The notes under the pieces were generated by a model. The model did no database searches. It was not told where the DNA came from and worked only from the letters and a program-made list of their open reading frames with translations. From contig CAWJKV010000014.1 of assembly GCA_963843555.1 (NCBI GenBank), positions 121,663 through 185,662 of the forward strand: DNA of 64,000 nucleotides, given 5' to 3'. Of the stretch, positions 1 to 64,000 are shown in pieces. Both the position numbers and the translations under genes were made by a program. The stretch comes from an uncultured Methanosarcinales archaeon (GTDB taxonomy: Archaea > Halobacteriota > Methanosarcinia > Methanotrichales > Methanotrichaceae). How positions within the stretch are numbered: the first letter of the stretch is position 1; each line of letters begins with the position of its first letter.

Positions 1-2271
1 CAGGATACAGAGACAAAAGAGCCTGTGCAGGATACAAAAGTACATGCTGAAGTGCATCCAGAAGTGCAAACAGAAGCGCATGCCCAGGATGCAAATGAGC
101 TCGCCAAAGAGGATTCCCTGCAGCTTCGCGTGGCCGAGGCTTATCATAAAGATGCAGGAAAAGGCGTGGCTAGGATCGGCACGACTGCACTAGCCAGCCT
201 GGGTGTGGAAAACGGCGGTGTGGTAGAGCTTAAAGGAAAAGACAAAGTCTATGCCATCGCCTGGCCCGGAACCCCGGATGACCCCCAGGATCTCATCAGA
301 ATCGACGGAAACACCAGAGCCAACCTGGGTTCAGGGATTGACACAAAGGTGCAGGTCTCGCGCGCCCTGGCCAGGCCAGCCAGGAAGATAGTAGTCGCTC
401 CCACGCGCCAGATCCGGCTCATGGGCGGGGCCCAGTATCTGCTGCGCATGCTTCAAGGAAGGGCGGTCGTAAAGGGGGAGATGCTGCGCATAGAGATGAT
501 CAACAACAGCCTCAACCTTGCTGTGGTCAGCACACTGCCAGCCGGCCCGGTGCTCATAACTCAAGAGACCATCATCAGCATCACCAGGGAGACACTGGAA
601 GAGCTGGAACTGCATGTAAGAGAGATCTCCTACGAGGACATCGGCGGCCTCTCCCGGGAGATCAGGGAGATCAGGGAGATGATCGAGGTTCCCCTGCGCC
701 ATCCCGAGCTCTTCAGCCGCCTGGGCATCAACCCGCCCAGCGGAGTCCTCTTGCACGGCCCTCCGGGAACCGGCAAGACGCTCATCGCGAGAGCAGTGGC
801 AAGCGAGACCGACGCCAACTTCATCTCCATCTCCGGTCCCGAGATCGTCTCCAAGTTCTATGGAGAGAGCGAGCAGCGGCTGCGCCAGATCTTCGAGGAA
901 GCAGCGAAGACTGCCCCGTCCATCATCTTCATCGATGAGATCGACTCCATCGCCCCTAAACGGGAGGAGGTATCCGGCGACCTGGAAAGGCGCGTCGTGG
1001 CTCAGCTCCTGGCGCTCATGGACGGCCTCTCTTCCCGTGGAGAGGTGATAGTGATAGCCGCCACCAACCGGCCCAACGCCCTCGACCCAGCTATTCGCAG
1101 AGGCGGTCGCTTCGATCGGGAGATTGAGATCGGCATCCCTAACAAAAACGGCCGGCTGGAGGTGCTTTATGTCCATACAAGGGGCATGCCCTTGGACGAA
1201 TCCCTGGACCTGAAAGAGATCGCAGATTCGACGCATGGCTTCGTGGGCGCAGACCTTTACTCTCTCTGCAAAGAGGCAGCCATGCGAACTCTGGAGAGGG
1301 CGCTGCCCGATCTGGATGTCCAGGAGGACATACCAATGCAGGTGTTGGAGGACCTCCGGGTCACAGAAGAGGACTTCAGAGCCGCTCTGAAGAAGATCGA
1401 GCCCTCTGCCATGAGAGAGGTCTTCGTCGAGGTGGCCGAGGTCCATTGGGATGAAGTGGGCGGCCTGGAGGAGGCCAAGCAGTCTCTGGTCGAGGCGGTG
1501 GAGTGGCCGCTCAAGTATCCGGAGGCCTTCGCGTCAGTAGGGGTTCGCCCGCCCCGGGGCATCCTGCTCTACGGCCTGCCGGGAACGGGCAAGACGCTTC
1601 TGGTGAGGGCTCTGGCGACAGAGAGCAATGTGAACTTCATCAGCGTCAAGGGCCCGGAAATGCTCAGCAAATGGGTAGGCGAATCCGAGCGCGCCGTAAG
1701 AGAGATCTTTCGCAAAGCTCGCCAGGCAGCACCCGCGCTCGTCTTCTTCGATGAGATAGACTCAATAATTCCGGCCCGCGGAAGCGGCTCGGACTCAATG
1801 GTCACAGAGCGGGTGGTCAGCCAGTTCCTGACAGAGATGGATGGGCTGGTGGAGCTCAAAGACGTGGTGATCATAGCCGCTACCAACCGGCCTGACCTGC
1901 TGGACAGCTCAATGCTCCGGCCGGGCAGATTCGATCGTTTAATTTATATTCCCATGCCGGATAAGGACGCAAGGAAAAGAATACTTGAGATTCATCTCTC
2001 TGGAATGGCGGTTTCCGAAGTCTCGCCGCAATGGCTGGCGGAGATCACTGAAGACTTCAGCGGTGCCGACCTGGAGATGCTCTGCCGGGAGGCGGGAATG
2101 CTTGCTTTGCGAGAGCATATTCGACCCGGCGTGAAAAGAGAAGAATTGATAATTGATAAAATCATGGTTACAAAGGAACATTTCCAGGAAGCTACTGTGC
2201 ACATCAAGCCACATCTCTCCAAAAGCATTCTGGAAGAATATTCAAAGATGCTCCAGGGTTTCAATGCCTAA
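1..2271 (+). CDS. cdc48: CDC48/VCP-family AAA+ ATPase (5' end probably lies upstream of the window)
   Basis: N-domain plus two AAA modules (GPPGTGKT...IIFIDEID and GLPGTGKT...FFDEID, RPGRFDR); frame 1 is open from base 1. Confidence 0.95.
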
Positions 2272-2371
2272 CTTAGCAACAGAACTCCATGTGCAGAGAA
2301 ATAAGAAATGGCAATAAAGAGAATGAATAAAAAATTGATACAATTAAAGGCATCAGAGGACTACGAAGAAT

Positions 2372-4339
2372 ATGGATCCAAAGCAGCAGATATATAGTCA
2401 AGAACGACCAAAAGACAATATGAGGGCCGAAAAATTGACTTTGGAAGACGGGTCGAAAGAGCTGCTTGGCGATATTGATTTTCAGGACACAAGCAGCATA
2501 ACCGTGCCTGAGAGCCTCATTGATCAGGTGATCGGCCAGGAAGAAGCCGTTGAAGTGATCAAGAAGGCAGCGCGCCAAAGAAGGCATGTCATGCTCATCG
2601 GGTCGCCGGGAACAGGAAAATCCATGCTCGGTAAGGCCATGAGCGAGCTTCTTCCTGTAGAGGAGCTACAGGATGTGCTGGTCTATTCCAATCCGGAGGA
2701 CAACAATACCCCACGCATCCGCGTCGTGCCTGCCGGCAGGGGCAAGCAGATCGTCGATGCTCAGAAGATGGAGGCCAGAAAGAAGATCCAGACACGGAAC
2801 ATGTTCTTAATGCTCATAGTAATGGCTCTAATCGTTTATGCTTACTACATGGGCCAGCTTCTCTTCGGCATCATAGCCGCAGCGCTTCTATTCATCTCCT
2901 TGCGCTACATGCTGCCCAAAGAGGATGCTATGGTTCCGAAGCTGCTGGTTGACAACAACAGCAAGAAAAAGGCGCCCTATGTCGATGCCACAGGAGCGCA
3001 CGCAGGAGCCCTTCTGGGCGACGTCCGGCATGACCCCTTCCAGTCCGGTGGCCTGGAGACACCTTCTCACGAGCGAGTGGAATGCGGCGCCATTCATAAG
3101 GCCCACAAAGGCGTCCTCTTCATTGACGAGGTAAACACCCTGCGACCGGAATCGCAGCAAAGCCTGCTCACAGCTCTGCAGGAGGGCGAGTATCCTATCA
3201 CCGGCCAGAGCGAACGCAGCTCGGGTGCCCTGGTCAGAACGGAGCCCGTGCCCTGTAACTTTATCATGATAGCAGCCGGAAATCTGGATGCTGTGCAAGG
3301 AATGCATCCGGCCTTGAGGTCGCGCATAAAAGGCTACGGGTATGAGGTCTACATGCGGGATACCATGGACGACACCCTGGAGAATAGAAATAAGCTCATC
3401 AGATTCGTGGCCCAGGAGATCGTAAGGGATGGCAAAATACCGCACTTTACAAGGGATGCTGTAGCTGAGATCATGCGAGAAGCCAAGAGGAGGTCCGGCA
3501 GGAAAGGCCACCTCACATTGATGCTCCGCGATCTGGGCGGTTTGATCAGAGTTTCGGGAGATGTTGCCCGGGCCGAAAGTGCAAACCTGACCGAGACGAA
3601 TCACGTCCTGCAGGCCAAGAAGATGGCCCGGTCGGTGGAACAGCAGCTCGCAGACAGGTACATGGAAAGGCGCAAGGATTACAGCATGTTCCACTCCACC
3701 GGAGATGAGGTGGGAAGAGTCAACGGTCTTGCCGTTATGGGCGACTCCGGAATAGTGCTGCCCATCATGGCCGAGGTCACCCCAGCCCAGTCCAAAGAGG
3801 AAGGGAAGATCATAGCCACGGGGAAATTGCAGGAGATCGCCAGGGAAGCAGTGACGAATGTCTCCGTGCTCATCAAGAAGTTCCTGGGAGAAGACATCAC
3901 CAACAAGGATGTTCATATCCAGTTCATCGGCACCTATGAGGGAGTGGAAGGCGACAGCGCCTCTATCTCCATCGCCACGGCGGTCATATCCGCTCTGGAA
4001 GGCGTGCCTGTGAAGCAGACGGTGGCCATGACCGGCTCACTGTCAGTGCGAGGAGACGTCATGCCTGTGGGCGGAGTGACGCAAAAGATCGAGGCCGCAG
4101 CCCTCGCAGGCATCAAGACGGTGCTGATACCCAAATCCAATATGGGAGACGTGCTGATCGATGACGCCATCAAGGGCATGATTGAGATCATCCCGGTATC
4201 CAACATCAGCGAGGTCTTTGAGTACGCCATGGGCAGTCAGAGGACCAGGCTGATCGAGAAGCTGAAGAGGTTTGCCACAGAAAAGAAGATCGGCATCATT
4301 CTGCCCGAGACCATCCCAGCTCCCATCCGGAGCGTCTGA
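2372..4339 (+). CDS. lonB: Archaeal ATP-dependent protease LonB, membrane-anchored
   Basis: GSPGTGKS Walker A, two TM helices inserted in the AAA domain, catalytic GDSAS serine and downstream lysine. Confidence 0.95.
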   Translation: MDPKQQIYSQERPKDNMRAEKLTLEDGSKELLGDIDFQDTSSITVPESLIDQVIGQEEAVEVIKKAARQRRHVMLIGSPGTGKSMLGKAMSELLPVEELQDVLVYSNPEDNNTPRIRVVPAGRGKQIVDAQKMEARKKIQTRNMFLMLIVMALIVYAYYMGQLLFGIIAAALLFISLRYMLPKEDAMVPKLLVDNNSKKKAPYVDATGAHAGALLGDVRHDPFQSGGLETPSHERVECGAIHKAHKGVLFIDEVNTLRPESQQSLLTALQEGEYPITGQSERSSGALVRTEPVPCNFIMIAAGNLDAVQGMHPALRSRIKGYGYEVYMRDTMDDTLENRNKLIRFVAQEIVRDGKIPHFTRDAVAEIMREAKRRSGRKGHLTLMLRDLGGLIRVSGDVARAESANLTETNHVLQAKKMARSVEQQLADRYMERRKDYSMFHSTGDEVGRVNGLAVMGDSGIVLPIMAEVTPAQSKEEGKIIATGKLQEIAREAVTNVSVLIKKFLGEDITNKDVHIQFIGTYEGVEGDSASISIATAVISALEGVPVKQTVAMTGSLSVRGDVMPVGGVTQKIEAAALAGIKTVLIPKSNMGDVLIDDAIKGMIEIIPVSNISEVFEYAMGSQRTRLIEKLKRFATEKKIGIILPETIPAPIRSV

Positions 4340-4343
4340 CCAA

Positions 4344-5664
4344 ATGGCACCGGAGTTCCATGACATCCGCATTTTGCGGGGCAGCAGAACGAGGATTGTC
4401 CTGGACAATGGCAAGCTGGAAGAGATATCCCAGGCACCATTCCAGGGGGCATCAGTGCGCGCTCTGTACGGAGGTGCCTGGGGTTTTGTTACAACCGATA
4501 GCGTAGATGGCCTGGAGGAAGAGATCGATCTGGCCAGGCGCATAGCCAGGAAGATCGACAGACAGGAGGAGCTGAGGCTGGCAGAGGCGCCAGCCGGTAA
4601 GAGCATAGCGGTGCCTGTGAAGAAAGACCCGAAAGACCTCTCTTTAGAGGAGAAGGTAGGGCTCCTCAGGGAGATTGAGGACTGCGGCAAAAGTTAAAGG
4701 CGTCTCCTCAACCCAGGCGGTCTACTCGGAGATGGAACTGGTGTCACACTACAGCAGCTCTGAAGGCCTGGATCTGGAATCGAAGACGACCAGAATGGGC
4801 TTTATGGTCAGCGCTGTAGCCCACAGAAACGGGCTCTACCAGACAGATGGAGAAGGCCGGGCGGGCGTGGGCGGACTCGAGCTCTTTGATCGGGAAGACC
4901 CCGTAGCTCTGGCCAGGGTAGTAGGAGAGACGGCCGTTGCACTCCTGGATGCACAGGCGCCCAGAGGTGGAACCTATCCCGTAGTCCTCGATCAGGAGCT
5001 CGCCGGCGTGTTTGTTCATGAGGCCGTGGGCCATGCCACGGAAGGGGATATAATTTTGGAGGGGGACTCCTGTCTGGAAGGAAAGCTTGGCGAGACGATC
5101 GCGTCAGAAATGGTGACCGTAAAAGATGACCCTAGCCTGATGCTAAACGGCTATTACCCCTTTGATGATGAGGGAAGCCTGGCCCAGGAGACGGTCTTGG
5201 TCGAGAAAGGAGTACTGAGATCGTTTCTCAATACTCGCGAGACAGCCGCAAGATTGGGTGGGGTGCCGCGTAATGCGCGTGCTGAGGGCACTGACCGGCC
5301 GGTGGTGCGCATGAGCAATACCTACATTGCCAACGGGGACTGGAAATTAGAAGAAATCCTGGAGGAGCTGGGCAGTGGAGTCTATCTGGCAGGAAGCCGG
5401 GGGGGACAGGTGAGCACCGGAGAGGGTGTCTTCCAGTTCAATGCCAAGAGCGGTTACCTGGTGGAAGATGGAGAGAAGACGAAGCTACTCCGGGACGTGT
5501 CCCTGTCCGGCAAGATCTTAGAGACTTTACTGCATGTCAAGGCTGTAGGAAATGATCTGAAATATAACAGCGGGCGCTGCGGAAAATCCGGTCAGTTAGT
5601 GCCCGTGAGCGACGGATCGCCCCATCTGCTAGTCGCCCAGGCGACAGTTGGCGGAACGGGATAA
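4344..5664 (+). CDS. tldD: TldD/PmbA-family metalloprotease, frameshifted near 4680
   Basis: GASVRAL..GAWGF N-terminus, HEAVGH Zn motif, RMSNTY and CGKSGQ motifs; split over ORFs 4272..4697 and 4675..5664. Confidence 0.9.
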
Positions 5665-5690
5665 GTGTTTCAAGAGCCCTGATCTTTCAA

Positions 5691-6467
5691 TCAGACCTTT
5701 ATCTGTCCTTTCAGCCAATTCCACCCCTCTCCAGCCGCTCTGTCGAGCTCTTTTTCAGCATATTCCTGAAGCTTGGGGAGTATATTCTTTTGCAGATCGT
5801 TTTTCAGATCACTTTCAGTATTGTTTTTCAGATCAGTTGGAGTACCGTTTTTCGGATCGTTTTGGGTGTCCTTTTTCGAACTTTGTTGCAGGTTCTCTTG
5901 TGGACTCTCTTGCAGATCCGGCAGTGGCCTGACCACAGAAGGGGTACCCTCTTCGGACCACCAATCCTGAGGATCGAACTCATTATTGGCTGAGTTTTCC
6001 AGCTTTGCATGCCCGGCGTCCACCAGCAAGCGGTTGAAATTGGGCGAAACCAGCGGCTGGCCATAGAACCCCGTGAGATAGGCTACACAAATGAGGCTTC
6101 CATGAATGTCGCGACCACTGCCGCTGCCTGAAAGGTCATCGATATCCAGGTACACCCTCTTGTTTATGAGTACCGCAAAGGTGAAATCCCTCGCCGCTGG
6201 CCCCTGGAGGGTACCAATCTCTGGAGATTTGACTTCTGCCAAACGGATGCGCTCCACGCTGTAGGTGATTCTGGGATCAGCCTTTTCAATTGTGACATCG
6301 AATGTATTACCATCCACTACATTTGTAACCGTACCATAGGCCTCGTCCTGGGAGGCTAGGGCGACGGGAATAGAGATTGCACTCAGCATCAGCAAAAACA
6401 GCAATAATAAAGGAAACAAGACTGCAGGAGTCGGTATCTTTTGAATCAACCCGGAATCGAATTGCAT
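5691..6467 (-). CDS. Exported thermonuclease (SNase)-like protein, probably catalytically degenerate
   Basis: Signal/TM segment followed by VVDGNTFDV, RIRLA..SPE and N..LV..GHA SNase-like motifs; low-complexity C-terminal tail. Confidence 0.75.
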   Translation of the reverse strand: MQFDSGLIQKIPTPAVLFPLLLLFLLMLSAISIPVALASQDEAYGTVTNVVDGNTFDVTIEKADPRITYSVERIRLAEVKSPEIGTLQGPAARDFTFAVLINKRVYLDIDDLSGSGSGRDIHGSLICVAYLTGFYGQPLVSPNFNRLLVDAGHAKLENSANNEFDPQDWWSEEGTPSVVRPLPDLQESPQENLQQSSKKDTQNDPKNGTPTDLKNNTESDLKNDLQKNILPKLQEYAEKELDRAAGEGWNWLKGQIKV

Positions 6468-6860
6468 AAGTCACCTATAACCTAACATGAGACGTATATC
6501 CTCATCAGCTATTACGCTATTCATTATATCGCATCATTACATCACTTGGATACATATTAATTTTCTTGCTATCCATGTTAATCCTTCACTCTTATTGATA
6601 TCGGTTACTTGTTTCTGGGCGAGGCCAATAGACTGTGCTCAATTCAAAATCATTCGCAGATATATGGGACTTAGTAGTTGATAGATTAACCATAAATTTC
6701 TATCTTTTCAGGGGGGCAGCAGGAGGGCAAGACTGTTACAATTCTCATCCGGGGGAATAGCTTTCACTCCGCAAATGATTATAGAGAAGAACGACTTTGA
6801 CTGGTTGAATTGGGATAAATTGACCTAAACGTTGGTTTTATTGTTTAAAGACGATCGGCC

Positions 6861-7247
6861 TTATTCTTGGACTACCACTTTGACATCAAGCGATCGACTT
6901 CTTGTCCCATTCACTGCCGTTAGCGTATAGGTGGTGGTATTGGTCGGAGTCACCAAGGTGGATCCTTTGAGCCCCACCATGCCAATCTCGGGGTCTATCT
7001 CCACCTGGCTGGCGCCGATAACGCTCCAGCTGAGGATAGAAGCTTCCCCGGGGGCCACCGCTACGGGGTTGGCATCCAAGAACTCGATTACAGGGTAAGG
7101 AGAGCCGAAGATGTTGATCGCCAGCAGTCCCCCGCCGATAATTGCCACCAGCAATGCGAACCAGATTACGATTCCAATCGGCGTTTTCCAGAACGACTTC
7201 TGCATCTCCCAGTAGTTCATCTTTTGAGCCATCTGATCGAATGGCAT
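6861..7247 (-). CDS. Membrane-anchored hypothetical protein with a small Ig/PKD-like domain
   Basis: One TM helix, then LSWSV...PTNTTTYTLTA beta-sandwich pattern. Confidence 0.7.
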   Translation of the reverse strand: MPFDQMAQKMNYWEMQKSFWKTPIGIVIWFALLVAIIGGGLLAINIFGSPYPVIEFLDANPVAVAPGEASILSWSVIGASQVEIDPEIGMVGLKGSTLVTPTNTTTYTLTAVNGTRSRSLDVKVVVQE

Positions 7248-7313
7248 GTTATACTGGTAATTATACTCTGCTCTTCCCTTTAAAAAGAGGTCTTCGATAT
7301 TCCTGGTATGAAA

Positions 7314-7826
7314 TCAGGATATCTCGGTGATATATTCACGTCGATTAATCTTGAATTGATCCGGGCATTCATCGCAGATCACATTCAGCCCTCGGATCTG
7401 CTCGCAGGTCAGGGACCCCAGACCTTCTTTCCTGTAGATGTTCTCCAGGAGGCTGCCAATGGCGTTCGTATTCGCCCCGGCTTTGATGAGGATTTTCCTT
7501 GATTCGGGAAGAGCAAAGCCTGCATCCTTCAGTTCAAATCCCAGTGCCATGCCCGTTTTCCAGCCGGAGGGATCAAGTGTTACATCACGAGAGAGAAGCA
7601 TACGAAGAAAGCAGCCCCGCAGATTGGGGGATCTGTCCAGTTCGAACTGCTTTCTCACATTCATCTTCAGATCGTCCTCTGATACGTGCCTCTCTTCGAG
7701 GCAGGAATTGCAGAGCTTCGGCCCCAACAGCCCGGGTCCTTCCAGTGCTGCCAAAGTGGATAACCCTCCACAATTTGCGCATGCGTCACCAGAATAATGG
7801 ACCCTCATCTCATCTAAGAAATCCAT
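7314..7826 (-). CDS. Cys-rich hypothetical protein (N-terminal Zn finger, possible PriL-CTD-like 4-Cys domain)
   Basis: CANC...CNSC, then RGC...TC...IC..C spacing. Confidence 0.6.
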   Translation of the reverse strand: MDFLDEMRVHYSGDACANCGGLSTLAALEGPGLLGPKLCNSCLEERHVSEDDLKMNVRKQFELDRSPNLRGCFLRMLLSRDVTLDPSGWKTGMALGFELKDAGFALPESRKILIKAGANTNAIGSLLENIYRKEGLGSLTCEQIRGLNVICDECPDQFKINRREYITEIS

Positions 7827-8198
7827 GCCACCCTCAGAAGGCGCAGTTCCATAACCCTAGTCTCCAGAGACTTCACTGTCACATTATGAACTAAGGCTTC
7901 TGCTATCAGGTCACCATATCCGTCTGCTGCTTCTTTGAGAATCCCATCCATCATTTCATCATTTATCATATCTTTAGCGAATTGCATCTCAACACATTTC
8001 CTTTTTAAATTTAATTATTATTTCTGTCATAAATAGTTTCGACTGCTTCCAAGGCCATGGAAGAGTTCGATAGCCAGCCCGACAAGGGCATTGAGAATCA
8101 AAAAAGTGCAGGGTTTTGGTCCCGCATCATCTGATCCGCAAGTTGCGGAAAGCTCTGGTCCTGGCTAGAACAGATCGATTAAAGAATGATCGAATCAA

Positions 8199-8393
8199 TC
8201 AGTATCTTCTGGGCGGTCTGGATGAACTGGCAGGCTTATGCTTCTGGTAGCAATCGCTGCAGTACACTGGCCGGGATCCATCTGGCTTGAAGGGAACTTG
8301 GCATGTCTTGCCGCATTCTGAACAGGTAACGTCGTGCATCTCTCTTGGGCCGCTGCTGAAGCCGCCTCTGTTTCCGCTTCCATATTTTTCCAT
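8199..8393 (-). CDS. CxxC-x17-CxxC domain small nucleic-acid-binding protein
   Basis: REMHDVTCSECGKTCQVPFKPDGSRPVYCSDCY family signature. Confidence 0.9.
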   Translation of the reverse strand: MEKYGSGNRGGFSSGPREMHDVTCSECGKTCQVPFKPDGSRPVYCSDCYQKHKPASSSRPPRRY

Positions 8394-8526
8394 TTAAATT
8401 CACTTACCGTTTATCGATTCAAGATCGATTTATGCCACAAAAAACATCTCAACGAATTCCCTGAATCGACGCTATTGCAACCTTGCATACAGGCCTGCAC
8501 TGATCTATATACCTGTTGGTCAAAAT

Positions 8527-9470
8527 CTATTCACCGTCGTTCTTTCGCCTCAACTCAATTCCAGTCCGGTTATCTATTTTCCTTCTTCCCTCTTCCTCTC
8601 CCTCTTCCATCTTCAACAGGGCGCTTCTGCTATGCTCCAATAGTATGGAGACAATGCCTTCCGTCTCGCCCAGGCCGCGTAGCTGCACCTCAACCTCGAA
8701 ACCCTCCCGCTCCAGGGTGCTCTTCCAGGACTCGGGGGCCGCTCCTGCGATATCATTTTCGGCATGCCCTCCGGCCACCAGCAGAAAGGGCAGCAGTCTG
8801 ACCTTTCTCGTCCCGAGGCTCTTTAGCTCTGCCACCATTTCAGATAGCCCTGGAAAGCCTTCAATCGTGCCCAGGAAGACGTTGCGGTGATCCTTCTCCA
8901 AAACGCGGGCCATAAGAGAGTAGAGGGCATCCGCCGGATGGCCTGTGCCGTGGCCCGCCAGAAGCATAGCATCCTTTTGCGGGTCGAGATCGGAGAGGCT
9001 CTGCAGCTTGCCCTTCCTCTGCGCTCTCTCCTTCTCCCCAGCCGGAGCCGTTCCACAAAGCGGGCAGGACTCTGGAGACCCTGTCGGCAGTCTTCCAGGC
9101 TCGAGAGGAGAGGCAGGCCGATCTCCAGCCGTTCGAAGTCGGGCTCTGCCCCATGAACTGTAAGATCCTGCACCAGTGAAGCTAACAGGTGAAACTCAGA
9201 CCCCGGCACGATCTGCAGGGATTGGATGACCACACTCCTGCATCCCGAGGAGTGCAGCTCCGCAAGCGCTTCCAGAGGGCTGGCGACGGTGATCCCCTCC
9301 TTCTCCCGCAATCTCTTTATCATGAGCCTGGAGGTGAAGGCCAGCCTGACAAGGGTGCCGGGGAACTCGAGCTCGTAGGCTTTCCGCATGCGCTCATAGG
9401 TTGCCAGGGCCCGAGTTGAAAGAGAGCCGTAGGGCGCGAGGACAATTGCGGGTTTTTTCAGGGATGGCAT
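8527..9470 (-). CDS. cbiK: Sirohydrochlorin cobaltochelatase (CbiK type), frameshifted
   Basis: YGS, AFTSR, QSLQIVPGSEF, GHGTGHP, GTIEGFP and PFLLVAGGHAENDI motifs; split across frames. Confidence 0.85.
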
Positions 9471-9521
9471 CCGATCAACTCCGTTGTTGCAGTTCAATCA
9501 TCAGAATAGAATCTGCTTCCG

Positions 9522-9935
9522 CTACTCTTCTTTTGACTTGCCCTCGAACTCCTGAAAAGTTCGCAGCGCCGGATGCCAGGACCTTTGTCTGGCCGATGAT
9601 GGCGGCGATGAAGACTGCATCCAGGATCTCGTCCTCGCTCGCGCCCGCGCGCGCTGCGGCGCTCATGTGCACCTTCAGGCACTTGTCCGCGCCAGAGCTT
9701 GCGGCTGCGGCCACGGCCAGCAGCTCCGCGGTCTTGGGGTCGAGGCTTTTGGGCCGCAGGGCATAGAAGTCCTTCAGGCTGGAGAAGATCATGAACTCCG
9801 GGCGGCGGGCCATGACCTGCAGGATGAAGGGCACGGTGCCCAGCATCTGTTCGGTGTCGTCGAAGATGTCCTCCTGCAGAGAGTCGCTGATTGCTCCAGG
9901 AGGGCTTTGATGAGGTCTTTGTTTTCGGGTTTCAT
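9522..9935 (-). CDS. Carboxymuconolactone decarboxylase (CMD/AhpD-like) family protein, frameshifted
   Basis: LDPKTAELLAVAAAA..GADKCLKVH..AA..AGAS.DEI motif; ATG directly follows the TPR gene stop. Confidence 0.8.
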
Positions 9936-11388
9936 TTAATCACGTATGCTTTCATTTTCCCATTCTTGCAGCTTTCGCCTTATCTTCTCGGCATGTGGAT
10001 CTTCGATCTCTTCAAGAATTTTGAGAGCGGCTTTGGCACAGTCAATATGCTTTCGCTCTCTGGCCAAGTTGATCTAAAGCAAGACTCATGTTCCATAGAG
10101 CGTTTCCTTCTCCTCTTCTGTCCCCGATCTCGCGGGAGAGCTTTAAGGCCTGCTCGTAGTACTCGATGGCCTTGCGGACATCGCCCAAGGTCGGCGTAGC
10201 CGCGCCCAGGTTGCCCAGGTCGGTCCCTTCACCGCCTCGGTCGCCGATCTCGCGGGCGATGGCCAGCGCCTGCTCGTAGTACTCGATGGCCTTGTGGAGC
10301 ATCGCCCAGGTCGGCGTAGGCCAGCCCAGGTTGCCCAGGTTTGCACCTTCACCCCTTCTGTCCCCTATCTCGCGGGCGATGGCCAGTGCCTGCTCGTAGT
10401 ACTCGATGGCCTTGCGGACATCGCCCAGGTCGGCGTAGGCATTGCCCAGGTTGCCCAGTGCATTTCCTTCACCCCTTCTGTCCCCGATCTCGCGGGCGAT
10501 CGCCAGGGCCTGCTCGTAGTACTCGATGGCCTTGCGGACATCGCCCAGGTCGGCGTAGGCATTGCCCAGGTTGCCTAAGCCATGCTCCTTCACTTCTTCT
10601 GTCCCCGATCTCGCGGGCGATGGTCAGCGCCTGCTCGTGGTACTCGATGGCCTTGCGGACATCGCCCAAGGCGTAGTAGGCATTGCCTAGATTGCCTCAG
10701 TGCGATTCCTTCGCCCCTTCGGTCACCGATCTCGCAAGCTATGGCCAGAGCCTGCTCGAAGCACTCGATGGCCTTGCATTGCTCACTTAACAAAGAATGA
10801 ACTGTACCCAGCTCATTCAGGATATTTGCTCTCTCTCTCTGATCACTAATCTTCTCCAACAAGTACTCGTTAATGCTCTTGCGCCTCAGCAATTCCTCTT
10901 TGTTCTGATAGCTGAAGTCGAGTGGCATAGACAGCGCCTCTATGGCTTGATAGGCCTGCCCATGATCTTCACCTTTCAGTATGTGGTATCCGCCTCTGTA
11001 CCTCCAGAAGTCGGGAGCTTGCCAGATCACATCATCCAGCGCCGCTGGAGTCATGAAGATCAGGCTCGGCACGCCTGCATCGTAAAAAAGCTCGCGAAAG
11101 TTGTTTAGAGCATCTAAAATATCTTTGCTAAGCGTCTCGGGAAGAATCCATACCAGGATCTCCTCTTCCATCGGCCTGAATGCTCCGAAGATCGGAGATG
11201 AGACAATCACCATTCTCTACCGCCACGATTCTGGCAGGAAATCGTGCCTTTATAACTTCAATTACCTTCTCTCGATAAGCAGGAGATGCGACTGTGCAGA
11301 GAATGAGGTTTCCTTTCCCCTGAGAGATCTTCAGCTCCGTGAGCAGGAGATCGATCTCATCCAGATCCTCTAGGGAGAGCGGCTCCAT
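9936..11388 (-). CDS. TPR-repeat protein with N-terminal degenerate NTPase-like domain, several frameshifts
   Basis: LN.FRE.F...APDFW.YR motif, then about six 40-aa repeats GNLGNAYADLGDVRKAIEYYEQALAIAREIGDRRGE. Confidence 0.8.
10100..10780 (-). repeat. 120-bp tandem repeats (about 6 units) encoding TPRs
   Basis: tgctcgtagtactcgatggccttg recurs at 10151, 10271, 10391 and 10511, with variants at ~10632 and ~10753. Confidence 0.9.
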
Positions 11389-12623
11389 TTCTCCACCAGG
11401 GGAAGCAGCATGGGGTCGATCTCGCACCATCTTCCCTCTTCATCCTCGTATTCGACGGCAGTCAGGCTGAAGAGCAGCTCACGGGTCAGAACTGAATCCG
11501 GCCCTTCTTCTCTGGCCTCCTTGCAGCTGTTGATCTCCAGCAGCTTCTTCTTATGGGCCTCGGTGAGGGTTCGATCATAGGTCATTCTCAGCTTCTCAAG
11601 AGCGGAGGCGACGTCATTGTTGGATATGCGCTTCTGACCCTTGCGAAAAGCGTTAAGCGATGCCTCTTTCATCACTTCCACCAGCTCGGAAAGCTTGCCG
11701 GTGGACACGATTGCCTGCTCCAGAACATTCTCCTCCAGGAGATCCAGCTCTATCCTCCGGGAAATTACATCCGAGTAAAACTTACGCCCTTCTATGTGCG
11801 GATCTCCGTTTCTCTTCCTTACCGGCATTTGCAGAAGGATCACATCACCGTCGAAGGCATGCCTGACGTTCTCGTACTGGGGATGAAAGGCCAGGGGTAT
11901 GGGAAATGTGTAAACCACAAAGCAGCTCGGCTCGATCAAGAGCTGATAATTCTTATAGAAAAATTCCTCCGACTGCTGTCCTCTGGTTAATTTATCCAGA
12001 TCGTCAACAATGATCACCAGCTCTTTTCCCGACTTTTCTTCGATGTCTATTATGAGCCAGTTGAGCCTCTGAATGAGATCGCTGATCTTCTGATCCAGCT
12101 CCTTCCTGAGGCACTGACGGGTCGTGGCCTCCCGGCTGAGCTTGAGGATGACGATCTGACTCCAGGAGAGACCGGCTGAGCTCTGGCTGGTTACCTCCTC
12201 CTCGGTTATGCTCGTTATTCGCTTGGTGAAATCCTGGAAATCCTTCTCGATGTCGGGATGGAGAGTTATTCCTTCCACTCTGGCGATGTCGTAGACTTTG
12301 AGCGCCATGGAAACAAAGAAGTCGCGAAAATCGAAGTCGCTTAAATTAAGATCATCCCGGATGGAGTAGTTCACCACCAGAAAGCGGCTCTTATCCAGTG
12401 CCGCCTCCAGGCGGTACAGCTCTGTGCTCTTTCCAGAACCCCGGAAGCCCAGGAACAGATATTTTTCCCTGCGGCTGGCAAGCTCAATTCGGTCTCTTAA
12501 ATCCAGCATGGGTGAGACAGAGCCCGGCCGCTCGACATAGAAATCCGCGATCTCCTGATCCTCTTTTAGCGGCTCGACGTAAAAATTGTTGTAAGCCTCT
12601 TTCAAATCCTTTGCCCTGGGCAT
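11370..12623 (-). CDS. P-loop ATPase (KAP/AAA-like)
   Basis: GFRGSGKSTEL Walker A and IIVDDLDK Walker B; overlaps the start of the TPR gene. Confidence 0.85.
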   Translation of the reverse strand: MPRAKDLKEAYNNFYVEPLKEDQEIADFYVERPGSVSPMLDLRDRIELASRREKYLFLGFRGSGKSTELYRLEAALDKSRFLVVNYSIRDDLNLSDFDFRDFFVSMALKVYDIARVEGITLHPDIEKDFQDFTKRITSITEEEVTSQSSAGLSWSQIVILKLSREATTRQCLRKELDQKISDLIQRLNWLIIDIEEKSGKELVIIVDDLDKLTRGQQSEEFFYKNYQLLIEPSCFVVYTFPIPLAFHPQYENVRHAFDGDVILLQMPVRKRNGDPHIEGRKFYSDVISRRIELDLLEENVLEQAIVSTGKLSELVEVMKEASLNAFRKGQKRISNNDVASALEKLRMTYDRTLTEAHKKKLLEINSCKEAREEGPDSVLTRELLFSLTAVEYEDEEGRWCEIDPMLLPLVEKWSRSP

Positions 12624-12709
12624 GACATCAACCACGATCTCCTTTCATCGTACTAACAGATAACATTTTTGAACCATTTTGCTACTTTCACCATTTTTAG
12701 ATTACATTT

Positions 12710-13301
12710 TCAGCAAACCATCTTCTCATAGCAGTCCTTGCAGACCACCTTTCCCTTGGCCGTCCTCCCCAGGATCTCCATAAAGGCCTCGCCGCACTCC
12801 TGGCATTGCAGCGAAGGATAGATGCGGGCCTTCTCGGGTGCAGGAATATCAACCTCCCTAACCGAGAGTACATCCTCGTCTTTGGCGCCTGAGAATATCC
12901 TCAATGACCTTGGACCTCAGACCTTCCATCTCCTTCTTCTCCTCCGGCCCGAGCTCGCCTCTTGCGGCCTTTTGTCGCAGGGCATCCATGCGCTTGAAGA
13001 CATTGCCCTTGAAATAGATGCGCAGTGCCTTGTCATTATCGCGAGAATAGACCGTGAACACCTGTTTTCCGTTGTCAATCAGGATCAGATTGCCTTTGCC
13101 GGCTGTGCAGCCCAGGAGTGATTGTACGGCATCCACGCTGCAGGATTTGTTCTCGGCAATGCAGACCAGTTCCTCGTCCTTCGACCTGGGGTAGTGCTCC
13201 CTCACATATTTCGCCACCCGGTAGCCCATGGCCAGGCCCGGGCATATGTGGCCGTGAAACTCAGCGGCCTTCTTGAAGTCATCATCCATTTTTGTTATCA
13301 C
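12710..13301 (-). CDS. FmdE-family protein with C-terminal Zn finger, frameshifted near 12900
   Basis: FHGHICPGLAMG, CSVDAVQ...CTAGKGNL, and CQECGE...CKDC motifs. Confidence 0.88.
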
Positions 13302-13474
13302 CTGAAACTTATAGAGCGAAATTTCAATCTGCCTCTCTTTAGGCTGGCAGGGGATAAGTAAAGAGCGGTCGCCGGATTATTCCAGCTCTTCGCCACTTAA
13401 TGCGAGCGAGGTTATGATTTCGGGCGGTGATCCAAGATAGGTTGGAGTTCTTTATTCCAGTCTGCTAAATTTCA

Positions 13475-14390
13475 TTATCCTTGGCCCAGCATACCCGCCC
13501 TAGGAACCTCGACCGGGGTACTCATCAAGCAATAAACTGTAAGTGCCGCTGTACTTGGAATCAGTGATAACCATATAGCCTTCAGCTACCTGTATCTCAT
13601 CTTCCACCGATATGGTCACAACTGTATGCCCACGATAGAAGCTGCATCTCCTGAACCTGATCTGGAACCTGGACTGGCCAGGCTCGCTTCCAGAGTCGAT
13701 TTGTCTTCTGAGGATTCAAATGTGATATTTATCAGCCGATAACTATCGTTGTTGAGCCTTAGGTTTCCCCTCAGGATCGCATCCCTTTCTCCAGCTCTCG
13801 CTTGGGATCTCACATCTTCAAGACTCAAGTTTGATGCGAGGAGATTTCTCGCTTCATCCGGGTCCACAGTCCAGATAGTCTCCACATTTAGCCTGATGGG
13901 ATGGGATTCGTCGACTTTAGTCGCAATTCCTCGCCAATTCTGGACCACGACATCGACAGTCCCGTCACCGATATCATTGGTTATCGCATGAGCATCTGCG
14001 GCAATGGCGTCACTGGAACCGTTTACGGAGTTGATATTTGCTCCACCCGGTCATGCCCATTTGCGGTGATGATGTTTCACCCATTTGCGGTGATGATGTT
14101 CCACCCATTTGCGGTGATGATGTTCCACCCATTTGCGGTGATGATGTTCCACCCATTTGCGGTGATGACGTTCCACCCATTTGCGGTGATGATGCTTCCA
14201 CCCATTTGCGGTGATGATGTTCCACCCGTTTGCGGTGATGATGTTCCACCCGCTTGCGGTGATGACGTTCCACCCATTTGCGGGTGATGTTTCACCCATA
14301 TGCTGTGCTGATGAGCCTGAGCAGCTAATTACCAGTAATAATATTGCCAGATAGAAAGAGATCAATTCCTGGCACCGTGTTCGCATCATT
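13475..14390 (-). CDS. Secreted hypothetical protein with PQMGGTSS repeats, multiple frameshifts
   Basis: Signal peptide, tandem repeat block, then coding-like fragments (13616..13948) continuing to a stop near 13475. Confidence 0.55.
14054..14300 (-). repeat. 24-bp tandem repeat, about 10 copies (cccatttgcggtgatgatgttcca)
   Basis: Head-to-tail copies with few substitutions and no spacers; one or two units carry 1-bp indels. Confidence 0.95.
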
Positions 14391-14494
14391 TCAGTCATTT
14401 CACGTCCTGCCAGGTAATATAGGTTGTTATAGGGTGTCGGGGGCAATTCGCCCCTTTGACATCCTATTGGCGCTTAATATGCTATATATTTCAG

Positions 14495-14800
14495 TTAGTC
14501 TTGGCAGCTACCGTCACGGGCTCGGTCCGGGCTTGGTCACCGTCATGGTCGCCGTCTGGATTTCAATTCTCCGGGTTTCCATGCTGGTTGCCTAGTCCGT
14601 CTTGGTCTCCATTCGGGCAGTCAGTGGTGCAGCCACAGTCCTCGCCGCAGTTTCCATTCTGTGCGATTCCATTCTGTGCTGCGATTCCATTCTGCACTGC
14701 GATTCCATTCTGTGCTCGCATTTCCATTCTGTGCTGCCAGGGCAGGAAACGCCAGAAGGCAGGCAACTAATAGAGCAGACAATATAGCTACGTACTTCAT
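14495..14800 (-). CDS. Small secreted protein with AQNGIA repeats and Cys/Asp/Gly-rich tail, frameshifted
   Basis: MKYVAILSALLVACLLAFPALA signal peptide; 18-bp repeat ttccattctgtgctgcga; ends RARDGSCQD. Confidence 0.6.
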
Positions 14801-14918
14801 TTTGTACAAACCTCCAATTTGGGATGACTTAATAGCCATCCTCAAATTACCCATAGCATCGAACGATACAAAAAACCCAAGCCGAACGAGGATTGGATTG
14901 CGGTCTCGCAGCAAACGC

Positions 14919-16013
14919 CTAAGATCGTTCTTTAGGGTTCAAAAATCGCTCTGATAATTCTATAACGTTCGTTCTGCCTTTTTCTTTTTTGGTTATTAAA
15001 TTTCGCTTCTCCATCGAGGTTAAAATGCCTGAAAGAGACGATTTGGAGATATCCATCTCATACCTGATCTCTGTCTGGGTCATCGTCCCTCCGCGCTGCA
15101 ACAGACCCTTCAATATGGACTGCTCTTTATCCGTCAGCGTATCCATCACCATGGAAATCTCGCTGGTCAATTCGATGCCTCCTCTGCGCTTTTTGTCTGG
15201 CCCGGAAGCCTCTGAGGTTTCCGATATTCTTGAACTGCTTTCTGTATCTTCATTTAGGGGTATCGCCGGAGGGTTAGAATCGATGTGCTGCTCGATTGGA
15301 GCGGGCAAATCCAATTGTCTTGGGCCTGATGATGCAGGCGCGACCGCATACTTAGGATGGCTCGATGCATTCTTCAGGCTTCACAGATTCAAACCAGGAT
15401 CTCTGCAGAAAGATCAGTAGGCCAGAGCATGCAACCAGTAAAAGAAACATGGCTATTGTCGGATACGAGTTTCCAACAACTGCGCCTGTGACTATATCCG
15501 CTTCTGCCCCAGGCACTTCGGCAAGCAGGAGAATATAATCAATATTGACAGCAGGATTTGTGATATCATGCCCCTGGACTTCTGCTATGACAGATTTATT
15601 GGATGCATAAACTGATAATCAAGCCCTGAAGAGCAATTTACCCCACTCAGCTTTGCATTCAGCTGGGAGGTAGAACATGATCCTGTACTCATCATAGTCT
15701 CCCCTCCGAATTAAATCTCAGTTTCCAGTTATCTCCGGACTTTGAGGTGAGGATATTGGTGATGGCATATAGCTGTTTGCTATCGTTCCTCATACGTATA
15801 CTCTGAGGAGTTCAAAAATGCCAGGGATCCTGGATTCTCTACGTAACCATTGATCAAGCTCTTGCCTCTATCGTCGACATATACATTCAGGACGAGCTGA
15901 TTCAGTTCTTGGCTATCATCCGGTCCATCCTGGCTGAATGCAGCGCCGAGAGTGATCGAAGTGAAGAGGATAGACACTAAAATCAAACCGATCGAGAAGT
16001 CCGGCCTGTGCAT
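14919..16013 (-). CDS. Membrane-anchored protein with C-terminal winged-HTH (MarR-like), multiple frameshifts
   Basis: Signal peptide, TM segment near 15430, C-terminal LTDKEQSIL...GGTMTQTEI..EMDISKSSLS...KGRTNVIEL. Confidence 0.7.
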
Positions 16014-16172
16014 ATACCTATCCTATTACAGACTGCAACTTAAACCTGATGGAGGAATACCTTCTCCGGACCCGTGTGAGATTCTGCGCCAAATCGCACT
16101 CGGGATAGCGGGAATTTTTCATGCAGCTTCGAAGCGAAACAAAGATAGCCGCAGCCTGCCATACTTCATCTC

Positions 16173-16470
16173 ATGCAGATTGGACGCAAAGCCAAGCCCG
16201 AATCGCCGGAGGAGATGGCACTGGTGCATCACGCCCTGGAAAACCCCATTCGCAGAAAGATGATCATCCTCATGAACCAGGGAGTTTTGAGCGTGCCCGA
16301 GATCGCAAAGGCTGTGGGCGAGAGCATGCTCGACTATCACCTGCAACCGGCTGGAGCTGGCGGGCTTGATCGAGGTGCACGAGGAGCGAATAGTGCTGAC
16401 AGAAGCGGGTGTGGCCTATGGCGGCCTGGTGAAGGCGCAGAAGGAGAAGGGCGGGGCGGACAAGATATAG
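16173..16470 (+). CDS. ArsR-family wHTH regulator, frameshifted near 16350
   Basis: ALENPIRRKMI...LDYHL, continuing LELAGLIEV in the next frame. Confidence 0.8.
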
Positions 16471-16506
16471 TGTCTATTCACGGTCAATGAGATATGAGGT
16501 AAAGAA

Positions 16507-17247
16507 ATGGACGTCATCTTTCTCGGCACCAACGGCTGGTACGATAGCTGCACCGGCAACACCATCTGCACCCTCATCAACTCCGAAAAGTACCACATCA
16601 TCCTCGATGCGGGCAACGGCATCTACAAGGCCGATCGCTACATCCATGACGATCTGCCGGTCTACCTCTTCCTCAGCCACTTCCATCTGGACCACATCGA
16701 GGGCCTGCATATCCTCAACAAGTTCCGTTTCTCGCAAGGCCTGAAGATCTTCGGCCAGAAGGGGACCAGAGCGGTATTGAATACCATTATCAACGAGCCT
16801 TTCACAGTTCCCCTGGATAAGCTGCCCTACCCTGTCGAGGTTGGCGAGCTCTCCGAAGGGCCTTACAAGATGCCCTTTGCCATGGAGTGCGAGTTTCTGG
16901 TGCATGCCTCACCTACCCTGGGATTCAGATTCGATCTGGACGGAAAGATCCTGGCCTACTGCCCGGATACAGGCGTCTGCGATAACGCCGTTCATCTGGC
17001 CCAGGATGCCGACCTGCTCATCACGGAGTGCTCCCATAAGCCCGGTGAGCAAAATCCGCAGTGGCCGCACCTCAACCCGCAGGATGCCGCCGATATCGCG
17101 CGCCGTGCCGGGGCGAAAAGGCTGGCGCTCACTCACTTCGACTCTGGGCGCTACCTCACTATTCAGGAGCGTCTGGATGCTGTGGCGACCGTCAAGGGCT
17201 TCGAGGGTATAGTAGTAGGACGCGACGGGCTGGTGCTTAATCTATAG
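16507..17247 (+). CDS. MBL-fold hydrolase, RNase Z/BN-like
   Basis: FLGTNG, LDAG.G, SHFHLDH, PDTG and LTHF motifs. Confidence 0.88.
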   Translation: MDVIFLGTNGWYDSCTGNTICTLINSEKYHIILDAGNGIYKADRYIHDDLPVYLFLSHFHLDHIEGLHILNKFRFSQGLKIFGQKGTRAVLNTIINEPFTVPLDKLPYPVEVGELSEGPYKMPFAMECEFLVHASPTLGFRFDLDGKILAYCPDTGVCDNAVHLAQDADLLITECSHKPGEQNPQWPHLNPQDAADIARRAGAKRLALTHFDSGRYLTIQERLDAVATVKGFEGIVVGRDGLVLNL

Positions 17248-17675
17248 CGTGTAAATCGAGTCGATGATGTAAAAGCATCTCGATCGTTCTCCATCAATAA
17301 TGGCATGTGAGCTGTTCGGATATGCACTCAATCTGGACTTCGTAGATGCAAAGAAAGGATAGCATCCGCGCATTCTTCCGGGGTTCCGCGAGTCGGCCTG
17401 CGGGCCGCGCCAACGAGCCGCTCAAGGCCGCGGCCGGCCGAGCGACGGCGGTTAAACTGTAGACCATCTGTATGTCCCATTGCTTAGATGAAGCCACCTC
17501 TTTTCGGATGCAAATCGAAGTTTATGATGTCAAAGCAATTCGATTTTCATTTGCCACGTTTGAGCCCGTGTCCCGGGGTCCAGTGAGAGCATAGAAGGCC
17601 TCACTGGCAGCTTGCTACTCTTCCCAGGCTGTCGGCTCTGAGTCTCCCAGGACGCCTTCGTCTACCACTCCTTCT

Positions 17676-19521
17676 CTAACCTACCGTCACCACATTGCTC
17701 TGGCCTAGGAGCTGGTAAGCCCCTTGACCTTCACTTGTGATGTCAGAGCGGAACATCCTGAAGTCGTACCGCCCCGGCTCCGTGGGAAGCTGCCAGGTCA
17801 TTCTGCCGCAGTTCTCGCTGCCAACCGACCTCTTCCCCACAGGGAACTTGTCAGGTCTGTTTACCCCGTACATGCCGATGATACCCGTTCCTTCCGGAGG
17901 TGCTCCCCAGTAGGTTACGGTGACTGTACCTCCGGGCGCAACATGAGATGGTGAGGCTATGACTTTGTTGCCCTTCATGATTTTGACTTCCACACTGTTG
18001 CTGGTGGCCAGCCGGGTGTAACTATCGTTCTCGAAAAACCTGAATTCATAGCTTCCAGGATCGGAAGCCTCCAGGGTCACGTGTGCCGTTCTCTTTTCCA
18101 TCCAGATACTGACGGCTGGTGTAACTGTCGTCGGACGATCCGGATTTGTACATGGCTATCCAGTCGTTCTCATAACCTGGGGCTCCTTTGTAGCTGACGG
18201 TGATCAGCTCACAGGTGTTCACCAGGGTCGGAGTTGCATTGATGGTTGGAATGCGAACGCTGAAATTAAGAGAGACCATCTCCTCGCCACTGGTGGTATT
18301 GTACATGCGAAGATCAAAAAGCCCCTCATCGGCCGGAGCCTTTAGCATCAGCATGCCTGATGAGCCTGCCAGGTTCTGGCGGGACAGAGCCATATCCGGG
18401 CTGGCTTTGCCTCTGGGCTGATCAGTCTTCATCACTCCCACCCAGCCAGAGAAATTCTCTGGAGCGGCATACAACACATTGACGTCATGCCCGGGCAGGT
18501 AGGTTTTCTGGTCCATCTTCAGCTCTGAGCCCACCAAACCACGGGACTTGTAACTGAGTATGGCGTCAGGAGAAGCTTTCGGCATCTCGGTCCACGTTGC
18601 GTCCGCCCGGAATGCTGTAACCAGAGTCGCAGATCCCGTCTCTGTTGCGATCATTGCAGCCCTGCTCACGGGCATCGTAGTCGCCGAAGTGGTTGCCTAT
18701 CATATCGTTGTCCCACTGGTTGTAGCCATCGTCGAAGGCATTCTGAATGTTGTCCTGCAGGTTGTTCTGATAGAGAAGGTTGGCACCTGCTGATGATGAG
18801 TTCGTGCTATTCTGTCCAATGTTGTAAGGGGTCGACTGCTTGCCAGAGACGTACGCTATGGATACTCCCTTTCCCTTGCCTTTGCCTTTTGCTGTGATGC
18901 TCTCGCTTAAGTTGATGTTCGAGATGTTTATGCCCATCTTGTTCCGGGTCAGGTCGTTGGCATTGATTGTATTGCCTCGGGAGGTTACGACGGAGATACC
19001 ATCCCAGTTCATGCTGGCATTGTTGCTCCCAGATCTGGTTGTCGTTGGCGTGAACCAGCAGGATTCCGCCTTTTTTGTTTTCTGTCACGATATTTGAAAA
19101 GACATTGTTTTTGTCGACGTAGTAAAGGATAATTCCGTAGTTATCATTTTCGACGGCTGTATTGTCTTTGATTGTATTTCCGTCGGAGAGCACCTTTATG
19201 CCGGCATCATTCGCATCTTTGCCAGAACCCAGTAGCCGTAAATCCCAACAGAGTTGAACCGTTGGCCGAGATGGTTATAGCGCTTCCCTTGCCGCCGGCG
19301 TCAATAATTGGATTGCCCATGCCTATGAGGGTGAGCGGTTTGGTTACATTGACGCTCTCGTGATAGGTGCCGTTTTGCACCTCAACGATTTGGCCTGGAT
19401 TAGCGGCGTTTATGAACGACTGGATACTTTGTCCCGGTTTGACATAGTATGTAGTAGCATTTGCTAAACCAGAGAGCATCACTACGATAATCGCTAGAAT
19501 TACCACAGTGGATTTACTCAT
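17676..19521 (-). CDS. NosD/CASH beta-helix surface protein with C-terminal Ig-like repeats, multiple frameshifts
   Basis: Signal peptide, SIQSFINAANPG...GTYHE, Asn-rich beta-helix, DRNRDGICD, then repeated WI.MY...G.YEFR domains. Confidence 0.75.
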
Positions 19522-19710
19522 CCTGGGGCTCAACCCTTTCTGCATGTTCACTGGATGGCTCAAGCAGTATAAGATGGTGATCGTTAATGAAAATGCATTA
19601 TTTCCTACCAAAGCTGCTCCAGAGTTTCTCCGGCTTTTTCGGAAGCTTTTGGTAGTTTAAGGCATAGTTCAGATATATTGATTGCAGCATTGAATCTGTC
19701 AGGAATTCTG

Positions 19711-21172
19711 TCAAGTCACGCCCTTGCACAGCTCCCCGCCGCTCTCCAGATCCTCCCGGAAGAGATCCTTCTTCTTTCGCAGGCCCAGGCGCAGGGCAAG
19801 CTTACGTTTGGCATAAAATGGAGCCAGCCGCAGCGTCTCCAGGATGAACCATTTTGGATAGAGGTGCTTAACTTTATTGTACCTGAACCAATCGAGATCA
19901 TAGTAGCGGGCGTTCATCTGCCAGGTGATATACTGCACTTCTTCATCGCTTAAGTGCTTGGTTCTTAAATTGGCATGCAGACCATCGTACTTGGTGAAGT
20001 CGTTATTGGTAACAAGGCCCATCTCCTCCAGCTCGGCGCGCATCTGGGTCTTGGGATAGGGAGTGGAGATGTAGAAGATTGGCACGTCCACCCTCAGCCG
20101 TCGCGCAAGCTTGAAGTTCTCCCACATGTCCTCTTCATCGTCATCCGGATTGCCGCCGATGAGGCCTGTGGAGACTATGATATTATTGTCATGAAGATAT
20201 GAGACGGCAGTCTCAGCATCATTGGACATCTTGCCCTTGCCCAGGAATTCCAGGTTCCTCTTGTTCACGCTTTCCACACCGAGGAAGACACCGTCAAATC
20301 CCGCTTCGCCCATTTTGTCTACCAGCTGCCTGCTCGATGCTATTCCCGAGGCGGAGGCCTGCGTCTTGTAGCGCAAGTGGGTTAGCCCGGCATCGATGAT
20401 GGCCTGGCAGAGCCTCTCCAGCCGCTTGGGATCTAAGGTGATGTTGTCGTCCGGGAAGAAGATGGAGCCTGCCCCGTGTTCCTCTGCATCACTGAATATC
20501 GGCGATAACGCGATCGATCGAAAACTTGCGGAACCTGCGGCCGTACATGAGATTTATGCTGCAGAACTTGCAGCCCTGGGTGCATCCCCGGCTGGTCTCC
20601 ACCGAGTCGATGGGAATGCCGAGGCTGTTGAAACCTCGGGTGAGCAGCCGAGCGTCGCGGTTGGGCATCTTGATATCTTCCACATTGAGCAGCGGTCGCG
20701 CCGGATTGTGAACCATCTTCTCCCCTTCGTGATAGGAGAGCCCCAGGATCTCCTCCGGACTCCTGCCTGCCGTCAAGGCCAGGGCAAGCTCCCGGAAGGT
20801 GGCCTCGCCCTCGCCCCGCACAATGTAGTCGATGAACGCCGCATCCGGGCTTTCGGCGATTTCTTCTGCGGCCAGAGTAGGATGATAGCCTCCAAAGACC
20901 GTCTGGGCTCCTGCATGCTTGGCTATTCTGGCCAGGGCTAAGGCCTCTTGATACTGGAAGCTCATCGCAGTTATGCCCACCAGATCGTAATCGTTGACCT
21001 TCTTCTCTACATATTCTCTGTGGTTCTTCAATCCATGGATATCGGCCACGTGAACAGTGCACAGGTCATCCACATGGGCCGCCAGTGACGCCAGACCCAA
21101 ATTGGGCAGGCGGGCTATGCGGTCAAAGTCGGGCTGCACTACAGGAGAGGAAAGCAATAGAATCTTCATCAT
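19711..21172 (-). CDS. B12-binding radical SAM protein, frameshifted at ~20490 and ~20370
   Basis: LGLASLAA, GGYHPT and RGEGE B12-domain motifs; SRGCTQGCKFC; DDN and LGVES motifs. Confidence 0.88.
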
Positions 21173-21188
21173 TCCTGATCCCGCAATC

Positions 21189-22559
21189 CTAGCTGTCATT
21201 CACTTTGAGCAATCTTGGACCCTCTTTCCAGTCGAACTTGTTTGCCCTGGAGATGTAGGCCGCTACCTCTTTCACTCCCGCCAGGCCGCCAAAGTGGTAG
21301 GCATTGGACCAGACACGCGCCGAGGTGCGCAGGGGTGCATGCCAGGGATGGACCTGTTTGAATGACCAGTCCAGAATATCCAGCATCTCATCCGGCTTGA
21401 TATGGGGATGATTCCAGACCAGATGCTTTCCATCATGGTGATGATAGTCCTGGTCGAAGATGCCGTATTTCTCCTGGATCTCCGTCCACATAGGCGTCTG
21501 GGGCAGGGGAGTTATGACGCATATCTGAGTTATATCCAGTTTAAGCGCCGCCAGCTTCTTTATGTCCACGCGGAGCGATTCCTTTGTATCCTCTTCGAAG
21601 CCGACCATGTAGTAGCCAACCGTCCCCAGGCTCCGCGCTTGCAGCATGCGCAGCGTCTCTAAAATGTCTTCCGTCCCTTCTTTTTTCTTCATGTCGTCCA
21701 GGCGCTCTTGATGCAGGTTCTCTATGCCGATGGCAGCTCCCCCAAAGCCCGCGACTCTTTTTCTATCTTGCTCTCTCATATCTGCCCAATCGTCGATCTT
21801 GGTGCGCAGATAATCGGCACGGGCCATGCATCCCCAGACCATCTGGTACTTGTCCAGGAGCTCCACAACCGCATCCGCATGGCGGCGGTTGCAGCCGAAG
21901 TTCTCATCCTCGATTAGAACCACGTTTATGCCATTCTCTTTATAGTAGGCCAAAACCCGTTCGATGCTTTTCAATGAGATTATGTTGGGCTTATTGCAGA
22001 AGACCGGGGTCTGACAGAACTTGCAGCCCACAGGGCATCCGCGAGTGGTAAACAATACTCCGTAAATGTTCAGCTTGACATGGAATGGTGTATTGAGATA
22101 TTCAATAAGCGGAGGGTGAATTATATCTTTTATCTGGCGACCGAAGTAGGGCGCCAGTTGATGCTCTGAGTATCCCACAAAGACCCTGTCAAATCTGTCC
22201 TGCACCGCTGTTGTCAAGGCGCCGTAGTTTCCTGCCCAAACCTCCTTCGTTCCAGCATTGCGTGCCGCCTCGACCATCTCCACAGCTTCGTGAGTCTCGC
22301 TCAGGTAAAAGGAGAGGCCCACCACATCCCAGCCCTCTTGCAGCTTCTTTTTGTACTCATCCCATGTGGGAAACTCCAGGATCTCAAGCTCTGGAATGTT
22401 CTGCTTCAGGAATCTCAGGCCGAAGGATTGGATGCGTGGCCAGTAGAATCGGAACCACGACCTTGTATTGGCTCCTATATAATCGTAAGGCTCAGAGCCT
22501 TTTCTGTAAACGGTTGTGAAGAGAACCCTGGGAGTCATAAACGCCCTCTCCTGTACCAT
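21189..22559 (-). CDS. Radical SAM protein with divergent B12-binding-like N-terminal domain
   Basis: TRGCPVGCKFC, DENF, GIEN and TPLPQTP motifs. Confidence 0.88.
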   Translation of the reverse strand: MVQERAFMTPRVLFTTVYRKGSEPYDYIGANTRSWFRFYWPRIQSFGLRFLKQNIPELEILEFPTWDEYKKKLQEGWDVVGLSFYLSETHEAVEMVEAARNAGTKEVWAGNYGALTTAVQDRFDRVFVGYSEHQLAPYFGRQIKDIIHPPLIEYLNTPFHVKLNIYGVLFTTRGCPVGCKFCQTPVFCNKPNIISLKSIERVLAYYKENGINVVLIEDENFGCNRRHADAVVELLDKYQMVWGCMARADYLRTKIDDWADMREQDRKRVAGFGGAAIGIENLHQERLDDMKKKEGTEDILETLRMLQARSLGTVGYYMVGFEEDTKESLRVDIKKLAALKLDITQICVITPLPQTPMWTEIQEKYGIFDQDYHHHDGKHLVWNHPHIKPDEMLDILDWSFKQVHPWHAPLRTSARVWSNAYHFGGLAGVKEVAAYISRANKFDWKEGPRLLKVNDS

Positions 22560-22579
22560 GGAAGATTAAGCTTACGACC

Positions 22580-22888
22580 TCAAACGTATCCGTCCGGGCC
22601 GCAGTATTTACTTTCCATCTCCATTTTCTCTGCCCTATCTTTTTCCATCGCTTCCATCTCTTTTTGCACTACATTGAAGACTTCCGACACTCCGGCATAT
22701 TTTCCTGCAAACCATCCGCAGGCGAAGACCTCTGCCTTATCTTTATCGATACCAAACTCCTCTATAAGCTCTACAATCCACTGGCCGGGAGTCTCGGACT
22801 CGGAGAATGATGCGCTGACCTTCTGAGCGACTTCATCAGCGCGTTCCTTGGTTATTCCCAGCAGCTCGTAGAGGGTCACATTCGACAT
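22580..22888 (-). CDS. Hypothetical acidic protein
   Basis: ORF co-oriented and tightly packed in the run of minus-strand genes. Confidence 0.65.
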   Translation of the reverse strand: MSNVTLYELLGITKERADEVAQKVSASFSESETPGQWIVELIEEFGIDKDKAEVFACGWFAGKYAGVSEVFNVVQKEMEAMEKDRAEKMEMESKYCGPDGYV

Positions 22889-22901
22889 ACCAAAATACCT
22901 T

Positions 22902-23414
22902 TCACCAATTTTCAGGCGCTCTTGTCTTCTTAGTCCGGGCCAGAAGATTATCATAGGCTTTTGCTGCCAGGTCATTCACATCGATGCCCATCTCTCGCGC
23001 CACCAGAAGGACCACGGCATCCAGCTCTACCAGCTTTTTCAGTGAATCCTGTTTAACATTTGCCATCGCTATGACCTCTTTTCTGCTCATGCCCGTCTGG
23101 GAGGTGATGAGCCTTATTCCCTGGTCCAGTATGCCTTCTTCGGTCGTGGGTTTGAAACCCAGCGGCACATCAACTGCCTCGGCATCGAATATGGCAGAAA
23201 CGCTCTCCCCTTCCATCCTGACCATACCTTCGGCTTCTGCCTCCCTCAAGAGAGCACGCACTTTTTCCGGAGAACCCCATTTCAGATCCAGGGATAGGGC
23301 AAAGATAAAGTCGCTGATCTTCAGGCTCTTCTTGCCACGCTTCTTGAAAGGCGTGGCCACCAGAAAGGCTTTCTCGCGGTCCAAGGAAACACCTGAGAGG
23401 GAAGTCTGGTACAT
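22902..23414 (-). CDS. DUF2240-family archaeal protein
   Basis: VATPFK...DFIFALSLDLKW.SP...VDVPLGFKP pattern. Confidence 0.8.
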   Translation of the reverse strand: MYQTSLSGVSLDREKAFLVATPFKKRGKKSLKISDFIFALSLDLKWGSPEKVRALLREAEAEGMVRMEGESVSAIFDAEAVDVPLGFKPTTEEGILDQGIRLITSQTGMSRKEVIAMANVKQDSLKKLVELDAVVLLVAREMGIDVNDLAAKAYDNLLARTKKTRAPENW

Positions 23415-23539
23415 AACAGATATAAACTAGCCTGTTAAAGAGTGCCCATATCTATCATTGCCAGCGGAAAGGATTTAAGCGTGGGAAAATAAGTGGATAC
23501 TAACTGTACAAAAATCCGGCGCATGCCATGTGGTGTTAG

Positions 23540-25120
23540 ATGAGGTTCATATACCCGATTGTTATTCTATTCCTGCTGATCAACGCCAGCAATGCTCAGC
23601 TGGAACCAGACAAGGAAAGGTTTGACGTTGTGCTCCATCCCGGCGACCTGGAGGAGAGGACGCTAGAAGTGACCAATGGCGGAGATTCACCTATCATTGA
23701 GATCACAAAAACTCAGGTAAGTGGTACTGCCAGAGAATTTGTCTTTCCGGATGTGCCAGAAGGAAAGCCGCTCATGCCTCAGGATAAAGCAGAGATAAAA
23801 ATCTACTTTGCCATACCTCCTGAGACCAAGCCAGGATCTTACACCGGATTTATATATTTGTTGGAAAGTGCTCCCCCTTCGCTGCCTCTGAGGATAGACT
23901 TCGACCTTGATGTCATTGGGCAGGAGAGCTACGGCATTGACATGACCATTGAAGATGCCAAGTCCGCCTCGCTTTATGCAAAAGCCGAGGAAATTGCTCA
24001 ATTCGATATAGCCGTCAAAAACCTGGGTACATTCAGAGATGTGGCATCGATCGATTCAGGACCACTGCCTGATGGCTGGAGCGTCATATTGAAGGACGGA
24101 GAAAAGACGCTTTCACTGCCCTACGATCTGCCTTTAGACCCCGGCACAACCCATAACATGAAACTGCAGATGGAGACATTCAAGCCAGGCAAGAAAGGCA
24201 ATCTGATGGTAACGGCAACATCTCTGGGCAATCGGTCTGAGAATTCCTCCATCGAAGCCGATGTCGAGTTCGGGATAGCGGTCAGGGGCTACAACACCGA
24301 TATTGAGATCCCTGAGAAGATGGTAGCCAACAAGAGCTACGAAGGCTCCTTCAGCCTCATACTTGATGTTAGAGAGAATGTAATGGTCTCGATAGCCTCG
24401 CCTCCGGAGCTGATGGTAATCCCGCTGGAGCAGATGGTAGAGGTGACTCCGAAAGATCCGGGAGTTGCCAACTTCACCCTACTTGGGTCGCTAAGCGGCG
24501 AATATCCACTCCTCTTCAAGCTTACGGATTCCCACGGCATCCCCATGCCGGAGGAGACCACCACCATAAAAGTTGTCATGCCCCAAGGGATGGCTGTGCT
24601 GACGGGTCAGGACTTCCTCTACAGCACAGTAGCCTCCTTAGGCATTTCCGGAAATAAAACTCTGAATATTATTACGATGCCACCGGGCAAAACCAGTAAA
24701 GAATACCAGGAGAGACTGCAAGAATATTCCACGGTTTTAATCCTGGGCAACCAATCAATTGTATCCGATGATGTCGAAAAGGTTCTGGACAGTATCGAAG
24801 TCAAACGTATCGATGGAGATAGCCTTTTCGAAGAGTGCTGGCTCTTTGCAAAAGAGATTTGGCAGAATGGAACAGCCGAAGTGGTCTTAACCAGCTCCAG
24901 ACCTGCCGATGTCTTCAGAGCCTACCAGGTAGCTAAAACGGACGGTATGCCAATGATAGTTTGCGAGGGCAGTGTAACCGAGGCTTCCAATGGCGCCATA
25001 AAGGAAATGACCAAACGTAATTCTACGCTCTCCAAGGCTTTGACCGTGGGCAAGATTGGAGAGGAGTATACAAAAGCACTGCAAGATGCAGGCGTCTCGA
25101 TAGAAGAGGTGACCACGTGA
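23540..25120 (+). CDS. Secreted multi-Ig-domain surface protein
   Basis: Signal peptide, Ig-like beta sandwiches (NLG...D..., LPDGW), C-terminal Rossmann-like region; GTGA overlap with the next gene. Confidence 0.75.
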   Translation: MRFIYPIVILFLLINASNAQLEPDKERFDVVLHPGDLEERTLEVTNGGDSPIIEITKTQVSGTAREFVFPDVPEGKPLMPQDKAEIKIYFAIPPETKPGSYTGFIYLLESAPPSLPLRIDFDLDVIGQESYGIDMTIEDAKSASLYAKAEEIAQFDIAVKNLGTFRDVASIDSGPLPDGWSVILKDGEKTLSLPYDLPLDPGTTHNMKLQMETFKPGKKGNLMVTATSLGNRSENSSIEADVEFGIAVRGYNTDIEIPEKMVANKSYEGSFSLILDVRENVMVSIASPPELMVIPLEQMVEVTPKDPGVANFTLLGSLSGEYPLLFKLTDSHGIPMPEETTTIKVVMPQGMAVLTGQDFLYSTVASLGISGNKTLNIITMPPGKTSKEYQERLQEYSTVLILGNQSIVSDDVEKVLDSIEVKRIDGDSLFEECWLFAKEIWQNGTAEVVLTSSRPADVFRAYQVAKTDGMPMIVCEGSVTEASNGAIKEMTKRNSTLSKALTVGKIGEEYTKALQDAGVSIEEVTT

Positions 25121-28100
25121 AGCTGCTCCCTATCTTTTTATTCATGGCAATTATGTCCAGTACTCTGCTTTCTGCAGCAGAGAATGCACCCCTGGCAAGA
25201 GGGGTAAAAGGCGAAGTAGAGGATGTGATCCTGGTTGGCGCAGACGACTGGCACGCATCTGTTGCCGCTACGCCACTGGCAATCTGGTCTGAGGATAATC
25301 AAACCAGAATTATGCCTATGCTGATCCTTCCTAAATTGGTCCAGGCCGGAGATAGAAACGGCTGGGTCGAAGAGCAGGATCTGATAAGGTATGGGGAAGC
25401 GGCAATCTTGGATACATTCAAGGCAGCAAACATCACCGCCTTAGTAATCCACGGATCTGGAGATCAGGTAAAAGCCATGGTCGAATCGGCTCACAAAGAT
25501 GGTCTTAAGGTCTATATCACGGCAACTCTAGAGATCCCTGTTGTTTCTAAAACTGTTGCAGGAGAGATGGGCGCAGTGTCCGAGGCCGAGAAAACACTCA
25601 TGACCGAAGCTGGCCTGACGAACTATTTACCAGATGATTCCAGGATCGATCGAAGCTGGCTGCAAATGCCAAATCCAGATATCGGTGGCAATGCCAGCTA
25701 TTTTTGTCCTGTGAATCCGGAGGTGAGAGATAGTCTTTACAGCCAGATCGAGACGCTGATTGATGATTATAAGGCCGACGGCGTTGTCCTCTATAGATTT
25801 GGCTTCCAGGATGAGAATTACTGCTTTTGCGACGTCTGCAAGGAGAAGTTCTATCAGGACACTGGGATAGATATCACTAAGGTCAATGCCAACAGCTACA
25901 ATCAGGAAAGATGGAACCAGTGGAAGCAGGATCAGCTCATGCAGATTGTTGAATATGCACGAAATATCACCTCTGATTTGGGTCCTGTGAAGCTGGGTGT
26001 GGCTTTGGACAACCCCTTCGATCGCAGCCAGGGCTACAATTTTGCCGAGATTTCTAAGGTTACTGACTTTTCATTGATCTCTCCCCTCCCTGCTCAGGAT
26101 GTGAGCCAGGCATGCAGCCTGAGCGAGAAGCCAGTCTATGTCAGGTTGAGCGATGACTATGTGGGCTACGTTCTCTCTACCCAAAACGTTGAGGGCGCTA
26201 TACGGTATATCGAGGATCTCACCAAAGCCGGAGCCGCTGGGGTTGCTTTCGAGTATAATGTCGTTCATACACCTTTCTGGTCGGAGATCGAACCGCCATC
26301 ATCGGCAGCGCGGTGGTTATTGCAGCAGGTAGGCGGAACGACTCTGGCAGTAGGAAATGTCTCCTGGATGAGCGACTCGAAGATAAGAGCCAACAATAGC
26401 TTTGAGCTGGCTGAAAAGATAAGCCGGTACTGGAAGAGTTCACCAGGAGCCGTAATCGTAGGAGAGAACTACAGTGCGGCACTCTCGGCCGCACCAATTG
26501 CATCTTACCTGAATTGGCCAGTGCTATTTGTAGATGGAGTTCTGCCAGAAGAGACACTCAATGCATTATTGCGCCTGGGGGCCAAAGATGTAGTGACAGT
26601 GGGCCCGATCTCAAATGCTATACGGCAGAACTTGAGCCAGATGAATATTACCCTCCACGACGGAAATAGCGAATTCCTGCTCGAGCAGATGAATGAACGG
26701 GGCGAGAGCCCAACCATGGTAGTCTTGACCAACTCCCACGATCTCTCGCTTCAGCCACCGGTGCCAAATCCGGTTGTAGAACGAACACTCATCGATGATC
26801 TCCTGGTAAGAACCGAGATAAGCCCCAGCCAAATACCCAGCGAGGAGCTGGGAGAGATCGTCAGGCTCAACATAACCCTGAGCAATGCCGGCAAAGATAC
26901 GCTGAAAGGCGTGCGACTGCTGGACATCTTCCCCATGGGCAGGTTCATAAAAATGCCTCGGCAGAGCTTAGGGGAAGTGAATGTTACCGATCCCTATAGC
27001 GGGCAGCCGTCAGTTGCCACCAGCGCTTTCCTAAACGGATCTTTGCTGCGGTGGAACATCGACAAACTTGCGCCGGGCAAGTCAGCCAGCCTGGTTGCAG
27101 AAGTGGAACTCCTGTACCCCATGGACTCAGGCTGGAAACAGCGCCTTGACACAGGGGCCACAGCAGCTTATGAGGGATTCTCCTACAACCATACTCTGGA
27201 GAACGTGGACGACTCGCCGGTAGTCAACCTGACCTACCCCACCTGGATCTACTCGGGGAGAACGAACATCTCCTGGAACCTTGACAGGGATTCCAGTTAC
27301 ACCGCTCTCAATCTCTACAATCCTGACCAGCGAAATGCCCAAATCAGGATCACGGATATTGTGCCGGAAAAGCTTTATGAATTACGGGTGCAGCTTCTGA
27401 CGCCCGGGAAGTGGATTTTCAATATCGAGACTGATAGCGATATAACAAAGAACTATACGATCGACGTTCGATCCAATATTGGGGTCGTTAATGTCACTGC
27501 ATTCAGCCACACCAAAGTTCCCAGGCTCTCATTGGTGGCGGCTCAGGCGGCATCTGCTCGTAAGGCCATTCTGGTGGATGTGGCCCGGGACCCGCAGCAG
27601 ATTGATCCCGTGAACGAGGAGCAGATATTATTGCAGAAGGTCGAGGATCTCAAGCTCAGTCCCCAATATCTGATGGTTGTGGGCGATACAGGATCACTGC
27701 CCTTCATCCCCACTGGCCTCATACAGGAGCTATCGCCTGTAGAGGAGTATGAGGTCTACAGGGATTATCAATTGAATCTAAATGATGAGAATTACAGCAC
27801 AGTGGCCGTGGGCCGAATCATGGGGCTTTCCGTCTACGATGCGTCTCAGCTCATGGCACGCACCCTCGCCTATGACCGGTTAGCTGGCGCCTGGAAGAAA
27901 AATGGATTGGTCGTATCTTCGCCGCCCCTCTCCTTTCCGCAGGCTCCTATTGGCATAAGCATACGAGAATATCTGCAGGAGGCAGGAGTCCTTGTAAAAG
28001 ATCTGCGCTATGAGGAGGCCACTTATCAACAGGTCACCTCGCAGATGAACAACGGTCAGAATATAGTCTATTTCGATCATCATGCCGACGAGAATTCCTG

Positions 28101-29481
28101 GCAGCTATCGAGTTGGTCGATGATGGATTCGTACCTCAGTGGTGCTCAGGTAAAGGAGCTTACCCTGACACCTCAGACGACTACTGCATCCGCCTGTCTC
28201 TCTTCGAACCTCAAGGGACACTATCTGAATGTGACTGGCACCAGGATGTACATTCCCGGGAATCTGGAGGACTCTATAGCCCTGTCTTTCATAAGAGCAG
28301 GAGCGGTAAACTACATAGGGGATTCAGCCCTTTCCTATATCTTCGTGTCAGACGACTACTTCAAGAGGTTCTATCAATCGCTGATCTTTGAGAATGCCAC
28401 TGTCGGTCAGGCTCAAATGGATGCGGATAATCTCTTCAGGCTTAAGTTCAAAGGGACTCGAGATCTCAAACCGGTCTCCGATTATGACGAGCCCTTACCG
28501 GCTTGGGATACTTCGATTCAAGAGATACTCAACCAGACTGCCTACATGGATAGCATGCTGGGAGATCCCAGCTTCCGGCCGAATTTACCCAAGACACCCG
28601 CTCTTCCCTATTCCACAGATGTGTCGGTCGCCAATTCCACTGTTCAGAACAAGAATGCTACGGATCTGCAAGAGACCACACTCAAGGCAACCATCATGCC
28701 AACGAACGAAAGTGCGACAGACTGGATATACTGGATTCAGACGGATAGTTCCAGTGGCCAGCTCAATCTCGATGCTCCACCGGCGATCATAGGAGAGGTC
28801 CTGTTACCTAATGATGCGGATAAGATCGTCGTGAAGGAGAACGGCCTATCGATCTGGCATGACGAATACTCCACTGGCGCCCAGAAAAAGGTGATGTGGC
28901 CTATCATCAGACCAAGGCTTGGCGAAGAGAGGAGTTTCCAGATTGAGTATGTACTGATTCCAGGCCAGGTTCAGCGGATCAATGTCACTGCGGGTTGGAA
29001 TGCTATGGCCGTCTACCTGAATCCGAAAGATGCATCGTCAGGCAAGTATCTCAAGGACAAGCCCTACCGGAGCATATTCACCATCTCAGGTGTTGGATGG
29101 GACTTCGGCATGAAGGATGGAGGCATGCTCAATGTGACCCGTTTCAAACCGGGAGAAGGATACCTCATCGACAGTGCTGACAACTTCACTATAGAGATCT
29201 CAGGCAAGCCTGTCGATCTGCCCTATCGCCTGGACCTGCATAAGGGATGGAATATGATTGGTCTGCCTTTGAACAAGACTGTCGATTTGGGTAATATCAC
29301 GGTTAACGCCGATCATCGGAGGTACAACTATCCTGAAGCAGTTAAGAAGGGACTGGTTTCAGCATTCATCTGGAAGTATGAAGGCGAGGATTGGGTTCAT
29401 CTGGGTGAGAACGAAACCCTTGCGCCCGGAATGGCCTATCTCTTCGAGGCTACGGGAGAATCCAAGCTGGAGTTCCGCTGA
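25117..29481 (+). CDS. Large secreted protein: GH-like TIM barrel, DUF11-like Ig domain and C25 (gingipain-like) peptidase
   Basis: Signal peptide; CPVNPEVR...DGVV...CFCDVC; YLMVVGD...LP, AVGRIMG, YFDHHA and SACLS (His/Cys dyad); GAVNYIG, LGDP. Confidence 0.75.
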   Translation: MKLLPIFLFMAIMSSTLLSAAENAPLARGVKGEVEDVILVGADDWHASVAATPLAIWSEDNQTRIMPMLILPKLVQAGDRNGWVEEQDLIRYGEAAILDTFKAANITALVIHGSGDQVKAMVESAHKDGLKVYITATLEIPVVSKTVAGEMGAVSEAEKTLMTEAGLTNYLPDDSRIDRSWLQMPNPDIGGNASYFCPVNPEVRDSLYSQIETLIDDYKADGVVLYRFGFQDENYCFCDVCKEKFYQDTGIDITKVNANSYNQERWNQWKQDQLMQIVEYARNITSDLGPVKLGVALDNPFDRSQGYNFAEISKVTDFSLISPLPAQDVSQACSLSEKPVYVRLSDDYVGYVLSTQNVEGAIRYIEDLTKAGAAGVAFEYNVVHTPFWSEIEPPSSAARWLLQQVGGTTLAVGNVSWMSDSKIRANNSFELAEKISRYWKSSPGAVIVGENYSAALSAAPIASYLNWPVLFVDGVLPEETLNALLRLGAKDVVTVGPISNAIRQNLSQMNITLHDGNSEFLLEQMNERGESPTMVVLTNSHDLSLQPPVPNPVVERTLIDDLLVRTEISPSQIPSEELGEIVRLNITLSNAGKDTLKGVRLLDIFPMGRFIKMPRQSLGEVNVTDPYSGQPSVATSAFLNGSLLRWNIDKLAPGKSASLVAEVELLYPMDSGWKQRLDTGATAAYEGFSYNHTLENVDDSPVVNLTYPTWIYSGRTNISWNLDRDSSYTALNLYNPDQRNAQIRITDIVPEKLYELRVQLLTPGKWIFNIETDSDITKNYTIDVRSNIGVVNVTAFSHTKVPRLSLVAAQAASARKAILVDVARDPQQIDPVNEEQILLQKVEDLKLSPQYLMVVGDTGSLPFIPTGLIQELSPVEEYEVYRDYQLNLNDENYSTVAVGRIMGLSVYDASQLMARTLAYDRLAGAWKKNGLVVSSPPLSFPQAPIGISIREYLQEAGVLVKDLRYEEATYQQVTSQMNNGQNIVYFDHHADENSWQLSSWSMMDSYLSGAQVKELTLTPQTTTASACLSSNLKGHYLNVTGTRMYIPGNLEDSIALSFIRAGAVNYIGDSALSYIFVSDDYFKRFYQSLIFENATVGQAQMDADNLFRLKFKGTRDLKPVSDYDEPLPAWDTSIQEILNQTAYMDSMLGDPSFRPNLPKTPALPYSTDVSVANSTVQNKNATDLQETTLKATIMPTNESATDWIYWIQTDSSSGQLNLDAPPAIIGEVLLPNDADKIVVKENGLSIWHDEYSTGAQKKVMWPIIRPRLGEERSFQIEYVLIPGQVQRINVTAGWNAMAVYLNPKDASSGKYLKDKPYRSIFTISGVGWDFGMKDGGMLNVTRFKPGEGYLIDSADNFTIEISGKPVDLPYRLDLHKGWNMIGLPLNKTVDLGNITVNADHRRYNYPEAVKKGLVSAFIWKYEGEDWVHLGENETLAPGMAYLFEATGESKLEFR

Positions 29482-29564
29482 ACGGCATGAATCGGGGCTC
29501 CAGACCATTTTAATTTTTTCTTATTAAAAAATTCGTATCTAATCTTTTTCGCCTAAAGTATACT

Positions 29565-30476
29565 TCATTTCCTCTTCCGGTGCAGTTCTCTCATCATCTC
29601 CCGGTGCATGGATGCCATCATATCGCCTTGCATACCGATGAGAAATAGCTGGAAGCCCACGATGATTAAAATCGCCGTCAGGATGGTGAGGGGAATATGC
29701 TCAATGCGCCAGAAAAACCAATCCCTGGCCACAAAAATGCCTATGAGAAAACCGGCAAGGCCGAAGAATGAGCCGATCAGGCCGAAGTAGAACATGGGAT
29801 TTTCCGTCTTGGCCATACGGTAGATAGTGAGGATTATTTTGAGGCCGTCCCGGAAGGGATGCAGCTTGGTCTTGGTGCCGGTCGGCCTGGGCCGGTAGGT
29901 GATGGGCACCTCGATAATGCGCAGGCCTTTCTTTACGCTCTCAATGGTGATCTCAGACTCGATCTCAAAGCCCGGCATGGAGAGGTCCAGCAGTCGAATG
30001 CCTTCCGTGGTGAAAGCCCGGTAGCCGGAGAGTATGTCGGTGAGATGAACCCTGTATATTGTGGCAAAGAAACGATTGATCATCTTATTGCCGATCATAT
30101 TGAGCCTCTTCAGTGCTCCTCCCTGGACATTGCCCAGCCGGTTGCCAACTACGTGGTCCGCCTGACCTTTAAAGACCGGGTCCAGGATGCGGCCTGCTTC
30201 GCTGGGAAGATAGGTACCGTCGCCGTCAATGAGAAGTATATACTCCTCTTCGATCTGGGCAAAGACCTCTTTCAGGGCCTGGCCTTTGCCGGACCCCGAC
30301 TGGAGGAATATGCGCGCTCCTGCCGCTTTGGCCTTCGCCACTGTCGCGTCGGTGCTGTGGCCGTCCACCACCAGAATGTTCTCGTAGCCCAAAGCTCGGA
30401 ACTCCCGGATCACCGGCTCGATGGACTCCTCTTCATTCAGGGTCGGTATGAGAACGCAGATGTCTTTGTCGCTCAC
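29565..30476 (-). CDS. aglJ: Dolichol-phosphate glycosyltransferase, AglJ-like (GT2)
   Basis: LIPTLNEE, VDGHSTD, IDGDGTY, DILSGYRAF and FEIESE motifs; two C-terminal TM helices. Confidence 0.8.
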   Translation of the reverse strand: MSDKDICVLIPTLNEEESIEPVIREFRALGYENILVVDGHSTDATVAKAKAAGARIFLQSGSGKGQALKEVFAQIEEEYILLIDGDGTYLPSEAGRILDPVFKGQADHVVGNRLGNVQGGALKRLNMIGNKMINRFFATIYRVHLTDILSGYRAFTTEGIRLLDLSMPGFEIESEITIESVKKGLRIIEVPITYRPRPTGTKTKLHPFRDGLKIILTIYRMAKTENPMFYFGLIGSFFGLAGFLIGIFVARDWFFWRIEHIPLTILTAILIIVGFQLFLIGMQGDMMASMHREMMRELHRKRK

Positions 30477-30606
30477 TTATAGATCAGCTCTGGCAATGGT
30501 TGTACATCTTATGGAATGAGGCGTATTAAATAGATTGCTTTGGCAAAATGGGGAGATTGAGATGCATGGCTCTTTATGACGTAGCATAAGTGCCATGATG
30601 CCCAGG

Positions 30607-31920
30607 TCATGTCTTCATAGCCTGGTGGATGATCTTCTTGAAGCGCTCCTCCAGCTCCGCCATATCTCCTCTTGCAGTCTCGATGTATAGCCTGAGAATC
30701 GGCTCAGTATTGCTCGGTCGAATCAGCACACTGTAGTTGTCAGTGGTGATCTTCAGACCATCCATGGTGTCGGGCTCCATGGAAGCCAACGCATCCTTCA
30801 GCCGGAGCATAACGCCTGCCGGATTCTCGTTGATGCGGATGCTTGTCTGCTTGTAGGGGAAATCCGGTATCTCGTCTGCGAGTGCGGAGAGCTTCTCACC
30901 CTGGGATATGATCTCGCCCAAAGCCAGGCTCATGGCGAAGGGATCGTCGGAGTACTGGAACTCCGGCAAGAAGAAGTGGCCGCTTCGTTCCACTCCTAAG
31001 ACGGCGGCGGAGTCTTTAACCCGGTTGGCCACGAAGACGTCTCCCACTCTCTCTCGCTCCACCCTTATGCCATCCTTCTCAAGCTCGCGCTCCAGGATCA
31101 TGGAGCAGTCAAAACCGGAGATGACCAGGTCGCCTGACTTGTATCTGGCCCGGGCGATTATGATGGCAACCTTCTCAGGCGGCAGAACGCGGCCCATATC
31201 GTCGATGATGATTCCCCTGTCTGCATCTGGGTCGAAACCCACCCCAAAATCGGCCTGGTTTTGTATCACTTCCTGGCAGGCTGGGCGCAAGGATTCTTCA
31301 TTTGGAGCAGGGCCGCGACCAGGGAAAAGGCCATCCATGGTACCGTTGATAACGAAAGAGTCGAAACCGAGCTTCCGGTAAGAGGAAGCCATCGTGCAGG
31401 CAGAGCCGTTGCCCATATCCAGGACAACTTTTAGAGAGCGCTTCATATTCAATTTTTCAGCTACATAATTGGCATACTTCTCGATTGCCACCAGAGGCTC
31501 ATGATCGGTTTTTATGCCTGCTCCGGAGAGAAAGCCTCCTTCTCGGTAAAATTTCATTATAGAGGAATCCTGATAAAGTAGGCCGTAGCCGTCGCTGGTT
31601 CTGAATCGCACGCCGTTGTATTCTGGTGGATTATGAGACGCGGAGATGTAGGCGGCGGCCTTAAGCTTCTCTTTCCAGGTGATATAGCTTATAATGGAAA
31701 TGGGGATGATGCCGAAGCTTTGCACCTCGCAGCCCGTAGTAAGGACCCCCTCCAGAAAAGCCTCCTGCAAAGATGGGCCGCTGATCCGCGTATCCCTTCC
31801 CAAAGCGACTCTGCCTCCGCCGGCGTAGGATCCGAAGGATTCACCAATTCGCCTGGCCAGCTCCTCTGTGAGATCGGTGCCATAGACACCTCTGACATCA
31901 TATGCTCTGAATGCTGTCAC
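30607..31920 (-). CDS. Phosphomannomutase/phosphoglucomutase
   Basis: FRAYDVRG, SASHNP, FDPDADR and RPSNTEP motifs. Confidence 0.92.
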   Translation of the reverse strand: MTAFRAYDVRGVYGTDLTEELARRIGESFGSYAGGGRVALGRDTRISGPSLQEAFLEGVLTTGCEVQSFGIIPISIISYITWKEKLKAAAYISASHNPPEYNGVRFRTSDGYGLLYQDSSIMKFYREGGFLSGAGIKTDHEPLVAIEKYANYVAEKLNMKRSLKVVLDMGNGSACTMASSYRKLGFDSFVINGTMDGLFPGRGPAPNEESLRPACQEVIQNQADFGVGFDPDADRGIIIDDMGRVLPPEKVAIIIARARYKSGDLVISGFDCSMILERELEKDGIRVERERVGDVFVANRVKDSAAVLGVERSGHFFLPEFQYSDDPFAMSLALGEIISQGEKLSALADEIPDFPYKQTSIRINENPAGVMLRLKDALASMEPDTMDGLKITTDNYSVLIRPSNTEPILRLYIETARGDMAELEERFKKIIHQAMKT

Positions 31921-32040
31921 GAATTCCTATTGGGCCCGAGGATTTAAATTATTTTCTGCGAGGCCGAGAGGCAATAAAGCTGATCCTCAAATTTTAAATC
32001 AAAAAATTTTTTAGATTAATTTCGATAAACAATAATTTCT

Positions 32041-32319
32041 TCATTCCTGCTTCGCCAAGACGATCTCCATCGAAGACACGTTCACCGTTTTGCCTTCCTC
32101 GTTTGGGATGGCCTCTGTGCCGATGGTTATTGCCTTGACGACAAGGTTGGGCATGAACCTGTTCCTGGTGATCTCTGCCGCGTCAACGGCGCGGGAGATG
32201 GCGCGTCCCCGGGCCTTCAAAATGACGCTGGATACTGGTTTATTGAACTGGGTCATCACTGCTAGCACATAGTTCATGACTGGTTTGTCACCGACGTATA
32301 TCACTGCATTGTCATCCAT
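32041..32319 (-). CDS. albA: Chromatin protein Alba
   Basis: [12 protein letters not shown]...[12 protein letters not shown]...VSSMEI. Confidence 0.96.
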
Positions 32320-32358
32320 AGCTTTCGCCCCTTCCTCTTCCTTTTCTTGGACAGGTTA

Positions 32359-33130
32359 TTAACTCTTTCTCTCCAGGACAATGGCGAATGCAAAATTAGG
32401 TTTCACCGCATCTATCTTCACGCGCAGCTTCTCGCCCAGCTTTGCGCCGCGCACGATGATCGCGAAGCCTTCCACCATGGCTACACCGTCCCCGGATTTG
32501 CCCACGGAATCGATCAAAACGTCCAGCATCTCACCTTTGCGCACCGGTCCGGTGAGGAGCTTTTTGGCCACGACATAGGTCTCTGCGCTCTCCTTTCGGG
32601 AGGCCGGTGGCGAGTAGAGCATGTACGGATGAGAACTCCTTCCTGACCTCATTCAGGTAGTCCATGAACATGTCTCCCTGGAATACCTTGACCACAAAGT
32701 TGCCTCGCGGCTTGAGCAGCTTCCTGGCCATTTTGAGCGCTGATCGCGCGAGATCGACAGATATGGCGTGGTCCCTGTCCCAGGCGCCGGAAAGATTAGG
32801 CGCGGCATCACAGATCACCACATCCGCATCTCCCCCCAGCGCCTCTTTCACCAGATCCACGGTGCTCTCGGCTGTTATGTCCGCCCGAAAGGTGACAACG
32901 CCTGGGATGGGAGTTATGCCCTCCAGGTCCACCCCTACAATCTTCCCGCCCGAGAGCTTCTCGGCCACCTGCAGCCAGCCGCCTGGTGCGGCACCCAGGT
33001 CTACGACGGAGTCGCCCCTCTTGATGACATGGTATTTCTCATTTATCTGCAGCAACTTATAGGCGGACCGGGCTCGAAAGCCCTCCTCTTTTGCCAGCCG
33101 ATAGTAGTGATCTCTCTGATCTCGGGCCAT
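32359..33130 (-). CDS. rlmE: 23S rRNA U2552 2'-O-methyltransferase RlmE with C-terminal TRAM domain, frameshifted near 32615
   Basis: RARSAYKL, DLGAAPGGW and KVFQG; then ASRKESAETY and a TRAM domain in the next frame. Confidence 0.92.
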
Positions 33131-33199
33131 CTTAAGAAGAGATGCGGGTTATGGGATAAAGATTTGCCCGAAGGCTGGGCTCAACTACGGCAGCGAAGG

Positions 33200-33210
33200 C
33201 ATTATATGCA
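33200..33210 (+). promoter_or_regulatory. Putative TATA box for the RNase P RNA gene
   Basis: ttatat about 25-30 bp upstream of the predicted 5' end. Confidence 0.5.
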
Positions 33211-33231
33211 GAGGAATGCCGTCTTGTGTTA

Positions 33232-33539
33232 ACGAGAGAGGAAGGGCGGCTGCCGCTGGCCAATTCCGGCCGGTGTGGAAAGTCCCCCCACCACTGGACA
33301 CACAGACATCCCCAAAGGATGTGGGGCGAGAGCTCCGGCTCTGGCACAGAAACGAGACCGGCCAGCGTTAAAGCGATGATGCCGAGAGGCTGAGGTCGCG
33401 CTGGATGCGGATGAAACGGCGAAACCCTGTGGGTGCAAGCCAAAATAGAGCTGAAAAAATTGGACGTCCAGCCAAGCTCGGGTATGGCGCTAAGCTGAAT
33501 GCCGTCTGGAACAGAAGGGGGCTTACTCTCCTCACTCGT
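33232..33539 (+). ncRNA. rnpB: Archaeal RNase P RNA
   Basis: Conserved GGAAAGUCC, ACAGAAAC, GGUGCAAG and ACAGAA...GCUUA motifs; 5' cgagagagga pairs imperfectly with 3' tcctcactcg (P1). Confidence 0.95.
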
Positions 33540-33566
33540 GCAAAATCATATCATTTAGACTATCTT

Positions 33567-35537
33567 TCAAGCCACCAACAGTTCCTTCTCCAATCTCTTG
33601 ACAGTATCCCGGAGCTGTATGGCCCTCTCAAACTCCAGCCTCTCCGCTGCTGCCATCATCTCCGCCTCCAGCTCGATAATCACATTGGGTATATCGGTCT
33701 TTGGAATATGCCTGGTGTCGGTGATCTCCACTACCTTGTCCCGGATGGGCTTTAGAATAGTGCGAGGCACTATGCCGTGCTCCTGGTTGTAGGCGGTCTG
33801 CAGAGCCCTGCGCCTTTTTGTCTTATCCATGGCTGCAATTATGGAGCCCGTCATCCTGTCAGCATAAAGGACCACCCTGGAGTTGGCATTTCTTGAGGCC
33901 CGGCCGATGGTCTGGATCAGGCTCTTCTCATCGCGCAGAAATCCTTCTTTGTCTGCATCCAGGATGCCTATGAATCCCACCTCGGGGATATCCAGTCCCT
34001 CGCGAAGAAGGTTGATGCCTACCAGCACATCGAACTTGCCCAGCCGCAGCTCGCGAATGATCTCCGTCCTCTCCAGGGGCTGGATCTCGGAGTGCAGGTA
34101 GCGGGCCTTGATGTCGTTCCGGCTCAGGTAATCAGTCAGCTCCTCGGCCAGGCGTTTGGTAAGGGTTGTCAGAAGCGCCCTGTCGCCTTTGGCCACAACG
34201 CCTTTGATCTCCGACATAACATCTCTCACCTGCCCATCAATGGGCCGCACTTCCACCTCTGGGTCCAGCAGGCCGGTGGGGCGAATGATCTGCTCTATGG
34301 GAAGTCCTGAATGCTCCAGCTCATAGTCTCCAGGGGTGGCTGAGACGAAGATCACATTCTTCATGTACTTCTCGAATTCCGGAAATTCGAGCGGCCGGTT
34401 GTCGTAGCTGCTGGGCAGCCGGAAACCGTAGTCCACCAGGCTTTTTTTGCGGGAACGGTCGCCTTTGTACATAGCGCGAAGCTGGGGGAGCGTCTGGTGG
34501 CTCTCATCGATGATGAGCAGGAAATCCGCCGGAAAATAATCGAGCAGGCAGTATGGTGGTTCATCGGGCTGGCGACGGTCGAAATGACGGGAATAGTTTT
34601 CGATGCCCTTGCAACTCCCGGTCTCCTGAATCATCTCCATGTCATGCAGAGTGCGCTGTTTTAGCCGGTGGGCCTCGATCAGCCCCAGCTCGGGCAGTCT
34701 TTCCTCCAGTTCTGCCTGGATAGATTCCAAGGCCGCGGTCTGCTCCTCCTCCGGTATTACGTAATGCCTGGCCGGATAGATGAAGAAGTAGTTCAATTCT
34801 TCTAATCGCTGGCCGGTCAGTCGGTCAACCTCGGAGATCCCCTCTACTTCATCTCCGAAGAGCTCGATCCTGATGATGTTGTTAAAGTAGCCGGGAACAA
34901 GATCTATGGTCTCACCTTTCGCCCGGAAGTGGCCTGGCGAAAGGTCCAGGTCGGAACGCTCAAAGAGTATGTCTACAAGCTTTCCCAGGATCTCTTTTCT
35001 CGATATCCTGTCTCCTACTTTCAGCTCAAAACCCATCTTCTGGAAGTTTTCGGGATTGCCCAGACCGTAGATGCAGGAGACTGATGCCACCACTATCACA
35101 TCCTGGCGTGACAGCAGCGAGGCCGTTGTCGCCAGCCTCATCTGCTCGAGCTTGGGATTGATATGGGAGTCTTTCTCGATGTACTGGTCCTTGGAAGGGA
35201 TATAGGACTCGGGCTGGTAGTAGTCGTAATATGAGACGAAGTACTCTACCCTGTTTTCCGGGAAGAACTCTTTGAACTCGTTATAGAGCTGGTCGGCCAG
35301 TGTCTTGTTATGGGCGATGACCAGGGTGGGCTTTTGGAGTTCCTGGATAACATTGGCCACGGTATAGGTCTTTCCGGAGCCTGTGACCCCCAGCAGAGTT
35401 TGGAACCTTTCACCGGCTTTCAGGCCGGAATTGAGCTTTTCTATGGCCTGCGGCTGGGAGCCGCATGGTTCGAAGCTGGAGACAAGATGAAACTTCTGCT
35501 CGGAGGAGATATTGGGATGCATCAGGTTTTTTGTCAT
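33567..35537 (-). CDS. uvrB: Excinuclease ABC subunit B
   Basis: GVTGSGKT, YYDYYQPE, DESH, GINLLREGLD and C-terminal UVR domain. Confidence 0.97.
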   Translation of the reverse strand: MTKNLMHPNISSEQKFHLVSSFEPCGSQPQAIEKLNSGLKAGERFQTLLGVTGSGKTYTVANVIQELQKPTLVIAHNKTLADQLYNEFKEFFPENRVEYFVSYYDYYQPESYIPSKDQYIEKDSHINPKLEQMRLATTASLLSRQDVIVVASVSCIYGLGNPENFQKMGFELKVGDRISRKEILGKLVDILFERSDLDLSPGHFRAKGETIDLVPGYFNNIIRIELFGDEVEGISEVDRLTGQRLEELNYFFIYPARHYVIPEEEQTAALESIQAELEERLPELGLIEAHRLKQRTLHDMEMIQETGSCKGIENYSRHFDRRQPDEPPYCLLDYFPADFLLIIDESHQTLPQLRAMYKGDRSRKKSLVDYGFRLPSSYDNRPLEFPEFEKYMKNVIFVSATPGDYELEHSGLPIEQIIRPTGLLDPEVEVRPIDGQVRDVMSEIKGVVAKGDRALLTTLTKRLAEELTDYLSRNDIKARYLHSEIQPLERTEIIRELRLGKFDVLVGINLLREGLDIPEVGFIGILDADKEGFLRDEKSLIQTIGRASRNANSRVVLYADRMTGSIIAAMDKTKRRRALQTAYNQEHGIVPRTILKPIRDKVVEITDTRHIPKTDIPNVIIELEAEMMAAAERLEFERAIQLRDTVKRLEKELLVA

Positions 35538-35635
35538 AGGAGGTAGAAGCAGCTAGGCCTCGTAAGGTATGAGTCTTTTGCCCTGCAAAATGCCCTGCAA
35601 AACGGCTAAATAATCCAGGGCCAAAATTGTTGAAA

Positions 35636-36295
35636 ATGGATGCAGGAGATAAAGCCGAGACCCTTTCCGTGCAGGAGCTGATGGACATTTACTCTCCAGT
35701 AAAGGGGCAGATCGAGACCCGGCTGGGGGAGTTTCGGCATATATGGGAGGAGGCCAGCGATGAGGAGCTCTTCAGGGAGCTGGTCTTCTGCTTGCTCACC
35801 CCACAATCCAAGGCCAAGACCTGCTGGAAAGCAGTGCAACGGCTGGACAGGAAGTGCATGATAGCCACAGGAGAGCCCTCTGAAGTTTCCGAGGAGCTGG
35901 TGGGCGTCAGATTCAACAAGCGAAAGGCGGAGTACATCTGCCGGGCTCGGTCGATGTTTTGCGAAAGATCCCTCCGGGCCACGCTCGCGGGATTCGGCTC
36001 CTCTGCAGCTGCAAGGGAATGGCTGGTGGAAAATGTCAAAGGCCTGGGTTACAAAGAAGCCAGCCATTTCTTGAGAAATATTGGCCTTGGAGAGGATCTT
36101 GCAATCCTGGACCGGCATATTCTAAAAAATCTGGCGCTTCTGGGCGTCATAGTCGAGGTTCCCAGTTCTCCAACAAAAAGGACCTACCTTGAGATCGAGA
36201 AGAAGATGGCGGCCTTCTCCAAAAAGGCAGGAATCCCTATGGGGCAGCTTGACCTTCTACTATGGTACAAGGAAGCAGGAGAGGTGTTCAAGTAA
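35636..36295 (+). CDS. ogg: 8-oxoguanine N-glycosylase/DNA lyase
   Basis: ELVFCLLTPQ, KGLGYKEASHFLRNIG and ILDRH motifs. Confidence 0.92.
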   Translation: MDAGDKAETLSVQELMDIYSPVKGQIETRLGEFRHIWEEASDEELFRELVFCLLTPQSKAKTCWKAVQRLDRKCMIATGEPSEVSEELVGVRFNKRKAEYICRARSMFCERSLRATLAGFGSSAAAREWLVENVKGLGYKEASHFLRNIGLGEDLAILDRHILKNLALLGVIVEVPSSPTKRTYLEIEKKMAAFSKKAGIPMGQLDLLLWYKEAGEVFK

Positions 36296-36333
36296 ATAGA
36301 AATACTTATAGCTCTTAGAGTCTTAGTTTAACT

Positions 36334-36705
36334 ATGAAAAATGCTATCACATGGTTTGATATCCCAACTGAGGATTTTGATCGTGCTGTGAAGTTCTATT
36401 CAGACATTCTTGGCAGAGAGATCCGTGTAGATACCTATATGGGACAAAAACTGGGTTTCTTCTCAATGGATGGAATGGAAGGCGTAGGCGGAGATCTGGT
36501 GCCGCCAGGGATGGGAAACAAACCTTCTGCAAACGGAACCCGGGTCTACTTAAGTTGCGAAGGAATAATTGATGAGGTCATAGGAAGAATAGAAAAATCC
36601 GGCGGAAAGATCATTGCACCCAAATTTAAGATAGGTGAAATGGGCTGGATCGCGATGATTATGGATACGGAAGGAAATACTGTCGGGTTGCATAGTTTCA
36701 AGTGA
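36334..36705 (+). CDS. VOC/glyoxalase-family protein
   Basis: WFDIP..DFDRA..FY and DTEGN.VGL motifs. Confidence 0.88.
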   Translation: MKNAITWFDIPTEDFDRAVKFYSDILGREIRVDTYMGQKLGFFSMDGMEGVGGDLVPPGMGNKPSANGTRVYLSCEGIIDEVIGRIEKSGGKIIAPKFKIGEMGWIAMIMDTEGNTVGLHSFK

Positions 36706-37057
36706 CCTAATTTTTTCTGGCGGTTTATAAGATGATTACTTCTCAATCGAATATCTCAAAGGGGAATGCATTTAGCCGGCCTATTTCCCACTTCTTTTAG
36801 TCAGACCGAAAGGTACTGATTTAAAAAGGTGGCCTTTATTCTTCTCCATATTCAGGAGAGATTTCAACAAACCGTGAGCCTTAGATGCATATGCTTTCAA
36901 ATCGTTAGAGTTGCATGTACTCTTCTTCAGCGATAATTTTGCGTCATCTATATACAAATATGTACTCTGGACCGAGGTAGTTGATTAATAAGCTTTTAAT
37001 ATCAAAATTTAGAAGTATCATAACTTATTTAAGCTCAAAGCCATATTAATTGAATAT

Positions 37058-37213
37058 ATGCCGAAGACGACATTGACACTCTCTGAAGCCGTAGCAAAAA
37101 CTCTGAAGATTTATACGGTACAATCCAAGGGCAGCATGCATGCTCAAAGTCAGGTAGTTGAGGAGGCCCTACTAGAGTTCTTTAAGAGGCACAAGGTAAA
37201 AATCGAGGGGTAA
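37058..37213 (+). CDS. Small ribbon-helix-helix (CopG-like) protein, 51 aa, absent from the ORF track
   Basis: MPKTTLTLSEAVAKTLKIY...SQVVEEALLEFFKRH; TATA-like tttaag about 25-30 bp upstream. Confidence 0.7.
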   Translation: MPKTTLTLSEAVAKTLKIYTVQSKGSMHAQSQVVEEALLEFFKRHKVKIEG

Positions 37214-37340
37214 CCGCCTTTCAAGTCCCTGGATCTTCAAAATAAAGGCCGAAAGCTTCAAAATCTGGACCGCCAGGGCTAAAATTTAGGAATAGACTGC
37301 TATTGCCCCATAACGCCGGGATCCAGAAGATCCAGAAAGG

Positions 37341-37703
37341 CTATGAGCTTCGTCTTCCATCATCCTGGTGAGATATGGTTAGGTGCGTATTTATCTTCGC
37401 GTAATCCCTGGATGCATCAAATCTGTGATGGAGATAAGATCTCCAGGAGTTGGATATCATTTTCGCCTTTTCCATGGAGAGCAATAGAAATTCACCTGTC
37501 TTAATTCGCTCAACAAAGCTCTGCTGGGATAGGATGGCAAAGACCAGGCGGCTCCGCGGCATAGGAAAATTGCAGTTTGGACAATGTGGTATTGTCTGGA
37601 TATAATAAATCAAATAGAAGATGCCTAAACCACAAATGAACCCTTTCCAGGTAAAGTACGTCTTCGGCTTTACATTCTCCCGGCAACTTCCACAAAGTAC
37701 CAT
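37341..37703 (-). CDS. LITAF-like Zn-ribbon membrane protein
   Basis: CGSC...hydrophobic segment...CPNC. Confidence 0.6.
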   Translation of the reverse strand: MVLCGSCRENVKPKTYFTWKGFICGLGIFYLIYYIQTIPHCPNCNFPMPRSRLVFAILSQQSFVERIKTGEFLLLSMEKAKMISNSWRSYLHHRFDASRDYAKINTHLTISHQDDGRRSS

Positions 37704-38151
37704 ATATCCTCGACCTAATTTTACCAATATATGCATTTGGTGTATGATGACTATTCGCTGAAGCGCACCAGGAGGGAAGATGAGGCGCTTCAGCATGGGG
37801 TTTCAAATAGCATATTACCCCATTGTTTAACAATATTGAAATATCGCTAAATGTATTTAAGATATATGACACAAATTAAGTTTTTATAGCACAAAGGGCG
37901 AACAAAAGATGCCTATCATTATTTTCAGATGTTTTTGATACATTGATACATTTAAAAGATTGTTTTAAAATGCGAGTGTGGAGGAGAGGATAACCGGGCC
38001 CTTTCGCATTCAGAGGTCAAGCAGTAGCGCATATATCGGGAGGCATAACCATTGGCTCCGGCCATCAGCGCCCGCCCGAGCCCGGGCCATATTCCTGGCC
38101 ATACCGCCCCACGCCATCTTGTTCTGCCTAAGTCTCGAGCAATGAATATTT

Positions 38152-38988
38152 TCATCGTCCTGCCATATGAACATGCTTGTGCTCTTTTTCATGGTCGTGC
38201 AGATGCTCATGCACCAGCTTGCCGTGAATATGCATATGCTCATGAATCAAATTTGAGGCCATGAGGAGCTCATAATCGCATAGTACTGTCTTGACGTTGT
38301 CATCCATTTTAACCGTATGATCCTCGCCCATGACAATGGCCCTCTTGCTGATCATGTCCATTATCTCCAGGTCGTGGGTCGCTGTGACCACCGTCTTGCC
38401 TGCATGCCCCAGTTCCTGGAGAAGCTCTACCAGCCAGAGCTGAGTTCTGGGGTCAAGACCGGCAGAAGGCTCATCCAATAATAGAACATCGGGATTGTTG
38501 ACCAGAACGGTGGCCAGGCACACCTTCTTCTTCTCCCCTCCGCTCAAAGTGTGAGGCGCCCGGTCCCTTAGCTTGGCGATCTCCATCATCTCCAGGATAT
38601 CCTCCACCCTGGTTCTGACCTCCTGGGGAGGGATGTTAAGCTGCAGGGGTCCAAAAGCAATCTCCTCGAAGACTGTAGACGAAAAGAGCTGGACATCTGA
38701 GTTCTGAAAGACGAATCCCACCTTGGTGCGGAAATAAGACCTGAACTCATTGTCCTTAATGGAGTCAAAAACCTCTTCGGATACCTGATTATCGAAGGCA
38801 TAGAACTCCCCTGAGGTGGGGTATATAAGCCCATTTAGAATAGCCAGCAATGTTGATTTGCCGCTGCCGTTGGAGCCGATTATTGAGACCTGTTCTCCGC
38901 GGTTTATCTTGAGGGTTACATCCTTCAGCGCTGGGATCTTTCCCAAGTATGAGTAAGATACGTTCCTCAAATCAAATATTGCTTCCAT
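38152..38988 (-). CDS. cbiO: ECF transporter ATP-binding protein (CbiO/NikO-like) with His-rich tail
   Basis: GSNGSGKS, FQNSDVQLF, LSGGEK and LLLDEP; C-terminal HEHMHIHG...HEHLHDH. Confidence 0.85.
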   Translation of the reverse strand: MEAIFDLRNVSYSYLGKIPALKDVTLKINRGEQVSIIGSNGSGKSTLLAILNGLIYPTSGEFYAFDNQVSEEVFDSIKDNEFRSYFRTKVGFVFQNSDVQLFSSTVFEEIAFGPLQLNIPPQEVRTRVEDILEMMEIAKLRDRAPHTLSGGEKKKVCLATVLVNNPDVLLLDEPSAGLDPRTQLWLVELLQELGHAGKTVVTATHDLEIMDMISKRAIVMGEDHTVKMDDNVKTVLCDYELLMASNLIHEHMHIHGKLVHEHLHDHEKEHKHVHMAGR

Positions 38989-39705
38989 TTCTTATACCCG
39001 GACGATATTTTGAGAGATCAACACGAACCTCACTCCATGTTATAGCTGTTGCCTGCAATACAATCGCGATTTAAAATAAAAGGATGGCGCTGGTACATCT
39101 GGGCTAGAATAGGCCCAATTTCAGGCAGTCAGTGCCCTGCCTTTATAAGATGCTGAACCATATTCCAACCTAATTCATCCGAGGAGGTCTTCGCGTAATT
39201 CTACTATCGCCTCTTCCTCTTATTTGCTTTTCTATCTCCCGCCCACCCTAGTCCCCACCCGCGCCCACGCGCGCACGTACGTCCACTTTCCATGAGCGAG
39301 ATAATATCTTCTCCTGCCAGGGTTGATGGCATTGGTGAATGCGATCAACAAGATAAAAAAAAATGATAGTATGATTTTGAAACTAAAAAAGCCAATAGAG
39401 TGCATCTTTACCGAATAGAAAATAATTATCATAAAAAATTATTCAATAAGAGATCTGTGACAAGAGGAATTTGCGGAAATTCTTAAAGGGCGTTTGGAAT
39501 CCGTTTTCTAAAGCAGAAATAAGCTTATAGCTATCGATCAGTATTCTGAAAGTGCAACTTTCTAAGTTTGATGGGCATCTTTTTATACTTAGAATATACT
39601 AATATAAACATATGGAATAGTAGTTTGTTTTCTTAGCAGTATAGAGAGAATTCTCGAACTGGATCAGGTTCGATAATTAAAACTGTATAGGAGGGAAGTG
39701 AAAAT

Positions 39706-42570
39706 ATGAAATTTTGCAAAGCTCTAATCGGAGCGTTGTTGTTAGGGCTGTTGGCATTGAGTTCATCAGCCTATGGCATCTCGATTTCCGTCTCCAGCAA
39801 TGCAGGCGGATTTACAGAGAATATCAATGCCGGAGACGGAGACTCAGTCTTTGGCCGCACAGTAATTGGATCGGATAGCCTGTCGAATTCCATTGAAGGC
39901 AGCGGCAGCTTGATGGAGAGCCATTCGGTCTCAAACAAAGCAGGGGCTAACGCTCGAGTGGGTGTGAATATATGTGATGCAGAGAAGTATTCTTACGACT
40001 ACTATCTCTCTCCAGACAAAGCATCTAAATCTGCGCCAGTCATGGCAAGCGAGGAACTGGAGGTCATAAATGCCAAGTATATCGAGGCCAATGCCCAAGC
40101 ATTCAATGCGAAGGGATACACGGCAGACGTTAGCACCGTGTTACATGATCCTGGAAACGAGGCCTCTCTGATCGGATACCGAAATATCGCCATGGCATCA
40201 AAGGATGAGGCAATGGCATCTCAGATCGCCGAAGGTGCATTTGGGCCGAACGGCTACATCCAGGCTGATTCGCTGGCTGGTTTCACTCAATTGAAGTCGA
40301 AGCCCTTGCAATTCAGAGAAGACACGGCAGATGCGAGCATAAGAGTTGATCGGGGCTCAGTGGAAGGATACTCTGACCTGGCTTCAGCTTCAGCCAACGG
40401 AGTAACAGCATCGCAGCAAATGGATAGTGCCACTGGCGATCAGATCCGGACCAAATCAGAGTCTGCATCGTGGACTGCATCGCTCTTCCAGGGCTTGAAG
40501 AAGACTGCAGGCGCAAAAGTGAATACCAAGGCAGAGGGTACTTTGACTGGGTACAATGCCAGCGCTGAGAGCTCCAATGGCTATGCCCAGGCAGATCAGA
40601 CGGGTCATATAGTCGGGACCTTCACCAGCACTGCTGCCGCTGGAAAAGCGAGCAAGACCAGGACCTCGAACTATGGCAATGAATACGACTTTGATATGCA
40701 GGCCAGGAAGGACGCTTCTGGCTCATCCGCAACTGGAGTTCTGGGGTACTATGTCGATAGCGAGGATCTGGTTGCCAACAAAATTCAGGGCGCAGTGGAT
40801 GCATCCGAGTCAGGAGATACGGTAAATGTTGCAGGAGGCACTTACTATGAGAATGTTCAGATCGACAAATCGCTATCTATAAAGGGGGATGTAGGCAGCG
40901 ATCCCTCTACCGAGACCGTAGTGGACGGACAGATGAACGGATCTGTGTTCACTATCGGCAAGAATGATCCCCATATTGAGGTATCTCTCCAGAGCATGAC
41001 CATTCAGAATGGTTCTGGAACTTATATGGAGATGTGGCCAGACTACCCGCCCGTCCAATTCGGTGGTGGAGTATGGAACCAGGGAACGCTCTCCATTGTG
41101 AGCAGCCAGGTATCAGGCAATACTGCCGGGTACGGCAGCGGCATATGGACAACCGGAAACTTAACGGTTGAAAGCAGTTCAATCGAGGGAAATGGCAAGC
41201 CACTGGACGGCGGCGGCATCTGGAACTCAGGGAATCTGATAGTAGATAGAAGCATTATCACCGGAAATGAAGCTTATTGGAATGGCGGCGGAATTTGGAA
41301 TTCTGGAAATATGCGGGTAGAAGGAAGCAATGTTTCCGGAAACACCGCTTATGACTCCGGGGGCGGAATTGCCAACGACATGGGCCAGGCAACAATTGTG
41401 GACAGCACAATCTCCGGGAACACTGGGGTCCTCGGTAGCGGTGGGGTCTGCAACATATTCGGCACGATCTCCCTTGAAGACAGCAATGTATCATGGAACA
41501 ACGGGAATGTCGGCGGGGGAATTTTGAGTAACGGAGAGATGATGGTCAGCGGGGGCTCCATATCCAATAATAACGCCGCAAACGGCGGTGGCGTTTTTAA
41601 TATGGGCACAATGGAACTGAACGGTGCCCTGGTAGACAATAACACCGCGACAGAAAAAGGCGGGGGTATTTACAACGAAGGCACAGCCGTGGTTATGGAT
41701 AGCACAATATCGGGAAATACAGCATATGAAGGCAGCGGGATTTTCAACGAGGGCACCGTGATCATGGACGGAGGCAGCATAACCGGGAACAATGCAGATA
41801 ATTACGGCGGCGGGATTTTAAACACTTATTGGGGCACTGTGACTATGAACAGTGGTAGCATAACTGGGAACACTGCAGCCATGTTCGGCGGCGGGGTTTT
41901 CAACGACGGCACCGTGAACATGAACAGCGGCAGCATATCCAGAAACCTCGCACAAGACGGCGGCGGTATTTTCAATGACGGCACCTTGAACCTGGATGGA
42001 GGCTGCATTACCGGGAACACTGCTAACATAGATGGCGGTGGGATTTACAACTACGATCATGGCTACGGCGGCATCGTGAACCTGAACGGAGTCAGCATAA
42101 CCGGGAACACAGCAATTTTGTGGGGCGGCGGTATATGCAATTCCAACGACGGCACCGTGAACATGAACAGCGGCAGCATATCTAGAAACCTCGCACAAGA
42201 CGGCGGCGGGATTCTCAATTACGACGACGGCACAGTGAATCTGGATGGAGGTAACATAACTGCGAACATCGCAAACAACGGTGGTGGCGGGATTAAAAAC
42301 TACGGCACCTTGAACCTGAACGGAGGCCATATAACCGGGAACACCGCATACAATGGCGGCGGAATTGACAATAATTTCAACTACGTCTTCTATCCAGACT
42401 CACACTACGATTACTACTACGGCACTGTAAACCTGAATGGAGGTAGCATAACTGAAAATAATGCAACCACAGACGGCGGCGGGATTTTCAACTCCTACGG
42501 CTGCACTGTGACAGGTAATTTGGATCTGGTTAAGAATAACCATCCAAACAATATAGTTGGTCTGATTTAG
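39706..42570 (+). CDS. Secreted beta-helix adhesin-like protein (polymorphic-membrane-protein-type GGGI/N repeats)
   Basis: Signal peptide, IQGAVDA...GTYYE, and many ITGNTA..GGGI.N.G repeats. Confidence 0.85.
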   Translation: MKFCKALIGALLLGLLALSSSAYGISISVSSNAGGFTENINAGDGDSVFGRTVIGSDSLSNSIEGSGSLMESHSVSNKAGANARVGVNICDAEKYSYDYYLSPDKASKSAPVMASEELEVINAKYIEANAQAFNAKGYTADVSTVLHDPGNEASLIGYRNIAMASKDEAMASQIAEGAFGPNGYIQADSLAGFTQLKSKPLQFREDTADASIRVDRGSVEGYSDLASASANGVTASQQMDSATGDQIRTKSESASWTASLFQGLKKTAGAKVNTKAEGTLTGYNASAESSNGYAQADQTGHIVGTFTSTAAAGKASKTRTSNYGNEYDFDMQARKDASGSSATGVLGYYVDSEDLVANKIQGAVDASESGDTVNVAGGTYYENVQIDKSLSIKGDVGSDPSTETVVDGQMNGSVFTIGKNDPHIEVSLQSMTIQNGSGTYMEMWPDYPPVQFGGGVWNQGTLSIVSSQVSGNTAGYGSGIWTTGNLTVESSSIEGNGKPLDGGGIWNSGNLIVDRSIITGNEAYWNGGGIWNSGNMRVEGSNVSGNTAYDSGGGIANDMGQATIVDSTISGNTGVLGSGGVCNIFGTISLEDSNVSWNNGNVGGGILSNGEMMVSGGSISNNNAANGGGVFNMGTMELNGALVDNNTATEKGGGIYNEGTAVVMDSTISGNTAYEGSGIFNEGTVIMDGGSITGNNADNYGGGILNTYWGTVTMNSGSITGNTAAMFGGGVFNDGTVNMNSGSISRNLAQDGGGIFNDGTLNLDGGCITGNTANIDGGGIYNYDHGYGGIVNLNGVSITGNTAILWGGGICNSNDGTVNMNSGSISRNLAQDGGGILNYDDGTVNLDGGNITANIANNGGGGIKNYGTLNLNGGHITGNTAYNGGGIDNNFNYVFYPDSHYDYYYGTVNLNGGSITENNATTDGGGIFNSYGCTVTGNLDLVKNNHPNNIVGLI

Positions 42571-43218
42571 ACCAGCTCTGTTGTGGGTGGCTATCTCACC
42601 ATTGAGTCCATCTGGATCTGGGGTTCGACAAACCCCAGCTTCTTTTTTGAATACGAACAATTCATAATGCTCTTTTGCATTTCAGCACGACGTCGCCGGA
42701 GCAAAATCCGATCCCGGATCGACCTTCACGCTCATGCCTCGTGCATTTCCGCAGCATCTCGGCAGCTTGAGGCTTTGCCGGTTGCGATATATCTTTTCAA
42801 AAAGCCCAGTATGGCAGCAATGTCTCTGGGAATTTTATGCATTTGGGCAGATGGCGGTTCTCTTTATTTATTCGAATACCCCGCAGCTTGCATCGGGGTG
42901 CGCCGCCGTCGTTTGACTCAGGGCCAGCCGACATCCACCGCCTGATCCTTTCGATTGGCACACCTCCTGTTGCAGAAGGCCACCGTCCTGAGCAGCACTT
43001 TTCCCACATCGATCGGATAGGGCCGATCGGAGACGCTCCGGGCATAAACGGCTACTGCCATGGCAAAGAAGGATAGGTTCTCTATGGCCTCCTCCGACCA
43101 TCTCCTGGATAGATACTGCATTATCCTGGGGTTGATTCTGGCCTGCTTCACCAGGGCGCGGTAGCCTGCCCCCGTAGGCATGAGCAGCACCTGATCGAAT
43201 TCAAACTCCCTGCCGGAA

Positions 43219-43420
43219 GCCCAAGCGTTCAATGCGAAGGGATACACGGCAGACGTTAGCACCGTGATACAAGATCCTGGAAACCTAGCCTCTCTAATTG
43301 GATCTCGAAATATTACCATGACACCAAAGGATGAGGCAATGGCATCTCAGCTCGCCGAAGGTGCATTTGGCCCGAACGGCTACATCCAGGCTGATTCGCT
43401 GGCCAGTTTCACTCAATTGA
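43219..43420 (+). repeat. ~200-bp diverged copy of adhesin segment 40093-40294
   Basis: Manual alignment is gap-free with about 18 substitutions. Confidence 0.9.
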
Positions 43421-43665
43421 GACGCCAGCAGGATATCGAATATATTTTTGGGCTTCAGCCTTCGCTCCTGTGATGCGCGGATGAAAGACAGATCGAAATT
43501 TGCGTTATGAACGACTTTCTTGACTTCGTTATCCTCCATTAGCCTGGCCAGATCGCCTAAAAACTGTTCTCTTCTCGTCTCCCAAATCAGTAGATCGGCA
43601 ATATAAGCCCGGTTATCTGGAAGCGCCATCTGTATCAACCGGATTCTCTGGTCAACGGATCCGGG
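43414..43665 (-). pseudogene. Fragment of a PolA-type (DnaQ-like) 3'-5' exonuclease domain
   Basis: IRLIQMA...KKVVHNANFDLSF...IFDILLASQL motifs, truncated at both ends. Confidence 0.7.
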
Positions 43666-43858
43666 CCTGTGGCCATTATGCCCAGGCCGCAGATCCTGCA
43701 TATCTGGATCTCATGCATGGCCTGATCTCACGATTGCAGAGATTCCGTCTCAATCCTGGAGTCAATTTTGCGATCTTCCGAATAGCCAATCGCCATCCTC
43801 ATATTCCCAAAAGATGCTTGTAATACAAATTTATTTCATAAAATTCTCCTTTCTATAC

Positions 43859-44338
43859 TCAAGCCCCTCTCCGAAACTCGATCCAGATGCTGACAATAGA
43901 GATGCTGATCAGGTTCAGGGTCGTGGCAGCATACCAGAGGTAGGATTCCGCCTGGCCGAGCTGCACAATCCAGCCTGACCAGAGGACGAAGCAGATTATG
44001 GAGAAGGAGATCAGGGTATCGAAGGCCAGAAAGAGCCGGGGCCTCCCAAAGAGCCTTCCTGTCTGGGCTATCATGCAGTATTCGACGGGCGAGGCTCTGC
44101 CGGATAGATGAAAGGCGACCCTGGCCATGTTCATGAGCAGATCTGTCGCCGCCCAGGCCACAATCAGCCATCCGAAGGCCGTAAGCGTGGCGGACCTCTG
44201 CTCGGCAGCGGCGCGAAGGGCGAGCAATCCGAAGAGCAGCTTGAAGATGCAGAAGGGAACGCCAATGGTCAGGGCCTGGAAGGTGGGGGTTGAAAAGAAG
44301 CTCTCAATCTTATCCCTTTGCTCGGTTTGCTCCTTCAT
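43859..44338 (-). CDS. Hypothetical multi-pass membrane protein
   Basis: About four hydrophobic helices. Confidence 0.7.
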   Translation of the reverse strand: MKEQTEQRDKIESFFSTPTFQALTIGVPFCIFKLLFGLLALRAAAEQRSATLTAFGWLIVAWAATDLLMNMARVAFHLSGRASPVEYCMIAQTGRLFGRPRLFLAFDTLISFSIICFVLWSGWIVQLGQAESYLWYAATTLNLISISIVSIWIEFRRGA

Positions 44339-44853
44339 TGCCTACAGCCTTGAGTTTCTTAGGCGAAAAGGGTTTGCTTTGGATTTATCTCAGGCTCGTT
44401 TCTGGCGGCTCAGAGAGGCGATAATATCATATTTTCCTATTGTCGGCAAATCCCGGCTCAACAGATGCTGCCAAGGATGACAACAAAACCTGAAGCTAAA
44501 ACCGCAACAAAATGAAGCTGCACTCAATTACTGACTTTCTCCTGAGAATTTAAGCAAATTTGGATCATTTCCCAAATACACGCATAGAAAATTAATATGC
44601 TCAAAAGGGCAATGCGAGTGCGTGGGAAATTGGTTGGAGTTATAGAAGGAATGACATCAATAGAATGTTTGCTGATATATAATTCTATTATTTAAATTAA
44701 GCTTAATTCATAAATCATTACTTTAGAATATAATTGTAATTCTCTGCAAAATGGATTTGGGTAAATCATATGCATAATCTGGGAACTCTTTGCAGAAATT
44801 AATTACAAAAGAAAAATTCTTATATCAAGAGCACTGTATGGACGCCGAGGATT

Positions 44854-45264
44854 ATGCAGGCCAGAACGACTTTGAGCATTCTTATTGCTGAGGATAACCC
44901 GGTAAATCAGAAGGTAGCTTTGATCATACTCAAGAAGCTCGGTTATCAGGCAGATTTGGCATGCAACGGCCATGAGGTCCTGACGGCCCTGGAGGGACAC
45001 GCCTATGATCTGGTGCTCATGGATATCCAGATGCCGGAGATGGACGGAATTGAAGCTACTAAAATCATCCGCAAGCGCTGGCCGCAGGGTCCCAAGATAA
45101 TAGTAGTCACATCGTTCAATCCGGAGATCTGCCGCGAGCTATGCTTTAGCGCCGGGGCAGACGATTTCCTCAACAAACCTGTAACGATGAATTTGCTTGG
45201 TGCGGCCATCGAACGCAATATGGGCTATGCCAGCTGCATCATCCCTGTTTGCCAGCCCGTCTGA
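44854..45264 (+). CDS. Single-domain response regulator (receiver)
   Basis: LIAEDN, LMDIQMPEMDG and FLNKP motifs. Confidence 0.92.
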   Translation: MQARTTLSILIAEDNPVNQKVALIILKKLGYQADLACNGHEVLTALEGHAYDLVLMDIQMPEMDGIEATKIIRKRWPQGPKIIVVTSFNPEICRELCFSAGADDFLNKPVTMNLLGAAIERNMGYASCIIPVCQPV

Positions 45265-45300
45265 AAAGTGAATAAAATTAGCCCATCGCAAAAACCAATT

Positions 45301-47252
45301 CTACTGCCCAAACACGAAGGCCACCTCCTCCCAGGCCTTCTCCAGCAGCTTGCTGTAATAAGCAGCATCAAACTCCGATGCATACTCTTCCGTATCCACC
45401 TCCCATCGGCCGGCGTCCTTTACCACATATCCTATCTCCATGCCGGGCGCCAGGTTTAGCCCCTGCTCTTCATGAGCCTTCACTGCAGAAGCCTCCGCAC
45501 ACCTGCGGGAGTAGTTCAAGCGGCCGACGCGGCGATGGATAGCCAGCTCCCGGACGTCGATGTCCGCATCCACAAGCTCCCGCATGTACTTTGCGCGAAC
45601 TTCTTCTGCGTCGGGTTCCACCATTTGCAGCTCCTCTCGGCTCCTCGCCCCGGCCAGGACCTCGAACAATTCCCTCTGCATTCGCAGCACGTATTCTGGC
45701 GTGTCTCCCTTACGGGCCGCTACCCCCCGGATTTTCATCTTGCCCGTGTCCAGCCTGCCAAAGTAGCGGTTGTATGACCCTGAGCCGTCGCACATGGGCA
45801 GGAAAGCGATCCAGTCATAGGTGTCAACCTCAGTGAGAATGCCCGTCTCCTGCTCCACAGCTTCCTTGTACTTCAATATCGGCTCGCCCATAACCCACAG
45901 GCAATCCACAATGCCGTGCAGAACTATGAAGTCCATCTTCTCTGCCAGCTCCTTGATCTGCATGAGCAGCTCCCGGGAAGCGGCCGTGATCCTCTCATGG
46001 ACCTGGATCTGACCGAACTTGGCGTTCCGGTAGCCTGTGTAGCCGAAGCAGGTGACGAGCATCCACTTCAGGATTGAGTCGATCCCTGCAAACGCCTGGT
46101 CGGTCTTCTTCAGCCTCTTAGTCTCGATACGCAGGTTGAGCAATGAGGCGAGCACTGTGCTGAGGAAGCCCTCGATCTCCGGGTGCTCCAGGGTCTCCGG
46201 GGAGAGGTTGTACTTCACAATGATGGAAGGGTATAGAGAGGTGAAGTCGATCTGGTGGACCTTTTCGTACACCCCGGGCTCGGGCTGAAACATCATGCCG
46301 CCCTTGTCACAGCTTCTCAACTCCGAGATGTTCCTGACAATTTCTGCATCTCGCTTCCGGAAGGGCACGGCCACGCCTCTCCGTAAGGCCTCAAAGACCT
46401 CATAGCTGGAGATCAGCGTGCCGGGCGTGAAGCGGGAGACGAGGTTCGGGGAGAGGCCGGAGAGCCTCGAGGCCATCAGTACGCCTTTCAGCCCGCTCTC
46501 TTGATAGACGAAGCTTTTCGCGGTGTCTATCGAGCACCCGTCCCTCGGGGATCAGAGCACCTTCCTTGTGGTTGACCTTTCCATAGCTCCAATAAGATTT
46601 GGAGGCCATCGGTTTGAACCAGCCGCTGCGGCTGATGGTGGGGTCAAGGCCATACCTTCTGGCCTTGCGGACCAGGAGCGGAACCCAGGTATCGGCATGG
46701 GGTAGAAGAATCAGGTCGGGATTGCAGGACTTGATCAGCTCCAGGAGGTCGGAGATGACTGTTCTCTCTGATCCCTCCAGCCGTTCTCTTCCTGCCATTG
46801 AGGACCTGTACGCGGGAGAAATCTCCTGGCCTGGAAGGATCTCCGGCCACCTCCAAAGCCATTTGGGTCAAGGGAACCTCGAAATCGGGAGAGAACCTGG
46901 ACTCGTCCCGGTCTCCGCAGGGGAAGATGTCGTGCTCGGCCATGTACCTCTGATCCTGTCGGACATCAACATTGTAGAGTTCGGCAGAATAGCGAGTCTG
47001 TATCTCGATCTTCTCCGCAACCTTGCGACCGGCAAAGATCCTGTAGCCCGGGAAGGTGCCGAAGATGGTTCTGAAACTGCATTCTTCAGCCCTGTAGAGA
47101 CTCTCCAGAGCCTCGATCATCTCCCGGTGGGCGGGCGGATCTTTCAGGCGCATGTAGAATGAGGGTGGATAGGAAGCGCTGGTCCTGGTCAGGCCGTTCT
47201 CCCTGCCCCATAGTTCCACGCTGCCTTTATAGTAAGAATCAAAAATCCACAT
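45301..47252 (-). CDS. Family B DNA polymerase, PolB2-like, two frameshifts
   Basis: DFTSLYPSI, KWMLVTCFGY and HGIVDCL (variant of YGDTDS); degenerate exonuclease region. Confidence 0.85.
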
Positions 47253-47422
47253 CTTTCGCCTCTATGCATGCCCGGATGCAGCCAGCATCTTCTGGCTATC
47301 GGTTACACGCCGAGGTGATAAGGACGAGGTGCGTGGAGGGCGAATGTGATGGGAAACGATTGTTATGAGGAGCAGTGTGATGGGGAGCGAATCTGATGCT
47401 GGGGATCAAGAATAATCAGTGC

Positions 47423-47853
47423 TCAAACGGATTTCTCCCAGCCCTGTCCAAAGTCAATCAGAGGCCGGACTTCAGTGACCTCGAACGTAGCCAGCACCCG
47501 AATCATCTCTGCCGCTTGCTCACCGACGATCTTGGCGGTCTTGACTCTTATACATCGTCCAACTGCGGGCCTGATGTGGCATACTCTTTCATCCTGAGAT
47601 AAACTCGGATTCCTTTCCAGTCAAGGATCCCCGGTCCTGGCTCCATTATCATGAATGCGGCATTCGGGTTTTCTTGAAGGTTCGCAAAGGTGCGGCCCAT
47701 GGCAAGCGCCACTATGACCGTATTCTCATCGATCATTTGAGGTGAGCCGTAAACGGCAGAATCTACCTTTCCGTCTTTGCTCGATGTACTTATGACGCCC
47801 ATCCTCGGCTGTTTGTTGAAGTATTCCATTAATTTTGCAGACATATGAATCAT
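47423..47853 (-). CDS. Pyridoxamine 5'-phosphate oxidase-like FMN-binding protein, frameshifted near 47545
   Basis: STSSKDG, RTFANLQENP and GIRVYL, continuing as FEVTEVRPLID. Confidence 0.8.
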
Positions 47854-47931
47854 CCGTTCGGGTTCTTGTTTTGCGGCTTCTTGTCCTCAAGAGTGGAGGG
47901 ATCTATTATACCAAGTAAATAGAATTCCAAT

Positions 47932-48276
47932 CTATAAAGCTGTTGGAGGGCGTTTTATGTCCTCTTTCATCTGCAGGTACAACTCTCGGGTTATCTCTCC
48001 TTTAGCATATCTCTCGTCCAGAATCTCTTCAGAACTCGTCTTGGCATTAGCGCCTCCGGCAGCACGGTATCCCGAGTCTCTCAGGATCAGATATAGTATC
48101 AGGAACAGTATGCCTATCCAGGGTATCACGATAGGCAAACCCCAGAGAAGCCCATTCATGCCTCTTTTCTCTGCGTCCTTGTAGACCAGGTAGGCTATGG
48201 CCACAGAGACCAGCCAGATTAAGGTCATTCCAAATCCCATGAAAGGGAACCAGTTCATCATGTGATAGTATGGCAT
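47932..48276 (-). CDS. SHOCT-domain membrane protein
   Basis: VYKDAEKRGMN..LW and ILDERYAKGEIT motifs. Confidence 0.85.
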   Translation of the reverse strand: MPYYHMMNWFPFMGFGMTLIWLVSVAIAYLVYKDAEKRGMNGLLWGLPIVIPWIGILFLILYLILRDSGYRAAGGANAKTSSEEILDERYAKGEITRELYLQMKEDIKRPPTAL

Positions 48277-48412
48277 TATCAGATCCTCTTGATCCGGAGT
48301 GCCGGAAATTGGCTGCAATGGCCGGAAGCATGTCGACTTCTGACCAAATTATATTCGACGTTAAACGTATATAAGGAGGTGGTACATCTTAACGGCAACG
48401 GGTCGGATCATC

Positions 48413-48860
48413 TTATTTTTTGGCCATCTGCCTTATCTTGTCCCAGCCCGTTCCCCCGACCCGGAGAGAGTGGTCCAGCACTACATCGATGAAGCCGAAG
48501 ATGAGAGGAGCATAAACGGCATAGAAGTCGCGAGCGAAGGACATGGCCTCTTGCAGATCCTGAAAGTGGCGGGTCTCCATCTCTTCTCCCGTCCCGGCAA
48601 TCACGGTTTTTATGTTGCTCTTTGCCACGAAGCTGGAGGCACCGCAGGAGGCCTTGGGAGGCTGTAACGCATCTATATTTACGGGCACCCCGCCATAGCA
48701 TTCATAAGCGTAGCGAATCTGCTCGGCTCTTGTATCTGAACCCTCGGACTTTGCCTCCTCCAGGATATCCTTGTCCATAGATTCCGGCTGAGGGATGAGG
48801 CAGGCGTCAATGACGAAAGAGTATCCATCGCCGCCCTCATCAAGATCTACAGGGTTGTCT
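48413..48860 (-). CDS. C-terminal part of a hypothetical protein in the archaeal segment, 5' end replaced at the junction
   Basis: Moderate-GC codon usage; sequence unrelated to the PD40 repeats it is fused to. Confidence 0.55.
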
Positions 48861-49843
48861 GAGCGGCTGATGTACGCGATCTTGGTTCCATCCGGCGCCC
48901 ACGCCGGTGTCCGCGCCCCCCACTCATCCGCTGTAAGTTGGACGGGCTGACGCCCGTCGACAGGCATTCGATAGATCTGCGTCCGTGCGTCATGCGCCCA
49001 ATCGGCCTGAAACGCGATGCTCCCTCCGTCCGGCGACCAATCCGGCGCGCCGGCTCCTAAGGCGCTATGGCTCGTCGTCAACCGGACGAGAGACACGGTC
49101 CTCGCGCTGATGCCGTTCGAAACCGACGACCAATTCGATTCCTCATCAACTGCCTTCAGCGCAAATTGATAGGTTGTATCGGGCATCAAGCCGGAGATCG
49201 TGCACGTTTGCACCGTACCCGCGGCCCCAGGTGTTGGCGGTTGCTCCGCGCGTGTTGCGACGTCCCAGGTGTCTTCAGAGATCGGAACGAAGGCGTACCT
49301 CAGGTCATAAGTCGAAGCAGTGCCGATAGCCCCGTCGCTCCCCGGCGCAGTCCAGGTCAGCGTCACACGCGAGGCGGTTGCTGACAACACCTCGAGATCT
49401 TCCACTCGCCCTGGAGGAATGGTGTCCGCCACCGTCGCGTTAGCGACATCCGAAAGCCCGGACCAGTTGAGAGCTTCGTCAGCGGCCCTGAGGACGAAGT
49501 ACCACGTGCCGTGGGTCAATCCACCGATCGGAAAGCTTTCCGCCTGACCGCCGGGACGGGGGGCCGGCACCGAGGGTGCCACCGACGCAGTCACCCAACT
49601 GGAGTCCGTGATCACTTCCTTTGCATATCGAATCTGGTACGCTGCCGCCTGACCATTGGCCCCGTCATCGCCCGGCGCCGTCCAACTCAACGTGACCGTT
49701 CCGCCGGTGACGCCCGAGACACGCAGATCCCGTACAGCCGCAGGCGGCACCGTGTCGGCGGGCTGAGGCCTGGTTCCCCCGCCGTCGTTGCAGGACGAGA
49801 GCACGACGAGCAAGGCGCACAACATGACGGCCGTGCATCTCAT
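48861..49843 (-). CDS. Bacterial lipoprotein with two FN3 domains and PD40/TolB repeats, truncated at the junction
   Basis: Lipobox LSSC; LSWTAPGDDG and LTWTAPGSDG; PDWSPDG and PAWAPDG. Confidence 0.8.
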
Positions 49844-49905
49844 GGGATGGCTCCAATCTCCGCGCCGCAGGGTGATGATCGCGCATCTCCTCCGGCATGG
49901 CCGAC

Positions 49906-50925
49906 TCACCTGCCAGGCGTCACCGGCGACGAGTTGCTGTTGCCGGGAGCGGCGGAGCCCGGTTCCGGCTTGGGACAGGGAATGGAGTCGCAGCGCACTT
50001 TCTCGCCCAACGGGATGCCCCCACTTCGAGAGCAGTCGCGCAACGTCAGCAACACGCAGCCGCTGGGGAGGCAACAGCCCCCGAGCAAGGCGTCGTCCCC
50101 GCACGGGAGGTTGTCGCACGTCATTCCATACCCCAGGAACTCCCCTTGATACAACTCACACTCGTGTTTCGTCAGCATGCAGCACACATCGACACAGCAA
50201 GGCGCCAGAATCGCGCGAGGCCCTGGCTGCGGAACATACCCGTCCTGATCGACATCGATCCGCCCGTAGTCGACGACGGGTTCCCCGGCGTATGGGATTT
50301 CTGTTGTCACGAGACGACCGGCCAGGTTCGCCATCGGGTGCGGAATCACCTCGAAGCTCCCCTTGCTCTTCGCCACGATCACAAACCAGTAGAGCGGAAT
50401 GGCGCGCCCTGTCTTCACACGTTCCTTCGTGATGGCGGCGGATATCCCGCCATTCGAGGCCGGCCAGCCGTTCTGGGCGATGCTCATTCCCCCCGCATCG
50501 CACGGTCCGGAGGTTACGAGCCGGGCACCGCCCGAGTACCGGATTCCGAAGGAGAATCCGAGGACTGAACCGACGCTGTCCGGAGGGAAGACCGCGTAGA
50601 GCCCCACGATGTGGGGGATACCGTCGCCCGGCAAGCGAGTCACCGCCTTCGCGGGATCTGTTAGCTGGAGACTGCGGCAGTAGTCGAGCACGCCGTACTC
50701 GTAGCCGAAGTCCTCGACGTTCAGGAGGAGTGCGCCCCCTGCGTTGGTAGGCGCCTTGGCACGCGCGGTGGAGACGAGACCGGCTTCCCCCGTGAGCAAG
50801 GCACCGAGAACGGTCAAGCCGAGAACGAGCGCTCCGCGCGTCAGCGAAGATCCGACACGACTCGGAAGGGACGAGGGGCGGCGCACCGGGCGGATGGTGC
50901 GACCGCGTGCTCTGCGAGTTCTCAT
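49906..50925 (-). CDS. Exported hypothetical protein with C-terminal Cys-rich (CC..C...C..GG...G..C...C) repeats
   Basis: Arg-rich N-terminus and TM/signal segment; two Cys-rich modules. Confidence 0.7.
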   Translation of the reverse strand: MRTRRARGRTIRPVRRPSSLPSRVGSSLTRGALVLGLTVLGALLTGEAGLVSTARAKAPTNAGGALLLNVEDFGYEYGVLDYCRSLQLTDPAKAVTRLPGDGIPHIVGLYAVFPPDSVGSVLGFSFGIRYSGGARLVTSGPCDAGGMSIAQNGWPASNGGISAAITKERVKTGRAIPLYWFVIVAKSKGSFEVIPHPMANLAGRLVTTEIPYAGEPVVDYGRIDVDQDGYVPQPGPRAILAPCCVDVCCMLTKHECELYQGEFLGYGMTCDNLPCGDDALLGGCCLPSGCVLLTLRDCSRSGGIPLGEKVRCDSIPCPKPEPGSAAPGNSNSSPVTPGR

Positions 50926-51263
50926 GTGCTTGTCCTCCGGGGCCTGACGTCCGCGGCCCGGGCCTGAGGTCCACCGCTGTCGAGATTGAGTTCAGCCAGA
51001 GACAGAGAGAATACATGCGGACCGTCGCCGCGGGCCACATAAAAGGCAGCACTGTGCAACCGGGCTAGGCTGGCGACCACGGGGTGTACGCTGACGCCTC
51101 CGTTGAGGAGCGTGACCTCCACGGTCCAGGCCGGCGCAGCTCCCCGCTCTCCGTCCGCCGGCACCGCCATCCATGCGGAATTGCGGACGGACTCGGCGGC
51201 CAGGTCGGCCGCGGAGCAGGTGGAGCAGATCTCGCAGGAACGGCACGGCCTGGCGTCCGTCAT
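50922..51263 (-). CDS. Hypothetical protein with N-terminal CxxCxxCxxC
   Basis: ATGA overlap with the downstream gene; otherwise weak support. Confidence 0.35.
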   Translation of the reverse strand: MTDARPCRSCEICSTCSAADLAAESVRNSAWMAVPADGERGAAPAWTVEVTLLNGGVSVHPVVASLARLHSAAFYVARGDGPHVFSLSLAELNLDSGGPQARAADVRPRRTST

Positions 51264-51515
51264 GGACAGTACCCGCGGAAGACCCAGCTTACCGACATGC
51301 CCGTCGACACCACGGTCCCCTCTCGATCGATTTCCGGTTTGAACCGCTGGCGTGCCGGACGAACCGTGGCACGGACGAGTTGCGACACAGTACAGGTAGT
51401 ACCCGGCTTTCCCATCAGATTGCAGCGATAGTGGAAGTCCGCTTGATCATTCGACACTGGCCCGCCGCGGCCGTAGTGTCTCCCCGTGTTCCACAACCAG
51501 GAGAAAAGGGGGCAT

Positions 51516-53921
51516 ATGATGCCAGAATTTGGGTATACCGGTCGCGCGCGCGTAGCGGAGAAGTCTGAGAAATGGATCCGTTGGATTTTGCGGCCGGCCC
51601 TGGCTGCGATCTTCGCAACCGTGGTGGTCTCGCTGGCCCAGGCGGCCCCGGCGACTCCCGGGCCCCTCGTCTCCATCGCCCGCAGCGCCATCGACGACGT
51701 CCCGGTGCCCTGCACCTCCGCCACCGTGCCGGGCTTTGCCGGCGACGCCTCGGCATCGAGCCTCCCCGCCGAGGATGAGGCGGCCGTGGAATCGGACCGC
51801 GGCCTCGACGTCTGGGATGGCCGGGGACCCTGGGGCGGCAACCTGAAGACCATCATCGCGGACCCGGCCGATGGCAATCGGATGATCGTCGCCGCCGGAC
51901 TCAGCATGGCAAGGGAGGCGGGCGGCGTCTGGGTGAGCACGGACGGCGGGGTCAATTGGAGCGACACGAGCCTACGCGGCATCGTGGTCTATGCGGCAGT
52001 CGCCTCGCCCTCCGAACCGGGCGTGTTCTACGCCGGCGTCTACGATGGCTTCTACCGCTCCACCGACTCCGGCGCCACCTGGACGAGGATCTCCCTCGCC
52101 GCCTCGCTCGTCATCGGCTGCGGCGTGAAGGTTGACGACGGGAACATCGTCATCGCCGGCCTTTCCAGCGGCGCCGGCATTCGCCGTTCCGTCGATCGCG
52201 GGGTGACCTGGAACACGTGCGGCATCAACAGCTACTTCATGAAGGGGCTGGGGACGAGCCCGACCGCCCCCGATCGGATGTATCTGGCCATGAGCGGCGC
52301 GCCGACGTTTTGCTACCGCAGCGACGACGCCGGCCTCACCTGGACGGCGTCGGCTCCGGCCGGTGACGGCTGGGGGCTGTGGGTCGACCCGTTGAACGTC
52401 GATCACGTATTCGCCTCCACCGGCGGTGGCGTCTACCGGACGCTCGACGGCGGCGCAAACTGGACCCTCGTCCTGCCCGGCACGTGCTTCGCCAACTGCA
52501 GCGTGAAGGACGGCGTCGTCTACGCGCCGATCACGGGCTCCGGGCCCTCCGGCCCCGGGGTCTATGAGAGCAACGACGACGGCGCCACCTGGACCTTCTG
52601 CAGCACCGGCATCGTGGCCAACTACTTCCAATGCTCGGGCGCCAGCGCCACCGGGGTGCTCGCCGGTCACTATGGCGGTGTCTACCGCAGCACCGCTCCG
52701 TTCGGCGCGTGGAGCGTTTCCCAGACCGGCATCAACAACGCCTACGTTCGCACCGTCGCCTACTACGCCGACCGGCACGAGCTCTGGGCAGCCACCGATC
52801 AGTCGGGCCTCTGGCGCAGCATGGATGGCGGCGCGACCTGGGAGCTGAAGTCTACGGGTCTCACCAATTGGTCCACCCATCGCCTGGCGCCCAAAGACCA
52901 TGCCCACGACCAGGGCGATCGGATGTACATCACCACCACGACCGGGATCTACCGCTCGACCGACCACGGAGAGACCTGGCAGGCATCGGGCCTCTCGGGA
53001 GAGCTCCTGCGCGGCGTCCTCGTGGACCGCGGCACGCCCGACCGCGTCTGGACGGGCAGCCAGACGACCCAGAAAGTCTGGCGCTCCGAGGACGCAGGCG
53101 CCAACTGGCAGCTCGTCGGGACAGGGATCGGCGCCGGCTTCTATCCCGACTTCCAGGTGGGGAAGAACCCCGCGAACGGCACTCGCCTCTTCCTGAACTA
53201 CGAGCAGCAGACGAACAGCCTCTACTACTCCGACGACCTGGGAACCACCTTCAACGCCGCTACGGGGCTGGGCTCCTCGAACTACCTGCCCGGCGTGACG
53301 GTGCGGGACGACAACCCCGCGCTGGTCTTCTGCGGAACCGGAGCGGGCGTGTACAAGTCGGCCAACTACGGCGCCAGCTTCACCTCCTCGGGACTGACCT
53401 CAGTGATCTGGTCGATTCTCGGGCTGACGTCCGACGGCGTCTATGCGGGACGCAACGTCCAAGGCTGCCAGGCGAGCCACGATGACGGCCTGACCTGGGC
53501 GCCCTACAACACCGGGATCGAGACCCTGGTGAGTTGGGACTTCTGCTACGGCGACCACCCCACCGATCTCTTCGTCGGTCTGCGGGGCCACGGCGTGAAG
53601 CAGATCTCCGCCCCGGTGATCGATGCGGTCGACGGTGAGCAGGGCGGCGTACCGGCCGGGCTCGCGGTTGCTCCAAATCCGTTCCGGACCGCTTCGACGC
53701 TTCGTCTCCTGGCTCCGGTCCGGACGGATCTCGACGTCCGCGTCTTCGACGCCACCGGCCGGGTGGTGATCACGAACCGGTTGACGAGCTCCGGTGGTGC
53801 AGCCTCCTGGACCTGGGACGGCCGCGATTCGGCCGGGCGGCTGCTGCCGAGCGGCACCTACTTCTATGAGGTCCGCGGCGGAGCGGATCGGTACCGCGGA
53901 GAGTGGATGATCGTGCGGTAG
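51516..53921 (+). CDS. Secreted BNR/Asp-box (VPS10/YCF48-like) beta-propeller with C-terminal FlgD-Ig domain
   Basis: Repeated S.D.G.TW; tail APNPF...VFDATGRVV...WDGRD..G..LPSGTYF. Confidence 0.88.
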   Translation: MMPEFGYTGRARVAEKSEKWIRWILRPALAAIFATVVVSLAQAAPATPGPLVSIARSAIDDVPVPCTSATVPGFAGDASASSLPAEDEAAVESDRGLDVWDGRGPWGGNLKTIIADPADGNRMIVAAGLSMAREAGGVWVSTDGGVNWSDTSLRGIVVYAAVASPSEPGVFYAGVYDGFYRSTDSGATWTRISLAASLVIGCGVKVDDGNIVIAGLSSGAGIRRSVDRGVTWNTCGINSYFMKGLGTSPTAPDRMYLAMSGAPTFCYRSDDAGLTWTASAPAGDGWGLWVDPLNVDHVFASTGGGVYRTLDGGANWTLVLPGTCFANCSVKDGVVYAPITGSGPSGPGVYESNDDGATWTFCSTGIVANYFQCSGASATGVLAGHYGGVYRSTAPFGAWSVSQTGINNAYVRTVAYYADRHELWAATDQSGLWRSMDGGATWELKSTGLTNWSTHRLAPKDHAHDQGDRMYITTTTGIYRSTDHGETWQASGLSGELLRGVLVDRGTPDRVWTGSQTTQKVWRSEDAGANWQLVGTGIGAGFYPDFQVGKNPANGTRLFLNYEQQTNSLYYSDDLGTTFNAATGLGSSNYLPGVTVRDDNPALVFCGTGAGVYKSANYGASFTSSGLTSVIWSILGLTSDGVYAGRNVQGCQASHDDGLTWAPYNTGIETLVSWDFCYGDHPTDLFVGLRGHGVKQISAPVIDAVDGEQGGVPAGLAVAPNPFRTASTLRLLAPVRTDLDVRVFDATGRVVITNRLTSSGGAASWTWDGRDSAGRLLPSGTYFYEVRGGADRYRGEWMIVR

Positions 53922-53954
53922 GTCGTCGCGCGGACGACCGCATCGTGTTTCGAA

Positions 53955-53999
53955 ACGAGGGGACGGCAGGGTCGAAAGATCCTGTTCGTCCCCTTGTTG
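53955..53999 (+). terminator. Intrinsic terminator-like hairpin
   Basis: aggggacggcagggtc-gaaa-gatcctgttcgtcccct followed by tgttgt, between convergent genes. Confidence 0.6.
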
Positions 54000-54098
54000 T
54001 ACATGGCGCCTGGTCGGGATCTTGCACGTTTCGTCAAGAATGCGGGGAATGATGGCTTGGGCTGGCGGATCTTGTACTTGACGGACCGGAGACGACAG

Positions 54099-54746
54099 TT
54101 ATCGACTGCGAGCACGCTGGACAACGACCGCAGACGGCCGGAGCCGATCTCCGACACTTCCGCTCGCCGGTACCTGGCACGGCCGCCTTATCTCGATCCG
54201 GACCGACCAAAGTCGGAGAATCCCGACATCCTTCGCGAGCGTGTCAGCGACCGCAAGATAGAAGCTGCCGCCGGCATGCAGGCCCCGGAAGACATCCAGC
54301 GGGTCCCTGTCCGATCCCGACGCGCTGAAGTAGTACGCACCATCCAGCGACTGCGGGCAGGCGTTCGCCACTGCTCCCGACCAACCGGCTCTTCTCGCCC
54401 GGAAGAACTCCACCTCAGCTTCGGCGTCGATCTGACCGTCGTTGTCCTGGTCGTAGAGCAGGCGGAGCGCGACGTCGGCTGTGTTGGGATGATCCAGATC
54501 TACCATCAGGTCCACAGCCCCCAAGATCTCCCCGTTGTCCCCGCGAGAAACCGGCCCCAGGGTGAGTCCCTCGCAATCACCGTCCGGGATCACAGACGGG
54601 GTGCGCATCGCAACGGGTTCGAGTCCCGGCCCGCACGGCACGGCGGCCACGATCGCGGGCGCGCCCGGACTGGCCCCGGTCGATCCTTCGAACGAGCAGC
54701 CCACCATCAGGAGGGCGGTTGAAATGATCCAGCCTGCCGTGTTCAT
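54099..54746 (-). CDS. Lipoprotein with a proprotein convertase P-domain
   Basis: Lipobox MVGC; IPD, VDLDHP..ADVAL.L, and L.VAD....DVG.LR.W motifs. Confidence 0.75.
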   Translation of the reverse strand: MNTAGWIISTALLMVGCSFEGSTGASPGAPAIVAAVPCGPGLEPVAMRTPSVIPDGDCEGLTLGPVSRGDNGEILGAVDLMVDLDHPNTADVALRLLYDQDNDGQIDAEAEVEFFRARRAGWSGAVANACPQSLDGAYYFSASGSDRDPLDVFRGLHAGGSFYLAVADTLAKDVGILRLWSVRIEIRRPCQVPASGSVGDRLRPSAVVVQRARSR

Positions 54747-54969
54747 GTTCTCCTCCCTTCTCGGTCCTCGGGGGGCCTTCGATATCCCCGGGTTGGCACT
54801 CCATGCGAAATCCAGAGCTGGAATCTGCAGAGGTATTTGCGTTCCGCGAACGCATCTCACCGTGGCCCGCGAACGTTACCTGTTGCAGGCAGTTGCAGCG
54901 ACACCCTATCCTTGTCCGGCGCGTGATGGAGTCAAATCCCATGGAGTGTCGGCGAGGAGGCTCGTGGCG

Positions 54970-55626
54970 ATGGACGGCAAGGATCACGAGATCACGAGGA
55001 TCCTCTTCGAACTCCAGACGCACCCCGAAGCGTCCCAGGAAGCCACGAATCGACTGTTCGCCGCCGTTCACGGTGAGTTGCGGCGGATGGCCGCCCGCAT
55101 CATGCGGGATGAGCGGCCGGACCACATCCTGCAGGCGACGGCGCTTGTACATGAGGCGTATCTCCGCCTGGTCGATGTCCGGTCGGTCGACTGGCAGAGC
55201 CGTGCCCACTTCTTCGGGGTCGCCGCACGAGCCATGCGCCAGATCCTCGTCGATCAAGCGCGGGAGCGCGCCACCGCCAAGCGAGGCGGCGGGTTGCGCC
55301 AGGTGACGCTCGATGATCAGCTGTCCCTGACCACCGTGGATGAACTCGACATCCTGAACCTCGATCGGATCCTGACCAGTCTGGCCGAGATGGACAAGCG
55401 GTTGGCCCAAGTCGTGGAGTACCGGGTCTTCGCCGGGATGTCCGTGGAGGAGGTGGCCCTTGTTCTGGGCGTCTCGGTCCGCACCGTCCACAACGACTGG
55501 CGCGTGGCGAAGAAATGGCTGGGTCGAGAACTGTCCCAGAAAGATCCCCCAGCCCTTCCGAACACCTCGAAGTCTCCACCTAGAGTTTCCCCGTCGGATG
55601 GTGCGAGTGGAGGTCCTCATCCTTGA
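54970..55626 (+). CDS. ECF sigma factor of the kinase-associated TIGR02999 type
   Basis: ELRRMAAR.M..ERPDH.LQATALVHEAYLRL, RAHFFGVAARAMRQILVD.AR...AKRGG and DWRVAK.WL. Confidence 0.92.
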   Translation: MDGKDHEITRILFELQTHPEASQEATNRLFAAVHGELRRMAARIMRDERPDHILQATALVHEAYLRLVDVRSVDWQSRAHFFGVAARAMRQILVDQARERATAKRGGGLRQVTLDDQLSLTTVDELDILNLDRILTSLAEMDKRLAQVVEYRVFAGMSVEEVALVLGVSVRTVHNDWRVAKKWLGRELSQKDPPALPNTSKSPPRVSPSDGASGGPHP

Positions 55627-56639
55627 GTGCCCACAACGACAACCGAACGATTGCAGTCGCGAGATTCCCGGGGCTGATCCGTGATGCCCTTCGCGACTTT
55701 CGAAAGATGACAGGGCTCACTGCCGTCACAACGCTGGGTTCGGCATCCTTGGACACGCAAACGGACAGCATGCCGTCGCCTCCTGTCCATCCCCGCTGCG
55801 CAGAACTGGTGCGAAGAACCCTCGACAAAGCCCCTTGCGATGCGGAGTGGCGGAAACATCTCCGATCCGCGGAGAAGGTCCGGGGTTGCTGGATGCATAC
55901 CTGTCCACTCGGGCTGCGTTGCGCGGGCGTTCCGATCATCCTCAACGATGAACTGATCGGCCTGGCCAAGTTCGTCTCCGGTCCGGAGATCCCCAGGGAA
56001 CGGTTTCGCTCCCTCGTCAGCCTTTTGGAAGTGTTGGTCGCTCGACCGGGCCAGGAATTCCAGGTCGCCCTTCTGCGGCAGGAGATCCAGACTCTTCAGG
56101 CCTCGGTGAACCAGTTGCGCTGGATCAAGCGACCGGGTCCGCCCACCGGAAGCGGCGATGACATGCCCCTGACCCGGGAAGAGCCCAGCGACCCGTCCCA
56201 AGACGCCCAGACCCTGATCGGCCAGCTCCTGGAGTACCTGAACGAGCACTATGCCGAAAGCGAACTCTCGCTAGGTCAAATCGCCGATGCGGTAGGCAAG
56301 AACCCGAAATACGTCACGCACCTCTTTGCGCAGCAGGTCGGGGAGCGGATGCGGACGTACATCACCACGCTTCGAGTGCGGCGTGCCTGCGAACTGCTCC
56401 TGCAGACGAATCGGACCATCGCGCAAATCGCTTCCGACTCCGGTTTTGCCCGCACCGTCCAGTTCCAGCAGTCCTTCCGCCGCACCATCGGCGTGACGGC
56501 CTCAGAGTACCGTCAGATCTTCACCGTCGGGGCCCCGCCGATGGATTCCGGGACCCAGCCTCTGGGCATGCGGCGCGGCCACAACCTCAGGCCGCGCCAG
56601 CGGACGTCAACCAAGGTGCGCACGGCAGCGGAATTCTAA
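55623..56639 (+). CDS. PocR-sensor AraC-family transcriptional regulator
   Basis: F..MTG, three conserved Cys including CPLGL..AGVPI; C-terminal AraC double HTH. Confidence 0.88.
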   Translation: MSAHNDNRTIAVARFPGLIRDALRDFRKMTGLTAVTTLGSASLDTQTDSMPSPPVHPRCAELVRRTLDKAPCDAEWRKHLRSAEKVRGCWMHTCPLGLRCAGVPIILNDELIGLAKFVSGPEIPRERFRSLVSLLEVLVARPGQEFQVALLRQEIQTLQASVNQLRWIKRPGPPTGSGDDMPLTREEPSDPSQDAQTLIGQLLEYLNEHYAESELSLGQIADAVGKNPKYVTHLFAQQVGERMRTYITTLRVRRACELLLQTNRTIAQIASDSGFARTVQFQQSFRRTIGVTASEYRQIFTVGAPPMDSGTQPLGMRRGHNLRPRQRTSTKVRTAAEF

Positions 56640-56835
56640 CTTTCCCGCAGCCCGTCCAACTTTTCAGTCTCTAGTCGTCCGTGATGCGGAAGCACAACAT
56701 CGACCGCACTCAGACTTCGCGGCGGGTGATCCGGTACCAGCGGACTTTCCGGAACGGTTTGAGCGTTTGGCTGCGGGACAGATTCACCCAGGAACTCCGG
56801 TGATTGCAGACGGATTTGCTTCTTGGAGGGCTTGT

Positions 56836-57525
56836 ATGCGCAGGTTCTTCGTGCTCGCATCAGTTGCTTTTGTCTTGATGTTCGGGACGTTCCTCCTCTG
56901 CGGCAGCGAGGCGCGGGCGGAGGAACCACAACCAGTCCGGTACGGTCTCACCATGGGCCTCAACATGGGCAAGTTGATCTGGCCTGAAAAGTGGTTGGCC
57001 GACAAAGACGATCGGCTGTCGAAGCCTACGATGCGCTTTGGCTTTGTGGCCGAGTTCTTCACCGCCAACCCGGGGATCAGCATTGGCACGGGCATCGACT
57101 ACCGAATGACCCGAGAAAAGTACCATTACTCCATCGCCGGCGTGCCGCTCTGGACCGATAGGATGGGCACCTATTTCACCGTGCCCGTCCTCATCAAGTA
57201 CACCTTGAATGAGAGCAAGGGCATGTGGCCGTTCTTCGAGCTCGGGCCGCAGGCGGGGTTCCTCCTTTCCTTTACCGGCGAGGATGATCCACCCGGCCGC
57301 CCGGAGGGGGCGCCGGCCGGGCCCCCCATGGAAATGACGCAGTTCACCCGGCGGATGTCCCTGGAACTCCGTGGCGGAGCAGGTATCGAGTTTCCGATGA
57401 GCGGCATGTTCGCGGGAGTCATCGAAGCGGGCTACGAGTACGGTCTGACCAGCATCATACTTGGGAAACTGCACAACCCCACGACGGCGCGGAATCTCTA
57501 TTTCTCGATGGGGGCCAGATTCTGA
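56836..57525 (+). CDS. Outer-membrane beta-barrel (PorT/OMP_b-brl_2-like)
   Basis: Signal peptide, YFTVPVLIKY, GPQAGFLL, YEYGL and terminal Phe. Confidence 0.8.
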   Translation: MRRFFVLASVAFVLMFGTFLLCGSEARAEEPQPVRYGLTMGLNMGKLIWPEKWLADKDDRLSKPTMRFGFVAEFFTANPGISIGTGIDYRMTREKYHYSIAGVPLWTDRMGTYFTVPVLIKYTLNESKGMWPFFELGPQAGFLLSFTGEDDPPGRPEGAPAGPPMEMTQFTRRMSLELRGGAGIEFPMSGMFAGVIEAGYEYGLTSIILGKLHNPTTARNLYFSMGARF

Positions 57526-57550
57526 TCCTTCGCCAGAAAGGGAACCTAAC

Positions 57551-58051
57551 ATGTCACGCCAACGATCCTGGGCAGTTTGCCTCGTGGCCATCGTTACGGC
57601 CGGGTTGACCGGGCTGGCCGGCCCGTTCGCCGCGGCCCAGGTCGCCACTCCGGCACCGATCCTCAAACCGGTCTTCATAGTCCTGACGAGTGGGGTTTCC
57701 GACACGCCTCGCTGCATGATGGCTTTCGGACTTGCCGAGAGCGCCCTGGACGCGGGTCGGAAAGTTGTCGTCTACCTGGATGTCAGCGCACCCGAGCTGG
57801 CCAGGAAGAACAAGTCGGACAAGCCCTTCGTCGCCGGCCGCCGCACGGCTGCGGCAAGAGGCATGGAGGCGAGCGCTTCTCTGCAGAAGGCGCTTGGTGC
57901 GCTGATGGCCAAAGGCGCGAAGGTCTATGTGTGCCCCATGTGCATCAAGACCCTGAAGATCACCCAGGACTCGCTGCTGGACGGCATCACCATCTTGACC
58001 GACAGCGAACTCCTGGACATGACGAGTGACGCCACGGTGCTCTCGTACTGA
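57551..58051 (+). CDS. Exported DsrE/F-like protein
   Basis: Signal peptide, V.VYLDV.AP.L and VYVCPMC..LSY. Confidence 0.8.
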   Translation: MSRQRSWAVCLVAIVTAGLTGLAGPFAAAQVATPAPILKPVFIVLTSGVSDTPRCMMAFGLAESALDAGRKVVVYLDVSAPELARKNKSDKPFVAGRRTAAARGMEASASLQKALGALMAKGAKVYVCPMCIKTLKITQDSLLDGITILTDSELLDMTSDATVLSY

Positions 58052-58175
58052 CCGGACCTGCATTGGGGAACGGGAGAAACGCCTTGAACTCTTAGCTCGG
58101 CGGCTGCGAATTGTTCGAATTCGATGATCCGGATCCGGACCGTGGCACGGCCCATCTGCTGGAGGGATCTGCAGG

Positions 58176-61242
<3,067 letters not shown>

Positions 61243-61437
61243 GTCCGATCCTTGGTTACGGCCCCAAACCCAGCGGCCGTTTCAAGCGGTTGACCGGCTG
61301 AGACGGGGTGCCCGGTGCTCCCCCGCTTCCCGCCTCCGGAGCGGTGCCGAGTCGGATTCCGCTGAGCAGATTTACACGAAGGAGTCCTGCACCGCGATTG
61401 CGCCGCGGACGTAACAGCCCGCCCAAAAGCCGCGTCT

Positions 61438-62477
61438 TCACGGCATCTGCTCCGGCAGTCCCGTGATCTGGCGCTCCTCGAGGATGCGGTTCTCGTCGAA
61501 CCGGATGATCCACAGCGCAAAGTAGGTCCCACAATTCGAGATTCGGGACACGACGACGGCCTTCTCGTCCGGCGAGAAATCGAAGGATACCCCCAAGGGG
61601 ATTTGTAGGTTCCAGTTCAGGAAGGGCCGGGGTGTGGATCCGTTTCCGTCGATCACCCACCAATCCGGATAGTCGGGATCCGGGCCCGAGTGGTTGTTCA
61701 CGTGGAAGACGATCTCCGCGCCGTGACGAAACCACTTGGGGAATTCGCATGTCCAACCGGTGCGGGTCAGGCGGACTTCCCGACTCGAGTCCGGCCACAC
61801 CCGAAACACCTCCAGGCCTGCTCCCGGGACATAGTGGGTATAGATGAAGCTCTTGCCCGACAGATCCCATCGGGGCGAGCCTCCTCCCAGGGGTGTGCCG
61901 TCGGCCAGAAGGAGACTGTGGCTCTCCAGCGTAACGGTGTCCGCGATCCGGATTCCTCCGGAATCGGCCACGCTGCCCTCCTCGGGAGAGCCAACGTAGA
62001 TAAGATGGCGTCCATCCGGATGCCAGTCCGGCGTCTGCACCATAGCCTGATGTGGATCTGCGTGACCTCGCGTGTGTCCATGTCCAGGACGAAGATCGCT
62101 CCCGCCCAGTAGTATGCGAGCTTCCTTCCGTCCGGAGAGAATCGCAGCCAATGCGCCCAGTACATCGGGCGGGTCACCAGCTCCGGCTTGCTGACGCTGT
62201 CCGGGTAGACCCGGACGATGTAGATCCCGTGCGGCGCCTGTTCGGGTACGAATGCCTCGTGCTGGAAAGCGATCGTCGTCCCGTCCGGCGACCAGGCAGG
62301 ATGCCAATCTTCTGCGACCAGGTTGGTGTCCGCAGGAGAGTCGCAAGGCGGAGGAGGGGGAGGAGGCGGTGGAGGCGGTTCCGCCGGCTTCGTGGCCTTC
62401 TCTTGGGCGCAGGCAGCCAGAGAAAGGAGCACGATCAGGGTGGCTATAGAAGGCCACCGCCCACGCACCTTGTTCAT
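61438..62477 (-). CDS. TolB/PD40-repeat lipoprotein, frameshifted near 62045
   Basis: Lipobox LAAC, poly-Pro linker, PAWSPDG, FSPDG and PDWHPDG. Confidence 0.8.
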
Positions 62478-62567
62478 GGCTGCCTCCGCCGACCCCACTC
62501 GTCCCCCGCGGGTCCCATCAGCGGATGAGCCGGCCGCCGGCGGAGAACACTGAGTCGGCCGATCTTC

Positions 62568-62996
62568 TCATTTCAGCGGGTTGCGGTGAACAAGACCGGC
62601 GAATCTCTGGTAGTCGTTATCCGCGGAGTAGAGCGTGGCCCCGTGCTCGATCGCCATCGCAGCGAGGTGCGCGTCGGAGGTCAGGTTCCCCGCTGTGCCG
62701 CTGCCGGCCAACAGAGATCGGAGAATGCGCCAATGGTCCCGGCCCGGGGAGATGGTCTCGACGCACGGCTGCTCCAGCCAGGTCTCCACGTATTCGAGCG
62801 CCTGCTCGGGTGGAAGCTGGCGGCGAAGAACACCCGGCCGAGTCGTAATTCGAAGAAACGCGAGCAGAACCACCCATGCGAGTCCGACCGGGTCACTTCG
62901 CGACAGTGTCTGTTCCAGCCACGCGTGCGCCCGCCGATGGTGCGGCGAATCGGAGTCCACGGCATAGATCAACAGGTTTGCATCGACCACGATCAC
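62568..62996 (-). CDS. vapC: Type II toxin VapC (PIN domain)
   Basis: VDANLLIYA...DAHLAAMAIEHGA.LYSAD.DY. Confidence 0.92.
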   Translation of the reverse strand: MIVVDANLLIYAVDSDSPHHRRAHAWLEQTLSRSDPVGLAWVVLLAFLRITTRPGVLRRQLPPEQALEYVETWLEQPCVETISPGRDHWRILRSLLAGSGTAGNLTSDAHLAAMAIEHGATLYSADNDYQRFAGLVHRNPLK

Positions 62997-63259
62997 CGGC
63001 GCTGCTCCAGCTTCCTGGCGATCTCCAGATCCTCAAGCGCGTCCGCCAGCTGCAGTGCCTTGGTCAGGTCCACGCCGGGATTGACCCCGCCCAGGGACGC
63101 CGGCTTGAGCCGGTATTGTTTGGGGCGGGGCCGGGCCCCTCGGGCCAGACCGGCCCGAAGAGTCTCGTCGACGATATCCCTGAAGGACTTGCCCGAGCGA
63201 TGGGCCAGATCCTTCAGCGTCTTGAAGAGCGATTCCTCTATCGTGAGTGTGGTCCTCAT
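62993..63259 (-). CDS. vapB: VapB-type RHH antitoxin
   Basis: MRTTLTIE..L...K..A...GKSF..IV.E.LR.GL; 4-bp overlap with vapC. Confidence 0.85.
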   Translation of the reverse strand: MRTTLTIEESLFKTLKDLAHRSGKSFRDIVDETLRAGLARGARPRPKQYRLKPASLGGVNPGVDLTKALQLADALEDLEIARKLEQRR

Positions 63260-63305
63260 GGAGACATCATAGCACACAGGCCCAGGACATCAAGATGCCA
63301 CATCC
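63260..63305 (-). promoter_or_regulatory. vapBC sigma70-type promoter (probably leaderless) with operator-like inverted repeat
   Basis: TTGATG-N16-TATGAT with extended TG, 6 nt before the ATG; catc-aa-gatg palindrome overlaps the -35. Confidence 0.6.
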
Positions 63306-63370
63306 TTGCCAGCGTTGCCCGGCCCGAACCGTGTCGGACCGAGGGCGCCCGCGCTCGAAGGCCACGTCCT

Positions 63371-64000
63371 CTATCCCGGCCTTTCCAGAACCTGGTACTG
63401 CACCGCTTCCGCGACATGCTCCAGCGCGATCTCCTCCGCGCCCGCCAGGTCCGCGATCGTCCGCGCCACCCGCAGGCACCGGTGCGCCGCCCGCGCGCTG
63501 AGCGAGAACGACTCCACCGCTTTCTGTAGAAGCGCCGTCGACTCGAGATCGAGCCGGCAGAACGCGTCGAGTTCGGCCAGACCCATGTCGGCGTTGACCC
63601 GCACGCGGGGACGGCCTTCGAACCGGCGCGTTGGATCGCGCGCGCAGCCGCCACGCGCCGGCGAATGGCAGCGGAGTCGTCACCCGAGGAGTCGACGGGA
63701 TGGCGGCGTTCCGGCCGCTCGGGATCCGCGTCGCGGCCGCTGCTGGACGCAGCACTCGCGTTCGGCGAGCGCGCTGCCGCCTCGAGCGAGCTGCGTTCGC
63801 GTCCAGCGGCGAACGGGCGTTCGTGGTTGCGCGGCGTCCGCAGCAAGCTCCCGCGCCGTCACCGCCGGCACCTCGACATGCATGTCGATCCGGTCCAGCA
63901 GCGGCCCGCTCAGCCGCGCCCTGTACAACTGCACCTGCCGCGGCGTGCACTTGCACGGTTTCCGCGGATGCCCGAGGAACCCGCAAGGACACGGATTCGA
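63371..64000 (-). CDS. comM: YifB/ComM Mg-chelatase-like ATPase, C-terminal part, frameshifted
   Basis: [17 protein letters not shown] and [21 protein letters not shown]...H.AEA.QY. Confidence 0.88.

Follow-up and report, generated by a model that had tools for sequence, protein, structure and literature searches.

A contig end joining methanogen and Eisenbacteria-like DNA within one open reading frame is most likely an artefact of sequencing or assembly

The window and its archaeal side

The window analysed here, 64,000 bases long, forms the end of contig C14 (185,662 bases in total) of G000, a species-representative genome of 18 contigs and 2.68 Mb that is rated 82% complete and 3.05% contaminated. 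The host is a methanogen, as indicated by McrA on contig C5. Left of a join at 48,852, the window encodes LonB and AglJ, each above its NCBIfam cut-off, in addition to Alba (32,119-32,304) and the archaeal RNase P RNA (33,234-33,537, plus strand; Rfam RF00373, 223.5 bits). These markers agree with the methanogen-like character that an earlier note, made from the letters of this DNA, had assigned to the left side.

An archaeal family-B DNA polymerase (PF00136) occupies 45,301-47,252 on the minus strand, and comparison with genome G043 revealed frameshifts in it near 46,530 and 46,780. The gene carries an extra base at 46,781 relative to all four sequencing runs compared, so consensus errors are the likely cause of the frameshifts. 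In G000, G043, G046 and G076, the polymerase shares a 5-kb block with the native 182-residue gene (P0242, P0243) described below. Synteny with G043, G046 and G076 spans only 43,850-48,850 of the window. The break at 43,850 lies near a 120-base repeat found on several contigs, and the next G076 DNA matches contig C17; this break may represent either an ordinary rearrangement or a second mis-join.

An open reading frame across the archaeal-bacterial join

The join falls within an open reading frame on the minus strand (48,413-50,119), which stays open for 568 residues from a GTG codon. The true start is likely the ATG at 49,843, giving a protein of 476 residues, because this is where the homologues start and because Cys18 is almost always conserved. 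This frame combines 330 codons from the 5' end of a bacterial lipoprotein gene (48,853-49,843, minus strand) with the 3' part of a conserved methanogen gene (48,413-48,852, minus strand). Clipped contigs of other runs and DNA comparison with G076 place the junction at 48,852/48,853, within codon 331 of the fused frame (Pro, ...SRSDN-P-VDLDEGG), of which the first base is bacterial and the last two are archaeal. The position set by homology lies a few codons from the split proposed in the earlier note. The abrupt GC switch claimed near 48,860 is borne out, with a GC content of 51.7% left of 48,852 versus 65.0% right of it, and a change point at 48,863 in a third-order Markov model.

No inserted bases were seen at the join, with neither an adapter-like insert nor a repeat pair ending there. 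It may contain microhomology, since the donor's own continuation was not found; the best protein match for that continuation, in five Eisenbacteria-phylum genomes, reaches about 50%. A second copy of the junction flanks was found nowhere in G000, and the 64-kb window has no tRNA gene. A profile scan of the fused frame and the 15 other frames of the tail, a block cut by the contig end, gave no match to an integrase or transposase. Thus the claim that no integrase, tRNA or repeat marks the join holds within this scope. The tail runs to the end of C14, and therefore no right-hand junction is in view.

The join does not respect domain borders, as it cuts the bacterial propeller after two repeats and leaves the archaeal protein without the 37 conserved residues at its N-terminus. 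The fused protein is the only member of its cluster and occurs on a single contig, and a weak search for longer proteins with the archaeal domain returned only the fused frame itself among 295 candidates. The 476-residue fusion is already present in the NCBI and ENA protein sets. We infer that, when two coding pieces are joined at random, strand and frame are preserved in about one case in six; one in-frame join among the three found in this genome therefore needs no explanation.

The bacterial half is a truncated FN3-PD40 lipoprotein

The bacterial half consists of a signal peptide with Cys18, two FN3 domains and two PD40 repeats. Pfam analysis of the fused frame revealed two fn3 stretches (E 1e-16) and PD40, in line with the earlier description of an FN3/PD40 lipoprotein that runs in frame into an unrelated protein; both genes are cut. 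Among the 299 homologues found, 119 are listed, 20 of which cover the query end to end. The bacterial part has two W[SA]P[DE]G repeats, compared to four to six in 19 of the 20 full-length homologues, which extend 187-221 residues further; the remaining one has two repeats and 133 further residues. The propeller thus indeed stops after two blades, as noted earlier, and about 200 residues of it are absent. The archaeal domain occurs in none of the 119 listed homologues.

The named full-length matches belong to Candidatus Eisenbacteria, and the homologues comprise 491-567 residues. The Eisenbacteria FN3-FN3-PD40 lipoproteins, for example P0012 and P0024, share with the window copy the signal-peptide cysteine, the two FN3 domains and PD40, at 44-50% identity over 330 residues. 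However, a lipoprotein of this type would be expected to have a complete propeller and an overall length of about 520-560 residues, whereas the window copy halts after two repeats, at 330 residues.

The archaeal half is a truncated methanogen gene

The archaeal half covers residues 38-182 and the stop codon of a conserved 182-residue methanogen protein, the first 37 codons being absent. Its intact counterpart P0243 (182 residues) aligns from residue 38 and is identical at 143 of 145 residues (99%); P0243 was found on 13 public contigs, compared to one for the fusion. The gene is present in 53 of the 58 other genomes of the genus, with 56-95% identity across the aligned portion. At 28 of the 29 loci examined (16 identified by pattern and 12 by reading translations, one of these cut just short of the start codon), about 37 further N-terminal residues precede the VDL-equivalent position, and the remaining locus is truncated by its own contig end. 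Upstream of the gene, the 27 loci with long enough flanks have 41-54% GC. Neither Pfam nor NCBIfam gave a match for the 151-residue piece, and the full 182 residues had no usable match in the Atlas.

Four runs that contain close relatives (X1, X2, X3 and X14), being other strains than the source, were compared with the window, and contigs of two of them (X1 and X2) are clipped at 48,852. In X2, a contig of 2,349 bases tracks positions 46,640-48,852 of the window before diverging for 142 letters, the shown start of which encodes the native residues preceding VDL. These loose-end letters have no exact match among 177 loci compared, as expected for a different strain. The alignment of the X1 contig also stops at 48,852, with 56 letters left over, and the X3 and X14 contigs stop short of the join (at 48,509 and 48,769) and are thus uninformative on it. 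Neither the absent 5' end nor the stretch of roughly 1.4 kb that precedes it in G076 was found in the G000 assembly, barring the 120-base repeat.

Gene content and affiliation of the bacterial tail

The bacterial tail comprises 15,148 bases of 65% GC (48,853-64,000) and reaches the end of C14. Beyond the lipoprotein gene lies a frame of 339 residues (49,906-50,925, minus strand) with no Pfam family, the DNA relatives of which are in the Eisenbacteria-phylum genomes G080 and G081 (68-69%). It is followed on the plus strand by a BNR/Sortilin-repeat protein with a C-terminal FlgD-Ig domain (51,486-53,921; Pfam), 57% identical to a G092 protein; an ECF sigma factor (54,535-55,626), the domain of which starts from residue 152 (PF07638; TIGR02999, 205.5 bits against a cut-off of 126.15); a PocR-AraC regulator (55,623-56,639; Pfam); an outer-membrane beta-barrel protein (56,767-57,525; PF13568, 43 bits against a cut-off of 27); a DsrE-like protein (57,461-58,051; PF02635); and a Ser/Thr kinase with a PD40 propeller (58,176-61,242; Pfam), which is frameshifted near 60,100 according to the frame change against homologues. 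On the minus strand, a PD40 lipoprotein, apparently split into two overlapping frames judging from the layout of the open frames, spans 61,438-62,498 (PD40 match). A gene at 62,571-63,032 (minus strand) is assigned to the PIN-domain (VapC-like) family by a weak match on a 39-residue piece, below the cut-off, and is 89% identical to a G080 protein; a small antitoxin-like frame precedes it, and we take the two to be a VapBC pair. The last gene, cut by the contig end, is a 3' piece of ComM/YifB (63,383-64,000, minus strand), which matches TIGR00368 at positions 346-400 and 421-498, below the cut-off. The barrel, the sigma factor and the ComM/YifB piece sustain the bacterial character that the earlier note had given to the right side.

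As DNA, the tail matches none of the 58 genus relatives. By contrast, 165 of the 206 genomes in the phylum of an Eisenbacteria-labelled record match parts of it, the best at 81% over 1.44 kb. Most of these matches fall in the kinase, at about 67-71%, and are a weak sign of kinship. G080 has in common with the tail the 1.44-kb PIN-ComM block at 81%, and G092 has the BNR and AraC genes at 69-73%. Judged by these resemblances, the donor is Eisenbacteria-like. An exact 27-base scan of metagenome contigs for the donor and its continuation gave two matches, both chance matches to the PD40 motif in unrelated genes. Correlation of tetranucleotide z-scores for pieces of 4-21 kb was also tried and discarded as uninformative, since the tail gave 0.41-0.60 against the host and 0.42-0.61 against the Eisenbacteria loci.

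The ComM/YifB 3' piece recurs at four loci of three Eisenbacteria-phylum genomes, namely L174 (G081:C5), L175 (G080:C53), L176 (G080:C1) and L177 (G092:C3). Each locus has two to four copies within 6-11 kb, with other DNA between the copies, and at least two of the copies at these loci are short stand-alone frames of about 180-230 residues. A gene that is presumably a SelB-like GTPase adjoins two of the four loci. The repeated pieces are possibly tandem duplications of the comM 3' end, arising from repeated site-specific insertions.

Bacterial tails on other contig ends of the genome

A composition scan of G000 in 884 three-kilobase windows revealed as its strongest outliers the tail of C14, the ends of C15, C18 and C7, and an interior part of C9. 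High-GC tails of bacterial DNA occur on three of the 36 contig ends, and their donors belong to two groups or more.

Contig C18 begins with a bacterial tail of 23.5 kb (C18:1-23,520; L016, L013). C18:23,521 is the exact start of the matches to the genus in 29 of 40 genomes, and in five more the start lies within three bases of it; to the left, the matches listed include only two short weak ones, from a single genome. At C18:23,521 an archaeal gene, which we take to be a DHH-motif gene, is cut mid-frame after HINPHL, and its relatives extend more than 170 residues further. The named matches of a protein of this tail are Ramlibacter and Caenimonas (55-63%), which suggests that the tail is Ramlibacter-like. 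Contig C15 carries a bacterial tail over its last 7.5 kb (about 97,830-105,352; L017; 66-73% GC). The change point near 97,833 interrupts a bacterial prepilin-type gene whose clusters are entirely bacterial and of mixed phyla. A multi-copy IS-like element lies about 280 bases before this join, and the tail appears heavily frameshifted in the printed open frames.

The end of C7 (about 225,064-232,072; L015) differs in composition, with 33% GC over its last 7 kb, and contains frames that are presumably integrase-like and restriction-modification-like. Either a real mobile element or a fourth chimera would account for it, and in view of the former possibility it is not counted among the chimeric ends. 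The interior outlier, C9:36,000-48,000, owes its composition to very long repeat-built frames, with open frames of 1,539 and 2,801 residues and near-identical repeats of about 125 residues. In two relatives, the loci corresponding to the C14 and C18 joins sit on one contig 21-25 kb apart (G043:C80:78,003 and 103,091; G046:C40:60,196 and 81,267), a proximity that may be due to chance.

Origin of the join

We propose that the bacterial tail on C14 results from chimeric long reads or assembler mis-joins and not from gene transfer, with a probability of about 95%. The earlier note had likewise ranked a chimeric read or misassembly first, and the two cut genes, the native continuation found elsewhere, the terminal tail and the two similar ends all speak for it. 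The artefact is favoured because P0243 is intact on 13 contigs against one for the fusion, because the X2 contig leaves the window at 48,852 into native 5' sequence, and because the tail is terminal and absent from all 58 genus genomes. It is further favoured because no mobile-element parts were found at the join or in the scanned frames of the tail and no second copy of the flanks in the genome, and because the start of C18 and the end of C15 carry gene-cutting bacterial tails as well. The 476-residue fusion is predicted to be absent from any cell.

G000 appears to be a long-read assembly of modest coverage, because it has 18 contigs for 2.68 Mb together with scattered frameshifts. In the somewhat favoured route, two unrelated fragments would have been ligated, or read as one, to give a chimeric long read; where the methanogen coverage would have run out, this read alone would reach past 48,852, and the assembler would extend C14 along it. 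An assembler mis-join without any chimeric read is a plausible but less favoured route. The tail is fairly clean, with one frameshift shown by homology of partial coverage and another apparent from the layout of the open frames. These are fewer than expected of a single raw noisy read, which counts against that form of the route; they fit polishing with donor reads, or accurate reads, better. The lack of an adapter-like insert at the join and the failure to find the donor's own continuation also weigh against the artefact reading. On the host side, alignment of about 32 kb of C14 to G043 shows nine frameshift sites, three of which lie within 5 kb of the join. The density of frameshifts was considered as a proxy for coverage (nine host-side versus one in the tail) and set aside, as the sites are too few and differently covered for the two sides to be ranked. 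A search for the source run with 47,400-50,400 did not yield one: 20 of the 24 listed runs hold part of this segment, with a best share of words of 0.23. In the four runs compared, no joint crosses 48,852 and the depth past 49,010 is near zero except for scattered short matches, a lack of cover that carries no weight and is not taken as evidence.

A real and very recent transfer would mean that illegitimate recombination brought 15 kb or more of Eisenbacteria-like DNA into the methanogen chromosome, disrupting both genes and producing an in-frame fusion, and that the contig ends before the far junction. Put more concretely, one methanogen strain would have taken up the DNA by homology-free end joining, before decay, with the tails of C15 and C18 as additional uptakes of this kind. 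The clean, in-frame join and the mostly intact frames of the tail are compatible with such an event, relatives without the tail would fit one private to a strain, and an influx of bacterial genes into Methanosarcina is reported in the accessible part of PMC4455057. However, three events would be needed in one genome, each at a contig end and from at least two donors, and no comparable alien high-GC tract lies inside any contig, the strong interior outlier at 36-48 kb of C9 being repeat-rich frames. The insertion would also disrupt a gene that 53 of 58 relatives retain, the missing 5' end of which is nowhere else in the 82%-complete assembly, and the composition of the tail shows no drift toward the host. 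Moreover, outer-membrane barrels, lipoproteins and ECF sigma factors depend on a diderm envelope and a bacterial RNA polymerase, and we share the earlier view that outer-membrane and sigma genes would be useless in an archaeon. Both the general and the single-strain form of transfer are therefore very improbable.

Alternatively, the two DNAs might be linked by an integrative or conjugative element, or by a repeat (for example an IS), whether in the cell or because the assembler was misled at a shared repeat; this is the least probable reading. It draws on the C15 join, about 280 bases beyond the multi-copy IS-like element, and on the ComM 3' piece in which the tail of the window ends, comM being a known insertion target. 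At 48,852, however, there is no repeat, tRNA, or match to an integrase or transposase, and the join falls inside a codon of two unrelated genes. In addition, the ComM-PIN block already exists in an Eisenbacteria-phylum genome at 81%, and is therefore part of the donor's chromosome. This reading is thus largely refuted at the C14 junction.

Under the preferred artefact reading, the join exists in the sequence file but most likely in no cell, and most likely has no biological significance. The case bears on quality control, as bacterial DNA totalling about 46 kb (15.1, 23.5 and 7.5 kb) sits on three contig ends of a species-representative genome rated 3.05% contaminated. The bacterial genes on C14 above 170,514, on C18 below 23,521 and on C15 above about 97,830 should be discarded for this archaeon. 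If the join were true, it would be a direct snapshot of a large inter-domain transfer without a mobile element.

Comparison with known systems

According to the accessible part of 10.1101/2025.04.22.649783, multi-domain chimeric contigs occur in assemblies by metaMDBG, metaFlye and hifiasm-meta, including Euryarchaeota joined to several bacterial phyla. C14 resembles the contigs described there in its abrupt shift of GC and taxonomy, in the archaeal-bacterial join, in the presence of more than one foreign taxon in the genome, and in independent sequence being clipped at the breakpoint. It differs in that the clipping and coverage in that text come from the source reads, compared to only contigs of other samples for C14, and in that the foreign pieces of the present genome sit at contig ends.

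Ligation libraries are described as giving false-positive cross-chimeric nanopore reads in the accessible text of PMC13141652. Such reads would match the blunt, repeat-free join on C14 and its tail of about one read length. Whereas the reads in that text were identified by a raw-signal signature, the C14 join is known from assembled sequence.

Compared to genomic islands and to the bacterial gene influx into methanogens (PMC4455057), C14 likewise presents a block of foreign composition beside host DNA. Unlike such islands, its tail shows no integrase match, att repeat, tRNA site or return to host DNA, is found in none of 58 relatives, and is bordered by two genes that are both cut.
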